A stretch of 64,000 bases of DNA from Bugula neritina (Eukaryota; Animalia; Bryozoa), in assembly GCA_964035545.1 (NCBI GenBank), contig OZ037768.1:9580741-9644740 (forward strand), written 5' to 3'. A program made the position numbers and the translations under genes. Positions 1 to 64,000 of the stretch are shown piece by piece. Within the stretch, counting starts at the first letter, position 1. Each line of letters begins with the position of its first letter. The notes beneath the pieces are model-generated. The model was not told the DNA's origin. It saw only the letters and a list, made by a program, of their open reading frames with translations, and did not search any database.

Positions 1-160
1 GTTGCTAAAGTCGACTTAAATTTGTGTGCTTAATATTTTCATATTTAATAATAGTTAAGATGTTTTTGTTGTTGTATGGTAACATGTACGTTTCACTGAG
101 GCACAAGTTGCATATACCTGTGAGTTTGATTTACATATAGTATCTAGTCTATACCTACAG

Positions 161-2091
161 ATGAGGGAGAAGTGTTTGGTTGGGGCAACTCCGAATACGG
201 TCAGTTTGACATTGTGACCCAGGATCCGCAACTTAACACCCCCACTCACCTTCCTATATCTTCTATATGTGGGAAAGTAGAGAAGGTGGCTGCAGCTGCC
301 ACTAATTGTGCAATTGTAAATGGTAAATTTTTCAAATCTGTAATTTTATAAGCTCATTTTATTTTTTATTGTCCATGTTGTGTTATTTTATTAACTTGTC
401 TTTTTTTTACTGTTATTCTTTGTTTTTGGTCATGTTTGCTGCTGCTAATTCTTTAAATTATTGAGTCTGTATATTCATCAGACATTATAGTGTTTAGCTT
501 TGAATATAAGATGAAACTCCTTCCAATACTATCACTAGCCAATACTGCTTGTGATGAAGTTTATATGTGATACAATTTAGTCATTACTACGGTGCTGGCC
601 TAATCTTGATTCATATTCACACACTGTGTTGCAGACAGAGGTGAAGTTTACGTCTGGGGCTATGGTGTACTGGGTAAAGGCCCCAAACTACAGCACTCAG
701 TAGAGCCAGAGTTGATTCCTATGACTCTATTTGGCATGAATACTTTCTCACAAGACAGCCGGGTGGAAAAAGTGTTCAGTGGAGTCAACTTTTTTGCTGC
801 AGTTACTAGTATGTTTTGTATATTTATTCTCTCATATCTTTCAGTCATTTAAAATTGTGGAAAGTAAATTGAGATATGAGTTTGTTAAATACTGGTTTAT
901 ACTTGAGACTCCAAAGAAATAAGTCACTCAATCCCATTAGTAGTTACCTGACTGGTGGTTGTCAAGTCAAAAAATTTAAAGCTAACTCAAGTTCAAGTGT
1001 CACCAGATTTGAAAGTCACATAAGCTGTATGTTGGCATTATATGTGTGTAAATATTCCTATATACACATTATATTTACTTATATCCTAGTAACAGTTGAA
1101 TAAAAAATGATTAGTAGAATAGAGTGCTTGAAGATTGTAGCTTGTAAGTTATAATTTTTTGAATGCCCTACTGAAACCTGACCGTATAGTTCCACCAATG
1201 GTAAATACGGAGAAAGTTTTAATGCCTGTTTAAGTCAGTTCTAATGAATTCTAGCTTGTTTTCAGCCATTTAAGTGCATTTTGTCACAAGATGCAAGTTT
1301 TTCTCAACTATACATGTAGAAGCAGTTTCTTCCTTCTTCACCATTATTGTTTAATAATCCATTTTTTCTGCCGTAGCAACTCTACATTCTGTTTCTAAAG
1401 ATATCACAACAATGTTTTGAAATCTGTTATTCTCCATAAAGCTGAGTCTCTTCTGACCAGTTTCAACCAATCACCACTTAGGATAATATTTATTTGCTAG
1501 ATTGACAAGCTAAAGTGTCATGTTTTCTACCCAAGCCTCCACTTAAACTATAAACCATCCTGTTTTGATTTTAAAAATGTTAGTCCAGGCTGTTGTATAT
1601 ACTTGAGTGCTCTGGTGTGTAGGTGTATGTCTTCGTGTCTGCAAGTTTTTGAAACAGATCACTAAACAGCAAAGAGGTTATGTTGCACAGCTTTTTGTAG
1701 ATACTAAAGCTCTTTATACTTGGGGGAAGAATGCCCACGGATGTCTTGGGCTCGGGCACAAAAATGTGCAGTATTTCCCTTTTATGGTATGTTGATTTTT
1801 TATACAACCTTGTACTAATCCAGAAAATGTCTTACCGTCAATCGTGTATAGAAGGTGATTTGTTTTGTAACTAAAAATTTAAAATAGATAAATCAGGCAT
1901 CACTATATTATGGTTTAAAATGCTTACTATGAATCAAATACACATTTGACTAAACTTCACTTTAAATGCAGCTACACTCTGTATCTGTTGAATAATTGGC
2001 CATTTTCTTGTAGGTTTCCGTAGGAAGTGAAGTAAATGACGTTGCGTGTGGTGCGGATCATGTGGTAACTCTCTGCCGCTCTTTTGTATAG
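161..2091 (+). CDS. RCC1L: RCC1-like G exchanging factor-like protein (RCC1L/WBSCR16), last four exons; 5' part lies outside the window
   Basis: Exons 161-322, 635-808, 1701-1786 and 2014-2091 (TAG) join in frame at GT-AG sites. They give RCC1 repeats EGEVFGWGNSEYGQ, GEVYVWGYGVLGKGP, LYTWGKNAHGCLGLG and VACGADHVVTLCRSFV*, matching the recalled RCC1L C-terminus (WGNSEY..., VWGYGILGKGP, WGKNIRGCLG, VACGVDHMVTLAKSFI). Confidence 0.93.
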
Positions 2092-3551
2092 ACAAATTTA
2101 CTATTTTATTCAGTTTGGAGATATTTTGCTGCTGATTTCATTGTACAAAGCTTCCAGCGCCAGGTTTTGGCATGGTTCAGGCGTATCATGCTTTTTATTG
2201 CGTTTGATTATATTTATTTATAACATGCCACCTGCGTTCAGAGTCTGTTGAGACTTCTTAAATTATGTAAATATTTTTTGTATGTACTTTCTTTTACTAA
2301 GTTTTTGTAAATGTTCTGAATGTTGTACTTTCTTTCAATATTATTGAGGCAATATAAACATTCAAAGTTACTAATTTAAGGCATAATTTGCTGTATGATA
2401 GTTATTAAAGTTATGCCTTGTTCATTGAAATGTTAATTAATGTGAATACTACTAAATTTGTAATTCGTTAAGACTACATTTCTTTTACCAAATCTATTTG
2501 ATCCCAACTATGAGTTTTCCCACTGACTTTTGTATATCACTACCTCCCCTCCCCTTGCATGGGGATAGTGTTAATCGACTGAAACCGCAACCATAAGATC
2601 ATGCAGTTTTTCATTTGATGTAATCCCGTACAGATCCATTTGATGTATGTGGACTTAGTGTACGTATTTTTTTTACCCATGACACGCTGGGGATTGCAAT
2701 AAAAATATATTTTATTAAAAAATTCATGCTTCTTGGAAAAAGGTAAGACAACTATGCACCATATAATAATTTGTGCAAACATTATGCTGCTTTGATATTT
2801 GCAACACAGCCTGTACTTTGAAAATTTGTAATCTGCATTGAATGCTTTAAAATATCTTAGCAAGTAACACAGGGCATTATGTCCCATTTTGGATTGAAAA
2901 TCATGCTTTTTAGATTTGCACAACAATCATCACCTGGTCACCTTTTGTGATGAAATTCAATCAAAGAGCATAAAGATGCATTGCATATTTACTCGTCTCC
3001 AGGGTGTTGCTCTTCTATTATTGCTGCAAAATAGAATGATTGTTTGAGGAGATGGTGGCAAGACCGCTTCTCAAGTTAACGCTGCAGCAGATGTATGCAA
3101 ACATCAAGTACAGGGTGGGTGTGCTCCAATCAATCAACTATCATTTGCCTGTGTGTCATTTTCAGTTTTCAATGTTTGTTACTGCCCAGTGGTATATATT
3201 ATAAAATCAATTATAAATTGTTGCCTTTGCTATAATTCCAAGACGGGACATCTGCCTCAAGCTTTTCTACTATTTGTTGATTGGCTGTATGGAAAGTGGC
3301 CGTGCGTCTTTGTTTACTAAGCATATCATTAGTGACAGGTGCTAATGGAGATGAACATAGGATGGCCTTTGTTATGCAGTGTGTGTTCTTTCAAACATAA
3401 TGAGAGCATCCTTATAAACCTGGGACAACACACATAGCTCACTTAACTCGTTATTAAATCAAGATATGGTTATATAGAGTTCACTAGTTGAATTTTTTTT
3501 TATTAAAGCTACATCAATTCTTACTACTGTTGGTCTCCGGAGGTAGTCAAA

Positions 3552-6500
3552 ATGTTTCCTCTCAGTCAGTATGAGGACCAACTGCGTTTGGCTTCACATG
3601 CTAAAGATGAAGGGTTCCAGTCTTTTAAGAAATGGGTACTTTCTACCTATGGTGACGGCTCAAAGACAAAGACAATATCTTGGTAAGACTGTTTACTTTT
3701 AATTAGTACCATTTATTAATTCAATATTTTCTGTTTATCACATTTATTTACATTCATGTATTTTAATTACTGTGTATTTTGGAAATTACATTATCAATCT
3801 GGTTGACCTATAAACTTGATGTATTTTAAGATTTCATTCTTGCAACTATAATATTTCTGACTGTTACATTTGCTTAAAGGTAAACGTGTTTTTGGCAGGT
3901 CTAAATATCTTAGAATTCATAAAGTTCTTAGTGGAAGGAGTCTTGGTGAAAGCCCAAAGTTTAAGTTTTGGGTGAAATCCAAAGGATTCTGTTTCTTGCC
4001 TTGTCCACAGAGGAACGGCTGGCCATCCGAGATGTCTGGCATGATTATTGCTTTACCTAATAAGGTGAGTTTCCTCTCCTTATTTATATAATTTAAGATA
4101 TAGAAACCCAATTATTTTAATTAAATCAACTGATAATTTTATATATTAACAAAAATGTTATAAATTTTTTGTTAAATTAAAACTTATTTAAATACTTTTT
4201 TTCTATATTTTATAGAAGACCTCGGTTGAGCGTGTCTATAAACGTGTGGCTGTTGTTGAAGAGTTCTTTAATATTATATATGACATCCACGTTAATATTA
4301 ATGGCCAGAATGGCAAACATGCTGGACAAAAGAGAACTTATAGAATGGTGAGACAACTCTTTTAAATATTGTATTTATTTGCATTAGCATACATGAAAAC
4401 TTTATTGTAAAATATAAATGTTATTGTTTCCATGCTATTTATAAACTGCTTCTTGCTTAAAATAAGTTTGACTGTTGTAATAAAATATTAAAGTTCATGT
4501 TGCACTTAGTATTAGTCATTGGATTTTAGTTGCGTATAAAATGTATGCATTGTTTTATAATAAACTATTGTGTATGCTTATTGCTCAGCTAATTCATGTG
4601 TGGAAAAATTTACAGATAATAGAGTCCTACGCGTTTTTACCCAGAGAAGCAGTGACTCACTTTCTAATGAATTGTAATGAATGTCGAAGTCGTATGCATC
4701 TGACTCCACCATCCCTGGGAGCAGACGTCTGCTGGAAAACCCGATCTAAACATTTGTCACCACTATCTGGCAGCCCGCTGTCACCCAGCAGATGCTCCTC
4801 TCCTACCCCCTCAGAAGTGTCTATAGATGTCGGCTGTGGATCAGTAAGTGTTTTAGTCTTGACAAATTTCTACAGGTAATAACCACCTGAATAATAAGGA
4901 AATTTATGTAGAGGTCAGCTACATAACCTCTTGCTTTTAGAAAACTTGGTTCACGCAAACATTCCTATGATACAAGGTTGTCCTAAACAAATTTTATGTT
5001 ATTATAACTGACAGTTATTAATATTATCATTGTTGGCTTTTTGCTGGTGAATTCTTCAGCCATTGGCTAATTTCGCTAGGCTGGCATAGGTTGGGATTTT
5101 CTCGACATGCGAGCTGATCCTAATTATTATTGTTACTACTATTGTTTGTTCCACGGCTTGAGTTAGGGTTGTTTCCTACCATCGAGCTAGTTCTGTTAGT
5201 TTGGGGTGGAGAGGACATTTTTCAAATGTTAGCTAATCCTAGCGGGGCTGGGAACTAGTCTATCCCAATTACTGTCCTGTAGCCAGGGAACCTTAAGCAA
5301 TATAGGGAGGGCTGCCTTCTGTATAGGCTTAGCCCACTTCAGTCAACTTCAATGCCAGATCCTGGTATAATTTTTATTTTTTCAACTTTTTTTTCAACTG
5401 GAAATTGTTATCATTATAGATGGTTGTTAATGCCTTATCAAAAATATTGTTAATTTTTCTGCAAAAGAAATAACTGAAAAGAAAATCACACATAGTATAC
5501 TCAGATTCACAACACACAATACACTAGGCAGCATGTTTTCACATGACAAGCACCTAAGCTGGCAGGCCTGGACATCGGCCTTAAGTTGCTAAAAGAATAT
5601 GTCTAAGTAATGGAGTGGAACAACCTGCTTTATAATGATATAAGGAAATAATTATGAAGCAAAACCTTTTGTCACCAATATCAGTTGTTTTAATAGAGCA
5701 ACTGACACATTGAAATTAACTACAAAAGTTTTATAAGCACAGAAAATAGGCTGTTGCATTTGTATAGCTGAATATTAGTTTTACAATACTTGAATCTAGT
5801 TGAACGTAAAAACTGAGAAACAAATTATAATGGTGATGGCAGTGGGTTATTTCTTATGATTGGTATACCAATCAGTTGGCAACAGGTAACAAAGCTCTTC
5901 GTGTTGGTGCTTTCATCAGTCAATCAATATGCAAATAGGTACCAGTATTCATACAGTAAGATCACTTGAGTAAAGTTACTGTACCTATGTTAAAACTGCT
6001 GTGAGCTATACCTTTATTCATCCGCAATGACATATTACTCTTTTTTTTGCACATTTGAGTGCAAGATGTTAAGATGTTAAATATAATATTAAGACCTCCT
6101 ACTTGTTCTCAAGTCCTAAACTGTACACTGCTTAAATTTTCAAGTGTTGTACATTATTGCTTTTGTGTTCATGTATTCGGGCATTCATAGAATAGGGTTA
6201 GAGTGACTGTAGAGTTGGTGAATCAATTGAGAAATATTCAAACAGTTGCAGTTGCCTTCGCACCATTACACACCCACAGTTTGGAGGATGCGTTTGCCAA
6301 TTTGATACAAAAGCATATTTAACACTTAGCTGTTCCCCAAAAGATTCAAGAGAGACTTATTTGAAGTGCATGAAAAAACCGATAAAAGAACAAAAAAAAC
6401 TTAATTTTCAATTGAAGGGGCTCAGCCATTAAAATGCAATATCAAAAGACATAGATAGTACCCATTTATTGATTTTAATCAAGTCAGCACTGCTGCTTTT

Positions 6501-9500
6501 GTTAGCTTAATAAAAAAAACCGATGGTGTCGTGATATTGGCTAAAGCGTTGTTTAATGTAGATGAGTGCATAGTACCCTTGCTATAATCAATACAGCCAT
6601 CTAGAAAGGGGTATATTATTTAGCAAGGTGTGTATTTACGAGCTGGTGGCATACTTAGTAGCAAGCTTACAGGTGCCCTGTGTTCAACCAATATGCGAGG
6701 CTTAGGTAAGCATTCATTGTAACACGAGTATTGAGATCTCATCACTTTTTCAGATATTTTATAAGTTTTATAAATTAGCTCCACTCTTGAGAAAGTGTCT
6801 CTAAGTGTAATATCTTCTCGCAGAAGTTTACATTTTTGGTTCTTATTTTCATATTTTTGTATTTACTGTATATATTCCTGCTTTGTCATAATCTATTATA
6901 TCATGTGAAAGCAGCTTTTCTGCCCCATCTTAAGATTTTGGAAGTTTATATCACCATAAATGATATGATAATCAGTTGTAGCATCATTGCCCCCAATAAT
7001 GCCCCAGATGTCTGACAAGGAGCCAATCAAATTGAAGATAAACTCATACTAATAGAAGGACAGGTGTATTGCTGATTGCTAGTCATATAACAGCACCTTT
7101 TCAATACTAATCTTAAACACGCAGAATAGGGTGCAAGCCTATTACCCTATTGAGTTATAAAAATCAATTTATGCTTCAATATTGTGTTTGTTGCAATTTT
7201 AGCCTTATTCCAGTACAATGAGTGTAACTGAAGTAACCATGTCGTCAGCTGAAGGGCAGTCATCTAACGTGGAGGGTGATCCTGTGGCAGCTGCTGACAG
7301 TCTAGAAGAAACAGCAGCAACCTGTATAGAGTCAGCGTGTTCCAGCAGGGAATCATCTCCACCTCATAGTACAGGTTAATGTTTGATGAAAGTTCTAGAT
7401 TCTGTAGTTTAAAGACTTTTTAAGTTGTTACATCATATAGCCTAATTTCACTGGCCCTATAGTAATAGAATATATTTTAATTTAGAATATGTGACCTGCG
7501 TATCTGCAGTTTATTTAATATATTGTGCTGATATAGTAAAGTAGTTATTAAACTTGCTTTAACTTATCTGTATAAGTAAATTTGTTAGACAAAGCTGTTA
7601 GAGAATTTTCACGTCACCATAGAGTTGTCTTCTTTTAAATATAAAAATAGAATGGCTACTGTTGAAATACCAGTGTTAGCATTAGCTTCAAGGTGGTCTG
7701 TTAAAAAGTCCCTGACACACTTCATTTATGCAGTTTTAAAATATTCACATATATCTTAGCTATCATCTACACTCTACAGGCTGTTTGAGGGTTCTATGCT
7801 CAAACAATTTTGTTTTATAATATCTTTTGTGCTCATGCTGAGGATGTTTTTGTTCAGATCTGGAGTCTATGGTATTATAGAAATAATAGTAATCATTGCT
7901 GACTTTCATTGCATGCTTTTCTTAGCTGCTGCTACACACAGCGTAATCACTGAGTTAAAAGTTTAAAATTTAAACAGTTTCTTAATAGAATTGGCTTTGA
8001 GTAACATTTTTCTTATTTTTAGTAGTTAACCAAAAATAATGCTATGTAACTGGCTACATATTAATGACTATCATTTTTTGTTTTAAAATGCAAAATGTTA
8101 CACTTGTTCTATCATTTTTCTCATCAACTATTAGTATATATCTCTTAGCAAAAATATGTTCTCCCATTTACTTACTTCAAACCTACTACTTCATAATTTT
8201 GTATCTTTTGTCTAATAGACACGTGATCTACCAAAATTTCCCTAATTTTATGTCATTGAATGTAATAAAAACGTTTAAAAAGCTTTATTTTTCTTATAAA
8301 TATATTATCAGTTTTAAAATGCTGTAATTTATATTTTTAAATTCTACTACTTTGCTTGACAAAATGTTTATTTTTGTTACTAAGTTTTTCTCGACTATGA
8401 ACTTCAGAGTGAAGAGTTTATGTTGGAATACATTCAACTGAAGATGTGAATTATTTCTTTGTGTTGTTTCAAGCATTTCAGTTATATAATACGCTATGTT
8501 TATTAATACAAGATAATTAGAGTTGCCAATGCACGCTGTTGTCATTACGTACTCAATATGCGTTATGTTATGTACATTCAATCAGGTGAAGTTAAAGAAG
8601 ACAAACTCTCAGCTCTAACTCCCATTAAACCAGAACCAAAAGTTCATCTCTCGTCAAAAGTTGAAACTTTGCAAGATGACAGTTCTACAGAAACGCTTCT
8701 AGAAAAATCTTTGCCCAAAATTCCATTGATCTCTAGTCCTTTGAAAAGATCTGCAGATTCATCTCTTAATGTAAGTACTTGTGTTTATCATTGTGAATGT
8801 GTGTTGACATCGTTGGTGTTCCCAATAACATTGTACCGCTTAGTGCCATACCTGCCAAATCTATTTTGCAAACTAATGTTGAGAAACTGCTTTAGTTTTG
8901 GGTTTGATGAGACGAGATGTGCCACTGTAGGTGTGATATGGGTTAGCACCAGCTAGGTACGGTGTTGGTCATAAACTCATGCTATTGATTTATGCCCAAT
9001 GTAGAGTGTGTAGAGTGTACAGAATGAACGCTCAGCTAAGTCTATTCAGTAAACATAGGTATAAAGAACTACAAAGACTCTTATACTTGGCCAGTTCCCT
9101 AATTGAAACAAATCTCCGCTCTTTCAAAATGAATTATTGATTTTTAAGGCAATTTGTTAGAGTAGATATACCTGTGAATGTGTAATTATGGTGGAGCATT
9201 GATGGTGTAGACATGATCAGTTAGTGCCACCTAATAATTATCAGTCATTCACTGCTTGCCTTTATCTTGCTCACATTCATCGTTCAATCTCTACAGTATT
9301 AATTAGATGGTAAATGATTTTACTACTTTGCCTGCTTTTCACTGAATTATTATTATATGTCATTAAAATGGTGTTAAATGGGGCATCATGCGCAACTTGC
9401 AATTTGTAGTTGAGTCCAACCATGTCTAAGAAAAGCAGCGATGACGCAGACGACGACGACGAGGACGAAGAAGATGACAAGATGTTAGCAACCACTGGGC

Positions 9501-12500
9501 TAGAATTCGATCCAGAAAGGCTTAAGGCTTTCAATGTATGTATATTTATATTTCTAATATAATCACCTGCAACACTTTTAATATCTGTTATACATTTTTT
9601 GTAAGATTGGAAAAAGTTCTTATAATGTATTTTCTTGTATCCTTAATTCTAGATCCTCAGATTCATTTTACGTTTGGCTATCACTGAATGCTTAGGAGTT
9701 GTGTATTCATGTGTATTACATCATATGCTTTGTATTTCTATGTCATATTTGCAAGTATATCACATGTGAAATATTAACCTATGTTTGCCAGAATTGTTTA
9801 TCTACTTTATTGAGTTTGCTATTTAAATGTTATATTATATTCAAATAAAACTGTTCATCAATTTTCCTAAGTTCCAATTGTTTATTTATACTATTTGAAG
9901 CATTTTTATATCTAAAAATGTATTTGACGTTTCTTTTGTTGCTATCAACACAGTCGCTGGTAAATTTTGTGTGTCTCACAGGTCTTGATGTGTATAGAGC
10001 CATCAAAACTTGCCTGGTTAGGGAAACCTGTGGTTGGCTTAGGCATAGATTTCTGCACATATTTTTCACCCAGTGTATATATATGTTTTCTATGTACATT
10101 TAGATGTTCTGTCGGCTCTTTGTGGATGAAAACCTGGACAGACAAGTACCCATTTCTAAGCAGCCAAAAGATAAAGTTCAAAAGATTTTGGATGCTTGCG
10201 ATCGACAATTTCCAGAATTTCGCGACAGATCAAGAAAGCGAATCCGTACTTATTTGAAGAGTTGCAGACGTATGAGACGAACCAGAGAGCTCAATGGGAA
10301 TAATCGTGATACAGTACGTTGAGTTAGTCTTATGAATCACTGTTGTTGCTTAAATTAAGCTATCGATGTGTTTTAGCAGTGTCTAAAATTTAATGTTGGA
10401 AAGCCTTCTACTCATTATAAAAGTCTATATAAAATGTAGAACATTATAAGGATTGATTTTATGTATTTCATATTTATACGCATAAATGGTATATTGCAAA
10501 TGAGAAACTCTTAATTAAAGTTTTTCTGCTTAAAATATTTGATAGAAATTTAACCTTGAAGACTACTTTTGTCTGTCTTATATATTTTACAAGAAGAAAG
10601 TTCACAGTTTTCTATTTTACTGGTGATGCCAAAGTTGCATGCACATATAGACAATATCTTTTCATGTTTCTACTAATAGTGTACACATCCCAATCAGTTT
10701 GCATGGCTTAGTCGCCAGTTATAATTACTTCTGCTAAATTTATGAAGGCGGATTTCAGTCATATAAATTTTTTATACACAATATGTTCACAGTGATTATT
10801 TTAGTCTTAGTCATACTATATTGTTATAAAGCATAAATCAAATTATTACGAAGGTTGTTGTAAACAAGAGATGACAACTTCTGTACCAAGTTTACGTCTA
10901 ATCAATAAGATTGATAGAGAATAGCATAATTTCTAGAATATACTTAATAAGTTTCCTATGTAGAGTCGTCCCACCCCTCCCCACCTCACATCTCCTGTGG
11001 CAGAACAGCTACTCAGTGTTGCCTGTGAAAACGAAGCTAAAAACATTAGACTAATCAACATGGGTTTGGAACCATCTATCACAACGCCAAAGGCAAAACC
11101 TGTGCCTAACCACATTACAGCAAGTAATGTGCCATCTTCTAGCTCAACTTTAGTCAGTATGCCATCTCTGGTCCCTGCTAATATTGCTCAAGCTGCAACC
11201 CCGTCTGCTGCGGCTGCTGCTGCCGCCGCTGCTGCTGCACATCGAATGTTTCCAGATTGGAGGTTAGACTATTGTTCATAGAATCAAATACTTTATATGC
11301 TGTGACACAAACTATATATTCTATTGGTTGACAGAGTTTTTATAGTTTATAGGGTTGTTTTGTTTTCATCCTTATGATGAGTCTTTGAGAGGTTTTTAAG
11401 TAATAGAGGTTTTTTATAACTCAGGCATTACATAGACTGTCATTACATATTCTCAACAAGTATCTCAGATTTAAATGCTAATTCCTGGTATTAACCGATT
11501 TGAAGAATAGCGCAACAACCGCTTTCATTTATCATTGTGTTTACAGGTTTCCTCATGCATCACACTTCAGACCTGACCTAGCTCCTTTCTTTGGCAACGG
11601 CTTTTTCAGACCTCCTTTTCCTGGTTTTCCTGGACATGTTCCAGCAGCAGCTGCCTTGCAAGCCTCCCCGGCAGCAGCCCATCTTACTCTTCACTCACAC
11701 TGTTAGTACCTTTTTATTTATGATTTATGCTAGTTGCATAAGCCCTGATACTCCAATAATTGAAGTAGCATTAATGATAAAATTCTTGTTCACCTGCGCC
11801 TCAAGTTTCTATATATCTTCTGTGTAAAGACCTGCACATGTGCGAAGCTCAATTACTATCAGACTTTTTCCTACATTATATTTTTGTTAACAGACTTTTT
11901 TTACTTTGTTTATGATAACATTCACTGCAAGCAATGAAACTGAAAAAAAGTTTCTGGAGTCAAACATAAATACTATAATAAAAACTTGACTCTCTAAGTG
12001 TCATGCACAGAACGCTTATACTCTTTATTTCCGGTTTTTTCTGCTCTATCTAACTAATAGCAGGACAGTTTATGGTTTTATATCTATTTATTCCACTGTT
12101 ACAAGCTTCTACTGGTACTACTGATGTGATCAATTCAAGGCCCAGAATACACCAAGTTATTTAATAAGAGGCATGAACATGTCTAATTGCAGCACTTGCA
12201 TCAAACATAATGTGTGAATAATACTGCCATGTCATCATGTTGACTAAGTTACTGGTATGACAGCATAAATGATTTGTTTAGGGATTTCTGGTGTAGCTTG
12301 TTTGTAAACTGTGTCTTCAAGTTTATGTTTAAGCTATTGGTACATTATTTTAATTTCTTTCTTTACCAAAAGTTTGTGTGATCTAAACTTATAGATATTT
12401 TTCAACCCAGTCTTACTATGCAAATCATATACATGCTTTGAAGTGTAAATTTTGTTGCATTTTTACAGTTTGTGTCAATTTGCTTGTACAGTATGCACTA

Positions 12501-12752
12501 AAGCACATGTGCCTTATAGTTATTTCCCACAGTTTATTTTTTGGCCTTTTTCTAGCTGTGAATGAAATAGCGACACCAAAGAAGCCATCTACTCCATCAC
12601 TGTCAATATCTTCATCACCAAGCAAAGGGTCAGTGCTAACGCCCGCAGAGGTGTCATCTATTAGACAGTTGATCTTAGGCTACCGTGAATCCGCTACTTT
12701 CCTGTGCAAGTCGGCAGATGAACTGGAGCAGTTGGTGTCACACGCTAACTGA
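3552..12752 (+). CDS. NOL4: Nucleolar protein 4 / NOL4-like, 11 coding exons, about 666 aa
   Basis: Exons 3552-3682, 3899-4064, 4216-4347, 4616-4843, 7203-7374, 8586-8770, 9410-9535, 10104-10313, 10964-11262, 11547-11701 and 12556-12752; all phases are compatible (2001 nt). Family motifs: [97 protein letters not shown]...SADELE. Exons 5-6 are low complexity and less certain. Confidence 0.92.
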
Positions 12753-14065
12753 CTGACGCCTGTAAGAGCTACTTCTACTCCACGCTGAGAGTTGGAAATT
12801 ACTTGTTGTGGTTTTTTATTTCATTCATGATATTCCTTGATTGCCAGTATATCTAGCGGGTATCTTGTTTGTCAACGAATCAGTTTTTGTCAGCTCTTAG
12901 TACACTCATCAAAACTTTACTTAAAATCGGAATATCTACAAACTTATATTAACTAGGTTGGACTTTTTGTTGACACTATTCTTAGTGATTTTCGTGACCA
13001 ACATATTTTGGGATGTCCTAAATTTAAACTTTAAAATGATATGGCATCGTGTTATCGTGCATAAAACATTATATGTTTTATAATGTAAATATTTTAATGA
13101 GTAGGATGGTATTAGAAACCTTAAAAGTTCATAAGTATTTACATGTATATACTTGCTGCAACAGTCTTGAGTAATAGAAATGTGGATTTCACCATGTTGG
13201 GTGTCAGCAAGGTGGTATTGCCTACTCAATGGGCATCCATGTGTATGAAGTAAATACTTGTTAGTCAGCTAGTCCAATGGTGAAGCGACTTTTTTGTGTT
13301 CTACTCAACAATAACTATTTGCTCAAGTTTTACATTGTTTTCATGCCTCCAGTGTTTTACTATACTAAGTATTAGATCCTTAATTTACTCAATATATTTC
13401 ATATCTGTTATGATATACATTATGTTGCACAGTAAACTGTCCTATTTGTTCAACTGCAATATATTCTTGTGATTTTGCCTATTTATTGGTTCAAGCGTGA
13501 CCCCCCCCATCATTCCATTTTTAAATACAATTATATAATATTTTTACTTGTTTACAACATTGTTTACACTATTTATTGCAATAGTTTGATTTTGTCATAA
13601 TATTTATTTCTTTTGTTGTTTAGTGGTGCAATATTTATTTATATAGTGCAATAGTGTAACGGCATTGAATTGCTAGACAATCTAAACCATTGTGGGTTAT
13701 TTATTTGTAATTTTATAGTGTTGTACTTATATCTTAAATAATGTTGTTTTTTTCACACTTGGAATTGTTATTATGTTGTTGTTGTAGTCATTGCTGTTAT
13801 TAATAATGTTATATTTTGTATTAAATATATATATATTAAGTGATATAATGCATTACCACTTTGGCCAGCTGTTATTATGCATGTATTAAGTGATTGTGTT
13901 TCCCTGCATCTGGATATTAGAAAAGGCCAAAATTAAGTTACACTGAAAGTTATTAATAGAACTCTAAATTGCAGTTAAAGCCTTTTATCATTGAAACATG
14001 GTGCATCATGATACATAAGTATAAATAAAAATAAGTAATTCCATCTTGTAGCTTGTTTATGCCTG

Positions 14066-14255
14066 TTTAGTCCTCATCACCATGAAAACCCTGGTTTTCA
14101 CAGTAGACTAAGGACTCTGATTCTGTTAGTAACATGGTTTGGGGGCTTCTACTTGTGGCACAGGCACCAGATGCTCTCCCTGACATCATCAATACCAGCT
14201 TGCCAGGATTCAAACCCACAACCTGGTAATCCTTGCAACACCAATGCACTTAGCA
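14066..14255 (-). mobile_element. tRNA-derived SINE, degenerate copy of the family at 41431
   Basis: The reverse strand reads GTTGTGGGTTTGAATCCTGGCAAGCTGGTATTGATGATGTCAGGGAGAGCATC...GTGCCTGTGC...AGTCCTTA...CAGGGTTTTC...GACTAAAC, collinear with 41431-41637. It includes a degenerate Pol III B box. Confidence 0.75.
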
Positions 14256-15674
14256 GTGTGAGGTGAGCCATTATCCATCACACTGCCCTAAAGCAGCATG
14301 GAGAAAGTTGAGGTTCTTAAAAGGCCATTCCACACAAGACACGACACTCCTCGGGTCTGACAGTGATTAGACATGATGTTTGTAACTATCCAATGTTTCT
14401 AACCCATGACTATAAGCCAGTTCAAAGTTCAACAATCATTTACATAGTTTTATAATAAAGCTGAAAATGAGCTCAAACTGCATTAGAACTACCATGCACT
14501 TCATTTCCATATAGCAGCAAAAATGAATAATAAGGCTTTTATTTTAGAGTTGCTTCCATTCTTATGGAAGTTTATTGAATGGACATACAGGCTATAAGCA
14601 TTGCTCTTCTTTCCAGTCTTACACACTACTTTTACAGTTTACAAAAGTTTGTATGCTTTGATATTGCAGTTAACAATTTTCAGCCTTTCATAACTGTTAT
14701 ACTCTAAATTTGCTCTACATTTGGTACACAACTCTACAACATCTTACGTTATTCAGTTCTCTACAGCCCGTATTCCTGCATACAATACTTGAGCACTATG
14801 AGAATGATATGCCTTTGCTATGTTATGTCTGTGAGGTGGAAGAAGACAGTTGCTATATATTGACCTATAGCATTATTCACCATTCATTGAAGTGAAGCGT
14901 TGAACCGTTTCCACAACTGTGCAAGAGTTGATAAATCTAATGGTAAGCAGGCTTATATAACTGCTTAAAAATGCAGTCATGGGAGCAGCTTTTGATGATC
15001 TGAAGTTGTTTACACATGAATCGTAATCACTCCTAAAGTTATGTAACAATTGCATCAGCAGATTTCGAGAGGAAAATTGATGTAGTTGCAAGATTTTAAA
15101 GGAGAAAACTGTATAAATTTTTTTTCTTTACTATAGCAGGTCACTTGATTTTTTTTTAAATATGTTGTGTGTGTTATGTTGGACATGCTTACAACTTTAT
15201 CATTTCTAAATTAGTTTTGAGGTGAGATTGATGAAAGAAAGTAAATATCAAGTAAAAGTAAGTAACAGGTAAAGCTTACAATAGTTATTAAAAGATGAGC
15301 CTTCAATCTCATACTTTTTATACCTGCTTTTTGTTAAGGAGCACACATAGGTTACATACATTAGTAGAAGTCATTATCTAACACACTCTGTTTTCTGCAA
15401 ACTACATATATAATTATCATAATGCAGAGGAGCAAAAAGCTGCGTCATAGCAATCTGAAAAATTTAGTCAAGTCATCATGAAAATAAATATTTATTGCTA
15501 AAACTTTACATTGTGTAGATTTTACATCTTTTCCAGGTCACTAAATATCTATTGCTAGCTTGAGTTGGACTACATTCTTAGTTTCACATGAACATGTTTT
15601 ATGAAAGCTGAAAGTTTACTCATCAACAGTGAAGCTTGTAAAACTAATTTACCTGGTCTCTATGACCTAAATAA

Positions 15675-15677
<3 letters not shown>

Positions 15678-15716
<39 letters not shown>

Positions 15717-15755
15717 GCGTGTGCGCGCATTATATATATATACATATATATACAC
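15678..15755. repeat. (GT)n/(GTGC)n microsatellite followed by a short (AT)n run
   Basis: Directly visible. Confidence 0.95.
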
Positions 15756-18700
15756 GCAGTGACGATATACCATAAGGCTCCAGGCAGTAATTGATCCCAA
15801 TAAAACTACAAAAATTTACTTTTTAGTAACCCTTAAAACTGCAATATTCATTCATTGATCTGATTCATGTAGTAATTGTAGAGGTAGGTATCGTAATGGA
15901 GAATTGAGAAAAGCCAGCTTTTAGATGATGAATGTAGCAAAAGCAGTTATGGTTTTATGAGAGTTTCGCCCTTAGCACAAACCAAAATTCATTACAAAAG
16001 TTAAAGACCTTAGGCTATTGAAATGTTTGCACCTTTATGGGGCAATTGCTAAGAATAAAATTGTAGCTGTTGTATAATATCATAGTATCATTGTAAGGCT
16101 AAAGAGTCAGCTTCAATTCAGTATGTCAAAAGTTCATGCTGTAATTTTGGGACATAAACAGTTGAAGATCTACCTGTACATCCACAGTGTAAAAGCAGCG
16201 TTGTCTATGCTAATGAGAAATAAATGATGATTTTATATTCAGGGGTTTCAGCTAGAAGATAAACACCTGCGTTTCGGTGTTTTATTTAAACAAAAACAAT
16301 AGGCAACTATTATGCAGTTATATTACTCTATGTTGCTAAAAATATAGTTAACAGAGGTAGATTAAACTTAACTTTGAGGTATATCTATATATAAGCACCC
16401 ATGATGGTTTAAACCACTCGTAATCAGATTAAAAGGATAATTAATTTAAAACAAAACTATCATACTAGTACTATGCTTAGCTGCGTAAATTCAGCTGATT
16501 GAAGTAGACCACAATAATTGAAATATGCTTTAGTTTGCAGTTTTTACATCTATGGTTAGTGTTTCTGTTTTGAAGATATCAAGCTTTTATCCGAAATTTC
16601 AATAGAATGCAAAGGCTAAAATTTATTAATGCGATTGGTTTTTCAGCTTTCATCAATCAAGAAATATGATAATAGCCAATGGTGCCATCAAGTTTAAATA
16701 TCAAAAGTCTTTATCTTGTGTTGAAATGTTCACCAGGGTTTTGAAACAAAGTTCAAGTACAATAGATTAAAGCTAATTAACACAATACTGGTTATAAAGT
16801 TTTTTAACTGATAGCAGCGACATTAACAAAAGGTAGCTTCTAACATTTGACAACGTCTTAATTGTCATTTTCATGTTGTGGTTTTTCTTTCTCGTTCCAC
16901 AGGCCTGGTTTCTGTGCAGATAGATGGCAAGTTTGTAATCATACAAAACGATTTGTAGCAACTTTTTCTGGTTTCATATCCTTTTACTTAAGAGCTGGTA
17001 TAAGAGTTTCAAGCTGTTACTTAAATATGTTCCTAGTAACTTAACTTATATTTCCCTTTGTATGATGAAAGGGATAGATACTCAGAATTAGAGTGAAAAG
17101 GTAGGTTACTTCAGTGAAGAGCACCAAATCAGTAATAAACTATTTGGCAATTACTCAGCATCTGAAATGCTGGGTGTTAGAACAAAGTAAACTTTGCATC
17201 ATACCTTATATTCTATGCTAATAACAGGTTTTCTATCAGAGCAAAACCCACCAGCTTTAGAGTGTCATGTTAAGTATCCACTTTATAATCACATTTGTTT
17301 ATAAACTAGATGTTAGATAATGGAACAAGTTTTGCAGTTGAAACCCTTTAATTTCTTAGCAATTAGTTAATTAGGGTTGAAGTTGTTGCTTTTATATATA
17401 TGACTTGTGGGTGACACTATTTGACTCTTAACATCAATATTAACATCAATATAATGCTAAGAGCAAGGTAATAATATAATATTATTCTGACAATCAGCAG
17501 TAATGGTACATAAGGTTAATACACTTTATATAATAATAATTGAACAGCTATTTCCTTAAAAGGTAGTCCATCTCCTTTCCCATTTTTCTCTGAGTACTAT
17601 TGAGCTTGCAATATGATGCTTACCTTTATGCTAATACTACTAAACCTCTACTACAAGTAGAGGCAAAAGGAAGATTGCTATTTGAAGCTTGCCTGTTAGT
17701 ATTAGTGTTCAGAAAATTTTATTTTATAAAGTTTTTGTACAGGTTCCATCAAAGTTGTGAGTTGGCAGTCCAAAGTTGTACTGATTTTTACAGAAAATAG
17801 AAACAAACAATTGAAATCCGTGTATCATATCTATAATGATTGCTGTGACTTATTTTGGGAGAAATCATAACGAATCCTCAACGTATGTGGTATACAACAC
17901 ACCTGAACATTTCTCCTTGCAATTGATATAAAATTTGACGTGTTTAGGTAGCACATACATACTTGACACTTATTGTAAACTCACTAAGCGTTATAGATTA
18001 GCAAAAATATATACTGAAAAAGTTGAACTGAGAGTTTAAGGATTGAATGGTTAACTAGTTTATGTTCAAACTGACTAAATTTATCAACAAATAATTTATA
18101 CTGGTATTTTTACCATCGCTGTCATAGTCATTTTTTCGAGTTGATGTTGTTATTATTAAACCGTGTATCCAAGTAGTTCGAAAATCTATAAGCTTGTAAT
18201 TATCTTTAATGTTTCTCAAGTTGGAAAAATAGTTTTGTGTTAGAAAGTTTTCAAGGTAAATGAAAATTAGTTGCAGTTACTGCTATACTTGGCTTTAACA
18301 AAATTTGTTTACAAAATAAAATTTAACTGATTGTTTTACTTAGACTGAAATATTGCTAGCACACTAAGTTATATATAGAGGAGCTTTGTATTGTGTGAGA
18401 ACCAAGTTAATAGTTCTCCTGATCTATAAATAAGCAAATGTATTTATAGATAGATTGTATTATTTAGACTGTTGATTAAACAAATTTGCTGAATATTGTT
18501 CTACTACATTCCTAAATCCTAAAAAGAACCCCAGATCTTCAATAATTTACAGCTATTAAATAATTTAATGTAAAATAATGCATTATTTTAAATTAACTAT
18601 AATGGCAGAGTCTGCATCTGTTTATGCTCTAAGCAATCTATGTTTCTACTTGTATTTGTGCTTATAAATATTTTGTATTTTTGTTTGCTGGTTTAAGAAA

Positions 18701-19396
18701 TATTGATGAATTACAATTACCACTGGGATCTATTTGTGTAGCCTGCATGGGGTTTATAGTCAGTTTTCATTGTGTTTTATGACAAGTACCATTGTAATAG
18801 CTTGGCTCCACCCCCTTGCTCAGCATGAAGACTGTGGGCATTCTCAATAGCTATAGGTAAGAGTTTGCTCATATCGATCTAAGGCTAAGTTTTAGTTGCA
18901 TTATCATATGTCACACTTCCATTATGGCCATTACTAGCAGCCAACACTCCTGTTAGTGGTGTTGTGGTGAACCTTCCATACAACATTATGTAATGCTGAT
19001 AAGAAAAATGATTTCGCAAAGTGTTAACCAATAGCAATATCTTTTAGCAAGCACAAAAAGGTGAGTGATTCAATATTTTCTAATTAGTTTTTGTATGTCA
19101 TATAACAAGGTGGGAATACAAAGCTGCATTTCAATGAAGTCCGGGTTCCACTAGTTATTGCAGCAGAAGAATGTCTTGATTTACAAACTGTTATAAACGC
19201 ATCTTGAGTTCAGGCTTTTAGCCAACAATTTAAAGCTTCCTGGTCATGCAGATTTATGAAGCCACAATATTTTGGTAAGCAATGCTTTTGTAACACATGC
19301 ACAGATGTTTGAGTAGAAAGAGTTTTTTAATTTTAAGTTTTCAAGTTAAGTTTGGAATGCTTTTGCTAAAATTTGACAACTTGATCAAATTTGGAC

Positions 19397-19903
19397 GGTG
19401 ACATGATATTTCAAAAATGGCAATTGGAAAACACCTATTTGGAAAACAGACAAATAACCTATAGACAACTCTAAAATAGACAATCAGAAAATGGACTATT
19501 GAAAAATAGACAATTAGAAAATAACATTTGGAAAATGAAGAATATTAAACATGGCTTAGTTCAGAGGGGGCGTTCAGCATCTGGTCGGGTTCAAAATAGC
19601 TTTCAAAAATGAATATAATGGCCGAATCAGTTGGGCTATCATGGAGGTAGAATTAGTTATCGAATAGTTTCAATTTAAGATTGCCCACGTTTACAATCGG
19701 CTATATTGAATCTTGCCAGATGCTAAACGCCACTTCCTCACTAGACCATGTTGAATATTCTTCATTTTTTGAATGTCATTTTCCAAACGGTCATTTTCCA
19801 AATGTCCATTTTCTAATTGTTTATTTTAGAGCTGTCTATTGGTGGTTTGTCCATTTTCCAAATAGATATTTTCCAGTTGTCATTTTCGAAATGTCACGGA
19901 TTC
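19397..19903. mobile_element. Non-autonomous foldback DNA transposon (MITE), Mutator-like
   Basis: Imperfect inverted arms of about 210 bp: the left arm begins GGTGACATGATATTTCAAAAATGGCAATTGGAAAA and the right arm ends TTTTCCAGTTGTCATTTTCGAAATGTCACGGATTC. The arms are built from ~15-bp GGAAAATGGACAATT-like units. A 9-bp direct repeat AATTTGGAC lies at 19388-19396 and 19904-19912. Confidence 0.8.
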
Positions 19904-22900
19904 AATTTGGACAGGATCACTTTTGATGTGCAAATTTGTTAATTATAGAACCAACACTGTGAAAGAAAAACACACTTACATAACACACTTAAGAGAACTA
20001 AAAGACATGTACAATATACAGCTACATCTAATTTTGTCACTATAATACTTCCTTCTTGAACATAAATAATATGCTAATATATTACCAGATAATATTGCCA
20101 TTTTACAAAAACTTTTGAAAAATTTCTTTTGATTGTATGAAAGCAATACATCTATACCAATTATCAATACTGCTAAACTAGTAAGTAAATAGTTCAGCTA
20201 GCAGTCTGTTTAAGGATTGATTATAATATTTTAATTATTACTAGCATTCTTTCATAAACCGAATTTTGGTAGAATTTACTTTTTATTAAATAAATAACGT
20301 GTAAACATTTGCGCTAATTAAATTATCATGCTATTTCACACTATGACATTAAATGAAAGTTTATTTTCAAACAAGCTAAATTACAGTTCTACAGTCTCCT
20401 CACTAAATTCCTAATTACTAATCATCACTAGAAATATTAGTATTAAAATAATCCTTCATGTTTCAGCATATGAAACCAAATAGTTGCTGTCATATTTGGT
20501 GTCAAGGGTACAATAAGGTGCATGTGACATGTAGGAACAGGTTTGTTCACTGTAGGTATAGCAGAGGTTACCTGCATTAGACAAGTATCACCAACAGGTT
20601 TATATGTAGGTACTTGAGGAGAGGTGTCCATAATATAGATATGTCTATGCCTTAGCTAGTAAGTGCAATATAACAAACTATATGGCCATCTACTATTAGT
20701 AGTTATTAATAGATTCATGCAGGCACTGAAACAATTGTCGGTACTGGAGTGTAGGTGTCTAGATGCGCACATCCATGTATTATAGCGGAGTTTTGACTGT
20801 ACAAGTTTAATATAACATAACATCTGATACAAGACACCAAATAAGTCAGGCATGCAAGTAATGAATAAATGAATAGCTTGCTTTTTGAGTTTTTCGGAAC
20901 ATAAAATGAATGTTTTCTGCAACTTTATCCACAAAGAGTATTGTTGATCTGCTAAATAAGCATACAAAAGGCCATGTGATTCTTGACTTTTATTCAGAAA
21001 TAATCATGATAGTGACCAGTGAATCGCATTCACATGGTTTTCTATAAGTTTATCACCCATCAGTTGAATACGTTTATAGAATGTTTTGTTTGGAAATTGG
21101 TCAGAAGACTACACGTGTTACTTTTATAGCTTAAGATTCACAATCAGCTTTAAAACTACCCAGTTTTGTGAAGTATGCAGTGCACCTGAAGCACCCAAAA
21201 TGAAATCGGTAAGAAATTAGTGCTTCAAACTGATGAAATGTGTTTCAAAATATTAACTTAAATTATTTTAAACCTGTGCACAATTAATTTTGAATTAGCT
21301 GAAAATAAACTAAAACAACTCTGCAACTTTTTTTTGTATATCCATTTGTAATGAAAGGAGAATTGCAACATTTTAAATTAGCACACTATAAGCATGAACA
21401 AGGCACTGTGCATAAAGGAAAAACCAAATGCATGCAACTTAAATCAATTTTCTTGCAAATCGGCCATTTTATAGGTCAATCCTAAAACTGACAGTGCTAA
21501 TTTAAAGTTTTCAGAGTTTTATAAAAATTTACACATCATATATGCATATGCATGTTTACATATAAAATCTGCTAATCTGTAATCATTAAACAAATTATAT
21601 ATAACAACTTTAATTGAACTACTCAGTGAAGTAAACTTAGAATATATAACAACTCATATATAATAAATGGTTCAACTTCAATATATATATGATATATCGA
21701 AAAAATAACATGTATGCATTATATTTATGTACATAGATAGCATTTATAATGCAGTATTACTATAACACATGCATGTTCACATTATATACAAAAGTGTTCA
21801 CTTTTCTTTTACTCCATTGCACAGTTGATAATATAATATAAACTAAAATGTAATACTCTGTTTAGATTGATTAATGGCAGAAGATCTATTTACTAATTTC
21901 CATATATACATATCAATAGTGCACCAAATAAACAATGTCATTTGATTTGTCAAGATGAATGTTTATATTTCAGATTATCTCTCGCTTCCTGTATAATCTA
22001 ACTTATACAAGTTTATAACTGTTGATGCATAGAAATCAATAAGAAAGTTGTATTAACATGAAGCTAACTTATTGAATGTATTTGTAATACAAATAGACAA
22101 ATCTTTTTCTAGTTCTGTTAATGAGAATGAGAGTAGCTGCTGCCTCATTTATCATCCATACGTGCTACAACATATTCTAAAACAGTTCATTTCAATAGCA
22201 GTACAAAAATGATATTATTCAATGTTATTTGAAAGATGTGATCCAATGCTATAAAATGGAGCAACAATGAATTCAAACCTCTCCTTTTATGTAATAAAAC
22301 TTTTCTATACCTATATATTTTATTTCTCAAGGGTGGGACAGACAGTGTAATAATTATGCATGTCCATATAGTATATTAGTCACACGATAGCAAAATGAAA
22401 GATGCAATATACAGCAAATAAGAACACAAACTATTTGTTAAGACTTTTGTAAAATCTTAAGATTTTGAGGCAAGTGTTTATTTATAAGATGGTTTGAGGG
22501 CAAGCAGATAATTATTCTGTTGCTATATATCTATAAGCAATCTAAAGTGTAAAATTTTTGAAACACCGACACTTTATTGAAAAGTCAAAAGTTAAAATTA
22601 AGAAACCATAAAACTCAAATTACTGAAAGTAAGTTAAGACAGTTGATCTTACGTGTGACCTATTTTTTCAGAATTTAATCTGCCTGACATAATTTGCATC
22701 ATCTGTTAATTGCATTATTACTGCCTCCTACAGTGATATAATGCTGCATACAGTGTCCCACAGCGCATAAACTAACAATTAGAATAATTTCTTAAACAGA
22801 TCAGAGTCTTTCATTTAGATGACATCTCTTAGCCCTCGGAGACCTGCTAATTGACATAATGCCCACATTCCCAATACACTTGTGAACTTAGGCACATAAC

Positions 22901-23295
22901 GCATTTATACAGCTGCTACAAAACTGTTGACATGAATTCTCAAAAGTTCACATTAGATTTAATAATCCATTAGAACAAGTATTATTGCAGCGTTAATCAG
23001 GAGCTTTACGACTACATCAATTCCATAAAAGCTAAACAAGATGAATGATGGGCAATCATTCTGCTCCATACAAATAACATACATCAGTCTGACCTAAAAT
23101 ATTATTTCTTGTCGCTAAAATCTTGGTTCTGCCAAGGCTTCTAAAATTAGGTAAACTTAAAACTAGAAAAAACATTTTATGAAAAGGAATTTGAATTAAG
23201 ATGTTTTTACTAGTTTTCATAGATTTCTTTTTTATTTTTCTACGCAACCACCTAGATTATAGAAAGCTCACTGAAATTCAATATATTGCCATTAC

Positions 23296-23335
23296 ATGCT
23301 ATGCTATGCTATGCTATGCTATGCTATGCTATGCT
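23296..23335. repeat. (ATGCT)8 pentanucleotide microsatellite
   Basis: Directly visible. Confidence 0.95.
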
Positions 23336-23602
23336 AGACTCAGTGTGTATTTTACAATCATAATCTTATAGTTCTATAGTGAATACTCAATCTAAGCCAG
23401 CCTTTCCAAAGCAATATAATTGGTTTTAGGTTCAACTTTGACATTTTAAAAATTGAAATTAAGGTTTCTTAGCGCACATTACAATAAATTTCATGAACAC
23501 AATATATAATGATGTATTATTCAAGACAAAAAATGAACAATACCTGGTTTGCTTTTTTACTGCTTTATGTATAAAACTGCTAAATTAATATTTCAGGTGA
23601 AT

Positions 23603-26600
23603 ATGGTAGATCCTTCCACGAAATCTTCTTATTCAGGTTCTAAGTCTAAAAAAGAAGACTTGGACAAATACTTGAGCGGTGCTCTTCTCATTTGGGAAGA
23701 GACAAAAAAGAAATGGAGGAAGTTAAATATCAAGAAGCTATATTCAAATAATTCATCTATATACTTCTTGGTTGAATTATTCTGTCAAAATGCCGGAGTC
23801 ACTATTGGGTATTATTTACTGTATCTTGCCTTTGGCATGTGTGTCGGCTTTCTCGGACCTACCATGGAGGATTTAGCGTGCTATACTCGGCAAACAGTGC
23901 AGGAAATATCTTGGGCATTCTTTACACAAACGGCTTGCATGGTCATAGGTATATTTATCGCTGGATGGGTTTCCAAAAAGTAAGTTATTTTATTACCATA
24001 TAAGCACATATACATGATATATATAGCATACGATTTGTATCATGTATATATCATATATGATATGTGTCATATATATTGTATATGATACACATAATATATG
24101 GTATACATCCTATATGATATACTATATCATATATCTATATATGAACACACGACTGTGTATTAGAATAGTTATCACAGGGGGTTTGAGGGAGCGGTAAACA
24201 AACATGCAGTGTCTTTCTATAAAATACTGTAGATGCTAGATAATTTATTCTCACTTGACATTTGACTGTGAATCCCATAGCCAATATACATATACATGTG
24301 TGTAATGTGTATTGTGTACATAATGATGGCAACATGAATTTTAAACCTGGTCAAGTAGTAATCATTGGAGGAGAATTGTGAGATGGTATGTTGGTAACTT
24401 GATGATAATTTAAGGTGTGAGGTGTACAGGCTACTTAACCTCTATGTAGATTAAAAAAAGCATAGCATAATATCTCCTGTAAAACACAGGCAGTGGTGTT
24501 AGTTCTACTTCAGGGTATGTGTCATGAGAAAATACAAGTCATTTATGCTTGTGCCACTATCATTTTCTTATAACAGTGTTTATACCCATTTTGCTATAGC
24601 AACATCCTATGGACATGTACATTAACCTGATCATATAACCAAATATTATTATGAGCTGAAGGTTGTTTAAATTTAAAGAAATTCAGGATAACAGTGAAAG
24701 TACACAATATGAGATATGCTGAGATGAAAGGCTATTGCTAAGAAATAGTATATTATTGTTTTATTACAATAATTATACTTTAAAAATAGCTCAGTGCATG
24801 CAATAATATAAATTTTTAGGCGAAGTACTGAAATTTTTATTTGTTGTATTTAAACTAACATTTAATTTGTAAAGCTTAGTAAATAGTATTTATTTACTAA
24901 GCTTTACTAAGCAGTTACTATTTAAACCTGATGATATTTAGACATAAATTATGTTTATTTCAGGACTGCACAATCTAATAATAATTTATGTAGCAGCAGG
25001 TAAGAGCTAGTCATCTTCAATTTGCTAAGAAGTTTGTCTGGGCTGTGTTATGGTAAGCATGCTGGGTGTAGATGTGCCCCAGCCTGCGGGTTATGTCCTT
25101 TGGTGCATTTTAAAAATATCAAATGCAAAAGTATTAAAAGAGTTTCTATTTGTTTAGACGTCTTTTAGAATCTTAGCATTGTTTGACAGCTACAGAATAA
25201 AAGAGAATTGTTTTTTTTTTGTTAAGCAATGCATAATGTGGGTGAGGCAGCGCTGCATTTAGTCTAGGGTTTGTTTTATAAACATTCCAAAGCTTACTGA
25301 AAAGATAGGAATGAGTAGCAAAAGCTTGGCAAGAGTTAGGTTAGCATTGGTGGTGTAGTTGAGTGGCTAAGAGTTTGCTCATCAACTTTAAGCATGTTGC
25401 TGCTGTAATTCAGTAAATTTGTTCTTTTCTTCATAAAAAAATGTCTTTGAAGAAAGTTCGATTGATGTCATATTTTACTCTTTTGGCATTGAAGAAAACC
25501 CTCTAGTAACTTTTATTTTGTGACAAAAAGATGTAGGTTAATAAAACAATAAAGCACATTAGTGCAGGATTGCTCTTGACATAAAATAATCCTATGGCTA
25601 AACACATTTCTCTAAATATATAAAAGTTATTTATACTTATACACGCTAAATTTGAAAATCCCTTGAAAAATTCTACAATAAACAGAAAATATTTTAAAAA
25701 GTAAAAACATTATCTTGTAATGTATTTGATACACTTTACTTACTAATAAAAAGTTTAACTTTTATTGTATTAGTTTTCTGCCCTTGGCAGAGCCTCTCTA
25801 CGCTTTAAGAATCGTAACTATAAATAATTATTAAATTACAAAGTGCTGTATTTTTCCTAACCCGTCATGCCAAAAAATAGCACGTATATCAGCCATTACA
25901 ATACAAAACATCTATTATGGGCACGGGCATATGATTATTATAAGGGTAGCATTATAATGACGTACAGAAACAGATACAGCTAGTAACTACTTTTGGTGAA
26001 TATGGTTTTAGCTTTTATTAAATTATAAAACTTAGGTTAGCTAAAGCAACATTCATAACAATCAACTGGGAGGTTTTTGTATACATGAAATAACGTCGCA
26101 CGGGTAGCTTTAAAAATCGACAAATGGTTTACGATCATAATATTAACTTTGTAATCACGTGTACATCGTTTCTCAAAAATGAATCAATTATCTACAGCAC
26201 ATTAGGCAAATATACAACATTAGATATTGGTGAAGAAAAAGAAACTAAAACAATTTCCATAGCCTGAGCTCTTTCAGCTATAACAAAAATCTTAGTTTAT
26301 TATACAAGTTTGTGTTATTTGATTAGCTTGAGATTTAAAATAATTTGTTAAACATATTGACTTGGCCATTAAAAATGAAAATATTTGTGCAACACTTTTC
26401 ACTAAATTGCAAATGCTCTATAATATTATGACTTATGAGTATAATGTCTGTTGCAACAATTATAACTGCTTACAGAGCCTTTATATAATAAAAGTAGTAG
26501 TTTGAAAATATAAAGATATTTCTTAACGCTGCAGCTATATAAACCATGGCTTTACATATACTTGCATAAAATCAAAAATAGTTACATCTCGAACCTTTTC

Positions 26601-29600
26601 ATAATTTTTACAAATTTGCTACTTAAACTATGCGTACATGTATATAGTTATGGTGCTATACATCACTACAGGTGGTCGCAGCATGCTTCTAGCACCAGTT
26701 AATAAGGAAGAGGCTCAAGTTTAATAATTTTGCATATATTTGAAAGTGTATAGCACTGTAAACGTGCTGCACATCTGTTTATCTATAAGACTGTTTGCTT
26801 GCAAACTGAATTCAAGGTGACTGAGGTTTATAACTTACTTGTGCAAATTTTGGCATCAAAATAAAATTTCTCATGGCTCAAAACTTTTCAATAAATTATT
26901 TGTAAAAAAAGGTATTCTTTGCATCAAACCTTGTTGCGTCACAATATAAGCATCTTGAAACTGATGCTGATGGCAGCCACTGGACTAAATAGAATTGTTT
27001 ATAAATTTTACCATTATCAGCTTAAAGTTTATATTTTATATGCCATGTACACATCAGCGTAGCATAACGTATATCATTACCCTTAGCTACCTGTCTATAC
27101 CCTTAACACCTTGCATTAGAGCTATAACATGCGCGAATGTACGTGTTACGGGCTAGCCGAATGTGTGAATGCGTTTTGTATGTGTTCAGTGTATAGTCTG
27201 TGTATCTGCTACATCAATATGCTCTTAACATTCCACTGAACGCTTCACACACAAAAATGTTATTTTTAGGTTATCTGGAGACTTGATTTTGCTGGTAGCT
27301 GTGATATTTCTCCCCATAACACTGGTTGTAGTTATATTCTGTACAGATGTCTTTCCACTGTGTATCGATATGGGCATTATGGGTATTGCAATGGGAGCTA
27401 TAGATTGTCTAGCGAATCTCCAACTAGTGCAGATCTACGGCAAAGCTGTTGCTCCGTTCCTTCAAGTAATTCTCATACATTGCGTGTTTAACAGTAACAG
27501 TTTATATACATATAAGTTGCTGTTAATATAGTTGATTCAAAGTTTCAGCTTTTTTTTAAAAAGTTGCCCCTATTATTATAAGTTGTTGGTGCTTCTGTAT
27601 AAGATTATTAAGAAATATATTAAAATTTTAAAAATATTTAATGAGCAACTGTAATATTTTGATTAAGTAAGATGAAGACTGAAAATTCAACTTTAGCCTA
27701 CATTATAAATGACTGTCAACTTGTATTGTCTAATTTTATTAGAAATAAATTGTAATGATAGCAACTAAAAGCTAACCTATCACTACTAAAAACTACTACA
27801 CTACTGAATATTCATGCTTTGCATTAAATGCACAAATATATGCTACAAGTTATATAGATTTTTATTCCTTCATCAGACTCTTTGGTACCGATATTGTTGA
27901 TTGAATGTTTAGTTTTAAGTTATGCTGTTGAACTATATTATCCATACTTGTAACTCATGATATTATCAACTTTGTAGGCACTGCACTTCTTTTATGGAAT
28001 TGGTGCTTTAATCAGTCCACTTATCGCAGAGCCGTTTCTCATTAATAAGGATTGTTCCATGTGGGTTTCTCGGCTTAGGCACTACCTTTTAGAAATGGAA
28101 GAAAACTCCGAAGTATCAATGAATGACACGAGGATCACCCAGACTAAGCTAGCAATGTTACAAAACATAGATGAGGATCTTAAAGTTACTAACGCATTTT
28201 GGATTTTGGCAGCAGTGCAGGTAGTTTTGCGTCTGATATTTAATGGCCTTTTAGTAACGCAGCAACTCTGCATAAATATCTTGATTTTGCTTAGCAAGTT
28301 TATTATGACTATTTACAAATTGATAACAAGTTTCCTGTATTTGACTACAATACTTGGGTAATCATTATAAACATGATATTCTTATGCGTTTAGGAGTAGT
28401 TTTTCTAAGTTTCAGTTTCAAGCTATTGAATAGTTGATAGAAATATTATGTAACTTCGCATTGCCTTTTTTGCGTTGTGTGGGAGAGGCTCACGTAAAGA
28501 GCAAAAGAATATAGAGATTGAAAGACAAAACAAATGCTTTTGTAAATATAGAACCTTTGAATGACGTTTGTTGAGCCTGCAGCCTTAATACAAAATTAAA
28601 ACAAAGGTGTGTTTAGCTTGTGTGCACTTTGGCTGTCTCTGGTACTTGTAGGTCCCTATAGTGATATACTGGCTGGTAATAGTGATTAAAACTGGATGTC
28701 GAGTAAAAACTGTAGATCCATCTTTTAAGAAATTAGTGAATTCTGAAAGCAGGCCAATTTTAGAGCAAATTGAAGATAAAGGTAAGTGAATAGCCAATAT
28801 CAAGTAATGTTTTGTTGCATATCAGACAGTTAGAGTTGCTTTTTCATTGATGCAAGTTTTGGGAGCTTTCATTCCGCAAGTCCTGAACTAAAATTTAGAT
28901 AAATTAGATACGTTATAATAATAACTATTTTAGCTAATTTTAAAGATGAGTTAATAGTTTATACAGCTTACTAGAAAATCATGTAACATTTGCTATATGA
29001 TACTATAGTTGATGGATGATTACTACAAAAATATCATTGAAATTTATTTACATTGATGTAAGTGCGGCCTCTGGTGCAATAATCTCTTCTATTTCAACTA
29101 TTCTTTCAAAATTATTGTTTTATGATTTGCATCCTTACTTGATCAACTAAGTAGAAAAAGGACAATAAAAGCTATTTTATCTGTTTAATAAGGAATGACA
29201 TTTACAATGTTACTTTTCTGCCAAATAGTCTCTACAGTTTTGCACATAATTTAGAAAAAAAGGCAGCAGAAAAGAAGAACCTCAAAGAGCAATGGAAACA
29301 ATACCTTAACGATTTCCAGGGTTCATATTCAATACAGTTTAGCAAAGCAGCCCTGTTAACATTTGCTGCTTGCGCCACTGTGTTTCTTTACGATGGTTTA
29401 CAGGTTGGTTCACAGTATAAGATTTACACCTATATCAATGCAAGGAACCAAACTTTGAGAAAAAAATATAAAAGAAAACAATTTATCTAGTTTGTGATAT
29501 AACAAATAAACTTCAAGTTATTATTTGATGAAAGTTTTCTATTCAAGATATATACATAACATATAGAACAATAACATAGTAGAATAATAACATAGTAGAA

Positions 29601-32600
29601 TAATTGTGGTGATTAGAGAATGATGAGGTTTCTACCTGTAATTGACTTTTGATTTTGGAAACTACTTGTAACTGTGGAGCATTTGATGTTGAACAAATTT
29701 GTCCTATAAATTCTATTTGTTCTAGTGTGCATGTTTCATATTACTGTTTATACTTACATATATATGTTTATACATAATATGTATGTATGCATACATATAA
29801 ACAATATATATATATATAATTTATATATAATATAAACAATATATAATGTAATGTATAAATGTGTGTGCGTATGTGTGTGCGTATGTGTGTGCGTATGTGT
29901 GTGCGTATGTGTGTGCGTATGTGTGTGCGTATGTGTGTGCGTATGTGTGTGCGTATGTGTGTGCGTATGTGTGTGCGTATGTGTGTGCGTATGTGTGTGC
30001 GTATGTGTGTGCGTATGTGTGTGCGTATGTGTGTGCGTATGTGTGTGCGTATGTGTGTGCGTATGTGTGTGCGTATGTGTGTGCGTATGTGTGTGCGTAT
30101 GTGTGTGCGTATGTGTGTGCGTATGTGTGTGCGTATGTGTGTGCGTATGTGTGTGCGTATGTGTGTGCGTATGTGTGTGCGTATGTGTGTGCGTATGTGT
30201 GTGCGTATGTGTGTTGGGACTTTACATAAACTGGGAAAGCTTTTCCTTGATGCACTATAGCTTTTCATGTATCATCACAGCTATGCCAGTCGTATTATGC
30301 TTTTTCCACACTCGTTATGGCTACTCACAATAGCTAATCTTTTCGACTGGTATAAAAACCCAGCATTTTCACATTGCTACTTTCTTTCAGTCTGCGACAA
30401 TAAAAAGTTCTACATATTAAAACACAACTGTGTGTGTGTATAACTTATTTATAAATTTCAATAAATAGATACGTAGTAGGTAGCATTCACTGTATGTTTA
30501 CACTTACACAGGGCCTTGTGAATGAGTTTGTACAGACGTATACAATCAAAGTTTTGAAGAATCAGAATGAAAAGAATATTGGAATAATGAATGTGTTATT
30601 TTGGGTGAGTTTAACATTATACAGCAAATACAATTTTTTTAGGAAATGATGGCAATACCATGCAACAGCTACAGCTTTATTGATGAAGAGCGCATATGAA
30701 GTTGAAATTTTTTTTTTCAAACTTTATTCAACAATTTTTTATAAACATATTAAGTTTTTCGTGAAGCTGAATTTATTAAATTCTGACTTTTGCTGAAGAC
30801 AGTCAACAGAACATAGAGTTTACCTATATAACCTAAAACAGCTGCGTTGCAAGGCTGTAGTCCTTAGGAATACTAATACTTAGGTGGCCATGTGTTTCTA
30901 ATTTTCAGGGTCTGTACTCATTGGGTCGAATGTTGTCCGTCTGTCTGGCACTGAAGTTCACTCCATACTTTATGCTCCTTCTAAACATTGTAAGTATTAT
31001 AAGACTACAAATATATAAACACATGCACTATTAGCAGCAATGATCGAACAATTTATCAGCAATGCTCAGTGATTGCTTATTTATTATGGTCACCTCTAGA
31101 TGAAATATTCACTGTAAGTAAATTTGTAAATAGAAGTATTTACAAAGATTTTAGCAAAGTTCCATATCTCATACTTTCTTCTAACATTATATTTTGTTTG
31201 TTTTGTAGTTTGGATGTCAAATAGCTGCCATCCTATTTGTAATAAGTTCAAACGGCGCAAGCTTCATCGCAATTATTTTTGCAACAGTAATTCTCGGCTT
31301 GTTCATGAGTAGCATAACTCCCACAACCATTGCAATGACTGAGACATTCATGGATACTACCAGTAGGTTGCAGTGAGAATATAATAATTGTTCTACATAA
31401 ATATATTCTAGAGATGCTAGTAAGCAGCACCGTTCAGCTTTTTGGAAATTGCTCCTGTGTTAGCTTGTAACTTCAAACTATTTACTAAATGATATTTTGA
31501 ATGGGTTTAAATACCCAATTTATATTTAAAAGAAAAACATTGAAAACATAAGTTTACTGTTTGCAGATGTCCAGATGTCTTTGATCCTCGGTGGAGCTGC
31601 TCTAGGAGAAGTTGTCATCCCTGTGCTGGAAGGACAGGTGAGTTTATTTGAAATTACTAGACAGTGTATGCAGTGTGCTGTATAGCCATTGTGTATTGAG
31701 TGATGTTCTTCAAAACAAAGCCTTGCACTCACATTTCATCATCTTGGAACAGCTGATACAACATTTTGTTATGAACAAATCATAAACTGCTATATAAATC
31801 ACTGTGAAGCAGTGCTAATGTACTTATACTTATTAAGACTTTTGTTAATAGCTTTTTATACAATATTTTTAAACACTTAGGTTGTGAATCTTAACAAAAG
31901 CAACTCTATTTCTCACAATGTTGATTCTAAATAGATCCTTTAATATCAATTGTCATACTTGCCTGATGTTTGCCAGAATACCCTTAAATTACAATACTAA
32001 TTTGACAATCATTTGACTAGAATTATAAAATATTTAATGACTTGTTATAAATTGTTGTAGTTTATAGATCAACAGCCTCAATCTTTCGTCATGGTGTTAC
32101 TGATATGTATTATCTTCTCCTGGGTTGTTTACGCTGCATTTTGGGTAATTGGAAGAGCCACTGAAAAATTTAAAGGTTCGCTTTACATGCTGTAGTTGCT
32201 TATCATTTTAGTGCTAATACTTTTGACCTTGCTTATATAAACTAATAAATATTAGAATACTGATTAGAATTGATTACTTGTAATGTTATTAGTAGTCTAT
32301 CAAGCTAATCATTTGCTGTCTTAGTAGTTGTCTACCCTTTTGTAATAAGATCATATACCACCAATCAGAAAAGAACGCAATTCCAAATTTTTTCTAATTT
32401 TATTGTTTATTTGATGAAAATTGAAATTTTTACAATGGGTGTCCGTGCAGATATAGTTATTATGCAAAAACAATTAAGCTTTTGCAATTGAATGATATTT
32501 AAATTAGATATTAAAAGTAAATATAATAAGTTTGTTTTTGAATAATTGTAATGTCAGCCGTTAATTATTTAGCTGATTGTTGACAACTAGAAAGCAACAT

Positions 32601-34496
32601 ATTTTATGCCAGTTACTGCAAAATAGTTCATTGCAAAATAATTATAGTTTGTAAATTTAGTATAACAGATATGACATAACATATTGCATAATCACATGCT
32701 ATCATCAAACATCTAGTGTAAACAAGTTAATTTGTTATTTGATAAGGTATTTGATGAAGTCACAAATCAGATCTAAGTGTCTAAGAACTAACAAAGTATG
32801 CTTATTCTATATTCTATAGTAACAACTAGTGTTACTATAATCTTGCCAGTAATGTAAGCTGACATTGCTGCCTAAAAACTAGTATTTGCTCTGTTTAGTT
32901 GTTGCTTTTTACTAAAGAACAGAAGTATAAAACAATACTTAGGCCTTAACAAATGTAAAAAGGTAATTGACAATCCAATAGTTGGTCTATAAATCATTTA
33001 ATATTTTATTCAAACCGCTAATAAACTATTTATCTATGTTTTAGGCTTTCCCAGTTAGTATCATTGGTGTAATTCCTTGCTATATTTGTCAATTGTTAGC
33101 TTCTGGGTCCTGCATAAATTTTACTCAAAATTATTATTTTCAGTTGCACCGCGCTTAGCATTTTTTATTATTTATCACCCATTTTTTTCACTTTTTTTTT
33201 AAAGGAAATATATTTTAATATGAGCCTTGTGTGTTCGTGTACATTTAGACCTACAATAGCGTTTAAACGATGCACTCATGCCAAAAGAGAATTTTAGTAA
33301 ATTAATTTTATGAACTTTATGAAGCCCTCAGCAGGCAATTGGCCACAACATTGCAAAATATGTATATTATTATAAAAAATGTTCAAGCCTAATATTAATT
33401 TTTTACATCACTAAGCTTTGATTTACTTTTAAAATATATGGGCAATAAAATTAGCACCTGCTGTACTACACTTTCCTGTACCCAGGGCTCCTTAGAGGAA
33501 TGATGTTGACCTTGGTCAAACCATTGCACAATATTTTGTCTGACTCACTTCTGTCCGGTGTTCTTAATTTCATAAGATCCCAGTAATAAGCAATAAACCA
33601 AATCAATGCTTACAATTCTACTAATACTATGGGTGTCTGTGCATTTTCAGTTTAAATCTTCAAGCAGCTTTTTAGCACTTTTAAAATAAAAATGAAATGA
33701 AAATAACATTCAAGTAGAACCTTTTTTTCTAGTATTTCACATAAAAGCTAAACTATGTTGTGGATGACTGCTTATAAGTTGTATCAATATAATTCAGATG
33801 TAAGCCTTTTTGCCAGCAACTCAACAGCTTTTAGCATGTTATAAGTTTTTTATGTTTATGATATTAACCTATGAATGAAGTTTTTTTGGAGATATTCCAA
33901 TGTTATAATGTCTCTATCGTGCTTTTCAGCTATGGGTTCATCTAGCTTTATATGGTTTAACCCTAACAAGACGGAAGATGTAAGCTCAACAGATGAAAAT
34001 GGCATAATACTGGACACTCATGAATTCAGCAGCAAAAGTTTTCACATCAGGTATAGCATCATGTGAAGATTTAATAACCAGGCACAAATGGTTTATTTCT
34101 CTTTGTGACTCGATCTCTCAGCAACTCTATTGCCTCAGATAAGCTTTAAATCGAGCATTTATCAATGCTTAAGAAATTTTTGTCAGATTTTCTTTGATGC
34201 ACTTTCACAAAACTGCGAAAATATTCATATAACCGTTAAATGCATTTTTATTGCAAAACGCAATCAATATTCCAAAACTTTTCACTTTCAGGTAATCAAT
34301 AGTTCTAAAAACTTGAAATTACTGATTTTTTTCAAATTTGAGTACAGTTATATCAGAAGACCCCTTAATGCATAACCAACTTTTTAGAAGTTATAACAGT
34401 ACAGACCACAGCAGCAGTGAAACAAGCAGTGAGAGTGGAGACAGTATTGACAACAGGTCTACTGACAGCAGGAAGTCAGTACATGAACTAAGTTAG
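23603..34496 (+). CDS. MFSD4: Major facilitator superfamily transporter, MFSD4-like, 12 coding exons, about 612 aa
   Basis: Exons 23603-23979, 27270-27465, 27978-28220, 28652-28781, 29255-29403, 30512-30604, 30909-30989, 31209-31362, 31567-31637, 32061-32175, 33930-34050 and 34388-34496; phases are compatible (1839 nt). Motifs FGMCVGFLGPTMEDLAC, ISWAFF, MGAIDCLANLQLVQIY, FLQALHFFYGIGALISPLIAEPFL and LFWGLYSLGR match recalled MFSD4A, with many hydrophobic segments. An acceptor at 23596 implies upstream non-coding exon(s). The last exon is less certain; without the 34051 donor the frame stops at 34066. Confidence 0.85.
29859..30214. repeat. Perfect 12-bp tandem repeat (ATGTGTGTGCGT), about 30 copies, in an MFSD4 intron
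   Basis: Directly visible; it is the source of the five repetitive ORFs at 29768-30333. Confidence 0.97.
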
Positions 34497-35637
34497 CTGT
34501 ATTGTGACAACCAACTGGAATGGATACTTCAAGTAGTAGACTTTCTGTGGGGGAATCGCAAAGTCTTTACTGTAAGCTAGTCATTTAGGTGCAGTAATGG
34601 AGAAATCTCTATAGCCCAATATTTTTTTTCTTTAATGATTTTTAATTTAATGATTGCTAGTTTGACTTTGAAATTATCCATTTATCTAAAATATGGCAGT
34701 TCCCTAATTTTTCCCTTACTGCACCTACCCCATGCTAGTGGCTATTGGAGACCGAAGTCAATAATTATGTTATTTTTAAATTTTTATTTTTGTTGGATTG
34801 ATTATAATTGTTTTGTCAATAGTTGTGGTAATGACTTGTCTAACATCTAATGTTCAGAACCCCTCATGGTGAATTTTATAAAGTATTTTTAAAATGTGAA
34901 CCTTTAAGTATAATTTTACATACTGATTTATAATAACAACCTTGAGTTCTATTCACACCACATCACAAGCATAGAGTACAGTGTTGCCCATGTATATTTT
35001 GAGATATAATATAATTCAAGCAAAACATGTACAAGATACAGAGCACCATACAAAGTGTACTTTGCTGCTATACATCCGAAGCATTTATCAATATATAGTA
35101 ATATACTATACCTGGATAACATACATGTACATGATCAACGTAACAATAATTTTGTAAAATACAAATTTACAATTACAAGAAGGATATAATATCAGTAACA
35201 TGATATAAAAATAGTATCTAATTCACTATAACAAATAAGTATACAAAATAGAATAAAAATCCTAGTGAAACTAGTAAAAATAATGGTAATCGTTAATATA
35301 CAGTACAATATATTGGCTGACACAGTCCTGAGATTTATATCAGAATGAAGAAATGGTTAAACCATAATTATAACTAAATAAAGACTTTGAAGATTTAATT
35401 ACTATTTGCTGTAGATACACATACTATACAATTATAATACATTTCAACAGAAATGTATAAAATGACAGCAAGAAAAATTATTTTCATGAAGCAAAATAGA
35501 TATTACTAAAACAGTACATTTGAGTGATTGCAATTTATTAGGTTTCAAAATGTATGAAATGCTGTCTTGAAAGCCAGTATAATACATTATTATATTATAC
35601 AATGGCACATATTACTAATGTATTTAAGAAAATATTT

Positions 35638-38600
35638 CTAAGATACCTTTTTATCTACACTAGATGTTGAATTTGGTGCTGGGGCATTAGTAAACACACT
35701 ATCATGGAAAGAACTAAATGAAGCTAGAGAAGGAGAAACAGCGAATGCGGGGAACTGAAACGCTGGTCCGGCATGTAGACCACCAAACCTAGGTGAGAGT
35801 GTGGATACGGGGCTGAGGGTTCCCGGCCCCCAGAAGTGTATTCCAGGCAAGAGAGGGGTCCTCTGGCCAAACATAGGACTAGTGAGGAACATGGGGGTGT
35901 TGAGGCTGGGCAGCAAACCCCTACTTAGTGGATTCAATGGTGAGGTCACTGGGTGATTCACCACCACATCATTGTTTATACTGATAGGATCTGGTTTCAA
36001 CTTGGATTGTTTCGATAACCTACGAGCCTCTATACTGCCGCCAGCTTCTGTTGTGCTGTTTTGTTTGGTATTTTGAAATTCGGGTATTTCAAGTTTCACC
36101 TTGACTTCACATTCTTTAGTGTTGACGGGTGTTGCCGGTTTAGGTGGGGGTGTGGGAGTTCCTGAACCAGGGAGATCAAATACTGGAGTAGGCGAAGGTG
36201 ACCCAGCAGGGGTGCAGACACTGACTGCAGGGGTTACTGGGGGTGAAGGTCGCTGCTGCAGCATACTGTCAACTGATGAAGTCAATACTGCATTCGCAGC
36301 TGGAGATATACTTCTGACAGGGTTGGCTATGGCTGGTGAAACAGTACTCAGTGTAGCCGTGGAGCTCTGTGGTGGTTGAGCAGCAACAGAAGGCACTGGT
36401 GAGATTACATTAGGAGTCGGTGAACGAGTCAAGTTGTTCTGATTATCTTGTACCGTAGAGCCAGAGGGAGAAAACTGTAATGGCAATAATATTATTGTTT
36501 AATTTGTCAACAAATAGAAAAGATATTCAACAACCCTACTAGGATGTTAATATCTCTTTGCTGCCCTCAAGAGTAGACAAATAGTCCTAAAGGTATATCA
36601 TATTATGAGTACTAGTTTGAAATACATCAAGTATTAATACAAAACCTTCCATAGAGTGTTAAACAGGAAGTGACATCGGCAATGATAAAAGAGCCGCTAC
36701 CACATGAATCGGAAAAACAGTGGCTAATATAATACAAATAAATCAAGAAACTGTCTCTTGGACTTCCTAAATGAGGAAATCTTTAGCACATTGAGAAACT
36801 CATACCCTATAATATGTGCAACAGCCTACTTAATGTAACTAGTGTCTACTAACCGAAGCTTGAGCCTGCGAGTTGTCACTGTGGTAGACTGCCTGGCGGT
36901 CTTGAGGTACCGTGGCATGAAACTTCTGCTGCTCCGCCATGGCCTGTGCCACAACTGCTTGCTCATAGAGCATGCGATCTCGCTGCTGTGCAAATGCCAG
37001 CTGAGCTTGAGGGATAATGGCGGATTTCACGTCATACGGCCGCAATGTTTGGAAGCTGCTAACGGCAGACGACACTGTGGTGCTGGGGGCTGGCTTAGAC
37101 TCATTCACTATACTTTCCATTTTCTTCTGAAAAGTAATTCTGTTCTCCGTTTTGACCATTTCTGGGAACGACACGAATTTATAGACAAACTTCTGCCCCA
37201 TAACTTTTTTAATAATGTTTTTGTCATAGTAGTAGCGGAGTGCGCGACTCAGCTTGTCATAGTTCATATTATTTTTATTCTTCTTTAGTCCCCACAACTT
37301 GGCTACTTGCTCAGCGTCCAGCAGCTTAAATTCACCATCATTGTTGGTCCATCGGATAATATTTGAATATTGTTGCTTCAGAAGGAGATCTAATAGGAAC
37401 TGCCAAAGAGTGACATTTGCATCTGCAGTGCCATTTGCTACAATAAAAATTATAGCTCTTAAAAAAATACCACTTTAAATGGTAGTTTAACTTTTTCAGT
37501 CAGAATATTGGTGTCTAACTCTAAGGAAATTGGAATGAGAGATTGTCACCTGCTAGGTTACCACAGTTATTAATTAATACTTTTTGTTCAATGTCTTGAA
37601 CAAGGAGTGGTTGGTCTTTGTATTGGAAATACTACACTAGGTATGCACTTGCGAATGCATGCAAATTATTTCCTATATAACATTATAATGCAAATTCGGA
37701 TGGCAAGTCATTAAAGGAAATTCCTCAATACTTAATAAATAGAAAACCCGCAACGTGCAACTAGTAGAATGTAGAACTACTAGCCTACTAACAGTTTTAC
37801 AAATGCATTGTCATAATTGATCTGTCAACTAACATCAAGATAATGACTCAGAAGGAAGCGATTTTTGGCAGGTAATCAAACTGATATTCAACGAAGCAAA
37901 TCCAAATCAGCTACCATACACGATCAAAACGTGATAGAAGACTCAAAGCTGGAAGGTAAATTGCATTGAACTGAGAGTGATATTGATCTTTTGACACACA
38001 AAGCGACACTCAGCTGGCCTTACAACCATCATCTATACCAGTGGGCTACTGTTTACACTTCACACCAACGGGATAGAGAGTTAATATAGTTTACGCATTT
38101 GATTGATTTAACTTTCTATAAGGTACTTAAATAACAAACTTTTCACTAAAAATATGTTCAAATCTTACCCATTCTGATCAATTCAAATCATACCACTAGT
38201 TTAAAGAAATGACTTGTATTTTATAACATCATCACAAACACCAGCACCACAGCAAAGGAACATGCAGACTACACATCCCCTCAGAATGCAGACCTGACCA
38301 CCATCTCCACTTGCCAAATAAAATAAGGAGAGCAAGTAGCAGACAGGACATCATAGAGCATCGTACGGAGCAACAAACAGTTACATCATGACATCACACC
38401 CGCTTGTGAGAGAGGAGATTGGTTACAACATAACTTGATTCAAACTCAACAGACATTACGAACCAAAACTTAGAAACTTGTTGAAGCAGAAAACTACATT
38501 ATACAGTCTCATGGTGTAAGCAAGTGCTGACTGCACAAGCACACTCATCCGTGAAAGTATTTGCTGTCATATGTATTACAGCACAAGTAGGGGATAGCAC

Positions 38601-41600
38601 AGTTGTACTTTCTCAACATGCTAAGTGGTAATATAACACATAGAAATAGCCTAGATTTACTGTTGCAGTACTATGTGGTTACTCATTGATTTGAGCATAA
38701 AAATGGGAAAAAATTGTACTTCTAACATTGTGTATTACCTGATCTGAGCTAGAACTTGGTGTGATAGTCATCATATTGGCATCCTTTACAAATGAGTTGT
38801 TGGTAATGCTATTTCTATTTACACCACTTTTTAAAGTGCAGTAGGACATTAGGTTTTACGAGGTATATGCCACAAAAATGTGTAATTTTCCACAAGTGTC
38901 TGTATCAGTCCAGAGCTGTCAAACTTTTACAGACTGCTTTGCATTCCAATAATAGAAAATTCAGCATGCGTCTTTCTCTATCAATTGTACAGTTCTGTAC
39001 TAACTGTCCTAGGACTTGTTTACAGGTTTTTTTTACAAGCACGACTTCAGCAATTTTATTTACAAAAGATCACACTGCAAGCTAAAATTGACTTGTTCCA
39101 TTTAGACATTTTTAATTTAAACAAAGTAGATCTATTGAGTGAAATTAAAATAAAACATCTGTTAGCTGGTGGTCTACTAGCAGAACGGCCTACAATAACG
39201 TATATAGGTGAGTGGTGCTGGGTGGTAGTAGAGTAAATGACTAACACACACACCAGCTTGGCATGGAATGTGGACATGCAGGTATTATTTATGTGAACTC
39301 TGGGTAAATTGGAACAGGACACGTATGCTACTCAGCTGGCTTTATGATTCAAAATATATCAGCCACACTTCAATAAATAATTATAGAGGTAGCCTCTTAA
39401 TTTAAGAATATAGATAGGGTATAACTGATGAGTTGGAAGTGTAACTTGATTTGTGTGTTGAAATTATCAGTCAAAACAGTATGCTGAGATTGTATGCAGT
39501 TTGCCGGCATTTGGAAAATTCGACGGCTAGAAAACAGTTCAAAGTGAAAACAAGTGGTGAAGTCCTGAACTCTAGTTGCAATGTTATTCATCTATTATAA
39601 AAATCACTCAATAGGTTGCAACAGATGTTCTATTACAAGATACGATTTTAATTTTTAGTTGCCAATTGATCTAGGTCCTTCCTATCTGCCAGTCAATACA
39701 CCTCAGAGACTTACTCTCTACTATCCACTGCATCAAGTCGGAAATCTGTGCACAAAGATGACAGTAAGAATTTATTGAGCCAGACTTTTTACTAAAGAAT
39801 ACTATAACAATACTATCAGCAGGAATCAGCCCTGAGTATTGGACTATCAGATCGGCCAACTAATGCAACAATTAAATTTGTATTAAAACAAAGCCACAAC
39901 TCTGCAAGTGCCAACAGAGCTGGTAGAGCAGGTGAAGGATGAATAGTAATTATTAGTATGCCCAGCACACCTTTGCCTAATGAGATATTTTTACTGCTCT
40001 ACGCAATGGAGTGAAATTTTAAAGCTAAATTCATGTATTTGGCACAAAATAACGTTTCAACATTTCCCAAAACCCTCTGCCAGTTGTTGTTTAGATGCTA
40101 CTCCACCCATGAACTTGATAGTAATTTGCATTCTACATGTAACACCCCCACCTGTGGATATGTACCCAACAAAATAGGACAGTAAGCCACTGGAAAGCAC
40201 AGTAATACTAAACAATGTAACACTGAACATAAAATAGACCAGACGAGTTTTTATAAGGAAGCATCTTGATGTCTTGTTACATAAAGATTAGTGTTGAGAA
40301 ATAATTCATTTACCCAGCTAACAGTGCTGTGATGTCTAACAAAACCTGAGTAAATTGTATCTCGTGCTGAAGTGATGGTTAACAAGCAAATGCAGTCACT
40401 TCACAAAGATAATATAATCAAGGCTGACTACATAACATATTGGGATGAACCAGAGGTGCATACTGAAACACAGCAACCACCAACAACAGGCAAGGAGTTT
40501 CAGCTATTCAGAGTAACAAACGAGCCATTTTACTTCACGAGGAAGGAGTTGCACACTCAGCAATAAATAACTATGGCAAGCATTGTGATGCGACTAAAAT
40601 TTGTAACTAACATTTTCAAAGCAGTGGGAGTCAATTTGTGTACACGGAATAAACCCTATAGGAGCTATGCAACCCAGTCACAAGTCTATTTATGTAATTG
40701 AGGTCAAAGTTAATTTTACTTTATTCTGTGTAAATCAAAGGCAGGTTGGAACTTACAAAAATAAAACAGGACATCCTTAAAACTTTTCAATCAAAGCTGA
40801 TCTATTACTTCAGCTTCCATTTGAAATTTACATCAAATAATTATTTTAAAAGGAAAAGTTCCCAATGTAAACTAGACACATTTAAAAACATAGCATCGAT
40901 GAAGTTCTCAACTCTCCATATAAGAAATACATTTGCAGTCTACCCAACACATAGACTTGCGTTATGATAGCATGTTTCAACACAAGAGAAAAAACTGATA
41001 GAACTTAACCCTTGGCTACGACAACCCTGTAATAGACTAAAATCAGTGTAAACTGGTAACAAGAAAAAGCAGCAACTAGTCATGACACTGATATAGCTAC
41101 ACCGCTAAGGGTATAAGAACCCTGAAATTTTTCTCCATAAAATAGTTGCATATCAGCTACATCCAACTGTGATCAACACTGAGTATATCAATCAGGTCGA
41201 TAAAAGCTAATAGATACTAAGCACAGTTCATGAAAGAGCAAATCAAAACCATATCCAGTACTAACATAGTCTATTTTGACATTATGGTATGCAAAACATA
41301 AAAGCCATCAACACATGCTACAAGTAGCAAAGACGGCATAATTTTCAATTTTAAGGAATGATTCCACAGTTTTTTCTGGACCTCAACTGCCTTATAATAA
41401 ATAACTAGCAATAGTCTAAATTACTACTAGGGAGCAGCCTTGGTCTAGGGGTTAGAGCGTTTGCCTAGTAAGTACGAAGTTATGGGTTCAAACCCTGACA
41501 AAGGCTATTGGTGATGTTAGGGAGAGCATCCAGTCATAAGTGCTCCTGTGCTGCATCTGAATAAGTCCTTAACCCGATTTAACAAAAAAAAAAACCTTCC

Positions 41601-41888
41601 ATCAGGGGTTTTCTCACAGGAATGGTGACTATAAACTTTCATGATGATAAAATACTACTAAAATAGCAGCCAGCCTTGTTTGCTACGTTGTAAGAGGAAC
41701 AGACAAGAGTAAGACCACGAGAATGGCAGACAGAACTTACATTGAGTTCTAGGTGCTGCCGTAGAAGGTGGAGGCGTAGGTGCTGGAGCAGATACGTTGG
41801 CCCTTTTAGCAGGGGGCTCACCGTAACCATTGGAATGATCGAACTCATTTCTTTCCACTTTTATCGGACAGGCAGGTACACTATCCAT
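35638..41888 (-). CDS. ELK: ETS-domain transcription factor, Elk/TCF subfamily (ELK1/3/4, lin-1-like), long isoform about 522 aa
   Basis: Exons 41888-41741, 37437-36854 and 36474-35638 join in frame. ETS domain [12 protein letters not shown]...[64 protein letters not shown]; D-domain-like [12 protein letters not shown]; C-domain [17 protein letters not shown]; ERK-docking FQFP motif. Confidence 0.92.
38169..38172 (-). CDS. Candidate alternative first coding exon of the Elk gene (ATG-G only), giving a short isoform of about 474 aa
   Basis: The minus strand reads ...TCAGAATGG|GTAAGA, a consensus phase-1 donor. It matches the phase-1 acceptor at 37437 and gives [17 protein letters not shown]. 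Confidence 0.55.
41431..41637 (+). mobile_element. tRNA-derived SINE in the Elk intron, antisense to the gene
   Basis: A-box-like TGGTCTAGGGG and B box GGTTCAAACC, followed by the body TATTGGTGATGTTAGGGAGAGCATCCAG... shared with the copy at 14066-14255. No acceptor stem can be closed. Confidence 0.8.
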
Positions 41889-44096
41889 GTTATACCAACT
41901 AATTGCTGCTGAAATAGACAGCATGAAACTAATTTTTCAAAAGGCCTCAAACATAGATTCTAGACGCAATAACATGCTTGAGCCTAAACAATCACCTTGG
42001 CATATTATACACACACATAAGTCTTAAAATATATCGCCAAATAAAAAGGAAAAATTGTGGTAGAAGCTCTTACTGTCATCAGTTGCATACAACTTCAGTT
42101 TTGCTCAGTCATGAAAATGAGGAGAGCCAGTAGACTATAATTGTTTCTTCAACTTGTGAGCCTTCAAAATGTACAAAATTTGCTACTAACACCTATATCC
42201 TTGTAGAAATGAATATCTAGTTGTGGCTTTTGTAAGCACTAGTTTATGCATTATCTTCGCAACCGGAATTACAGTTTAGTTGGTTTATTTAAATCATGCC
42301 TTCAGAGAAGTAAATAAAGAATCGATACCTCTAGCAAACTGAAAGCCAAATAATGATTTTAAATAGTAACTAGAATATTAGAAGAAGTTTCAGCAGTATT
42401 GTTTTTTTTTTGTACAAACTAAACGATAGGACACATTGACCAGTAGATATCTTAAAATATTTCCTAAAAACCTTTAAAAATGAGTATATACGACATATGT
42501 GGTAATTTCCGGAAAGGAAACACTTTGACAAAAAGGCACAATTTCCAATACTGTTTCCTTTAAAGTTTAAAACATTGTGCATCAAAACACAGTTAACTAA
42601 TACTTTTTAGTATATTAATACATTCCATCACTTAATTGCATGTTTGTAAATCCTCAGCCTAATAATAAAAAACTAAGCGGTCATGTAGTTTTAGGTTTAG
42701 CTCGCTTTATCTTATAAATTAGTTTAGTTGTGAAATAGCTATATATACTATTTACATTTACTTGATTAAATAACTAGTATGCTAGGCAAGCAGTTGATAT
42801 GAAAAAGCTGTATGCGGCAGAAATAATAGTTGAAATCTGAGAGAGCTCCTTTCATTTCTGCTCTTAATAAGGTGCTTGAAAGGTTTGTATTAAATTGTTA
42901 TGTTAACAATAATTAAAAAAACCAATAAAAATGAAGATATTCACGTGTGTGTTAAATATCTTTATACTTTAATGTTCAGTCCAACAAAACATCAACTGAT
43001 TTGAAAGATGAGCTCTGTGTACATAAGTTGCTAAGTTTAACATAGCATTGCAAATATCCAAATTGAATATTTTATGCATATAACTTATAAGTAATGATTA
43101 CTTAATGAATAATGAATATGATAATGACTCAAAACTAAAAGTGCCCGAATGATCTCAAATTCTAAGATTTAGTTCAAACTAAGCTATACCACAACATTTT
43201 TAATGACTTGCATAAACTTATAGTAAGTAATACAATCACAGTGTTGCACTTACTTGGACTTAGTTAAGTTTAATGGCAAAACTAATTCTAATTGTATTAT
43301 AACAACTAAAAATTTGTAATATTTATATCACATTAATTGTAAACAAAAAACAAATCATATGCACATAATGATAATGATAATCATATTTGCAATATAAATC
43401 AAATGTAATGATAATTTAAAAATTAAATAGCAAAATCACTTTTGACAGCAATCATATAATATCAATTATATGAATAAATAAGTTATAAGACTCTACGACT
43501 ACGGTCACACTCACTGGTCACACATTTTGAAAATCAAAATGTACGAACTGGTCGTAGAACTAGATCAAGAAAGTAGTCTTATTAATAAAAAATTATATCT
43601 ATAATAATAATATTAATAAAATTAAGATATAATAATAATTATATGGTTGCTGTCAAAATCAAAACGAGAATCATTCACATTGTGATTGTGAATCCTATTT
43701 ACTAGAAGTTGATTGAGAAATGAGACTTAGACTAAGAGTAAAATCTAAATCCAAAGTTTAACCGTTAACGAGTAACTGAAACTTGAATTTAAAATAAAAA
43801 TAAGACTAAGAGAAACTCCAACTGAAGGTTAAAATTATAATGAAACTGAAAGTCAACGTGGTCAAACTTGAATAAACAGCAACACTAACTGAACTGAATA
43901 AGAATTTGTAAAGGAAATGATGCGTGTGATTCATTTTATTACTTTAGTTTTTAAATGCGCATATAAACAACGAGTACTGGTACACTTGATAACTAAAATT
44001 TCACAGTAAACTAATTGATCGTGGGCTGGTTTACAAGCAATAGAAAAGCTTGCGACAACGAATTAATGTTGCATTTTAGTAGAATTCGCTAGTAGT

Positions 44097-44180
44097 CCAG
44101 GAACATTGGTATAAAAGCATGACGTCATCTTCTCCATATATGGTAGAAATACTTCTGGTTGTAAGAACATCAGCCAATGA
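44097..44180 (-). promoter_or_regulatory. Candidate Elk promoter/enhancer: CRE + CArG + CCAAT + ETS-like cluster
   Basis: CAGGAA 44098-44103; ATTGG (reverse CCAAT) 44105-44109; palindromic ATGACGTCAT 44119-44128; perfect CArG CCATATATGG 44134-44143; ACTTCTGGT 44151-44159 (one mismatch to the ETS consensus); AGCCAATGA 44172-44180. It lies about 2.2 kb upstream of the first coding exon, which has its own splice acceptor. Confidence 0.6.
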
Positions 44181-44339
44181 GAGTTTGAGTCAAACAGCGT
44201 ATCAATTTCATAGATTTATAGTAAATTTAGTAAAATTTGCCTGCTGGACTTATGTATTGAAACTTTGCAGTGGCATTCAGTATAGTTTTTTATTTATTGA
44301 TAAATGTGATATTATTTTTATTCAATTTGATGCAAATAA

Positions 44340-44620
44340 TCATAATATAAATTATTATAATTTATAAATCTATTAAATTTAGTTTTAATATTAATATTAT
44401 AATTATATTAATTTAAAAATATTATTAATAGGCATTAATAATAATATTAATTATTAATATTTATAATTTAATATTATAATTATTTATTATTAATGTATAA
44501 TTAATAATTATGTATTGAATATAATTAATAATAATATTATTAATGTTATTATTATTAGATTTACTTAGTCTTATTAATAAATAATATTATTATACGTAAT
44601 TACTAATCTTATTTTTTATT
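44340..44620. repeat. A/T-only low-complexity tract (TAA/TAT)
   Basis: Directly visible. Confidence 0.85.
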
Positions 44621-44779
44621 TTAAATTTATTTTCGCCTTTTCGGTTTTTCTACGGCCACAGTTGACTTTGTAATACTAATTGCTTAACTTGGCATCATCA
44701 TAGTCATAGAGTGATACTGATAGACGATAGTGATAGTGTCAGTGATACTCATACTGATAGTCATACTGTGGTAAAATTA

Positions 44780-45106
44780 TGTTGTGTGTGTGTGTCCTTG
44801 GTTGCCGAGATCGGCACTTCGGTCCCCCGAAACACCGATATGCCGATTCTCGGCATATCGGACTACCGAAGTGCCGAGATGCCAATTCGGCATTTCGGAT
44901 TCCTGAAGTGCCGATATTCGGCATTTCGGGCCTCCGATCTCGGCAACAAAGGAATGTCTTTGTCCTGCGTGTATATAAAAGCCAGCGAGTTTCAGTGTAG
45001 ATTCAGTCTACTACTGGAGCTCGCTAGACACAGACTACTGGATCATTCGGACTACAATAAAGCTACCTTACCTTTTACCTTATTTCTCGCCTTGTTTCTC
45101 ATAACA
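44780..45106 (+). mobile_element. Probable solo LTR (327 bp) containing a GC-rich multi-hairpin segment
   Basis: Starts TGTTGTG and ends CATAACA (6/7 inverted match, TG...CA). TATATAAAA 44972-44980, initiator-like TCAGT at 45003 and AATAAA 45056-45061 fall in U3-R-U5 order. No TSD, PBS or polypurine tract is seen. Confidence 0.55.
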
Positions 45107-45164
45107 AGCATGTAAAGCACTAGTTTCATTCATAACCCACAAAACTATCACAATACACTTGCAT

Positions 45165-45986
45165 TTTACATGGTCAGTTGATTGGAAAATCATAATACCT
45201 TTCAATGAGGGTAAATGCAAAATCATAGCTTTTACTTTTAGCAATCAAAATTACAGGCCTCGTACAAGTAGAGATGGTTTGGGTAAACACAGCAACATAA
45301 CTGGGGGTTGTAATACAGTCAAACCTTAAATTTGACAATCTATTTTACCTAAAAAAGATTAAGCCTCAAAACTTCTGGGAGCAATTAAATCTTAAATCAA
45401 TAAATGAAGCCCCTAGAGAAGGTAAGCTACTGGCTTACACTAGTTTGTGCCGTCCCATTCTCGAGTATGCAGATGCCTCGTGGGATCCAACATTAGCTAA
45501 ATACATTGAGTCTCTGGAAAGGCTACAGCACAGGGCGGTTAGGTTTATTGCTGGATTGAAGGACAAGAAAGTGTCACCGAGGCATGCTCTCAGCTTGGCC
45601 TTTAGCCTCTCAAACAGAGACGCAGAACTCACTGACCTTATTTCTTTATAAAAATTCTGCAGGAAGAAAAACACTCAATATTGGCAATGGCGTACGATGA
45701 AATCACATGAGATTGCTAAAATTTGGCAGTAACCACTAGGTCTGCTGCTCGCGGTGAACTAACATCTATATATGCAAACTCACAAGTATACGATGGTAGT
45801 TTCTTACCAAAAACCACTAGAGACACCAGAGGGTCCATATAAAAAAGTTCCAAAAAATTCAACACAATTACCACTTAACCTGTAGTAGACACTGTAAAAT
45901 AAATGAGGCACTTCTACAACCTTGAGTGTTTCCAAGTGTTCTATGCCTTCAAAGGTATTCAAAGCTAAGGTATACAGTTACAGTTA
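45165..45986 (+). mobile_element. 5'-truncated, frameshifted non-LTR retrotransposon (CR1/L2-like reverse transcriptase C-terminal part plus 3' end)
   Basis: Broken frames give, in order, WSVDWK..FNEGKCKI, LGVVIQSNLKFD, AYTSLCRPILEYADASWDP...LERLQHRAVRFI and SFLPKTTR, typical of CR1-group ORF2 C-termini. It ends in a short tandem tail TACAGTTACAGTTA. Confidence 0.85.
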
Positions 45987-47079
45987 TTGTTCATGTTTAA
46001 ATTTAGTTTTACTATAAGTATATCTTATACTTATAGTTATACACAATACATGTAATACTAATTAAATAATACACTGTAAATTAAAAGGAAACTAAACAAT
46101 TAGGCTAACAATACAAAAGTGGATAATATTATTATTAATAATAATAATAATACAACGATACAACTCCACCTAGCTTTATTTCAGGGCTAATCTACTTCTA
46201 ATAGTAATACTAATAGTAATAGAGTGCATATAAGACTACATTGTTAATCCTAGTAAAATAAACCTCTGCCTAGGGAAAATTTGGTTAAACTGCTAAAAAA
46301 ATTAAGCATTCCCAAGCCCAAGGTGTTCAGTTTAGCTGACTGGTTATTAGCTCTGCTCTGACAGTGACTTTTGCTATTTAGATTTTTATAGCTGTTGCAA
46401 CAGTAAAATTTTCCAAAATAGTTAAATTGGAGTATAACCTTATTAGGTTGACTGTTTTACCAACTATGAAATGGTATTTTATGTCTAGTAAAACTAATAC
46501 AGTTTAGTAGTTGAAATAAAAATATCTGCCTACTTGCATATCTGTAAGAATCTGGATTTTTTAATAAGCCTAGGAGTCAAGTTTCAAGAACTAAAGTTGA
46601 TATGGTGAACAAAGGATTTATTTCACATATTCTTAGACACTTTTTAAAATTGTCTTTTCTTGACAAGCTTTATTTTCCCCATTAAATGCTGTATTGTATA
46701 ATATGAAAAATAAACGTCTGCAATTTATTTACTGTGAAAATCATCAACTGTATTCAGCTAGTTGTATGCTGACAAAAACTTAGAGCAGTTTATTTATTCC
46801 ATATTATAGAAAAAATGAGATTTATATATAATTATTATGATACTAGTAAATGACAAAATAATAGAATCAATAAAAGTCACTAATTGATACAAAATTTTAC
46901 AAAATACCAAGCAGAAGCTACAGCTTCACTATGATTCTATAACAAACTACTGCTCTCCTTGTTGAAACTGTACCTGTTAAATGACCACAAATACGATATT
47001 TCATTTACCTAAGCAGAAACAATATTGGTAGTATTTATATCAAGTTTTGAAACCTTTTCAAAGTACATAGTAGCCTACA

Positions 47080-47162
47080 GACCTTTTTTATGGTACTAAC
47101 CTTATTTATGGTGAAAACCTTTTTTATGCTACAAACTTCATTTATGCTATGAACATCATTTA
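47080..47162. repeat. Degenerate ~18-bp minisatellite (AACCTTWTTTATGSTA..), about 4.5 copies
   Basis: Units ACCTTTTTTATGGTACT, AACCTTATTTATGGTGAA, AACCTTTTTTATGCTACA, AACTTCATTTATGCTATG, AACATCATTTA. Confidence 0.8.
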
Positions 47163-47905
47163 AATATTGGATCTAATCACATGCAAACAGTTACCCATCA
47201 ATGTTTTGACAGTAACATTTCTCAAATAGGAAACAGTCTACAACAGTGGAAATACATAGTACAATACAAATACAAATTTGCAAACATTGCATTTGTCTAT
47301 GAATTTTTATAATCTAAATTTTTCCACCTTTTAAGCCCTGTGAAAATGAGTGATCATAAATTTGTTTTATTTTGAATATTGTAATTCCTACTTCATCCTT
47401 ACTGTCATTCTTACCACTAGTATGCGATGTGTGAATAAAATGCAGGTAGACAGGTGCAATTCCTGAGTGGTTAAATATTTGACCAAATTAGAACTACCTG
47501 TGTTTACATCTTGGCCTTGCGATGTACTCTGTGAATCTAAACAATTATCTATGTATTATGAGCAATGTAGTTCAATTTTAGGTTATTGTGTTTACCTTAG
47601 TTTTTAATTATTTAAAGAAGGTATGGGAATAAAATTACAGGACAAAATATCATGTTGATGCATTTGAAAAAGGGAAAAAAATATATTTGTTGGCAGAAAT
47701 AAACTATTTTAACCGGTAAAGGTAACTGCAAGTCTAAATTTTAAAGCGTACTTCTTGCTTTATGAATTTTAATTAACATCTTTGTCATAAAATAGGTTCC
47801 CTCGAAAAACAACTCCTTTGTGTTTATAGTCACCATCCTTGTAGGTTCTTGCAGAAAGCTGTTACTATAAGCAAATGTATAGAACTCGGAAGAAGACTTT
47901 TTAGT

Positions 47906-47947
<42 letters not shown>

Positions 47948-48074
47948 TATATGTGCACTCGTCAGATAAATTTGCCACTATAGTGGCAAATTTATCTGAC
48001 GAGTGCACATGGTTTTTGTGTACGAAACTACTAGTAATAAATGCCATTATATTAATCAAATCTCATTTTATTTC

Positions 48075-48164
<90 letters not shown>

Positions 48165-48291
48165 AAGTAAAAAAAAATGATATATGCTGATAACAGAGGG
48201 GGCTCTGTTTATAGGCCCTCTATGGTATCGAAATATACCAAATGCATATAAGCCCCCTATGAGCAGCCCCCTATGAAACCACATTTAAGAA

Positions 48292-48338
<47 letters not shown>
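47906..48338. repeat. Three (TA)n tracts interleaved with two short unique segments, one beginning with a perfect 60-bp palindrome
   Basis: (TA)n at about 47906-47952, 48080-48162 and 48296-48338; palindrome at 47951-48010. Confidence 0.92.
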
Positions 48339-48341
<3 letters not shown>

Positions 48342-48908
48342 GAACGTTACGTCAAAAGTTATATATGGTTTAGAGATTTAGTATTACTTGAAAATTTTAT
48401 GTATATAATATTAGCAAAGTTAACCCAATTATTAAGTAAGCTCATTTTTTTGTCAAAATATATAAATATACACCTTATCCTCACCTACCTCCACTCTGTC
48501 ATCTGCTCTGTTCAAGTAGCAGGGAAAATATATAAATATACATATGCATGTATTTATACATATTATACACACATACACATGCATATATAGTATATTTTAT
48601 ATAATATATATAGTATATTTTATATAATATACACATGACATTACATATGAGCACGATATTATTTTTAGATAACCTGCATATTACTTTTTTCAAAAGCAAT
48701 ATAACTATATACTATGGAAACGCCGTGGTAGTGTATGCCTCCTCTTCACTACAGCTTTTAATTGACTGCTTTTTAAAAATTATGCTGTTAATATATCAAT
48801 CAAGCGATACTAGTCATAGTGTTGAAGAGTTATCTCCTTAATCGCACTATTCCGAAACGTTTTCCAAATAGCTACCCCATTAAATTTAGACTTCATAGTG
48901 GAACCGGA

Positions 48909-50933
<2,025 letters not shown>

Positions 50934-51052
50934 GAACCGGAGGGCGAGGCGTTTTGTTTGTTTGTCAGCGATAACAGAATCATTTTCATAGTGACTGATC
51001 TCCTGCAAAATTCATTACTTCACAAGTACTTGCTAAGTGTATCAACGACAAA

Positions 51053-54000
51053 ATGTCTACTGCGTTAGTTTTAAATTTCTTCGAAAGAAACAAAAACTGC
51101 TTTGCAATTTTTGGTGGAGTGGTGTCTTGTATTATAGGAGCAAAATTGTGCTTGCATATTTTGAAAGGAATTCGTTCATTCTTCTTAGCTCCTCTGTTGA
51201 AACTTGGTGTCAATCCCAAAACATTGGGCTCATGGGCTATTGTTACTGGTGCAACGGATGGAATAGGTAAATAAACTAGATGCAGATATTTTATTGTTAA
51301 CCTTGGTACTTTTTAAGCCGTTTATTTTTACTATTAAAATATTTGTTCACAGTTCAAAGTATGCACCCACAGCTTGTAGTTGTAGTTGTACTAGTAGTAG
51401 TTGTACATGTAGTTATACTTATTGTACTAGTAACGACCAGTAAGAGTATTGCTATGACTATGAATATATGATATTTTAAATGTGAATGAATGAATATGAT
51501 ACGTTAAATAATAAATTTAATCATTAATATTCTTATACTATTAGTATTACTAGTATAAGTATATCAAATTCAAAGTGTCATATTGTCAATGTAATTGTCA
51601 ATTAGTATTACTATTATTAATATTATAACTTTAAGTATTAGTTTAAGTATGAGTAGTACTAATAGTAATACTATTACTATTAGTATTAGTATTACTTTTA
51701 GAATTAGTATTACTGTTAGTAAGAATAATACTAAATTATCTAATAATATAAACATAGTTTATTAATTATTAGTTTGCCAGTTGCTAGCCAAGTAATGGAA
51801 GCTAGACCTGTACTGTATGCATAAAAATTTGTCGAGTTTGTATTTTAGTCAATGCAAAAACAAACTTAAGGAAAGCAAATAAAATTGAGTAGCTAAATTT
51901 ATTTTTTATAATCTGAAATGATAAATATATGCCTAATTATAATGAGCTGCAATTTGGAATGCTGTTGATATGATGAAATGTAATAAGTTGACTTGATATA
52001 TAGATAAAAAACACCATCATATAGTTGTGCAAAAGCCAATGGTCGTCGCAAACAACACATGGTGAGTGAACAAGCATTAAACTTCTAGACCCTAAAATTG
52101 AGATGAGAGACATTTTACACCATCAGTCACATTTTTCATTTGCATTATAATAGACTGTGAAGCACAATTTTAGCCCAGGTTATGATAATTAGAATGAGTT
52201 CTAGTGCTTACTATAGTTAACATGGATATTATTGCCATTGGTGCATTATTTTATGATAAGTTACTACGTCTTGCTTGCTCTTTAAATAAATTTGCTTGAA
52301 TAGGTACTAAAAGTTTTGTATGTGAAATCGTGATGGTTGATAACTTGCCAGGCTTTAAATAAAGTAGTGGTAGAATTGTAACTTTTGAGGCATGCTACAG
52401 TTATCTGAAAATTTTTAGTGCCAAGTATTTTTTATTATGGTGATGCAACTATTTTTTAGCTTCATCTAGTCTTAAATTTTTAACCTGAATAATTTTTGAA
52501 GTCCACAATTTTAGTTTTAAATTCTTCTTGCTTTTGTTTACTCTAATTTGAATTCAACTGGGACATTGTGAAATTGTCAATGAATACTTATAGCAATGCA
52601 TATAATGTATACTTACTGTGCTCCTAAATGCACCTAGTTGAAAAAAGAAACTTAACTCTTGATTTAAATAAAATAAAAAATATGGGGTTGGTAAAATTGG
52701 TAAAAAAATTTCAACAACTGGAAAACCTTTCAATTGTAAAGCATTTTAAAAGTAACAGGATTTGTATTTATTCTTAAACTTTAACTACCGTTCTATATTA
52801 ACAACCACTGACATTAACTAATTGCATTGATAAATCTTATATATTCACCGTGTTACAGAAAAGTAGTTCTCACCAACTACTTTGGTGAAAGTTCGCAAAC
52901 ACTCAGTTCATTAGATATTTTGCAGTATGTTCATAGCTTATGATTAGTATGGAATCAGGAGAGCTTTAAATTATACTATATTTATTATATAATACAATAT
53001 GAAATAAAAATAGGTATAATATTACCTGCATCTGTCAAAGCATGTGGTAGAAAACTTGTGTGGCAACAAACTGATTCTACTTATGTAATAAAATTGTTGT
53101 AAACGAAGTTTTTCTAGGGAAATCTTGAATAAAGCATAAGGCTGCTACTGCGACTAAGAATTTTCTAGAAAATAGATGATTTACTAATGCAACAGTTTAC
53201 AACATCACATTGATCATTACTTCAGTCTATGTCACGTATACACACAAGTAATGTGTGATATTGTACAGCTGTGTGACACACTAGCTATGTTTATAATATT
53301 GTGTACATTTTTAGCTAGGCTCAGATTTGGTTCAGTTAGTAAACCTGTGAAATGATGAAGTGTTTTTTTCTCACAGCAATAAAAATGCTAACACCACCAT
53401 TTTAAAATATTATGAAGCAACTTCGAAAATCTTAGCTTAAAAAATTGTCAATTCGCCAAGTTTAGACTTCAAACTTTCTTGCTTGTCAAATACACCCTAA
53501 GTTATGCTCATCTTGTCTAAATAAAATATAATTTCAAACACTTCTACATCTAAAGCTAAAGACAACAAAAACTCCATAATAATATTTCAACTTGTAAACC
53601 TAAAAAGTTTGCCTTTTTTCAGGTAAAGCCTATGCTATTGCCTTAGCGAAGAAGGGTATGAACATCGTGCTCATTAGTAGAACAGACAGTAAACTCACTG
53701 CTACTGCTGAGGAGATTAAGTCCATAGCTGAGGTGCGAACCAAATGTGTGTCAATTGATTTCTCCGAAGGCATTGAAATATACAAATCTATCGAGGATGC
53801 TTTAGAAGGGTTAGATATTGGAGTTCTTGTGAATAATGTCGGTGCTTCATACGACTACCCAGAATTCTTTCATCAGCTTCCTGACGGGTGAGTAGTTGAT
53901 AAATAAAACTACTGTGCTTTATTGTAGGGTTTTTAATGTACTAAACTGTTCACCGATAATATATGAAACATTACTTGTTGCCAATTCCATTAAAAATTAA

Positions 54001-54784
54001 AACTTATCATTACAACTATGGATGGTACTATACCATTTAACGATTATCTACGAAGCATTATTACTAATTCCATATAAAATTTAGTTGTTTCAAATTTTTT
54101 CTGCAGAAAGAACATGATGAAGAAAATTCTCAACATCAATATATTTTCTGTAACATACATGACATCCATTGTACTTCCCAAAATGGTGGACAAGCGTAAA
54201 GGTGCAATCGTGAATGTGGGATCAGCATCTTGTTTTGGATTTCCTCTCCTCACTGTCTACTCCGCTACTAAGGCCTATGTTCATTCTTTCTCTCAAAATC
54301 TTGCTGCAGAATATTCTGACAAAGGTATGTTGTAAATGTTATTAGATATTATAACAAATGAGGCTTTTGGTTGTTCACGCATAGGCATATTTATTTTACT
54401 TTAATAATGCTGGTACATTATTAAGTTCGAAAAATCAATCATTTAAAAAATAATTTAAGTTGCAGTTGATAATTAGTTGCTGGTGAAAAAGGTAGTGTTT
54501 TAATTTTAGGAATCATTGTTCAATCAGTATTCCCTCATCATGTTTCAACAAAGATGTCAAAAATGCGCCCATCATTTTCTTCTCCTACTGCTACTAAGTA
54601 TGCAAACTCGCTCCTCGCTACACTGGGAGTTGAAGCGGAGACTACTGGATGTTTTTCCCATTGGCTAATAGGTTCCTTTGCGCATGATCTTTTGTCCCGA
54701 AATTTGCTTTTCATAGGGGCTAAGTCCATGGCTTTAAATGTTAGATCGAGGGCTTTGAAAAGAAAAGCTGCTAAAAAAGAATAA
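51053..54784 (+). CDS. HSD17B12: Very-long-chain 3-oxoacyl-CoA reductase / 17-beta-HSD12-like SDR, isoform with proximal terminal exon 4a (about 323 aa)
   Basis: Exons 51053-51266, 53623-53887, 54107-54324 and 54510-54784. N-terminal hydrophobic segment, WAIVTGATDGIGKAYA (TGxxxGxG), NIVLISR, LDIGVLVNNVG, catalytic Ser and YSATK, Lys-rich tail RKAAKKE*. AATAAA at 54910 and 54943. Confidence 0.92.
51370..51775. repeat. TAG/TAT/TAC low-complexity tract at the start of HSD17B12 intron 1
   Basis: Directly visible degenerate trinucleotide repeats. Confidence 0.8.
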
Positions 54785-55240
54785 CTACATTTCCTATCTA
54801 CTAGATGTGTGAATTTGATTAGACTAGCTTGACTTTATATCACTATTGCTTATTTACTGTTATATTAGAAACATTTCATGATATTTGTTGTAACTTGTAA
54901 CTAAATTTGAATAAAACATTTTAGCATTCGTTTTTTATAATCAATAAAGTTATTAATTCATCAAAATATTGCTTTTTAATACAGCATTCTGTCAATGCAA
55001 GTTATATATTCATATTAATTTTAACTACTATAGTATTACAAAAATTAGAACCAAGAAGTCATTCTAAAGTTTCAACAATTGTTTCATTTGGTCAGATGGA
55101 ATAAAAAGGTAATTAAGTTGTCAATAGTAGATCATGGACATACAATTGCTACATGTTCACTGTAATGCATATTATGTGCAATACAAATTGTGCAGACAAA
55201 TCCTAATTTCATTTTAGTGTTGGTTATGTTACCCTTTCAG

Positions 55241-55524
55241 GTATTATCATACAGTCACTCATGCCAGGATTTATTACAACAAAACTTTCTGGAATCAAAA
55301 GATCTTCACTGTTTGTTCCCACACCAGATGTGTATGTAAATTGTGCCATTGAGAGTATTGGTAATGATTCTGCAACATATGGTTACTGGTCTCATAGCTT
55401 AATGATGTTATGCATCAGCTTAATTAAAATGATGCCGAGATCATTTTACTTGCCGAAGTATCTTAGAGCAATGGAGAATCAAGGCAAAATGAACAAGGAG
55501 AGGAAAGCAGCAAAGAAACAATGA
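55241..55524 (+). CDS. HSD17B12: Second, paralogous terminal exon (4b) of the HSD17B12-like gene; isoform about 326 aa
   Basis: Acceptor CCCTTTCAG|GT is in the same phase as exon 4a. Open frame GIIIQSLMPGFITTKLSGIKRSSLFVPTPDVYVNCAIESIG...TYGYWSHSLM...RKAAKKQ*; AATAAA at 55570. No copies of exons 1-3 lie between 4a and 4b. Confidence 0.85.
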
Positions 55525-55821
55525 TGCGAATGCATGGCTGCCCAACAATACAGAGTACTTTTATTTCATAATAAATTAATTTTGCTTAGACTATTTACTA
55601 GAAATACCTGCAATAAGAGAGTTTGGAAAAGCCTCTGATCTAGTTGGGAAACATTGCAGAATAAGTTATCCAAAATTTTCAATGAAGCTTTAAACCAAAA
55701 TCCATAGACAATTTAAGAATAGACTGATGCAAACTCTGTTTTGTACACTTGATGATTCACATTTTTAATTTGTAATTTTTTATTAAGGAAAATTAAATAC
55801 ATGTATGAATACAAAAATTTC

Positions 55822-57626
55822 TTATGAAGTGAAAAAACTCTTGAGTTTGTTTAATGCTCGTGCTCTATGAGATATGCTATTTTTCACAGATGGCTGCATT
55901 TCTGCAAATGTTTCATTAAAATCGTCTGGCTGAAAACATGGATCCCAGCCAAATTTTGTTGAACCTCTAGGACTAACTATCTTTCCCGGACATTTACCGC
56001 AAAACACAGATATGTCTTTTCCAGGTCCTTCAGAGTAACCAAATGTGCACATTGCATAAGCTGATTTATCCTCAAACCCGTGAAGCATGGTGTACAAACC
56101 TGAAAATTTAGCAATTGGCAACTTATAAAATGCACTTAAGGGAGTATTTTGGGATCTCTCTAAACTTTATAAATTTGCTTATAACTATTAACCACTCATA
56201 TCAGCAAATTAATTTAATATCATAAAAAATTGTTGGACTAACCAGTGTGTCTCTCTGTAAGAAGACATCAGTACATATACATAATTTGGTGTTTTTAGAT
56301 GATTTAAACTAGGGCGCAAACTCAATGGGGCACTTCCTTTGTAGTTTAAATCTAATTTTGTGACTAACCTAATGACTCAGTAATTAATTGTGAATTTCAA
56401 TAGCCAGATCAACAATAGCACTTTATTTTCTGGATTATCAGGTCCCCAGAACAATTGAGAGGCATGTGAAATATTGCAATTTTTAATGGTACAAATTCTA
56501 GTATAACTTCATAGCATGACAAATTGGTGGATTATGTATGGAGTAAAGCAATCACATTTTAAGGCCACACGAAAATTCCAATCTTGAGATAAATAAAAAT
56601 CTGCTTCTCTAAACCCAACATATGACTTAGATATAATTACCTAACTATTTTTAAAAAATTAAAAACAATTGATAATTGCTACTAGTAATGCAACAGTATA
56701 TCTTTATAAATTACAAACACTAGCAACCATTGAGTTTAAAATTTTTCTTGGTAGAAACATGTTATTGCACCAACAGTAATCTAGTTCTTAGAAACCTGAT
56801 AATCTGTTAAATTATGACTTGAATAATTTCAAAAACAGTTTTTAGTTTTTAAAATGATAATTACTAGGAATCTACAAATTTGCAACAGCTCATCTTGAAC
56901 AAAACCAAATTTATTAAGATAGCAATTGGAAACAGCGAAAAAGGGGGTGGGTAAAGATTAAGTTTTTGCATTTAGTAATAAATTCATCAATATCTTGTAA
57001 AGATTATCTTTCAATCTTGCCATATTTAATTAGGATGTATTTCCAGGGGATTTTTTTCAGATATGCTATGATGGGGGATTAGCCATTATGACTATTGTCA
57101 TCACTCAAAAAATGTTGAATAGTCCAAACTTCATAAAAATGAAAAATTGACAGTATGCCTGGTTTTAAATTTCCTCTGGGCTAATGCAAAATACTCACCC
57201 TCTGGTCCAATTTTTTCCAGAAACCATTTTATATAAGGTCCAGGCATGCCACCAAGAGCATTGAAACAAAGACAAGTGTCTTCTATAAGTACAGGACCTT
57301 GAACTATTTTTGCAGCTTCCTCACATTTCTGTCTAACAATTTCCTCTGGCTCACCTTGATATTCAGGCAGGTTCAGCTTTTTATTGACAAACTACGATAA
57401 TACCAATACTAAACTATAAATTGAACCAGATATTAAATGCATGGGCAGTGATGCTGTCAAAACTATACAGATGAGCCAGTGTGCCTTGTAGCTACTATAG
57501 TTTTGGCAACAGACACGTGAATAAAGACTAGCTGCTTTTACTCACATTTACCGAAGACCCAAGGATACTGGCAACTTCTTCCAATTTATTTTTGTTTCCT
57601 GTGACGAAGGTAATTACTCTGGACAT
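55822..57626 (-). CDS. ITPA: Inosine triphosphate pyrophosphatase (ITPA/HAM1), 3 coding exons, about 183 aa
   Basis: Exons 57626-57546, 57391-57199 and 56099-55822. Motifs [59 protein letters not shown] and KNSISHR. Confidence 0.96.
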
Positions 57627-57909
57627 CTTTTGGTAACTTATTTTCTATTTCATCTGAAACTGAAATTCCACAAAGTTATTTATTATTGCACACGTATACA
57701 CTTATAAGATGTTTTTTTTTCAGGTAACTATAGAAAAACTACAAAGCGCTGCTTGTTGAAAATTGCTTTTTAGAGCTATAACCCATAAGCATATGTGCCC
57801 AATTCATTATTACTATTAGGTTCAAATATTCATAATACTATAGTGGTTGCTGCAGCTTAATTATTCCCATGTACTTATAAACTAAATATAACATACAAAT
57901 TGTCAATAA

Positions 57910-58615
57910 TATGACTATAATAGTAGGCTACTGCAAGGACTATAACTATGCCTATAGGGTATAGCCTATAGCCCTATACTATAGGCTATGACTATAACTA
58001 TAAGTAATATTATAACTTATAAGTATAAGATTAGGACTGAGACTTCAATTCCATAATGCTACAAGACATGCTTATTTCAATTTGTTAGCATTTCACTAAC
58101 TTAATTACTGATACTAGTTACTAGTTAGTAGTTACTAGACTATAGCTTTTACTTTCTGGTACAGTATTACTAGTACTACTACTAGCGGCAGTAGTAGTAC
58201 TAGTAGAAGTAGTAGAAGTGGTGGGGAGGTGGTGGTGGTAGTAGTTGTGCTAGTACTACTACTACTAGTACTAGTAGTAGTAGTGCTAGTAGTACTCTAA
58301 TAGTAGTAGTAGTGCTAGTACTAGTAGTACAAGTACTAGTATTACTATTAGTATTACTATTACTATTAGTATTGCATTTACTAGTAGAGTACTAGTACTA
58401 ATAGTAATAGTAATACTAAGTCTAATACTAATACTAATAGTAATAGTAATACTAATACTATTAGCATTGCTAATAATAATCAAATTACTATTACTGTATC
58501 ACTATTAGTATTACTATTATTATTAGTGACTAATACTAATAGTAATACTAATACTAATGTCTAATACTAATAGTATTATATTTACTATGATTAAATATTA
58601 ATAATAATAATAAAT
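57910..58615. repeat. CTATAG and TAG/TAC/TAA low-complexity tract upstream of the ITPA coding region
   Basis: Directly visible; it is the source of the spurious ORF 58286-58483. Confidence 0.85.
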
Positions 58616-60272
58616 TTGAATTACAGCTACTCAGCTAGACTAGAGTTACTGTTGGACAAAGAGTTAAAATAATAAATACAATAAGAAAGACAACATCTCA
58701 AAATTCATTAAGTTAAACATAAAACATATCACATTATACACATTAAACTTGAATTAATTCGAAATTAAAATATATTATTAAAGTTGGAAATAATCATTTT
58801 ATGAACCAAATCATTGAAATTTTCACATTGTGAAAAAAAAGAATGAAGTATAATTTGATACACTGTCCTGTAGCTAGTGGTTAGTTATACTAATAGCCAA
58901 AGTTTGTCATAAAGTTCTCTCTGACACATGGCGCACACTAAAAAAGTAAGACAACTCCATATCCATAAAATAATTCACGAAGACTATTTAGGTAACAAAT
59001 AACTCTAATGTGATTGTAATTTGAAGCCTATGATACAGTGCTAACAATCTGGCATATTATTACCATTCAGACTTTATTAAGCGGTCAAATGTCAACCCAT
59101 CGTTTTTCAGAACCAGTCTATTTTGTTTGCAGGTGAATTGGACAATATTCTGCCCTGTGTAAATTATGATGAAAAATAGGGAATATCGGTCAGTTGAATA
59201 AAGAAAAAAGTGAAAATATCTTTTGAAATTTTGCTGCACTTCAGAATTTTATTTGCCCCTCAGTTAGTCATGATTAAAGTAGGGTGCTTATAATAGCACA
59301 TGTATAGTTTCAAACTGTGCGTTAATTAATAATTGAATATTGCAACCTCGCTATTGGCATTTGTGCTGACAAATTAGTTCGATTTAAACAGCATTCATAA
59401 GAGTATTATCTCCAGTTTTTATTTACTGGCTTGTCACTGCTGGCACTACCTTGAATTTTAACAATAACTGAACTACCTTTAAACAAGCTGTAGCAAGGTG
59501 ATCCAACTTACTGCATTGCTTTTGAAAGTAATGTTAAAGTTTGACTATCTCTATATATCACAAAATTTGAATGTGCAGCCCTCCTCGTGCTCACTCTACA
59601 TAACATAGATTACTGGAGGTGTATAGAATAAACAAAATTCATATGTGACTTATAAAAGATATTTGCTATAGACTAGCAGAACCTTATTAAGTACAGATTT
59701 AAATTAAACTAGTATTATTAAATTAAACTTGTATTATTCACAACTGACACAACACACTGTGTAATTAGTATATTGGAGTACATTTTGTAATTGTGTATTA
59801 ATAAACTTTGCTTATAAAGTATTACCACATCATGTTTTATCACTTATATATTATTAGGCAGGTGTGTATCACAAACAATATAAAAGAACCAATAGATAGC
59901 TAAAGAATAAATAAATTACAATGATATTAAATAACACTATAAATATTGAGAAAGTAGAAGAGTGGACGGCAGAAGTGTAAAAACTTTGATATCACCAGCA
60001 GCAGTAAAATTGCTTATAAAAACTGGATAGGATTGTAGTCACTAACATCCACATGGAAAGTGATACATATTACAATACATCACATGTGTATAAAATGGTC
60101 ATGATATCACAGAATAAAGTATAAAGAGATCAAGAAAAAACATATTAAGTTATAATACTAGTCATTTTATAAGATGGTGCTAACAGCATATAATAAATTT
60201 GTGGTAGATAAATCAAGCTTAGCTAGGCTTACAACATATTGTAAGGGTAAGTATGGCAATAGAGTGTCAGAT

Positions 60273-63200
60273 TTATTTAATGTCACAAAGTAAGGCCACG
60301 CCTCTCAGTGTCCAGTGATCTGGATTTTGACTGGTTTTGAGATCCACAGGAGCAATGTAGGTGAGGTCTGTCCTCCTCGGCTTTTTGTATATTGGACACG
60401 AGTACATCTTGTCGTTGTGGCTACCGGTAGAGTTTATGGCGTAGATATGCACAACAGGCATCATCTCAAACAAAACCTGCAAGAGTAAAAGCTTATTGTT
60501 ATAACTTAACATGAATGCAGTTATTGTAAACTTTTATATTGTAATCTAGATGTATATTGATAGAACTGAAAGAACCTATTCTATATCCAACAAATTGTAA
60601 AGTTGTTTATTTTCTGTAGAATAAAATTAGAGTAAAATATTACTAGACTACCTAAAAAAGTAAAATATATTATTAAAAATATTATATGTGAAAAATATAG
60701 TCTGATGAACGTATATCAAACATCTCTTTTTGAAATAAGGCACAATTCATTGGCTGTTATACAATAGCTAATCTTTTGTCATCATATTTATACAACTATG
60801 GTTGAGGGAAGTATTATGATATAATAATGAGGCCAATAACTTTACATAATTACAGCAAGAAAAAGTTATTAGGTTGATTTAACTAGTTTTAACAGGTAAA
60901 AAAAGAATGTTACCAGACTGGTCTCAACATGAAGTATATGTTCGTTTAAATGTCACAAGAAATATTTACTCAATATTTACTGAGTGTTTGGTAATGAAGA
61001 CATAAAACTGTATTTTATACAAAACTAAAAAATATTTTTTTAGAATATTCCAAAGATAACTTGCACTTCATAAACATGTCAAATCTCTTATTATAATATG
61101 GCTCATCAAAATTCACTATCACTGATCTAGATAAAGCACTTTTTGATTACAATCTTAATAATCAACTTAGAAAACAATTAAATGTCCATAATTACTTTTA
61201 CAAAAAAAAGAAATGTGGAGAGTCACTAGTTCCAAGTGGTAGATTTTGAAAACAGTATTTTTAATGAAAACATTTTAAGAATTTCTATATAGTTCAAGCT
61301 GCAAACGGATATCTCATCAACTTACCTTTGGTTTAGGTTCTACAAGTCTCACTCCTTTCTTATCCCATCCGGCTCCTTCAAGGTACAGTCCGTAAACATA
61401 AACACCTTCAGCAGGTGGTTGTGTAGCGTCTTCCTTCATGTACTTCGTAACGTCATTGTGTAAAATGACAGTATCGAGTGCCCATCCTTTATGGGCCCGG
61501 GTCACTTCCTGCCTCATAGCTGTTAGGAACCCTGGTTATAACAAACACAAACAATGTTTAACACAAGAAGAAAGTGCTCAAATATAAACATTCTTTGACA
61601 GTTAGCACATATAGTTTCTTGCATTTAAGTGATAAACTATTAAAAAATACAGCTAAATAAGCGAGGATTTTTTCTAATTTTGCATGGTTTTTTATGTTTT
61701 AACCTATTGCATTAGTGGCTAAACTGTGAAAAATAGCAAAAAACTAAAGATATATAGTGTGTACTAAATTAAGTAGAATAACCCATTTATCATTTATCAA
61801 ATGTGTTACAAGAACACATGTAATAAATCGTGAATTTAATAAAAACAATAGAGTACTTAAAATTGAATCGAGAAATTTGTAATGAAATTCTAAAATAACT
61901 ATTAAATTTAGCCTTGTCTGCTTTGCCAATTCCGACTTATAATAAACTGCCTTTACCTTGAGGGTTGAAAAAGCCAGTCATCCAAAAGGAGATGGGTCTG
62001 CCCTCGAAGCACCATGTGCTAAACTGTGTGTTCCTTTCAATCAGATCAGTAAACCAGAACCCAAGGGTGGCCGACTCCCATGAAATCTGCAAGTCGAATA
62101 AGACATGTGCATATAATTCACCAGAAACATATGCGTATATACACTGTGACAGGAGAACAAGTTTCGACTAGTTACCTTGCTCCACGAGTTTGGCACTTTG
62201 CCATCGTACATGCAGTCGAGGGCATCTCTCAGATTCTCTGACATAATGATAGTCCCGTCAATAGCCAGTTTGAGGTCATTCAAAGTGAGTCTGACTAGCA
62301 TAATGACCTTCTGCATTCTATCTATCTCTTGCCTCAAGAAGATGTTCATCGGTTGAAGATGTCCCATTTTTTGAAGTCTCGTTTTTACCTATAGTTGGAA
62401 ATGCAAACATTAGAGTTGTTCAAAGTATTTATTTAGTCATGTAACTATCATTTATGCAACTACACAAATTAAAAGACATATTAACTTTTTAAAATATTGT
62501 ACATATTATACTATATATACTATTTGGTTGAATTTTACAATGTAAGATAATAGCTTAATTTATTTTTTATTTAAAGCTTAAAAATATATTCAAATATACA
62601 TTCGTGTATAATAAACATACATATGAACATATATTTTATATAACTTAAGCATGTTCTCGGTTGATTGGGTACATAATATATCTGTATAAATGCATAATAA
62701 ATCAGATGGAAAACTGACATGTGACAAAATACAAATCATGTATTCATATCATATGATTGATAAATTTACTTTTTAATTACATCTGATATGGCGGCATGTT
62801 ATTTACAGTAGCAAAAAATTAGTGTAAAGCAATTTGTTTAGTGATATTTTATGTGCATGTGTTGTATGTGTTCAGTATTTTATATATGTATATATTGTAT
62901 GTGTATATGTTGTGTATATATGTCGTGTATATATTATTTTGTACTTGCTGTATGTTTTATGTGTCTTCATTGCATGTATATTATGTTGTATGCAGAAGAC
63001 TTGGGGCACCTGTGACACATGCCTACCTCAAAAGGATCATAATCAGGGGGGAGCTTGTCAATCATGTCATCACAAAGTCTGTACACAACAGACTCTCTCG
63101 TCTCTCCTGAACCTCCACTTGAATCTTTAGGCTGAATACTTAGAATTGTGTCCAAGACATCACGGGCTGCTTTGGTCTGATATCTAGAACAATGGCAATT

Positions 63201-63816
63201 GCAATCTTAAACATACCATCTTCAACATATTTAATAGTATATATGCTTATAACATGCAAGACATGAGAGTAACTCTCCATTTTAAAAAACAAACTTTGTG
63301 AGTTTTAAAATGTTACCAAATTCTAATTGAAAACAATATATTAATAATAAACAAAAAATGTCTGTTATCATAAAGAAACTTCATGAAAGTGCAATTCAAA
63401 AATAAAAATAGAAATCACATTACAATATATTAGTATATAACTGTTATTGATATGTAAATATTAAGAAAATAATAAAAGTAGCTATTAGCTAAATTGCATG
63501 TATCATGGCATTAGGTTTGCCCAGTAAAAAGAGTTGGCAATAGACACACTTACGTTATGTCAGCATTAGGGTGAAGTCCAAAGGCCTGAGGTGTGTCAAT
63601 CAATGGCAGGTTGTTGATGGCAGTAAAGTACTCGTCAATCTTGTTGCACTTGGGTATTGGATAACCTTTGTAGAATGCGAAAGAGTTGGGGAACATGTGC
63701 TCACCAAACCAAACTCGACAGAACGTAATGAGTAGCCTTTTGTCATAGTCATCTGTAACTCGTCCGCCATATTGGATTTCTCCAAACATGTACCGAACAG
63801 TACTCCAACTAACGCC
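60273..63816 (-). CDS. DNAH5: Axonemal outer-arm dynein heavy chain, DNAH5/DNAH8 type, last six exons; gene continues beyond the window
   Basis: Exons 63816-63554, 63183-63027, 62388-62176, 62086-61957, 61531-61326 and 60476-60273 join in frame. Motifs [84 protein letters not shown] and [18 protein letters not shown]5 and DNAH8 cannot be told apart from this fragment. Confidence 0.95.
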
Positions 63817-64000
63817 CTGTTAACAAGCGAATTCAATGCTATATGTAATGGTGATGCCATTTCAATGTTTTACAGCTATAGAAGTACAAGTAGTCCTATA
63901 TTAAATTTATCTGTTTTCTGTAGATTGATAGCTCAAGCGATAATTACATTTTATAATTTACAGCTACTTGCATAGTATTTTACTATGCAAGTTGCTAAAT

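Follow-up and report, generated by a model that had tools for sequence, protein, structure and literature searches.

Two homologous terminal exons in a bryozoan 3-oxoacyl-CoA reductase gene as candidate alternative last exons

Elongation of very-long-chain fatty acids requires an essential reductase of the ER, the very-long-chain 3-oxoacyl-CoA reductase (KAR, or HSD17B12). As a rule the enzyme is taken to exist in a single form, and the substrate choice of the pathway is ascribed to the ELOVL condensing enzymes. A locus of the bryozoan Bugula neritina raises the question whether one KAR gene can nevertheless supply two reductases, a single catalytic core being fitted with either of two related C-terminal modules. 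The locus lies in a 64,000-nucleotide stretch of AT-rich eukaryotic DNA (32% GC; hereafter the window), positions 9580741-9644740 of a contig in an assembly of 216,009,554 bases, the published B. neritina genome measuring 216.00 Mb (PMC11480708). On its + strand the window carries a KAR/HSD17B12 orthologue of four-exon design, with canonical GT-AG sites at every junction and two homologous versions of the fourth exon, 4a and 4b. We consider it probable that 4a and 4b are alternative last exons which arose by tandem duplication, are both maintained by selection across bryozoans and give a canonical and a bryozoan-specific KAR. The features of the locus are as follows.

51053-51266, + strand: exon 1 (e1), defined by open reading frame and splice site; start codon, N-terminal hydrophobic helix and first part of the TGxxxGxG motif.
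53623-53887, + strand: exon 2 (e2); Rossmann-fold core with NNVG; Pfam adh_short at E 1e-8; joined exactly to e3 in the spliced contig L031 (described below).
54107-54324, + strand: exon 3 (e3); catalytic Ser and YxxxK; Pfam adh_short at E 9e-17.
54325-54509, + strand: intron 3, 185 nt; ends in the 4a acceptor ttttag; absent from L031.
54510-54784, + strand: terminal exon 4a (a-type, the canonical tail); betaF, loop, three helices, lysine-rich end and TAA; open frame, spliced to e3 in L031.
54785-54975, + strand: 3' UTR of 4a; AATAAA at 54910 and 54943; 97.1% conserved against the sibling lineage.
54976-55240, + strand: spacer from the 4a poly(A) region to 4b; ends in the 4b acceptor ccctttcag; no similarity to e1-e3.
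55241-55524, + strand: terminal exon 4b (b-type, the bryozoan-specific duplicate); layout as in 4a, with invariant PG and GYW signatures, lysine-rich end and TGA.
55525-55600, + strand: putative 3' UTR of 4b; AATAAA at 55570.

Judged by its motifs and relatives, the gene is the single B. neritina orthologue of KAR/HSD17B12. The closest relatives of the partial spliced product, which comes from a sibling B. neritina lineage whose non-coding DNA is diverged by about 7-8%, are the enzyme of another bryozoan, Watersipora subatra (63% identity), whose proteins are the nearest annotated ones among the matches listed, and the annotated KAR/HSD17B12 enzymes of other animals (50-53%, again among the matches listed), whose tails align with 4a along its whole length. 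Among the 120 matches listed of 1620, none exceeds 63% identity, and the names, where given, are almost all very-long-chain 3-oxoacyl-CoA reductase or 17beta-HSD12. The original prediction had placed the cofactor and catalytic motifs at the N-terminal side, and they do lie in e1-e3: TGATDGIGK (the TGxxxGxG motif) runs across the e1/e2 junction, NNVG is in e2, and GSAS and YSATK, with the Ser and YxxxK residues, are in e3, both being invariant in a 38-sequence alignment. Among the exons, only e2 and e3 match Pfam adh_short. Exon 1 is hydrophobic and shares 55% identity with its Watersipora counterpart; in an AlphaFold model of the orthologue P0151 the equivalent residues, 2-47, form one long single helix. 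In both tails one residue follows the final KK, which misses a strict KKXX by one position; a KKXX end is present in several orthologous modules of other species. Vertebrate HSD17B12 and yeast IFA38 share this organization with the Bugula gene: a putative N-terminal membrane helix, the SDR core (TGxxxGxG, NNxG, S...YxxxK) and a lysine-rich tail. Five paralogues, more distant and arranged as two tandem pairs plus a singleton, are also present in the Bugula genome, as are two intronless broken copies. The five paralogues are 41-53% identical in e2/e3, have diverged tails that lack the lysine-rich end, and each have one terminal exon only; within the Bugula genome, as these copies indicate, only the KAR orthologue has a doubled last exon.

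Exon 1 ends in a phase-1 donor (G/gtaaat). The e3 donor (AAAG/gtatgt at 54324/54325, also phase 1) is common to both terminal exons, and either acceptor continues that phase (ttttag/G at 54509/54510 for 4a; tttcag/G at 55240/55241 for 4b). The 4a frame (54512-54781) has 90 codons followed by TAA, the 4b frame (55243-55521) 93 codons followed by TGA. The two homologous, open terminal exons with AG acceptors in one phase are thus as originally predicted; their identity, put at about one-third by eye, is 32% over the whole length (tblastn E 2.5e-8; genome-wide E 2e-3). A second set of exons 1-3 had been claimed to be missing between them, and a similarity search found no copy of e1-e3 there or in the rest of the window. 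About 300 nt downstream of 4b lies the 3' end of ITPA (Ham1-like), a convergent gene. Two further ideas about the locus were rejected. A recent gene conversion between the RKAAKK tails of 4a and 4b is contradicted by the synonymous positions of their codons, which differ by eye. As for intronic duplexes that might loop out 4a, the sequence offers only short AT-rich inverted repeats (10-17 nt, 79-100% complementarity), one of which pairs the 4a acceptor with 55035-55051; they were set aside because we judged them no better than expected in DNA of 32% GC.

Does 4b belong to this gene at all? It could be the remainder of a separate gene, its 5' exons having vanished in an assembly collapse, or a small free-standing gene read from an internal ATG at 55261. 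An 87-codon ATG-started ORF does exist there, and its counterpart on record, the 87-residue ORF P0001 (97% identical to 4b), is the output of prokaryote-style gene callers. P0001 led to four independent contigs of the sibling lineage, L028-L031, from two JGI metagenomes and the Logan assemblies of SRR4020084 and SRR4020085, and the e3-4a-4b layout is the same on all four. Contigs of further species, bryozoan by similarity (L033-L038), were reached from other b-type ORFs: L034 has 4a followed by 4b at a distance of about 720 nt, L035 has e2, e3, 4a and 4b, and the remaining four (L033, L036-L038) are short contigs with the b-type exon only. The chromosome-level assembly of W. subatra has the locus as e1-e3, an a-type module (m1) and two b-type modules (m2 and m3), and it keeps the convergent ITPA neighbour. 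Every module across these species has an open frame, an AG acceptor in the same phase and a lysine-rich tail. The tandem arrangement is kept in at least four bryozoan taxa; the proposed single gene with a shared catalytic core and two terminal exons recurs in independent assemblies and in several species. Against a separate gene also stand (i) the spacing of 4a and 4b, which is repeated in the four sibling-lineage contigs, in two other species and in the Watersipora assembly, the collapse of 5' exons having been named by the original prediction as a possible source of error; (ii) the region between and after 4a and 4b, which holds no e1-e3-like sequence; (iii) the nearest neighbour, 300 nt downstream, which is the 3' end of the convergent ITPA gene; and (iv) the six codons before the ATG, which are conserved as betaF and follow a conserved AG acceptor in every species, conservation that a free-standing ORF would not need. 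These observations leave a separate gene with a negligible probability, and we regard it, together with assembly collapse, as excluded for practical purposes.

If 4a and 4b are exons of one gene, which of them is spliced to e3? Contig L031 (SRR4020085) matches the genomic contigs of its lineage base for base, apart from the precise removal of introns 2 and 3. Its e2, e3 and 4a, joined exactly at the predicted sites, form a single frame that ends at the 4a stop, and the contig proves that e3 is joined to 4a in the sibling lineage, as had been claimed. The contig begins precisely at the acceptor of e2, the point at which the paths of spliced and unspliced sequence would part, and past 4a it runs colinear through the spacer, 4b and an unspliced ITPA intron. 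Because it passes the 4b acceptor without a break, it suggests that e3-4b joining is at most minor in the SRR4020085 sample. A study of B. neritina sequenced DNA as well as RNA depleted of rRNA and poly(A) RNA (PMC5041132); RNA of that kind would yield a mixture of spliced and nascent sequence like that in L031, SRR4020085 itself not being linked to that study.

The e3-4b junction was not found in the assembled contigs or protein collections searched. A protein search with 4b returned only the genomic ORF P0001, the b-type part of the Watersipora X1 isoform matched only itself, a representative protein library held b-type modules only as unspliced exon-sized ORFs, and by exact look-up the window's own 87-residue ORF is not on record. 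This blank says little, since apart from two Watersipora RefSeq models the databases contain no spliced bryozoan KAR. Those two models describe the orthologue, which shares its exon structure and its convergent ITPA neighbour with the Bugula gene. One, XP_067934952.1 (X2), joins e3 to the a-type m1; the other, XP_067934951.1 (X1), joins e3 to the b-type m2 and is the only model to join e3 to a b-type module. X1 then leaves m2 at an internal AG/GTATTT donor; it resumes at the normal acceptor of m3 but reads that module out of frame. It is a flawed automatic model, though the pipeline did join e3 to a b-type acceptor, a weak hint of such splicing; our literature search found no paper that describes this isoform. 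Watersipora differs from Bugula in having three modules, the third of which lies 7 kb downstream, inside the span of ITPA. We infer the use of 4b from its conserved frame, acceptor and phase and from the flawed X1 model. The original prediction had also assigned each exon its own AATAAA. The signal is indeed present after both, and it is found 126-158 nt after the a-type stop in 4/4 species examined; the one after 4b, at 55570, falls within 33 nt that the sibling lineage lacks, and b-type poly(A) signals vary between species.

It may then be asked whether only 4a is used in B. neritina, 4b being an open but silent relic that is perhaps functional in other bryozoans. The lack of an e3-4b junction among the protein sequences searched, the unspliced passage of L031 through the 4b acceptor and the loss of the 4b AATAAA from the sibling lineage speak for such a relic. 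The phylogeny of the modules adds one point in its favour. Of the 24 modules placed in a maximum-likelihood tree, eight are b-type, and these fall into a single clade (support 92/82; one change in 100% of bootstrap trees), within which Bugula 4b has the longest branch, 1.35 changes per column. The same tree bears on the origin of the pair. The a-type modules group with the canonical tails of brachiopod, annelid, echinoderm, hemichordate, rotifer and vertebrate enzymes (Lingula and Owenia among them), and the AU test does not reject a single bryozoan clade of a-type and b-type modules (p-AU 0.19). Identity to the Lingula tail is 52% for Bugula 4a and 37% for 4b. Being closer to the tails of other phyla than 4b, 4a is, on this comparison, the ancestral tail; the distribution of the b-type modules places their origin by duplication in the common ancestor of Bugula and Watersipora or earlier, and we take this ancestor to have lived more than 100 million years ago. 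A tandem duplication of the last exon in an early bryozoan is the best explanation of this pattern.

The substitution data argue against a silent relic. Across species, pS is 0.59-0.93 (saturated or nearly so) vs pN of 0.21-0.39 for both module types; with synonymous sites saturated and pN low, both modules must have been coding for a very long time, and by this measure both are ancient and under purifying selection. The claim that the duplication is old and both copies constrained is thus upheld, the b-type clade pointing the same way. Three signatures are invariant among b-type modules: PG following betaF, GYW and, at a site that reads xG in other tails, a hydrophobic MM/ML pair. On a shorter time scale, the sequenced B. 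neritina was compared with its sibling lineage, the numbers of changes being small:

Core, e2+e3: 3 nonsynonymous and 14 synonymous changes, omega 0.06; identity 96.6-96.8% (about 97%).
Exon 4b: 3 nonsynonymous and 4 synonymous changes, omega 0.18; identity 97.5%.
Exon 4a: 6 nonsynonymous and 2 synonymous changes, omega 0.96; identity 97.1%.
Introns and spacer: identity 92-94% overall; intron 3 92.4%, spacer 94-95%.

Neutral evolution of one exon had been named beforehand as evidence that would weigh against two functional copies, and the counts for 4b, with its omega of 0.18, depart from neutrality: about 5.6 nonsynonymous and 1.4 synonymous changes would be expected under neutrality vs the 3 and 4 observed (binomial p 0.035). 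Its protein is 97% identical in the sibling lineage, and the identity of the exon contrasts with that of the flanking non-coding DNA. In 4a, by comparison with the core, there is an excess of nonsynonymous changes (Fisher test p 0.01); comparison with other species places at least three of the 4a changes in the sequenced lineage, and one of the derived changes removes a proline that is almost always present in the family. Even with these small numbers, 4b is clearly not the less constrained copy on the present counts, and the proline loss in 4a together with the conservation of 4b hints that the balance between the two forms may still be shifting. The frame and acceptor of 4b are moreover intact in both B. 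neritina lineages, its PG, GYW and MM residues are kept, and a frame of 93 codons would not be expected to stay open at a divergence that saturates synonymous sites. A silent 4b is consequently an unlikely reading, and alternative use of 4a and 4b is the one we pursue below.

Under alternative use, the membrane anchor, the NADPH-binding fold and the catalytic Ser/YxxxK residues would all come from e1-e3, and the phase-1 donor of e3 could join either of the two acceptors. Splicing to the proximal 4a acceptor, with cleavage and polyadenylation about 130-190 nt past the stop, would produce the canonical enzyme. Skipping of 4a and its poly(A) site in favour of the distal 4b acceptor, the spacer 54976-55240 acting as an intron whenever 4b is used, would produce an enzyme with a different C-terminal third, made up of betaF, the loop that follows the PG motif and three C-terminal helices. 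Since either exon ends in a stop of its own, 4a and 4b would be mutually exclusive in the protein, and the choice between them would presumably be a competition between splicing and polyadenylation. The two forms may differ in substrate range or in their partners within the elongase complex.

What the swap would change can be approached from an AlphaFold model of the Watersipora a-type protein (from a 38-sequence alignment, pLDDT 93.8), in which the module consists of betaF (232-237), a loop and helices at 258-267, 279-291 and 294-320. The PDB matches include no close solved structure of the family, and the relatives found there align only to about residue 250, just after betaF. To our knowledge, KAR is a structurally unsolved membrane enzyme. 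In classical SDR enzymes the region after betaF lines and shapes the substrate site, and on that ground it is reasonable to propose that the exon swap changes substrate specificity. The divergence between 4a and 4b is greatest in the last 40 residues, which in the model form the two long C-terminal helices and the lysine-rich tail, while betaF and the first loop are much more alike between a-type and b-type modules. Divergence of the terminal helices could equally alter partner binding or membrane association. Both exons might accordingly be used without any change of substrate, the swap affecting the partners (ELOVL, HACD, TECR), membrane association, or ER retention and turnover. The placement of the divergence speaks for this explanation; the position of the SDR substrate site speaks against it, as do type-specific residues found early in the module, where b-type sequences have PG vs PH/PF and GYW vs GC(F/L)/GYF. 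An effect confined to partners, membrane or turnover is possible, if somewhat doubtful. The fuller proposal, that a regulated KAR of two or three modules has been kept since the ancestor of Bugula and Watersipora and gives enzymes with different substrate ranges or elongase partners, is one we put forward tentatively.

How does the arrangement compare with known systems? It had been predicted to be new for the family, and our literature search returned no description of homologous alternative C-terminal exons in HSD17B12/KAR; the shorter KAR isoforms annotated in vertebrates look like truncations, judged by their lengths alone. Calcitonin/CGRP and membrane vs secreted IgM are the classical alternative last exons, in which use of a proximal poly(A) site competes with splicing past it. 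The mechanism proposed for Bugula KAR is the same; however, the alternative exons of calcitonin/CGRP and IgM are unrelated in sequence, whereas 4a and 4b are homologous and would replace the same structural elements. Another parallel is the aggst1-alpha/GSTD1 gene of Anopheles gambiae, in which shared cofactor-binding 5' exons are combined with tandem alternative substrate-binding 3' exons to yield several enzymes. The principle of a shared cofactor-binding core with alternative substrate-side exons is already known from insect glutathione transferases. Alternatively spliced glutathione transferase genes occur in Drosophila as well, e.g. GSTO2 and GSTD11 (PMC4195677). The insect enzymes differ from KAR in fold and chemistry, and their transcripts and enzyme properties have been measured, while in the present case one of two junctions has been seen.

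If the proposed use of both exons is correct, bryozoans would have a splicing-level route to a diversity of lipids (or steroids) that other animals reach by gene duplication. Should the pair prove to be phylum-wide and maintained by selection, the reductase step of elongation could also be diversified. The comparison also flags a mis-modelled RefSeq isoform in Watersipora and would provide a clean, dated case of exon duplication leading to alternative last exons in a little-studied phylum. The modules 4a and 4b would constitute a natural domain-swap experiment, from which it may be learned which part of KAR sets chain-length, steroid or partner specificity.

Five more distant SDR paralogues of the ketoacyl-reductase are present in the Bugula neritina genome assembly, two tandem pairs and a single gene, and all share the reductase's four-exon layout. 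Each of the five has one last exon, and the lysine-rich tail is found in none of them (0/5). The assembly also contains two intronless reductase-like copies, colinear with exons 1 to 4 and interrupted by several stop codons, which are probably processed pseudogenes.

Contig C4, 8.215 and 8.223 Mb: tandem paralogue pair (loci L021 and L026)
Contig C5, 4.770 and 4.779 Mb: tandem paralogue pair (loci L022 and L027)
Contig C5, 4.074 Mb: single paralogue (locus L023)
Contig C312, 4036-4851, minus strand: intronless reductase-like copy (L024)
Contig C180 (L025:5474-6288), minus strand: intronless reductase-like copy

Downstream of exon 4b, the second of the two homologous tandem terminal exons, the reductase gene is met by a convergent ITPA gene, a pairing also kept in Watersipora subatra, where the span of the ITPA gene takes in the third of three tail modules, the two being on opposite strands. 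The RefSeq annotation of the Watersipora gene includes no in-frame product joining exon 3 to the second or to the third module. In its isoform X1 (XP_067934951.1), splicing out of the second module uses a donor internal to that module, and the third is then read in the wrong frame for 83 residues; this isoform is probably a mis-model. Elsewhere in the window, exon-sized open reading frames resemble part of a dynein heavy chain, and positions 48000-52000 are very AT-rich (GC 17-22%), with simple repeats, including long (TA)n-like ones, immediately upstream of intron 1 of the reductase gene and within it.

Window 55822-56121, with more exons up to about 57400, minus strand: ITPA (Ham1-like inosine triphosphatase)
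Watersipora subatra OY755160.1, L032:10349-10630 and 17435-17710: second and third tail modules
Window 60273-63975, minus strand: exon-sized open reading frames, by appearance from the C-terminal region of a dynein heavy chain

A hybrid contig from the sibling B. neritina lineage has reductase introns 2 and 3 precisely excised, while the DNA between the 4a poly(A) region and 4b, exon 4b itself and a ~1 kb intron of the convergent ITPA gene are all still present. Apart from the missing introns, its sequence matches that lineage's genomic contigs at 100% identity. Its source was RNA, whether nascent or depleted of poly(A) transcripts, or else a rare intron-less allele.

L031:1-3319 (Logan contig SRR4020085_70037): matches window 53621-57391

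The sole canonical AATAAA near the 4b stop falls within an indel between the two lineages. Two short imperfect inverted repeats (15-17 nt, 82-87% complementary) touch the 4a acceptor and the exon 3 donor, and in DNA this rich in AT they probably match by chance.

Window 55567-55599: 33-nt indel between B. neritina lineages
Window 54497-54513 with 55035-55051: inverted repeat, 4a acceptor with spacer
Window 54321-54335 with 55274-55288: inverted repeat, exon 3 donor with 4b start

Exon 4a differs between the two lineages by 6 amino-acid changes against only 2 silent ones (window 54510-54784 compared with L031:486-760). For at least three of the amino-acid changes, the sequenced lineage carries the derived state; one of these removes a proline that is almost invariant across the family, the motif reading LLSRN in this lineage and LLPRN elsewhere.
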